A model generated the notes under the pieces. The model saw only the letters and a list, made by a program, of their open reading frames with translations. It searched no databases and was not told the origin of the DNA. A DNA stretch of 48,832 bases, filler included, from Bipalium vagum (taxonomy: Eukaryota), in the NCBI GenBank assembly GCA_037834085.1. It is 3 parts of 3 records of this genome, joined end to end, with 100 filler letters (N's around TTAATTAATTAA, not from the genome) between each part and the next. Parts side by side here need not be neighbours in the genome. Positions count along the whole stretch, not along the records: positions 32,191 to 48,832 come from JBBMKC010100775.1; 2 more parts are not named here. The stretch is one strand, 5' to 3'. Both the position numbers and the translations under genes were made by a program. Shown one piece after another: positions 1-48,832 of the stretch. Each line of letters begins with the position of its first letter. Position 1 is the stretch's first letter.

Positions 1-1617
1 AAAAGATCATAGATAACAATGGAAATTACTTTTGTTAAGTTTCTTATTTTATCTATGTAAAAATTCATTTTTAAAAAATAAATTGTATTAGTTGGATTTT
101 GAACTTTACAATCCAATATTACACACTTCAAAATCTTGGGAATTACTTTTGGCGAACAAAATAAATTAATTTAATATTCACAAGGTCGGAAAAATGTATT
201 TTATAACGGTACTAAACAAAAAGTTGACAAAATTGGTTTATCTTAATAAAAGATCGCATAATATCGAATACTCAATTTTGGCTGCCTTCAAATTGTTCAT
301 TGAAAATAATACTTTCTAATATAAGAGTTGATTATTTGTTTTAATCCACGAAAATAACAACAACCTTTTTATGAAAGAATATTGAATATTTTCAAGATCT
401 TCGTAATATTTTTTTAAGATTTTCTCAAATAATTTCAATTGCATTAACTACCAAATATTCTTTGCTTGAATGTACACCAAAATTACCTTTTATATCACTT
501 ATAAAATGTTTGGAAAATTAATATAGGCTAGTGTTTCATTAAAATATTGTCTCAAAAACAAGGTGTAGATATTTAAGTAAATCTTTTATTCTTAATAGTT
601 CAAAAGTAAAAATGCTGTTAGAATAATATAAAAGATAAAAAAAGAATTAAAAGATTTACTTTAAAAGATAGATTGGTTTAGTCGAGTACCAAAATATAAT
701 TTGCACTAAATCCGATAATTATTTTCTTTCATATTAATACCAAGACTTAATCTGAATCAAATCATAAATCATTATTATTAAATTCATAAAATAATAAATT
801 ATATGATTTCACTGTTATCAAACAAATGTTCTTTTTTAATTTATTTATTTAACTTTGATTATACCGACAAATAATTATTTTAAATTTATTTGATAAAAAA
901 ATAATTTATTTATTCGCATTATAAAGATATTACTTTAAAGTTACTATCTTTGATCTTCTTATCAGTTTTAGATAAGGCTATTAAGAAACACGAGTCACAC
1001 AACCAAAACCTTCAAATTTGACATAATGTATCACAATACCATAAATCATTAAAAACCTTTAAAATCATATTCGAACAATACATTGCCAAGCTTCATTTTC
1101 TACCTTAATACTGTATATTTTACATGATGTTTTTATGTTCTTTCTCTTAAAAAAATGATAAACAACAGATCGATAAAAACCATCAGAACAATGGAAATAA
1201 AATTTTCCTATATATATACCGGGCTTGAAAAACCAATTGTCGCACAAAAGCACAAAACCATGGAAAATATATTACGTGAAAACAAAATATAAATAATCAC
1301 GAAAGTGCAAATAAATTTTCAATCGATATTATTTTCAATTAATTAATTGAAATAAAAAATAAACATCATTTATTCATAATTTTTATCCACGGAACATCTT
1401 TTAAATATCAACATAACGGAATACAGAGTTGTGGAAGCCAATAACACGCTTATGAAATATTTCCGGATAAATCGTGCAGATAAAAACCATTTATTAAAAA
1501 TATAAGAAAATGTGGAAATAATAATCAATAATAATCATGATAATAATAATAGTATTCTAACAACAAAGAGTGTCCCACCCAATGGTGAGTTTGGACTGAT
1601 AACCGAATGATAATTGG

Positions 1618-4600
1618 TTAAAGTTGAATGGTTTCGTCTGGTGACTGGTTTTCAACTTCCGTGGGGTTTACGATTTCCATGTTGAAATTTTCTGATGTTA
1701 TTACCGTTTCGCTATTGGACATTCTGTTGTGATTTGAGAGTGACATGTTTTCTTCTTGATCTGTTAAATTCTGATCGGTGTTGGGATCGATATTTCGAAT
1801 GGGAGATGTTGGTCTAGAGTCTGAAAAATTCATTTACTCAAATTTTTCAACTAAGATAACATCATAAAGCTATAATAATTTTAGATCAATTTAAAATAAA
1901 ATATTTTGTAAAATGATAATTTATTAATTAACATTTGATTGCTACCGGGCCAATCCATTGTCTTGGGTGGAAAATGATCTCGTGTGTATTGGCTTGACGA
2001 CAACACATAACTATTGATGTTAGGAGAACAAGAGTAATTTTTCTGAAACGCCGAATCATATATATCATTCTAAAGATTGAGACGAACGGTACAGAAAGTC
2101 AGCAAGCATCGATCTTAACTGACACCGAACGTGTTCAACATATTTTAACAACATATTTTAACAATATTTTATCTCTTTCACTCTTTAAATTTAGTAAATG
2201 AAAATAAAACTTTAATTTTTCCTCTATTATCTTCTCCCAATCTCTTTCTTTTTCTATTTCAATTTTTACTGACTCTTAATTCCTTCTTCGTATGTCTTTG
2301 ATTCAATGACTTTTACCTCACCACCTCTGATATTTTCTATATTTCTGTCTCCTTTCAATACCTTACAACGCATATCGTAGACTATTGATTTGGCCTAAAG
2401 GTTATTAAATTTTTAGAATGAAACTAACCATGTCTGCATTTGCTAGATTGGCAGCGCATAACTATTATGTTTAAGTCAAAATAAACTATTGTGAGACACA
2501 AAATCATATTTATATAACGCTATAAAGATAGGATTGGACGAGTGATTGTCTCTAGCAGAAATGTGTTTAAAAATTTAAGAAGTTTCCAAATATTGATTAC
2601 CTCAAATAATCAATATCAATTTTCTAAATAATTAATAATGATATTGCAGTTAAATTATGCTATATGACCTTAGAAAATATTTTTCTTCAAAATTGATTTC
2701 ATTTTTATAAAAATTCTAAGTATATTTTTTGTTACTATGTATTATTTATTGACCAAACATATAATAAATTTTGTTCACTTAGATTGCTCACCTTTTATTT
2801 CATTAAATTAAGTTTCACTCTGATAAAATTTAAAACTATTGTCATGACTATTTCCTATGGAAACTTCTCAGTTACTCTTGCACAAAATAATTAATTGAAT
2901 TAAAAAGAAATACCTGTTTCTGGAAGAATAATTCTGGCAGAGGCCGGTCGAGAATTGCCTACAATAGAAGATTGTCTTGGGGTTCCTTTTATAGCCGATT
3001 TTGGTCGAGCGGTAACGAAAGCTCCTCTGGGAGTGAGCGTTTGACTGCGCTGTTACGAGGGATATCTTTTAATTTTATTATATTTATAGAACAGTTAAAT
3101 TTAGTTGAGATAACTTTTACAGTTCAATAATTATAAGAAATTTTTTATTTTATGATATTTTAACGAGTTTATTTTCGTTAGTAATAAAATTTATTAATTA
3201 TTTTAATCATACAAATCCATCTATACCCAAAAAATATTGTTAATCTAAATTAAAAATTGATAAATATATTGATTTATTTAAAAATTTAAGAATTCATTAA
3301 TTATAAGAACATTATAAGTAATAGGTAATTTTTGTTATATTTCAAAGATATTAGACTTTTAATTTAGTTGTGTCATTAGATAGTTTTTTTCAAAAAGCTA
3401 CGTGGTTAAAAATTAAGAGATTACTAACATGGAAGAATTGATTCTTTGATAAATATTTAATTCATTTCAATAGATGTAAATCAATATTTTTACACAAGTT
3501 ATATACAGAAACATGTTGATGTATGTATATTGGACTTTAAAGAGGTTTTCAAATTATTTGAACAATCAGAAAATGTATTACCAGAATAAGAGTACAGTAA
3601 GGCCGAAAAGTTTCCCCAAAAATAAAATAAATTGTTAATATGGATTTGAGCAATACAAATATATAAAACACCTTGAAACGTAATCCAAAAATTGAAAAAT
3701 TCCTATAAGATTTGTAGTAAACACGACTTCAACTAAATGGAAGTAAGTATGGTTTACCGATAAAAAACAAATTTGGTGAGTATGATGTTTATGACGGATA
3801 TCGGCTTGAAAGAATCCTTATTTTTTCTAAAAAATATTTTGTCGAAAGTTCCGTAATGATACGGATAAAACTTAACTCATATAGTTGAAATTAGAGTTCA
3901 TACCAAACAAGACTTGACAGTAACACATACCAAGGTGTCTTAAGAAAAAGTTTGTTGTCCTATTTTAAAGTATTCCGAAGACAGATCCGACAACAAAAAG
4001 AAACATGTCATATCAGTCGAAGTCACATATCCTACAATGTTCGAGGTATAAAGTAGCATGTATGCTCATCTAACCTTAATCCTATTACGTTTTATGAAGA
4101 CGAATATAGTATACAAATACATATATATAGTATACATACGAAGAACCAAGAGACAGAAAATGACCTTGACAAAGCTACATTGGATGTCTGGAACTCAATT
4201 CTAAAGGTCACTGTTGGAAATTCAAATCGGGGCACTCCAAATAGAAATTTTTATTTAATTTCAAATAGTGGGAGCCAAATTTATTATTAGTAAAGAATAT
4301 GAGTACTTTTTTATTGATGTACTTTTTCAGAAATTAATAAATGTTCTTAAAAATAAAAATTCTTATAACCGAATTGATCAGCTGGCTGAAAAATCCCTTG
4401 TTTACAGAGTAAAGCATTCTATAAGGGGTAAATAGAAAATAAAAAGAAAAGATCAGTTTTGAATTTTATTGCAACACTGCGTTTTCTTATTGGCGAAATT
4501 TTGAGAATAACTGTCGAAAGCTTTTAATTGCGATTATTTAAGTGAATGATTGAGTATAGTTTCGATGCTTATTAATTACCAATGGGATTCGGCGGGTTCA

Positions 4601-7600
4601 GTCTACTTTAGAAGACCTAAAGGTTTCTAACTGATGACTCAGAGATCTACTGCATTAATATAAATAAAATAACCAGATATTTTTTACTAAGATATTTTGG
4701 ATGTTTTTTTAATTTCCCCAAAATAATACAATTCATTACAATAATCTTCAATATTAATTGACTTTAACCTTTGAAATGATGAAATGGAACAAAAAATAAT
4801 AAGCTATTGACTGAATAAATATTTATTTTGTAATAAATTCACCGAAATTATTTTCTAATACAATTTTTATTTAAACAAAACTGTTTATATTTTTAAAAAA
4901 TTGTGTTCAATAATAAATCTCCGGAAGTGATATGATTGATTATGTATAATAGAATGTTGTATTAACACGACCTATGGAAATAATGTTCATTATTTACCAT
5001 TTAAAGAATTTTGTTGAATTTGATTGAATAAAAACAGAAAAAACATTTATATTTTAAAAATAAGTAACCTATCAATCATTTAAATGAAAAAAAGCAAGAA
5101 GACAGTTGATCATTATCAACGTCATTGATAGCATCATAAGATTATATTTTTGTTTCAGGTTTTCAGTCTTTAAATGGAATAAATATGTCCTTCAAAAACA
5201 ATTAATTTTTAAAATATTTTATTCAATACAATTCTGATGCGGGGAAATTTTCAAATATGTTCAAAAAAAGAAAATAATGAAAAAAAGACAACACCAATAA
5301 TTATTTAATTGATTAAAACTAATTTACAAATTTTATATCTCATTTTCAAGAGGCAATGGAAAAACCAAATGGACGAAGATTTTGTGATTATTAATATTTT
5401 ATCAATTTTGAACTTTACTTTTAGCGCGTTTAAACAAAACTAAAACAATTTTTTTTGATTTTCAAAATTTACCTAAAACACAATAATAATGTCTTCGGAT
5501 TAATAAAATAATATCAAATAATAAACGAGAGAATCTAATAGTTTAAACATTATTTTTTATTATAAATCTATGTTGATAATAAACTATAAGTTATCGATTT
5601 TTATCGCTTCATCACTATTTCTTTTTTATAAAAGGGTTTTTCTCTTTTCATTAAAATTTTAATCTTTCTAAAATAATATTAAATGATCGTCTTTTGGTAT
5701 TTACATCTGGTTCACACAAAATTTATCTCATCCATTGAAAATATTTCTCCAGTTGCATTAAAATTATTGATTACTGCAGATTAAGAAGTAAAAATAATTT
5801 TTTAAAAAATATATTATTATTATTACTGTTAATTGTAATATGGAATTCACTTCATTGGTCAAGAATTTAAAAATGTACAAATTAAAATTATACCTGGGTT
5901 ATGGTCACCGGAGGAAGTTTATCATTGGTGTTCTGATCCACATAATTGCTGTTATTATTTATCAATGTTGTTTGACTTCTATCGAATCGACCCTTATAAA
6001 TATGTCCATCAAGTCCATGCAAATCCAATTCATCTCTATAATTTGTTAAATAGTTTTATTTTGCCAAAAGAGTATACTTGATGCTTTTCGTATACATTTC
6101 ATCTTCGACAAAAGAATTGCTGAACAATACATATGATTTTCATTGGCAAACAATCAAAAAAGTTCTTGCTTTATGTTTCCTAAACGAGTTAATTTTTTCT
6201 GTGGATAGGTGGTAGTATGACTACCGCCACAAGGACGAGGCGTTTGGTACACATCGATTATATCGTTACCGTAACTGTCATATTAAAGTGTTTATTAATA
6301 AAAATAATAAGTGCCAATAATCTTTATTTATTAATATATTGGTGTAATTAAAAGCAGAAAGTTAAGTTAACAGTGGTTTTTCATTTACAGGTGCAATCAA
6401 GACGGACACCCAGCTGAACACCAAATGGTACGTATTATAATAAACTGTTTTACCTTACATATTTTGGATTGACAAATCGTGTCTCCTGAGTACTGACAAA
6501 CAAATTCAATTCAGATTAATTGTTTAGAATAAAAAAATAATATAATTTTATTTATAAAAATTCATCAGTCATCAAATTGTAGGTCCATATTCGAAAACTG
6601 GTAATCGAGATGGAATTAGTAACGGGTGATAACTAGAAATCTGGTCTAATTTTATCTTTACAGAAAAAGTAACAGACAGCAATTTTTTAAATAAAATTAT
6701 ATTTCACATAAAACCTTACTCTAATAACAATATATTTTCATTAATGTACAACGGAGTATGGACCATGATCGGTTACATGTTTCAACTTTGTCATTATACC
6801 TCAACAAGCCTCTTGTACGTAGTTAGTGTCTATTTTTCTCAAGCAAAGTATCTCGCTTTTAAAAAGTATTGGGTCTTTTTTGGCGTAATATGAAGAGACA
6901 TTGTCCGGCTAGAGCACGAAGTTGCCATTAGAACGATGACCTTTCAAAAAAGGAATTAAAATCTTGGACAAACTTTCCTCTAGGTATACTTTCTGATACT
7001 CCATTATTGAACCATGGTTTTGAAACATCTTTCTCAAAGATGACAATGTACAACATAAGATTCTTTTCATATTGTTTCTGGAACTTGTATTTTATATTAG
7101 GTGGAGATGTAGCAGGACTGTAAGAATAAAACGCGTTATTTCCAGGTACTTTAGAGTTGAAAAGTAATATTTGTCATTGATTTGTTGATTTCATAAAAAT
7201 TTACAGCGAGCTCTCAAATAATATGTTGTTTTGAGGCCATTTTTTTGTAAAATAGTTTATTAAAAAAATTTTATTGTTAGGTTGTAACATATAAAATGTG
7301 CCTATTTAAAAATGGCTTAAAACATATTTTCAGTAATAATTGATGAAAATTAAATTTTGATATATCGATTTAAAGGTTATAAATTGCTTTATATATCTGA
7401 CGGAGTATATTTTGATTAATAAAAACTTTTTACTAGTATCTCATGGTGGTTAAAATATTTTAACCAAATGCGACATTTCATATGTTAAAACCTAATATAA
7501 ATAATAATTAATAACCGTAGCAACGATAAAATATGTTTATAATACCTATCTTTAAAAAATTATGCATTTGAAATTAGTCCAGATTTCTAATTAACACCCG

Positions 7601-10600
7601 TTAGAAAAAATATCAATGAAATAAACTAATTACATTAGTAAAATTAATAAATAAAACGAAATAATTAAGGATATGGTAGATTCAAGGGGTAATATCTACG
7701 TGCAATGCTTACTTGTGAATATTCCAAAATAAAATGATAACTATGGTTTAGAAAGAACTGATTAAGAAAAAATATTACAATAAATGTCATAAGAGAAATT
7801 TGATCAAAATTTAAAAAGGAACTTTTTTATATTGTATAATATTACATTTGTAATATGTTTCCATCTTTCATTTACAAAGTTCATTGGCCTCCAAATTCAT
7901 TTATCTTAACCCATTAGACAATTCTATTTGATTGAAATTTGTTTAGAAAAATTATTCAATAAATTTGAATAAGATTCAATCAAAAAAGACAATAAGTGAT
8001 GAGTTAAAACGAGCTGTGAAAAGAATAAGATAAAATATCTTAGAAAGTTGCAAAAAATGATCTATTAAGTTATATCGTCTTAAAAAAATAACCCTCTTTT
8101 TTTATAATAAAAATACATTTTATTATATATATATATATATAAATTGAATACTGAATCTTTCAAAAAAGTTTTAAACAAAAGGCTTTTTATTAAGTGCAAA
8201 TAATAAAAAATTAAAAACCGCCATTCATTTTGGATCATCAGATAATATTGAATAATCATGAAACATGCGATTTTCGACATCATTGCTATATTTTATGGGT
8301 TGTGTTAGAAGCAAAAACAAAATAATAATTAATATTTTTATTTTTATTTTAAGAAGTAAGACAAGAGATAACAATTAAAATATCTAAAACTCTCAAACAT
8401 TATATTTGTCGAGTCTGTTAAAATTAATATATTAATTTATTCTTAAAGTTTTATAAAAATGAGTAAAATTTTGATTAATCTTTACTGATAAAAAATAATA
8501 AGCTAAATAAATATTTCAATTGTACTAGAAAGTAATATAATTATTCTAAGTACTATATAGAATACAAATGAAAATCATAAACCAAAAGATGTAATATAAT
8601 GATCACTAATAATAAAAATAACAAAAATAATAATAAAAATAAAAATAAATTACAAACAATATATTATTACTACTACTACTAGTAAAACATTATTACTGAA
8701 AATAAGAAAATAGAATAATGATGCAAAATTATAAATAATAATTAAAAATTATTGATAAAACCGACAAAAATAATAATAAATATTATTACGAATAAAATAG
8801 AAAAAATCGTAATAAAATTATCAATGTTATTAATAAATTAAGAATAAAATACAAAGATATAAGTCATCTTGGGAGAATAAGATATAGCCATTATCAAAGC
8901 TTTTTAATTTTAAAACAAACGCATAAATGGAAAATAAACATGCAATAACGAAAAATAATGAATAAAATTATCAAATCCAACCGTTTTGTGTGATTTTGGA
9001 TATAAATATTTTTATTGCTAAAATTATATATGTTGTCAAACAGTTCCACGAAATCAATAATCAATAAAATCAATAATACTTTTTCGGCATATGTCTGAGA
9101 CTATCGAGCTCAAATATATTCTGAGGTCTCATCGATTTTGTAGGCGGCAATCCTTTCGGTTCCGGAAGTCCGTTAACATAGTTCAATCTGAAAAATATCC
9201 GAATTGGAAATCAATTCAATCCATCACTGACAAGAAGAGAAAATGTTTACGAATTGGGTAAAATATCGACAGGTCGGTCACAGGATATGCAATGGAAATG
9301 TTGCAACAGCTGTTTGCGCAATCCAGCCGCATCGTCTTCTACATAATCTCCACCACCTCGAACATTCTTCAATTTCTCAGCCAGTTTACGAAGTCGCTTT
9401 TCGAACCACTCTTTCAGTGCATTCAAATCGTCCTTATCCACTTTTCCATAAACGTCTTGGGCCAGTGATTTCAAAAGGTTTCTCAATTCTTCCTCCTTAA
9501 TTTACAAAAACCAATCAGAAATCGATCCCAATGAATTCAACCAACAGCTGCAAGTAGTTTCTTCAACATGTCGTCGATAAGGTTGTGCAAATTGCCAGTG
9601 GTTTCATCGAACAGACTGAAGTTGACTTTGGCATCCAGAAGACTCTTGTCGGCTTTCTGAAATATTTGAAACGGGATATAAACCATCCAACTAAAGACGA
9701 AAATGAAAGACCACGAACAATATTATTTTATATAGACCAAATTAGCACTTTCTCTTAAAATAAAAATCAATACAAAGAAAAATTAATCAAAGTTCTCAGA
9801 TCTTTATTATTGATATTATTATCAGACTGAGAAATCATTAAAGTGTGTCGAAGAAAATTCACCCGACCGTAGTAAAAAGGAACACTGTAAAATGAAGAAG
9901 TAACAATTGAATAACAATAGAAATAGACAGACTTGAAAATATAATAGGACAAGCTTGTCAGACTTATGGATTTTGTTTCATTATTTGAGACCTGATAAAA
10001 TTTCGTATTGATTGTAACCTTATAAATTATCCAAAATAAAACTTGGGTAAAAGGATTTTACATTGACAAAAAGCCTTAAAATCCCAAAGATCAGAATGAT
10101 AAGAGTACATCATTATAAAAATTTAATTAAAATAAAGGAAAAAGATTGTAATGAATATTTTCACTTTATTTTGTTGAGAAGGAATAAGTTGAAAATTTGT
10201 ATAAAAGATACTTGTTATGATAATTAATAATATAAAATAAAAAAAAATTTAAAAATATATATATTAATAATTATTAGTATTAATTAATAATAATAAATAA
10301 TAATAATTTGACACAAGATTTTATTCAGATTTTTATTAATTATATTCATATTATTAAAAGTAAATTTCCTAACAGTTCTCAGCAGTCCATCCACATAACT
10401 GATATCGGACTTGCGGCTCTCGTGGTCTTTTGTGATTCCAAATAATTCCTAAATTCAAATAATGGAATATCGATATCCACAGATTTGCAGCTCACCTCTA
10501 TCTGATTTAATAAATCTTTGTTTTCATTTGATAATTTATCCAATGTATCATTGACTCCGTTCATTTTATCTTGTAAGCTACTGAGAATGTCCCTGATTCT

Positions 10601-13600
10601 GGCCAGAGCCTCGGTGTCCTGTCAAATTAGATTGTTAATGGGAAAAGTTAACAGAAGAAGGGAAAAGCGGGAAATCGGGATGCTTTTAATCAAATGATGA
10701 GTGAAATTAGTGAACAACAACAACAAATATTCAAACGTGTTACCATACCGTATTAATAATTTCTGGTTCAATCTATTAAAGATTAACAATAAAAATATAA
10801 CATAAATCAATGTTTTTAATAATCTTTTATAATAAATAAGGTTTTTTCATGCTGAAAATGTAATTGAATGTGGAAATAAAATATTCATTAGATATATATA
10901 ATATATATATTAATAAATAAAAATAAAATCCAAACGGAATAGTTCTTTGTCAACGAACAGCGGTTAGTTTGTTTCAAACACAAAATCCGAAAAAAATTTG
11001 AGTGAATAAGATAAAGATTTGATTAATTAACAATATTTAAAATTTTTAATAAAAACAACATCAAGAAACAGTTCCACTTCTCAGAATACAAGAAAAGTCA
11101 TAAGGAATGTTAGAAGGTAAGGCTAATTCAGTATAGACTGATAATTTTCACATGACAGATCTATTTGACGGCTCTACTTCTGATGTCTATATTTAACCAT
11201 TAATTGAATAAAAATGAAATGTATATTTTTTATCAGTGACCCATAAAATAAAATGCAAAAAATGTTCTAAATTTCATAGTCAAAATAAACTACTTGCCAG
11301 TTGAATATTATTTCTGAGCTTTATAAAAGGATTTTTTATAATATATTTTTTTGTAAATTCAATTTTAAATCATTTTCCAAATTATTAGCGAATTTTATCA
11401 AGCTCATTATTATCAATTATCATTACGTTTGCTAATAATATAATAAAATACCTTATTACATTATTCATTAATCGAATTTCTTCTTATTAATTAAAAAAAC
11501 ATTTAAAAAGACATAAAAAATAATATAATTATAAAGGCATAATGTATATTATTATTTTATTTTTATTATTTAATTATTTTAGAATAAATTAGTAAATTAG
11601 TAAAACAATCAAATGAAATATAAATGATTAATTAATCTTACTGTATTTATTTAACTTATTAATTAATTTTTTTATTGAAAATATATTCAAAATAAAATAA
11701 AATAAAGATATTGTTAAATAATAATCACAGAAAAAAGAACAAAAATCGCAATTAAACATACTGATCATCAGAAAATATAATTGTCTCATTTGATATTGAA
11801 ATTTGTCAATTAGATCTGTGTATACATTAATTGGTGCTTAACAGAAATAACAGAAAAAAATTATATCTTCAAATACGAAGATGTTTCTAAATTAATAATC
11901 TAAAACCACTTAAGTGCAATTAAATTTTTATGAAAAATATAATTAAAATTCATCTGTTTTTTGCTTTTCTTTTGTAAACCGTTTCCAAAGTTCTTTGATT
12001 CATATGATAAAAAATAATCACAATTTTTTGATACGTTTAATTTTTTATGGTATATAACAATATTTGTATTACAATGTAAATTTTATTCATAATTTTATAA
12101 CTTTTATGATCAAGATGCGTTATAAATGATGCAAAAACAAAAAATATGAATATTTATTATTATTATTTATTATTGTTATTATTATTATAAAGTTTTCTAT
12201 CAATTTTCAAAAAAATTAAGCTTTTATTCAAGTTTTTTATCTGTATAATAAATTACTTTGAAATAGTTAAACAAAAATACGACATTTCTTATGACTCACC
12301 CAAATATTAGAACTTTGGTGTTTTAGATAATTCAGAAAGGTCATTTGTTAAAATGACTAAAATTATTTAATAACAAAATCCCAATGACCAAGATTTTCCA
12401 AAACTAAATCTTCTTTAATAAAATAAATATCTTATTTTAAAATGTGCACTCTTTTTCAAACTATTTAAATTTCCTTTTGTAAAACTTGATTGTCATCAAA
12501 TCAATAAATTCAATTTTGAAATCGTATTATTAAATTGTAAAAAAATGGGCCGATCTTAAAAGGGTTTCAAATTTCATTTGAAATTTTTTGTCTTTTTTAT
12601 TTGTGGCAACAGTAGACATGTTATTTACTTTCGATTTTTAAAACAAAATAACGAGCTTCTTTTTTGATTATGAAATAATGGACATTTTCAAAAAGGATAC
12701 TTCGACTCATGAGAGCTGGAATTAACAATAGAACAATCGTAAAATTTTAAAAGACGGCACTGACTATCTGTGACAGCATTTCCGGAACTTTTCGTATACA
12801 TTAATAAAATTCGAACATTATACGATTTGATCGATCTGGATCAAATAAAAGCAGAGTCAAGAGAACTTAATGATTTTTTGTCTTTAGTCTTCTTGAATTC
12901 TATACCATTTGATCTAATAAGTTATCAGCTAACATTCAACCTTGTTTTACAAAAGAAGAAGATTTTTGTTCTTTTCTTTTGTCTTTTTTCAAAAAAATAT
13001 TAAAATTCAATAAAATAATAAAATTAATAAAACTAAACAAACCCGATTTTTCGTTGAAACTAAAGAATCCATTTGCGATTTCAGTTGACTGATCGTTTTT
13101 AATAAGTCATCGGGTATTTTCAGATTTTCCAGTTCCGACTTATCAGCCTTGTTAGGCATCTCTTCCTATAGTTTGCAAAGATTTTAATTATAAATTTTAA
13201 GAAATTTTTTCAGTTTAAGTAACGCAATTAGCTAGAAAACTAAAATTATATGACGATCGTCATTATTGAGATCAAACGAAACGAGAAATTTCTATCTATC
13301 ATTTTTAGTTATATAAACAGTTTCTTTGGCAAATAGTACTGTCTCGAATCGGCCTTTATATTTCTATGTTTTTCTTGAATAGTGGAAAGTAAATAAAATG
13401 AGACTAATTTTCATTCAAAGATAGGAAAATTATAAAATACCTTAAAGAATTGAAAAAATATATTTTAAAAATTGTACAAAAAACTGTTCCTAAGAAGGAA
13501 TTACAGATAGTGGAACATGCTTAATTTTCTTTCATCATTTATTGTTTCGTCTTCGGCTGGCAGATTGAATTTTGACAGCAATTAAAACTATAACAACATT

Positions 13601-26999: not shown

Positions 27000-27548
27000 T
27001 AATCCCAAGATGCCAATCCAGTCCAAAGGTTAATGTTTGGGTGGGCATTTCGATGTCACGTCTTCATAAAATATCAATGATTTTAATCTAGAGATGCTTA
27101 AATCTTACTTCATGCTACAACTTCGTCCAAGAACAATATCGAAAATAATTTTTCAACAGGATGTAGCACCTGATCATTTACACGCTGCAGGTTATAAATT
27201 TTTTGAACAGCACATTTCTCGGAAAGTAAATTTAAGATGTTGACCACTCAATTGGACTACGAGATCACCAGCCTTTTGACGAATGGATTTCTTTCTTTTG
27301 GATTATCTAAAGACAAAGGTTTAGTCCAATGAAACTCCAAGACCTGAAATATTTAATTGAAAAAGATGGGGCTAAAATCAACTCGAAATGTGTGAAAATG
27401 TTCATTTTAAAATCGTTTACAAACTTTTATCAATGTTAATGGATGTTCAAAAGAAAAATATTAAATAACTGTTATTGTGTAAAAAATTTGCAGTATTATT
27501 TCAAATATATTTATATTTTAGAATCTGAGTTAATTTTAAAACACCCTG
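27000..27548 (+). mobile_element. Degenerate Tc1/mariner (rosa-like) 3' fragment
   Basis: IFQQDVAP...WTTRSPAF*RMDFFLLDYLKTKV resembles FQQDGAP...WPPRSPDLTPxDFFLWGYLK. The right end ...TTTTAAAACACCCTG-TA is a CAGGGTG-type TIR. Confidence 0.55.
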
Positions 27549-28235
27549 TATTAACTATGTAATACAATGTATATGACATTGAATAATACGGAAAAAATGT
27601 TCGATATTTTTTAATTTTGATTTTGGGTTCACCTTTATAAAAAATATAATTATAATTTTCGATAGCGGAAACCATTTCGAATTAATTTCCAAAGAAAAAC
27701 TTTATATTTCTTAAATTTAAAAATCAATAAAATAAACAATGAACAATATTAGATATTTCTAATGTAAATCGTAAAAAATAATGAAAAACTATTCTACTAC
27801 AAATATTTTTATGCAATATTTTAAGGAAATTATTCAATTATTCCTTCAAACTTGTAGGTAAATATTTTAATGAATTATTCCAGTAGAATTTAAAATAGAT
27901 AGAAGTTATTGACTAATTCTTTAAAAGCTGTAAAACTTTTTATAGAAAACTAAAATTTTAGATTCATTTTCAGTCAATAGTAATATTATTTATTAAAATA
28001 GACAAATAAGTATAATATTATGGATATGCATAAGTTCAGATCGTTTTAAGACGAATATTTTTTAATAACAGTACATTCAATCTAAAATATTTTAAGTCAT
28101 TATTCACAACTTTTCCCCATCTTTCAGGTAAAAGATAGATACATCGATGAAAAAATTCTTTGTTCTTGGATTAAATGAAGTTGCAACTCTTAAATATTCC
28201 AAATTCTTGTTTCCGAAAGACTGTACAACGAAATA

Positions 28236-29410
28236 CATTACCGTCGGAAAGTATTTGTATAACTTTACTTAAGTGTAAATTTGAACTCTAACAACTCTTA
28301 CAAAAAAGCAATAAAAGTTAAGATTTTTTCAAAACATATTTATTGATAATTTCAAAATATAGTAACATAAGAAAAATTTTAAATAACTAATTAAGCATTA
28401 AACCGAAGCTTCATCTATGTAACATCCTTGTTTTTCAATGATCATCCGGCATAGCTTTGGCATCCTTTCTAATAAATTTCCTAAGGTATCTGGTTTAATT
28501 TTTACCCATTCCTTTTGGAGTTTCTGCCTCAGATCCTTCTGTGTATTTGGGCAGGTTTTTCTAACACTTCGGTCCAATTCATCCCACAGTAACTCTATAG
28601 GATTAAGGTTAGGTGATTGATGGCGCCAGATCATTATTTTTTATGATATTTTTCTTTTCCATCTTTTCAAATAATCCTAACATAGTTTGGCTTTATGTTT
28701 TGGATCATTGTTCTGTTGAAAAGTGAAATTATTGCCGATAATTCTTAGTCCAGAAGGAATGGAGTTACTTTATAGTATATTTTTATAGCCTTGTTTGAAT
28801 AGTTTCAAATCAAATTTGATTAGATCTCCTAATGATGGACCACCAAAACAACCCCAAATCATAACAGATCCTTCTCCGTGCTTCCTAGTTAGGATTATGC
28901 ATTGATCTGAGAACCTCTCACCAGTAGGCCTGCGAACAAATACACGGCTTCTTGATCCAAAAACTTCAAACTTCGATTCATTCGACCAAAGTACCTGACA
29001 TCAGTCTTCGGATGACCAGTTTTGGTGTTCCCTGGTAATGGTTTCCTATCGAAAATTCTTCCAAATAGGCTGGCCTTATGAAGCCGGTTTTTTTACCGTT
29101 GTTACGCTAATACCTCTTTCTCGGGCATGGTTTATTTGAGAGGCAATTTCTGGTGCCGTTAGACGTCTATTACGCTTGCTCGTGATTATAATTCTACGGT
29201 CTTCTGTATCAGTAATTTTTCTTGGTCGTCCAGCTCTTTCATTGTTCTTAATAATGTCGGTATCATTGTATTTCTTTATTATAGCACTGAATGTTGTAAT
29301 GCCATAATTTTAACTTTCTGCCAATTTGACGAGCAGTGATATATCAATTTTATGTTGTGAAATAATCATACACCTTTTCTCCACCGAAATCTCATTAGTT
29401 TTAAACATAC
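28236..29410 (-). mobile_element. Tc1 (DD34E-type) transposase pseudogene
   Basis: Minus-strand motifs LWSNESKF, KHGEGSVMIWGCF, FTFQQNNDPKHKAK, QSPNLNPIELLWDELDR...RMPKLC. Start near 29408. Stops and frameshifts; the first two catalytic Asp are mutated to Asn. Confidence 0.85.
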
Positions 29411-30233
29411 CTTAAATTTTTTTATATATTAAAATTATTAAACAAAATTAAATTATTAAAAAAATTTTACTTATTTTAAAATTCCAACTTAGACTAAAAA
29501 CAAAAATGAACTAATTAAAAAATTGGCTTTTTAACTAAGTTATATTAACAGTAATTTAAAAATATTAATTTAACTTTACTTGCTTTAATTATATCCAAAT
29601 AAAATGATAAAGTTTTTAGAAATATTTTTAGCTAAATTTTATAAAAATTAAAATGTAGAAATTCATATTTTAAAATTTATTATCTTTGTTTTCTATCGTT
29701 ATCTATATGTAAGGGTCCTAATAAATTTACAATTACAATTGATTTTTAAAGAAAACATTTGGCCAATTTCAACACGTCGCATATCATCATATATGTCGAG
29801 AAACTGAGAACTGATTTACCTAAATTATTCTGCAACATTTTTTAGAACTTAATTCTTATACTATTGAAGATTTTCATGGCATTACTTATCTATCACACTA
29901 AAGTCAGCACTTGAAAAAATGTCAGAAATAAGATAATTTTCCAAGAAAGAAACAATTTAAGTTAACCACATTTTCTGAAATTTTTCCATATCGAAAATCA
30001 CAAAGGAAATTAAGATATTCACCTTATCGGTTGTCATAAAAACAGAAAAGATTTTTAAACACTTAAGTTCAATTTCAATAAACAATTTCAAAAATGGATT
30101 TTTTAAAAAATTTGTTTATTTACATTTTTATAAAAACTTCACTGTTTTCTTGTTTTGATTTCGAAACAATTGATCTTAGGATATAATTTTACTGAAAGTA
30201 AATAAATAATTCTACATCAACATTTATCTTAAT

Positions 30234-30925
30234 TTATAAAATCGATATAAAATATCTACATCCGTTGATAGTTTGACATTGATTGTGACTTTTAATGAAT
30301 AAATTAAGAAAATTACCATCAAAATCATTGATTTTAGTATGCTGATGAACCATGTTTGATAAAAAGTTATTTGACTGAATATTGGTATTGATCTAGAAGC
30401 GAGTTTAAGCGTACACGTAATTAAGAAAACGGTAACATTGACAAACATTGTTCATTTGAAAAGTTTGTGGATGTTTCATTAAAGCAGCTGATTGGAACAC
30501 CTTGTTATGTTGGATTAGTTGGTTCTGTTGATATTGCTGCAAAAGTTGAGACTGGTGATATTTAAATTGATTATTGAGCATCAATGGCAGACCTGGTGGC
30601 GCCTGGATAGTTGGGATAAATTTATTATAATTAACTGGTAAATGATTTGATGGACCACCAATCAATGAATTCGGATTGCAAAAATTAAACGATTCATTGT
30701 ACGATCGTTTATTTTCAATGTCAGTCAGCCAATTTACTACTTTAGAATTATCTTGATTCGAGTTGAATAAACCACCGGATAAAAGATTATTTAAGCTGGA
30801 ATCAAAGGAATTCGATGTTTCAAGTGTTGCAGACTTCGATGGTGTTACCTCATCTACTTGTTGCGCATTTACGGAAATCATATTTTTCTCAATCTCTTCA
30901 AGAGTAGGTATTCCATTTAGCAACG
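30234..30925 (-). CDS. 3' exons of an N/Q/S/P-rich low-complexity protein with a TLEEIE helical motif (4E-T/Pat1-like P-body protein?); 5' part not visible
   Basis: Exon 30447-30925 (acceptor tttttctag, donor GTTTGT), 54-nt intron, terminal exon 30234-30392 in frame to TAA. A 172-codon open frame is unlikely by chance in DNA this AT-rich. The product identity is a guess. Confidence 0.55.
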
Positions 30926-31129
30926 CTAGAAAAAGGAATCATTAATATTAATGGAGGAAGAAATATTGAAAGTCATTCAAAAATACGTTCTTTAGTTTTA
31001 TTCCATATATATAATAATATGGAATATATAATATGAATAATATATATATATATAGGTTGAGTAAAAATATATATATTATTCACAAGACTAGATATATATA
31101 TTATGTGTAGCAGTTAATTTTGAGGATAT

Positions 31130-32086
31130 TTTAAAATGTAAATACTTATTTCTTATATCCTTTCTTTTTTTCTTACCTTTCCCCACCTTTTAGGTAACGA
31201 ATGAATTCCATGAAAGAAAATCTCTGACTCCTTTGATGAAATCCAGTTTTGGAGATCTTCAAGGGAACTGAATCGCTCCCCGGAAAGTGCTGATTTCAAA
31301 GAGCAGAACAAATGGTGATCCGAATAGGTGAATAGAGGTGGTTAGGTAAGACTTCTCACTTCGTACCTTCTAAGTAATTATTTACAACTGAATTAACGTG
31401 TGGTCTTTCTTTATCATGTAAAATTATCTTTTCGTGTCTATTCATCCCTTCCGGTCGTTTTTCATTCAAAGCTTGCTTCAAACTAATTAATTGTGATCGA
31501 TAAAGTTCACCAGTTTGTGTTTGAGAAGATTTTAAAAACTCATAATAGATCACTCCTTTCTGATCCCACCAGATACACAACATAACTTTCAAACCGTGAA
31601 CATTTTGTTTCGGTGTTGATCCAATGCCACTTGGCAAGCTGCTTTCCGTTTTGGATTGTCATAACGAATCCATTTTTCGTTTCCTATGATAATTCGATGC
31701 AAAATCCCTTTCCTTTTTTGTTTCTGAAGAAGGACATCACAAATTGTTTTAGCCGTTCAATGCATCCTTCTGTCAATTCATGCGGCATCCATTTTCCTAA
31801 TTTTCGAATAATTACTAAAGCTGCCAGACGTTTTGAAATGCATTGTTGAGTCAAATTTAATGCAGCTTCCCATTTTATGTCTTCCCATGCTTCTTGTCGT
31901 TCGTATTATATTGGTCATTTCTAAAACGGTAAAAACAATATTTACATGTGGTCAAAGAAGGAATAGAAGGAAACCTCCATAGGTATCTCGAAGCAAGCGG
32001 TACGTTTCCGCCTCAGTTTTCTTGGCAATAAAGTAATGTAGAATTACTTCCCGCAAATTTCGTTTATTTGGGATGAATATTGACAT
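31130..32086 (-). mobile_element. Mos1-like mariner transposase pseudogene abutting the gap
   Basis: MSIFIPNKRNLREVILHYFIAKKTEAETYRLL from ATG 32086; WMPHELTE; RKGFCIELS; STPKQNVHGLKVMLCIWWDQKGVIYYEFL...KIILHDKERPH. Confidence 0.88.
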
Positions 32087-32090
32087 TTTG

Positions 32091-32190
32091 NNNNNNNNNN
32101 NNNNNNNNNNNNNNNNNNNNNNNNNNNNNNNNNNTTAATTAATTAANNNNNNNNNNNNNNNNNNNNNNNNNNNNNNNNNNNNNNNNNNNN
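32091..32190. other. Assembly gap (44 N + TTAATTAATTAA + 44 N)
   Basis: Seen directly. Confidence 0.98.
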
Positions 32191-33735
32191 AAAGTCTCAA
32201 ATCTCAATCCAACATCAATTAATGACCTAAAAATGAAAATTAATCAAGTGTGGAGAAATGATATCTCACTTGACTATTGCAAACATTTATTTGAGTCAGA
32301 ACCTAATCATATTGCGACAGTCATTAAAGCTAAAGTACAAAATATAACATATTTTTTTATAATCTTCATTCATGATAAATGTTGTACATAATATTATATT
32401 AATATATACATTTTTTGGAATTAATAAGTACAATAGGAATTTACATTTTTTTGAAGTTGTTCTCAGACTTTTGACGGGGACTGTATGAGTATTTAATTTT
32501 AAAATCATAATTTAAATTATAATAATATAAATAAAGTCAATCCCTGAAAATAAAAATTTAACAATTTCTTCATTTTAAATATTATAAGTATAATAATATT
32601 ACAGTTTAAATCAATAATTAAATAATTACATTTTATAATTATGAATTAAAAATATGAAAATTCAAGAACGCGACAATTTTTCAGAAACTTCCTTGTAGAA
32701 TATTTAGAAAATAATGATATTGAAATAAAAATGAAAATGAAAGAAAACAATACAAATATAATAATAATATAAAATAAAATTCAAAAAAGAAATAATAAAA
32801 CAATTAAAAAAAAGTAAATTAAAATTATATTTTGATAAATTTTTGAGAAGTCAAATTTGAAATGTCTTGATATTTATAACAAAGAAGGATAAAACAAATA
32901 ATAATGAAATAAAATAAACACGTAAATAAATTTTTTTGAATTTAATTATTGACTTTTAAAGTATTTATAAATATTTAATCAATAATAATCAAATCATCAA
33001 TTATTTTTATTATTATCATTTAAATTCTCAAATTTTAGTCAAAAACTAATATTACTATACTAAAAAATCTTTAGCCACAATCCAGTTGTCACTGATCTTC
33101 AATGGGTTTGATGGCAGCCTGAAAATTACCATTTCACGATCTATTCAACTATAGCCTACCTTTAAGGTCCTCTTAAATATTAAACTTCACCAATCGACGT
33201 CTATCAGTTCATTCTTCAATAATTCACTTATCAAAGACGTTAAAATAATATTTTTTTGAGTTTCACCAAAAGCTTAAAATAACAAATAGATTTCCTCCTT
33301 AAAAAGCTGTTTCATATGAAAATAATATTATCGAATTAATCAATGAAATTTGTTAATTCAAAATAAGAAAATCATTAGAAAGGTGTTCAAAATTAAATAC
33401 ATACAAAGAGAACTAGTACGTAACAAGAAAATTAATTAATAAAATCAATACAATTTATTTTAAACACAAAAATTCGAAAAATGTTCAAAGAAATTAAACT
33501 ATCACAACATTTTATTTTAGTTTCATTATTTCTTTTAAAATTTATTGATTTCATTTAATAATTGATTTAACTTCTTATTTTATTTTCTCATTAAAATTTT
33601 AAAAATTTAATTTTAAGAGAGATTTATTAATTTTAAATATTTTTATTTAAGCATTTAATGATCCTAAAATTAAGAATTCACGAAGTATGATAATAATTCC
33701 TTATAATAATGATAGAAATAAAACAGTAGTATCAC

Positions 33736-36700
33736 CTTATAGCAGCCCGCACCAATAACACTTGGAACCATGCTCTTGCCACATGAGTGGACAAGCCATT
33801 TGCGACTCAAGGGGAAACATGACGACCTAGGTCCGAACTCCTGGAGAAGGAAATTGTTGTGGCTATCTGTAAAACATGTGTAAAAAAGACCGTTGAAAAA
33901 ATATTGCAAAAACCCACCCTGATTGTTCCTGGTCTCGGAACACTGAGTGGTTCGAGAAACGTGATCTCCTTTGTACCAGTTGAATTCCTAATTTTATAAA
34001 AAGACATGTCATAAATGCAAAGTTTGATGAAGATGGCGTATCTATTTTTTTCTTTCTTTTCGCTAGATGAATGTTTTTCATGTTTTTTTTCAAACTAAAA
34101 ACCTTTACCAAGACGAAAAGGAAGAGAAAATGTACCCACAAGTAATGCAGTCCGTGTCTCACTTGTGGATAAGGACAGTAATTGGCGACGGTGCTCTTTC
34201 CGCCAAAAAAAGCCGATTGGAAAATCTGATCATCAGTTAAATATCGATACTGAGGTTCCAAGGGGTAAGGGTGCTTCTCCAAGTTACAATAGGCGTAAGC
34301 ATGTTTGTCTGCACTACAAAACCCGGCTAATTCTTTGTCGGCACTGTTAATGACAGTGCAGAATGGCTCAACACTCAATCCTCTACATGAAATGAAAACC
34401 ATGGTAACGTTTGTGTTCAGTGTCAATTATTATATTTGTTGTTATTATTAATAGTAACATAAAAATACAAACTATCAAGCAAAATAATAATAATTACCGG
34501 GTGCGGAATAAAAATCGCCACTTTTTGCAAAACAAATTTCAACCAAGAATTACGAAGAAATATTTTTATTTATATAAAATAGAACAAATATCATTATAAA
34601 TAATGAAGATAAATATATACAGATTTTGTTTATCCAATTAATCCACCATTATTTTGAATAATTTTTTCAATTCTAGTTCGGATTCCTTGGCATGTCGCCA
34701 CAATGGATTCTTCGGATAATTCCTCCCAGACTTTGATTAAACTGACCTTGAGAGCATATATGTTGACATGTGACTTTAGACTGAAAATTCACGCAGATAG
34801 AAAAATCCAAGGGATTGATATCTGGAGAATTAGGAGACCACATATCCTTTTGCGAGAAATTCGGCATATTTTTCTCATGCCAGTTCTGAGTCTTTTTGGA
34901 TGTATGACATGGGCATCCATATTGGGTGAACACAGCTGGATAGTCAGAATGGTAGTTTGAGTCAATCCAAGGTTTGACATCATTCTCAAGTATTTGAATA
35001 TAAGCATCTGCATTCATTTTTTCGTTTTCTACATGAAAGCAGGTGAAATTTTTTTGCCATCTGATGCAACCAGACTTGGCTTGGATATTTTGTTTTAAAT
35101 ATGTTTGATATTATCAAAAATTTGCTGTGTTCCACCTTTTACAATATATCTATCATTCCTGCTGTTTGAGGTAGGGTCAACAGTGAATATCTTCTCATCA
35201 GAAAACAAGATAATGTGCGTACCTTTCTTCAAAATTGAAAGTATACATTTACATCTTGGTTTCTTTATTCATTGTTGTTTGTAGAGGCCGTGAAGTTCTA
35301 TTAAGAGATCTAACACCAATATCATATTTTATGAGGTTTCCATAGATTTTTCGACCATGTCATTGGCCATCTGTCTCATGGACCTGACAGGATTTTTCTT
35401 TATTCTGACTTTCACTGTATTGATGGTAAAGGGTTTACGCTTGGATCTAGGTCTTCCACTACCAGGCTGTCGTTCTAGGGTTCCTTTTACCTTGAAACAT
35501 ACTTGGACACGAAAAACTGTTGCTCGGTGTACTCCAAGACCTTGTGAAATTTTATCTGATCTTTTTCCAGCGTTCAAAAGATCAATAATCCTTTGATTTT
35601 TCCTCAATATCATTTTACTGTATAAATAAAAATCAGTTTTTATTTTACTGATGAGTACTAGACAAAAAATACTTCTAAATATATATGACTAACAAAGGAC
35701 AAAATTATTGGTGTCAAAACGAAATGATATTTAACAATCGCAATTTGTATTCTGCACCCAGTATAAGTATTGATAAAAATAAATAATTACCAGTTTAAAA
35801 ATTCGCACATGAAATCAAAGGAGGTACTTTATTTTTTAGCATTTAAAGAAGAAAGAAATTGATTATGATTTTTTTTTCTAGAAAAAGAATTTTCTTTTTC
35901 GTTACCGTTTAAATGATACAGAAATCTTCTGATGATCAGCGTCTGCAATGAGCGTGAATTGAATTTTCGAAGAAAGCTTAAGTTTATTGAAGATGATCGC
36001 CGTTTCAAAAGACTTTCCATGATAAATGATAAAGAAAGAGGTCGAAAAAGTGAAGTTTGTGTTCCAAAGCTACCAAGTAGTGAGTTCTCATTGTAAGCTT
36101 TTTACTGGGGAACAGAGATGGATATTTCAATACCACAAAGAAACCAGATGATAAGCAAATGAATGGTGGATAACAAATAAACGGAAACGGAAAAGGGTTT
36201 TTCAAAGATCCCGTGATAATTGTCATTCGGTTGTCGTGATATAGTTCACCATAAATTATTAGGCATAGAAATAAATTCCCATCATTTTTTTAACGAAAAA
36301 TAAGTTTATTTAAAAGTAACAAAACATTTATTTCAGTCAAAATATTTGCCGTTGGTAGCTACAACTTTTGACCATCTTTCGGGCAAATAAGTGGAAATGA
36401 GATGGCGTTGGGTCTGTTGAGCACGATGGATGAGATAGAAACTCTCAACTAAGTCCTTTTGATGTTTCTTTAACTGGTTTTGCAAAATGTGGTCTGATAT
36501 TATGGTGTTGCAAAGTGATCTGATCATGTCTTAAGCCATTGTGGTCTCTTGGTACTTACTGATCGACTTAAATCGAGTAATTTCTGCTGATATCGATCAC
36601 CAGTTACAGTTTCGGATAGTTTGAGAATAATGGTACAATACTCTCATTAGGTCCAGATACAAAGTATTATTTAACTTCTGTTCGTCCATCTTTTTACTGT

Positions 36701-39700
36701 CAATGTTGATGGTTGTTTGGGCATTGTCATCACCGGTTATAATTCGATCTAAAATGAGTGCCTTGTAAGTAATACTTCGCAAACAGTTTTGCAATTTTCT
36801 TGTTGCCTTTCGGTCAAATCATATTGTATCCATTTTCCATACTTTTGGATCATTCTCAATGCGTGCATCCATTGACCTTTCAACTCTCGATGCCTGTGCT
36901 ATTTCTTCAAGCGTTCGGCATGAGTCTCCTTTGATAATTCCTCGTAAATCACATCTTCAAACTATTTTGTCTTCGACACTAAAGTCACCTATCTTAAATC
37001 GTCGATACCATTCTCGGCATGTTGCCGTAAACTTTTGTTATTAATCAGTATCGGCTGTTGATTTCTTTAAATTTTAGCAAAATAATAATGATTCCAGCAA
37101 ATACTGTTTATTTGGTCTATGATTTTGTGTATTCGCTAAAATAAATAAGATATTTAATCAATTAAAACAAATACTAACTATTGATATTTAATAATTATAT
37201 TACAATATCACTTTTTAGTTTTATTTTCAATGACAAATAAACAACATTTATAATAATAATTAATCTATAAAAAAATAAGAGAACTAATATCCATACCTAA
37301 TATTATTTTCATTATTGTTATTTATTACTTTCTTTTCCACTCACCAATAAGGCTAATAATAGAAAAAATCAATCATAAAAGATCAAACCTAGCTGTGCGA
37401 TGTTGGATGTATTCATAGCAGCTCATTTCGAGGAAGTCGCATCCTAAGTTTTTACCCCAAGACATGCAATCAGCTAAATCGTAATTGGGAATGTACCAAC
37501 TAAATCGGAAAATTAAATGAAAAAATGACATAGTTAAAAGAAAAAATTGTGACAAATTTAACAAGATAAAACAATTACCCCGTGTCGTACATGAGGGCTA
37601 AGGTGATCCGCGACACTCGAGCTTCTTGGGTAAAGGTTGCCGTCATTATATCATTCTAATTAACAAAATTATATTTTCAAAAATAGAAAAATCGATAAAA
37701 ATTTTTCCAGTAATGATAATTATTTCATTCAATTTTCAATCGATTCCAAGATGGATTTTTTATAAAATCAATCAACACAATAAAAATCGAAACACAATTC
37801 TGTTTTGTTAAATTTTGTTTCGAAAAACGCGATGAGGAAAAAATTGTAAAAATTATACCCGGTAAAATTGCTTAATCAATAATGTCCCGTTTTGCCTTTG
37901 AAATTTATCTCAAAAGTATTACCAATTATGTTTCGTGAATTGAATTGAATCCTTATTAAAGTAGGAATATATTTTAATTCCGATTATTATCGATTAATAA
38001 ATGAATTTGTTTATTTTTCATAAGAAATAAAACGATAATGATTATAAACGGAATTCTTTTAAAAATTAAAAAATCAATAACGAAAATTAAAACCAATTAT
38101 TAAAACACCTCCAGAATCCGTTTCTCCCAATGAGTCAATGAAACGCCCAATCCGCCCTGATCTTCCAGCTCGACACCCATCAATGTGGAACAGTTGAAAT
38201 ATTCACGTGCTTCCTTGACAACGGTTGGCAGTACAACAAGAGTAACATTTTTCAGAAAGAATCCAGCAGCACTTTGCCATCGACGAATCGTAGACCGCGT
38301 TACTCGATTGCTCCACATGTAAATGTTGCTTCGATCGTTCAGGAATCCCAGATCTGGACGACCAGTCAAACTGTTCCGGGGTGTGTACGGAACGCCATTG
38401 CTGTCTCGATAGAATGCGAATTGGGTGACGGCAAATCCCAGAGCATGCAGCAATTCATGTTTAGCAATGAAAAGCGATTGAGACAAATGACCGAAATCAC
38501 TGCTCAATCGACCCGGACAAAAATTTATCGATCCGGCAATCGGTCTAGAAAATCGAAATTTATTTACAAGTATATTGGCTCATTTCAAATAGTAATTTTA
38601 ATGATTTTATTTATACTTTTATTATTATTATTATTTATTATTACTATTATTATATTAATAAATTTTTATTATTTTTTATGTATATTTTTAATATTTAAAT
38701 TCGTGTTATAATTGATTTTTAAAAATATTTAATATAACATTATGTAGGCAAAAAAATCCAGAAAAAACCTGTCTAAACGTGCTTCTGATTGACATGAAGA
38801 AGCGTATGCAAGCACAGAAGAATCTTCACACTTCCGAGTTTGGCGGGACTCAATATACAAAATAAAGTCTGTATTGTTCACACCTCCACCCTCGTAACCG
38901 ACCCTTACCAATTGTGAGTCCAAAATTCGTCGACATCCCTGTACCAGAAAAGATAAAACTGTGTCATGACACAATCCACACTCCCACAAACCAAATCCAG
39001 AAGATATAAATAAAAAATTGAAAAAACAATATTGTTCGATAAATAAGAATATGGGATAGTTAAATAGTAAATAAAAATTCTTGTCTTACAATAAAATCGA
39101 TTTATGATAAAAAATAAATATAACTTATTAAATACCATCAGATGATTGATTGGAACCTCCACATCGCCACACATCGTTTTCGGCGCACATCCGTCCACAC
39201 AATAATAGGAAAACACACCGCTTATTTTGACAAATGCCAACCGATTTGTGACGCATTTCCTGAAGAGAATGAAATAATAATAATAATAATATTCAGTCAA
39301 TCATTGTTTATTTTTTTATCGCAATAAATATAATAATTATTATCAACAATTTATAATAAAAAAACGATTATCATTATAATTAATATTCTTTTATAATTTT
39401 TAAAAACTTTTCTATAATAATTGTAATAAAATAATTATTTTATTATTATTAATTTCCAAAAGAATTGTTCCTCAAGTTATTTATTACTTAGAATTATATA
39501 TAATTAATGTTATTAAATAAAATAAAATTTATGTATTTAATCTTAGTGACATTCACTTTTAAACGATTTTTAAAAATTTTATCAAACCAAATATTTTTAA
39601 AAAAAACGAGTTTCGATTATTGAACAATTTTGAATGCCGATGGTTCTATATCGATTTCAACTTAAGTTTAACGAATAAAAATATTATCATGCTATCATAA

Positions 39701-41284
39701 CAATAAATAAACCGCCTTTTAACCAAGTCTAAACATTATCGAACATTTGAAAATTGATTAGAAAAGATGCTTGATTAATTAATTATATCTGATCGGATTT
39801 TCGAACGAAAAATATCAAAAAATAATCATGAGATCAACTGAGAGATCAGTTTCAAATCAAATTTACGTTGATTCAAAATCGATTTGCATTAGTAAATTGA
39901 CAGAAATTTAAAGCTTACTTTGATTCCGAAGAATTAGAGATTATTGTGAAAGAACTATTGGTATTTAGATCTTTTTTAACGTGACAAATTGCAATTAAAA
40001 TCAATTTGAATGAGAAAACTGTTCCCAATATTGAAAAATTATCTGACGAGGTTCAAAAAAATGAGCTATCTCTTGTTCGTTCTGGTAACCTCAATTACAA
40101 AGACTCATTTCACAATCAATGAAAACTTTAATGAAATAACTAGCGTGAAAATTGTTTTACAATCAATAGTAATAACATCATTGAGCAAAGAGATGATGAG
40201 AAACAGCTTTAAGCCATTTGAACAAGGCTAAATTGAATAAGAAGATCGATATTTGGCCAGATCACAAAAATCAGAGATCATGCCCACTTTATTAAATAAA
40301 TTATCTCGACGACACGAATACAACATGGACCAAACAGATGAAGTACCAATTATAAGGTTAATTCTTTCCTTTTAAAACCACAAAGTTATACTAAGAAAAC
40401 GGTCTTATTTTCCAAATTGTAGAACGTATGTAATCGAAAAGGAAAAAAAATTCATTTTTAATAAAGTTCACTTAGAATTTGTTAAAAATGCATCGCGTTT
40501 AATCACAATGATCCCGATACTCACCCAAATTTAATTTTACCAGAAATTTCATAATGTTAAAGATTGTTAAAGCTTCTCAAATTTAAGTGAAAAATGAAAG
40601 AATGTTAACCACCAATCGATAATTATTGAATTATTTTACGAATTTATTTTACAGAACATGCAAAATCAATCAATAACAAGATGGTTACTGTTGAAGCTTG
40701 ATGTTTTCGTAAGAATTGCGGACGTATAGCGCACTCTGCAAATACTGAATCGCAGGTTGAATGATGTAAGCCTGTGAAAATTAAATGCATTATAATGATG
40801 AAACAAAATTTTATCGGCAAAACGATGAAAGCCTGATTAAAGGAAAATGCATTTAATATTAATAAAAGTGAATCTTAATAGTCCATAAATCAAAAAAAAT
40901 AGTTAATTTTTTAAAAAACGCCAACTTGCATTTCATTTATTTCACCTTTGTTATTATAAAAATAATCAACAAAATAAAACACCTTGTACAAATAAGAATG
41001 TTGTTGGACATTGAAAGAAGTGTCATAATGAGGATATATATTCAAATTAGATAAATGCCGTTTTTTACGCCTGGATTTAGTAGCATCCTGTGCTACACTT
41101 ATTCCACTCTGCCATGAAAAAGCAGTATAAATTAGAAAAGCAATAACATTTCGTTTACCTTATCATGTGCTATATCCAAGGAACATTTATTATAAATTGG
41201 TTCGAAAGGATAACTACAGATCAAATAAATACCATGCATGCATAGTATTATAATAAATAATAAAATACATGAAGTTATACTGAT
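33736..41284 (-). CDS. LMLN: Leishmanolysin-like peptidase / invadolysin (peptidase M8), multi-exon, C-terminal exons not found
   Basis: Phase-consistent GT-AG exons: 41159-41284, 40983-41108, 40689-40771, 39136-39259, 38769-38938, 38109-38544, 37579-37655, 37389-37499, 34163-34382, 33918-33987, 33736-33866. Contains a hydrophobic signal-like N-terminus, TDFILYI, LAYASSCQSEARLDRPIAGSINFCP, the zinc motif KHELLHALGF, AREYFNC..LMGVELEDQGG..LTHWEKRILE, Met-turn NDIMT, SRITLALMYDTGWY, WGKNLGCDF, ANYCPY and GAGCYK, all characteristic of M8/LMLN. Confidence 0.93.
34497..35761 (-). mobile_element. maT (DD37D, Bmmar1-like) transposon, both ends present but decayed, in an LMLN intron
   Basis: TA-flanked TIRs CCGGGTGCGGAATAAAAATCGC and CTGGGTGCAGAATACAAATTGC. 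HTH ORF 35329-35613 (ERQPGSGRPRS), ILFSDEKIFTVD, and FTQ[Y]GCPCH...WSPNSPDINPLD with exactly 37 residues between the second (mutated D to Y) and third catalytic positions. Confidence 0.88.
36259..37300 (-). mobile_element. Decayed mariner element with both TIRs, in an LMLN intron
   Basis: TA-flanked TTAGGCATAGAAATAAATTCCCATC and TTAGGTATGGATATTAGTTCTCTTA. Remnants TCREWYRRFKIGDFSVED, ILDRIITGDD, LPERWSKVVATNGKYFD. Confidence 0.8.
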
Positions 41285-42279
41285 CTAAAATGAAAAAAAT
41301 TCTTAAATAAGAAATCAAATTAGTTAAAGTAATATAATTATAAAATTAAATATAAAAAATTAATGATTTGAAAATTATAATTATGGGGAATAAATATAAA
41401 CAAAAATGTCTTAAATAAAATAGTTAAGCAAAAAGATATTAAAATAAATAATCTGTCTTGTAGTTCCACTACTATCCACAATCTCTGAACAAGATTCTGA
41501 TAATTAAACTAATATTTTTAAAAGAATTTATCATAATTAGGCAATGAAACAGAAATAAAGAACATTGATATTTTGTCAATATGAAGAATCAAACTCAAAG
41601 TTATGAATTCTAATCAAATAATTTTGGGTCAATATTATTTAGAACAACTAATCATATCTTTGCTAGCTAAGTATTATTCTCTCCAAAAACTTTTTTACAA
41701 TAAAGAATAACAATGAGAAATAAAATTAGAAAAGAAACGATTTTAGAATGTAGTAAAATGATTATTAATGAAAGTAATAGAAAATTAAACAGAAAAATAG
41801 TAAAAGGTATTCCATAAAAATAGATAATAATGAAAAATATTAAAAGCAGAGGAGTAGTATGACCAGACTTTGCAAACAGGACCCCAAAGCATTTTTTTAA
41901 TATTTGTTTACTTTTTTATTTTTCATATTTTTTATAAAAAATAATGTGAAGAAAAAATAACAAAAATATAACAAGTCAAATTTTCTATTAATAAATGAAT
42001 TTTTTGGGCTTGCCAAAGGCACAAACCGTGATGTTTGCAATAATAATAATAATAACTTATTTTTCGCTGCTCTTGTTAGCTCTATTGTCTGTCTAAACAC
42101 TAAAGATTTAACCTTTGTACCAAGTGAAAGGACATCGAAAAAGCCTCGTGAGACGAATTCTAGATATAAAATAATATAAATAGTTATTGATTTATATACA
42201 AGATATGATGTTCCTTAATTTAATTTTAATTTAATTTTTTTTTAAATTTAATTTTAATTTTTAATTTTAATTTTTCTAA

Positions 42280-42715
42280 AATAACATTCTAATTCTTCTA
42301 AACTTTCCTCAAAATCTTTCCCAGTAAAAGTTAATATAAAACGTATAAAGATACTTATCAACAGTATTCCAAATCTGTTTCAATTTGAAAATCAAATTTA
42401 TTGTACTCTTTAACATGTTTTTCTAAATCTTCAAGTGGACGTAAACCATAATAACCAAAATACAATTTTTTATAATATCCAATCCAATTAATTCCTTTTT
42501 GATTAAAATTTTGATAGTTAATAATTAAAGGAATTTCAGGTTTATTCTTTTTTTCTGTTACTGCATCTTTCATTAAAACTTTTAGAGGAAATTCCAAACC
42601 TTCAGACATATCAAATAAATCAAAATGTGTTGTTGAGTTTATTCCATATTTACATAAAAATTCTAAAAGAAAAGGAGTTTTATTTTTTTTAAATCGAGAA
42701 GAATTCTTACTAATT
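42280..42715 (-). pseudogene. Polinton/Maverick (adintovirus-type) adenain-like cysteine protease pseudogene
   Basis: STTHFDLFDMSEGLEFPLKVLMKD...IINYQNFNQKGINWIGYYKKLYFGYYGLRP...YNKFDFQ....EYC*. This matches the peptidase C5-like pattern (IIN...GxHW...YFDSxGxxP...YN...Q...CG), with single-base lesions: His to Asn (AAT), Asp to Gly, and CG to C-stop (TGT TGA). Confidence 0.75.
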
Positions 42716-42792
42716 TTTTTTAAAAATTTGGGAAAAAAATATTTTTGGGAAAATTTTATGTTTTGAAAACTTTTTGAGTTGGGAAAATATTT

Positions 42793-43325
42793 TTAATCTT
42801 TCTCATAAGGATCGAAATATAAACCTTTTCCTTATTTAACAATTTTAATTTTATTTTTGATAAGTTTACCTATTAATTCCTTTAACTCTTTTCTTTCAGA
42901 TTTCTGTAAACTTTTATATTCAGAACTATTTAAAATTTTTTCTCTTAATCCTTTTCCAAAATAAGGATCGAAAAAAAGTCCAGCTCCGGTTGTGGAAGCT
43001 TCGATCGGTTTTCGTTTATCGATTTCTGTTTGTAATTTCTTTTTTTCTAATTCAATCTTTTCCTTCTCTGCATTATTTTTTGCTGCTTCTTAAAGTTTTG
43101 TACAGCTGTTGCTACTCCACCTGAAACTCCACCAGCTACCAGAATTGGAATTAATGAAAGAACGCCACCTGATTTTTTTTCTTTGGTTTGATTATTAACT
43201 TGTTATTTAATTTTATTAATTATTTTCTTGGAGAAGTAATATTTTTCTCAATTAAAAGTTATGTATTTTGGTTTTCCTACTTCTATAATATTTTGTAAAT
43301 TTTGTTCTGTTATTTCGTTTTTCAT
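42793..43325 (-). pseudogene. Polinton/adintovirus core protein pseudogene resembling adenovirus protein X (pX/mu)
   Basis: ATG 43325 ... KEKKSGGVLSLIPILVAGGVSGGVATAVQ (frameshift) EAAKNNAEKEKIELEKKKLQ...TTGAGLFFDPYFGKGL...*GKGLYFDPYEKD*. A basic-GG-hydrophobic LIP segment plus repeated GxGLY/FxxPY motifs, immediately upstream of and co-oriented with the protease. Confidence 0.65.
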
Positions 43326-43499
43326 TTTTTACGAAAAAATTGAAAAAATAAGGATAATTTTAAGAATGATCATATGCATTTTTTTAAATTTATTTTTTGA
43401 TATAATTATTAATAATCATAAACAATATTCTTTATAATTTTTAATATAATTTTGTGACAATTATATTGATTGTTTTCAATTCAGTTGCTATTAATCTTA

Positions 43500-46400
43500 G
43501 GAGATACCTTATTCAGAAAACCAGTTATAATAAAATCTTGAAAAAATTTGTGAAAATATAATAGGACCTATTGAACAAGTTAATCGATTTTCTTTGGAAC
43601 CTTCATTATTGTACAAAAAACAAATAGATAACCTTCTTCCAACAATAGAAATCGCCGACATTCCAACAGCATTAAAAACATTGGAGAATACAAAAGATAT
43701 CATTGAAGAAATGATATCTCTTTTTAATGAAGAAGGAATACAACGAAAATATGATGCACTTTTTTCTGAAGTCGCAAAAAAGGAAAACTAAGAAGATCTA
43801 TTAAAGAAGAAAGGTAAAAAATTTAGATCATTGGTAGAGAAAGCACTGTCACATGATCTGACCGTTTGATCTAAGAAAAGCTTGAAACACTGTTCTTATT
43901 ACAATGCATTGGAGATGAGGAGGTCACACGAGAGGTTAGAATGCGAAGGCTGAAGAAAGGAAGCGAAATTAAAGATTTGATGAGATTGATGACCGACATC
44001 AAAGAAAAAGAAAAGAAAAAGTTGGTGAATGCAGTAAGGAGTTACAGAGATATTGTTACAAGGTAGCACAAAATCATGACACCAGAATACCCTCATTTAA
44101 AGGAAGAAAAATAGCAAGAAAAAATATTAAATGTTATGGATGTAATAAGGATGATGGATGTTTAGCTTGTAGCTGTACGGCAAGAAAACAAATTCAATTC
44201 TGAACCTGTTCGAGTCAGGGTCACATTAGCAGGAATTGTCCAAAAAAGAAACCTCAAGTATGCTTCGGATTTCAGAGAGAGGTTCATATTAGGAGAAATT
44301 GTCCAAATATAAAGTGTAAGCGGTGCAACAGGAAAGGGCATAGTGAAAGGGAATATTATACGAACCTTCACGGTGGTAGGATCTTTCTAGCACAGAGAAT
44401 CAGAGGTCCAGAAAACGTTTATAGAAGGAATAATTTAAATGTATTAGAAGAGGAAGTTGACTGGTCGAATACAAAGAAGAGCAAAGATGGGGATTTAGTA
44501 GGAGCCTTATATTAAACGTCGACAACGATGATTCCCAAAGGGGAGCCCGGTGCAAAGAAGAAGAGTGGGCAAGGGTGTGGAAATTCATGAAGAAAGACTT
44601 TAGTGATGTGGAGAATGATGAAGAGGTGGGAGCTGTGATTGAAGGAGGGGATTTCTTTATAACAGACAGAGTGATGAACGGAAGACCAAGTATGGCGGTA
44701 GAGATTCAAGGACAAAGACTCGAATGCTAATTAGATACGTGAGGTGGGGTTAGTGTAATGAGTAGGAAAATTTTGAATAAGTTTATAGACGTGGAAGTAG
44801 TTAGAAGTAATGGCAGATTAAGGTATGCGAACAATAGCCAATTGGAAATAGTAGGAAAATGCTCAATTTTGGTGAGAGTAGGAAATGAGTCAAAACTGGT
44901 GAACTTTCAGTAGTAGAGCAAGTCACACTGGATTTAATCGGCGGAATAAATCTCCAGAAGGTATTCAGATTCAGGTTGGTTAAAGAGAATGCCGGGCAGA
45001 TCAAAACTGTTGAAATGGAAAGAGAAGAATCATATATGTGTAATATTGAAGGGAAGTTTGGTAATGAAGTTAAGGAAGGGGAGCGTTTTAAGAGAACAGT
45101 AGAGCTAACAGGCTTGACAAACAACAAGCAGCTGGTGCATATCGGGACAACAGGAGAACCGATTAATCTTAAGTCGTTTATTAAAGGAGCAATGGTCTAT
45201 CTGGACGACATATTAGTGTTTACGGGGACTGAAAGTGAGCATTATAAGGGTCTGAACGAAAAGTGTCATTTGCTGAAAGAGGAAATAAAGTTCTTGGGTC
45301 ATGTGGTGAATAGAAAGGGGGTAAAGACAGATCCTTCAAAGTTGGAGGCGACTAAAAATTTCGAAAAGCCAAAATGTGTAAAAGGATTGAGAAGCTTTTT
45401 ATGGATCTGTAACTATTAGAAGATTTATAAAAGAATACTCAAAAAGATCTAGGCCCTTGGAGAGAGCGTGTGGAAAGAGTGAGAAAAATTTAATATGAAC
45501 ACTTGAGATAGAAGAAGCGTTCAAGGAGATGAAAAAACTATTAACATCAAGTCCCTTATTTGTTTCCCCGATATTAAGAAGGAAATTATTCTAGATACAC
45601 ATGAGAATTTTGATTCAATAGGAGCAGTTCTGTCTCAACTGGACGAAAATAGAAAGTAACGAGTGATATCATATGGCTCTCACGCCATGAGCAGCCATGA
45701 AATTGGGTACTGTAATACTCGAAAGGAATTGCTGTCCATTTATTACTTTTGCAATCACTTTCAGCATTATTTATACGATAGGAGGTTCAGACTGAGAACG
45801 GACCATAAAGCAATCACCTTCATGATGAGTACGAAGAAGCCGATCACGTCGCAATTCCAAACGTGGATTAATTACTTGAACAGTCTTGACATTAAGTTCG
45901 AATACAGGAAGGTTTCGATACATATAAACGTAGATTTGTTATCTAGTCCGAGATGCGAAACATGTAGTCACTGCCAATTAGCGCATGATAAGGCGAAGAA
46001 GGGAAAGATGAAAGTCAAGATGTTGGATGTAATATAAAGATGCAGAAAAGAACTTGATATGGCATGTTCATAGATTGTTGGCCCATGTAGGTACTGAGAA
46101 GGTTGTGAAATATATGAAGGGAAAACATGATATAAATGGTTTGTGGAGTAAAATACGGAGGGTATTGTCAGGATGCGAAGCATGTCAGAATCATAAAGTG
46201 GTTACATCAGCGACAAAAGAGGCCACAGTGAAATTGGAAGCATCCGAAATCCTTGAGAACATTTATGTTGATATTTGCGGTCCGTTAACGGAAACCAGGA
46301 GGAAGAAAAAGTACATCCAAGGCACAATAGATCAGTACAGCAAATATATCTGTTTAACTGCGGTAGCAAGGCAGGACAAAGAGAAAATTATAGAGGTGAT

Positions 46401-46860
46401 AAAAAAGTTTGGTTTTCAAGTTTGGTAGTCCCAAGACTATCAATGTGGATTGCGCAAAAACATTTGATTCAAAGTAGATGGCAGAGTTTGCGAAAGTATA
46501 AATTCAGAACTGCGGTTCTCAAGCCCTTACCACCATAACACTAATGGCCAGATTGAACGAAAATTTAGAACTATTAAGGAGAGACTGAATGCAGCTAGAG
46601 AAACAAGGGAAGGAAGGATTGGGAGGAACTATTGCCAGAGGACAAGTTCTCATTGAATGCAACAACGCAGAAGACGACAGGAAGAAGCCCCGCAGAAATT
46701 ATTTTTGGCTGGCGCATAGACCGAGATAGATGGTATCTGTCGAGAGAGTAGGTGGATAGAACGGAAGTGGAATCGATGACGAAAAGGAATTTTGAAGATG
46801 GTGACGAAGTCCTGGTCAAAGTGGAAACGAGGAACAAGAACCAGCAAAGATACGAAAATA
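43500..46860 (+). mobile_element. Decayed Ty3/Gypsy LTR retrotransposon internal region (gag-PR-RT-RNaseH-INT); LTRs not identified
   Basis: Gag zinc knuckles 44130-44360, protease remnant C*LDT*GGVSVM ~44725, RT YLDDILVF and IKFLGHVV, RNase H IGAVLSQ...YCNTRKELLSI...FRLRTDHKAI, integrase HHCC (HRLLAH...CEAC), ENIYVDICGPL and SSPYHHNTNGQIER. The RT-RH-INT order indicates Gypsy. Visibly more G-rich than the flanks. Confidence 0.92.
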
Positions 46861-47284
46861 TATTAATATTCACATTCTCATATTTCTATAAATTCTAATT
46901 TTAAATTTATATCCTTAAAATATTTTTTGTTTTCTGTTGAGTTAGCCAAGGACACATTCCTGTTAACCCTTGTAAAGTTAAAGACCGAAAAGGGTCAGGG
47001 GTAAAATAATAAAAACATTTTTAGTGAAAATTTTTCCCATAAATGAAAAAAAGGTCCAAATAGATATAATCAATGTAAAAATCAGTTATAATTACTCATT
47101 GTGAATTATCTTGTACTAAAATGTCATTTTTAATTTATTATAAAATAGGTGTTAACAATGTAAATCAATGATTCTAAAAACAGACAAATGTTATAAAGAA
47201 CCGTTTTATAATAAAATTCCCAATTGGTTGAAATCAAAAGAAAAAATACACACAAAGATCTATATTCTTTCATAAATATAAGCA

Positions 47285-48757
47285 TCAAAGACCTTTTCGG
47301 AATTTTCCATACTCTGAAATGTGCAATAACATGGCAACCTGAAATCTCAATTTGCTGATGTCGGACAATCGAGAAGTGATGTAATTTTTATTGATGATGT
47401 ACATTCCGAAAATTGGGAAACTGGGAACAACGGGCACCTGAAATAAATAATCAAAATCAAAAGGAAACATTACGAAAATGAAAAAATAAACAAAAACCGT
47501 TAAGAAATCGTCATCGAAGTAATGAAAGGTTTTTGTTTCTGGATTGAACACAATTCTTTCCAGGAAAATATCTAATCGGCCTTTGAAAAGACTTTGCTGA
47601 TCAGTTTGGTTACCATTCTTTGAAAGATCCAAAAAATGAGGCCATCCAACAAGTATCTCGTTGACCAAGTTAGAATCCTTATCAATTACCATCAGAGGGT
47701 TGGATTCATCTTTCTGGAACTGTAATAATATTATTGATAATTACGATTCCATGAAAATAATGATTAAAATATTTTTCTACTTAATTTTAATACTAATTTT
47801 ATTGATAATCAGTCAATAATCTAATGTCAATTCAAATAATGTTAATTTATAATTATGGCAGGTAATCGTGAAAATTGATTCATAATCGCTTAGAAAAAAC
47901 AGAAGATTCAAATCCCATTATGTTTTAAGTGGTCAGAAAATCAGTTTTATAAATCTTCAAATTTTAATCCTCTATAAGAAAATATAAAGATAATGGATGA
48001 AAATAAAATGCAATCTGTTGGCATGTCAAAATATTTCCTCTTGTAAAAAATACTAATTTAACAAAGAAATTAATAAAAAATACTATTAAATATTTGTAAA
48101 AAACTATTGATCACTCTGAGACTAACTAATTTGTAAATTGAAACAAAAATATTGCCAAAAGTTGGCCGAAAATTAAAAAAAAACTTTTTCCTACAGGCAA
48201 ATAGCCGAGAGTTAACGAAAGTACTGACCTGTTCGGAATTGTGCTGTTGACGAAGAACCTTTTGAAAAAATGGCACTAAAGCTTTTTTGCATTCCTCTAT
48301 TTGAAAAATTATTTGTCCGGTAAAATTAATCCTGGTAGCACTATTCAAATGCGGACTTTGATGACTGAAGAAGGAGCAAATGAGCATAACATTGAAGAAA
48401 TTCCCTCGACTGTCGCATCTTTCGAATATAATTTCTTTGTTATCTTTGATGCTTTGTGGAGAAAAATAAGTGTCTTTGAGGATCTCGGAATCCCACGTTT
48501 CCAAAAAAATCGGAATGGCAGCTAAGCGGACAAAGGTCACCTGTCGACACTCGAAATTTTTTCTGAATGCCGTTACTGTTGATTTGTTCTTTGGAAAGTG
48601 GAACAAATTGTTGATTTCTACTTTAAGTATAACTTTCAGGCCCATAATTCGCACTCTGGCTGCTTGAGACGAAAGACGTTCCAACAAAATTACAGGAAAA
48701 GCCGATAGTATATCTATACATGTTTTATTCCGATGGTCATCTTGAATTGGAGGTTGC
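47285..48757 (-). CDS. 3' exons of an unidentified multi-exon protein-coding gene continuing beyond the window
   Basis: Exons 48229-48757 (donor GTCAGT), 47498-47719 (acceptor attacag) and probable terminal exon 47285-47437 (acceptor tttcag), phase-consistent. Long open frames and less AT-rich than the introns. No family recognised with confidence. Confidence 0.65.
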
Positions 48758-48832
48758 CTTTATTATGGAAAAATTTTTAATGTTTATTAAATCAATAAAT
48801 TAAAAAATAAAACCATTCAAATTATAATAAAC

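Follow-up and report, generated by a model that had tools for sequence, protein, structure and literature searches.

A pair of decayed reading frames near an invadolysin gene in the genome of Bipalium vagum raises the question of whether they are the fossil of an endogenous double-stranded DNA virus, as a first-pass annotation had claimed, and, if so, of what kind of virus and in what state. The stretch analyzed, here called the window, comprises 48,832 nucleotides joined from three records of assembly GCA_037834085.1 (440.8 Mb in 272,664 contigs); positions 32191-48832, which hold the frames, are the 16,642-base contig JBBMKC010100775.1. We conclude, with a probability of about 0.93, that the stretch is a broken and rearranged fragment of a Polinton/Maverick (adintovirus), likely functionless today.

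Layout of the relic

Two broken genes lie adjacent and in the same orientation on the minus strand, as had been annotated. The first, read from an ATG at 43325 and containing the peptide KKSGGVLSLIPILVAGGVSGGVATAV, extends to ~42796, and the second follows from ~42684 to 42278. They did not arise by chance, since the 1.1 kb relic matches other contigs with E-values down to 1e-206 (75% identity in the best match); it is a repeat, with at least 68 matches to other contigs when 40 of 1,826 candidates were scored. Three details of the annotation needed revision. The frames had been called largely invisible to an ORF scan, yet much of their length falls within stop-to-stop frames of 144 and 85 codons. 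The extent, placed at 42280-43325, was too narrow, as the Polinton-derived block runs from ~42215 to 43817. Finally, polymerase, integrase, ATPase, and capsid genes were said not to be visible, which has to be corrected for integrase and protein-primed polymerase (pPolB), both of which have left scraps. The features of the locus are:

41850-42002, plus strand: short repeat, possibly Polinton non-coding DNA (a weak assignment); of two paralog loci read, one has it ~0.5 kb upstream from PLA2
42104-42223, plus strand: Polinton rve integrase scrap (5' part, 120 bp), 81-83% identical to the integrase regions of loci L094-L096; tblastn E = 1e-4 to 7e-4
42278-42684, minus strand: decayed gene for an adenain-type (clan CE, C5-like) cysteine protease, with the His and Asp columns substituted and stops after the Cys
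42796-43325, minus strand: decayed Polinton core-like gene encoding GG with a hydrophobic pX-like segment, a coiled coil, and recurring GxG-L-Y/F-x-x-P-Y motifs; interrupted by stops and by a single frame change
43326-43817, no strand assigned: more Polinton-derived DNA, comprising the spacer that precedes the core-like gene as well as a repeat in which an antisense frame is open
43534-43791, plus strand: the antisense open frame in that repeat, which in paralogs (L099, L100, L101) sits between integrase and the core-like gene
43825-46856, plus strand: truncated Ty3/gypsy gag-pol remnant, separate from the Polinton (zf-CCHC, RT_RNaseH, Integrase_H2C2, weak RVT_1), with high-copy ends
46855-46926, minus strand: pPolB scrap (72 bp), 83-90% identical to the pPolB regions of five loci; tblastn E = 0.008

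The integrase scrap runs against the orientation PLA2-INT-core-PRO that is usual in the family, and the pPolB scrap lies beyond the gypsy remnant as seen from the relic. Neither a TIR nor a target-site duplication was seen at the window locus, as expected for an internal fragment.

Other mobile DNA surrounds the relic. The gypsy remnant, which belongs to a very high-copy family, occupies the space between the Polinton core gene and the pPolB scrap, and no LTR pair for it was found among the repeats listed at the locus. A short interspersed repeat of unassigned kind (41990-42055) lies between two small Polinton-related scraps. Tc1/mariner-type transposase remnants, recognized by a weak DDE_3, Transposase_1 (E = 2.6e-23), and HTH, are present at 24444-24791 (+), 31356-31658 (-), and 34673-35688 (-), two of the three within the invadolysin span.

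The neighboring host gene is real: Peptidase_M8 matches at 38100-38579 (E = 5e-18) and 33863-34426 on the minus strand belong to an intron-rich invadolysin gene (33863-41283, minus strand) that lies below 41.3 kb. Two further 5' exons, which by eye and from resemblance we take to be invadolysin-like, were not confirmed by Pfam, and the relic is within ~1 kb of the most 5' one. The relic had been placed just upstream of this gene; as the first coding exon was not located, it could lie either there or inside the first intron.

The protease and the core-like gene

The protease gene contains five stops from the catalytic Cys onward, and the window protease alone returned nothing relevant from Pfam or the PDB, with no Peptidase_C5 match at E ≤ 1. 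A DUF61 match of the window proteins fell below the cut-off and was dismissed, and a narrow profile of in-genome proteases gave 0 matches in the PDB. Searched against 1.84 billion proteins, a profile of 15 close relatives retrieved 1,904 at E ≤ 0.001. When 72 database proteases (7 from one relative search and 65 of the 150 listed from the 15-relative profile search) were scanned, 16 scored Peptidase_C5 at E ≤ 0.01, six clearly above the curated cut-off and one at it. The 107-sequence family profile matched adenovirus protease 1avp in the PDB at E = 1.6e-8, followed by ASFV S273R at 1.8e-7. The predicted structure of an unaltered paralog frame (pLDDT 68.8, pTM 0.71) found clan CE proteases only in its top 27 structure-match rows; against adenovirus protease the model aligned over 112 residues with Z 7.4 and rmsd 4.2, tied with other CE proteases, and Foldseek returned no PDB match to it at E ≤ 0.001. 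These profiles and this model identify the second gene as coding for an adenain-type protease of clan CE.

The recognizable His/Asp/Gln/Cys scaffold that had been attributed to the window copy is a property of its family. In the 29 best-scoring paralog loci, a sample that leans to well-preserved copies, 27 retain His, 26 each retain Asp, Gln, and Cys, and 18 retain all four. The window protease itself retains Gln and Cys and has other residues in the His and Asp columns.

The core-like gene is interrupted by two stops within its first 78 codons and by a frame change near 43090, after which ~99 codons continue in another frame with one more stop near the end. Both pieces belong to one gene, because the unbroken database relatives P0012 (186 aa) and P0013 (168 aa) span both. 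The encoded architecture consists of a small N-terminal domain, GG with a hydrophobic segment (shorter in the window gene than in relatives), a coiled coil, and repeated GxG motifs; a single-sequence model of P0012 had a pTM of 0.27 and was not used for a fold search. The first-pass annotation had called this a pX-like core protein. The window protein alone has no Adeno_PX match in Pfam at E ≤ 1, and its relatives score 15-18 bits against Adeno_PX (PF05829), with 18.4 for the best full protein and a Pfam cut-off of 25; one paralog stretch reaches 25.2 bits. The pX-like segment matches the PDB pX chain 9lr9_E weakly (E = 1.4), and an Atlas cluster with 19% Adeno_PX members gives a score of 0.91. 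We read the gene as coding for a Polinton core-like protein, whose homology to adenovirus pX appears weak and borderline.

Relative to adenain (peptidase C5) and pX/mu, the two proteins share the fold class, the His/Asp(Glu)/Gln/Cys layout, and a GG followed by a hydrophobic LIP segment. They differ in that the protease is shorter (~135-150 aa vs 204 for adenain) and the core-like protein (~170-190 aa) has a coiled coil and a series of GxG motifs, unlike adenovirus pX. Adenoviruses are also not known to carry an integrase. The database protein P0044, in which protease and core-like protein are fused in one chain, supports the two as a functional pair. Other natural fusions among database proteins combine PLA2 with protease, and protease with integrase and a chromodomain (the fusion set being P0044, P0141, and P0154). 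The adenovirus cleavage consensus with its P4 residue, (M/I/L)xGG or (M/I/L)xGxG, is present in four more distant relatives (P0013, P0163, P0164, and P0044); because neither window piece contains it, nor does P0012, we can only infer that the protease cuts the core-like protein.

Linkage to the Polinton gene set

Open frames beside the paralogs encode the remainder of a Polinton. They include rve integrase (E = 1.5e-15, in L024), Phospholip_A2_4 (E = 1.6e-5), DNA_pol_B_2 (E = 2.4e-7; above cut-off in L025 and L035), Pox_A32 (E = 4e-5; above cut-off in two of four frames scanned), and a double jelly-roll capsid (DJR-like_dom E = 1.1e-18; Atlas 0.97). We read 31 protease-bearing contigs, 17 chosen from the relic search and 14 long ones from the protease search, in stretches of at most 10-20 kb of the fragmented assembly. 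Integrase accompanies the protease on 17 of them (all matches at least 46% identical to Polinton integrase), and the core-like gene likewise on 17. PLA2 is present on 15, a candidate for the minor capsid on 9, pPolB on 7, the major capsid on 5, and the ATPase on 2. Within stretches of this length, five of the six core genes occur together on two contigs and all six on none.

The usual order is PLA2-integrase, core, protease, three ORFs of no assigned function, candidate minor capsid, ATPase, and major capsid. PLA2 and the start of integrase share one open frame in three copies (L027, L020, and L087). The candidate minor capsid ORF, which precedes the ATPase and capsid genes on 9 of the 31 contigs and which from resemblance and position may be a single jelly-roll protein, had no match in Pfam or the PDB. 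Many copies are deleted or shuffled, with pPolB directly before the protease, the core gene missing, or inversions. The window relic is identified as a Polinton/Maverick (adintovirus) because its paralogs adjoin PLA2-integrase, pPolB, A32 ATPase, and double jelly-roll capsid genes; both the adenain profile and this linkage thus bear out the viral origin that had been proposed.

Two kinds of polymerase-like frame, one of PF03175 type and one of endonuclease VII zinc-finger type, adjoin protease or capsid copies (L025, L110, L084, and L220), hinting at polymerase exchange or nested insertions. Alpha and Beta adintoviruses are told apart by the class of pPolB, with an N-terminal OTU domain, and by PLA2X as against GasderminX/Cupiennin; here PLA2 is present, not joined to pX, and both polymerase-like kinds occur beside protease copies.

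The Polinton core gene set is defined in the available parts of two papers (PMC8502044; PMC8097293), and the gene set observed here matches the Polinton/adintovirus definition as given in the available parts of five sources (PMC8502044; PMC8097293; PMC3671162; PMC6431247; 10.64898/2026.10.13.758929). Like Polintons/Mavericks (Polintoviricetes; adintoviruses, Starrett et al., PMC8502044), the family has an adenain-type protease, rve integrase, pPolB, A32/FtsK-like ATPase, and double jelly-roll capsid; like adintoviruses as described in the parts of that paper at hand, it has a PLA2 domain, a pX-like segment, and degraded copies in an animal germ line. There, PLA2X joins PLA2 and pX, whereas here PLA2 is fused with the start of integrase and the pX-like segment lies in a separate protein (PMC8502044, same parts). 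Distant metagenome contigs, too, have PLA2 immediately ahead of integrase and protease, so this arrangement is not special to B. vagum.

Spread of the family and alternative readings

First-look searches gave 1,816 protease and 2,031 capsid candidates, counts of gene remnants that fragmentation of the assembly may inflate; with 150 candidates scored per search, there were at least 153 protease and at least 152 capsid matches. The genome holds well over a hundred remnants of the family, and likely more than a thousand. Among 80 systematically sampled contigs (104,501 bases), five contigs and 1.6% of bases (bootstrap 0.3-3.6%; coding matches alone) match 24 family proteins, and reversed controls gave 0 matches. 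Hundreds of defective copies with fragmented genes also characterize the Mavericks of axolotl, tuatara, and pike in the available parts of PMC8097293, where the vertebrate maxima are 287, 280, and 172 elements, respectively; those were counted differently, and our ~1,800-2,000 first-look candidates per gene (150 scored per search) are not directly comparable with them. No larger animal Polinton expansion appeared, by title or start of abstract, among the literature matches listed, which fall short of a full survey.

Protease evolution retains the mark of function. The median dN/dS is 0.32 over 406 paralog pairs and 0.25 over the 29 pairs of window copy and paralog, and the nearest sampled paralog of the window protease is at dS 0.31. 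In 30 copies including that of the window, private changes are even across codon positions (73/75/73) and shared changes are skewed to the third (32/15/51). Such a pattern would result from the spread of working elements under purifying selection, with each inserted copy decaying neutrally afterwards. Since the shared changes are synonymous-skewed and dN/dS is 0.32, a working protease was needed in the lineages giving rise to the copies.

We propose that the active ancestor had the order PLA2-integrase, core-like gene, protease, three ORFs, a likely minor capsid, ATPase, and major capsid, with pPolB nearby, an arrangement pieced together from the overlapping neighborhoods of separate copies. 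The adenovirus protease acts in virion maturation, and by analogy the protease here likely matured the virion by cutting the neighboring core-like precursor at GG/GxG sites. Such a cut would free the hydrophobic segment, which together with the PLA2 domain may have helped the particle cross membranes. These steps draw on adenovirus and adomavirus biology; the adomavirus core protein appears cleaved in virions, according to the available part of 10.1101/341131. The element probably entered the germ line through its own integrase. The window copy would then have lost most of its length, become inverted against the integrase scrap, been interrupted or abutted by the gypsy element, and decayed neutrally; it is likely dead.

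An alternative, which we judge unlikely while giving it real weight, is that the family spread mainly within the genome, as a transposon or as defective elements mobilized in trans, with no virions and with protease and core genes as passengers. Heavy deletion and shuffling of the copies (pPolB before protease, missing core genes, inversions) and the lack of a complete element on any stretch read would fit such a history. Against it, the synonymous skew of shared protease changes and the dN/dS of 0.32 indicate that a working protease was required, and capsid remnants are as many as protease remnants (2,031 vs 1,816 candidates). The same selection logic has been applied to vertebrate Mavericks, in the available parts of PMC8097293.

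Co-option of the window copy by the host, for example as regulatory DNA for invadolysin, is suggested by its position within ~1 kb of the presumed 5' exon and seems very improbable; neither frame is intact, two of the catalytic columns hold other residues, and with Polinton remnants making up 1.6% of sampled bases a chance neighborhood is plausible. That the locus is a contaminating free virus or an assembly chimera, as the very fragmented assembly (272,664 contigs) and the patchwork of repeats at the locus might suggest, is scarcely credible, because the same 16.6 kb contig carries an intron-containing host gene, stops and frame breaks exclude a live virus, and contigs from the one public run containing the locus, which may be the assembly's own source and hence not independent, cover 40000-42209, 43062-43265, and 43236-43854 at single-copy depth and with no differing letters. 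No RNA run was listed among the public runs containing the locus.

The relic is a real, correctly recognized, ordinary, and likely dead Polinton fragment. Decayed Polintons occur widely in animal germ lines and have a well-characterized gene set, so that the relic adds one host and one lineage. Its value is as a fossil record: the numerous copies, whose maturation protease was clearly under selection, favor spread by way of particles. Their unusual abundance and mosaicism make this genome well suited to the question of why Polintons multiply in certain hosts.

An undescribed family had been suggested for the relic, which holds solely in the ordinary sense that no named relative was found. In a tree made by a quick method from 149 columns, with four in-genome proteases and relatives from ENA/Logan, the four form a clade (SH-aLRT 97) within a clade of 10 (SH-aLRT 100) that includes unnamed ENA/Logan proteins at 52-68% identity. 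The nearest protein relatives are unnamed ENA/Logan proteins at 58-70%, followed by others at 42% or less. IMG/VR yielded protease matches of 25-31%, mostly on giant-virus or unrelated contigs, and no capsid relative. None of four family motifs occurs in the portion of the Starrett supplement covered; the rest of that supplement may contain relatives. Host-specific new families are the rule for Polintons, and the lineage is therefore a further member of the ordinary kind.

One subfamily (L237-L266, e.g., L239, L252, and L258) carries a divergent second protease directly before the normal one, an arrangement absent from the window copy. The tandem pair was found in 20 of 30 loci read, several others being cut by contig ends. 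Of the 29 copies that cover the nucleophile column of the second protease, 25 read Ser there; His is kept in 23 of 26, Asp in 26 of 28, and Gln in 28 of 30. The 25 Ser copies are nearly uniform, with dS 0.10 and dN/dS 1.03 (column bootstrap 0.71-1.60), beside adjacent normal proteases of the same 10 loci that are diverse (dS 0.52, dN/dS 0.31), which suggests recombination between elements. Maintenance of the Ser-bearing protease by selection is unsupported at a dN/dS of 1.03, although selection at an earlier stage would be masked if the copies had spread recently in a star-like manner. Most simply, a module was acquired from another lineage, lost its activity once, and was then propagated by recombination, though a functional pseudo-protease is conceivable. 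Among the literature matches listed for an inactivated or serine Polinton protease, none was a Polinton paper. In a bolder picture, this poorly sampled animal lineage would record one of the largest Polinton bursts seen in an animal, with perhaps a thousand remnants or more, driven by a virion-forming lineage that recombines and lacks named relatives. A second adenain paralog, with a Ser-His-Asp set on the clan CE fold, would have swept across diverse element backbones because it had a function, either as a pseudo-protease regulator or as a serine-nucleophile adenain; we regard this picture as a long shot.

The assembly also contains a second, distant Polinton group (L036, L037, L039, and L040), in which the major capsid gene is directly followed by adenain and the frames are long and open. 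Its GC content is 39-41% (L036 and L037) vs 21-24% for the family of the relic, and it may have invaded more recently or may stem from another organism. The Peptidase_C5 matches of a direct family search of the genome largely belong to this group. The host itself is a divergent, poorly sampled animal, because the best matches of its TENT5/FAM46 gene (L021:326-1396), out of 5.8 billion proteins, reach just 38-47% identity and are spread over arthropods, molluscs, and others.
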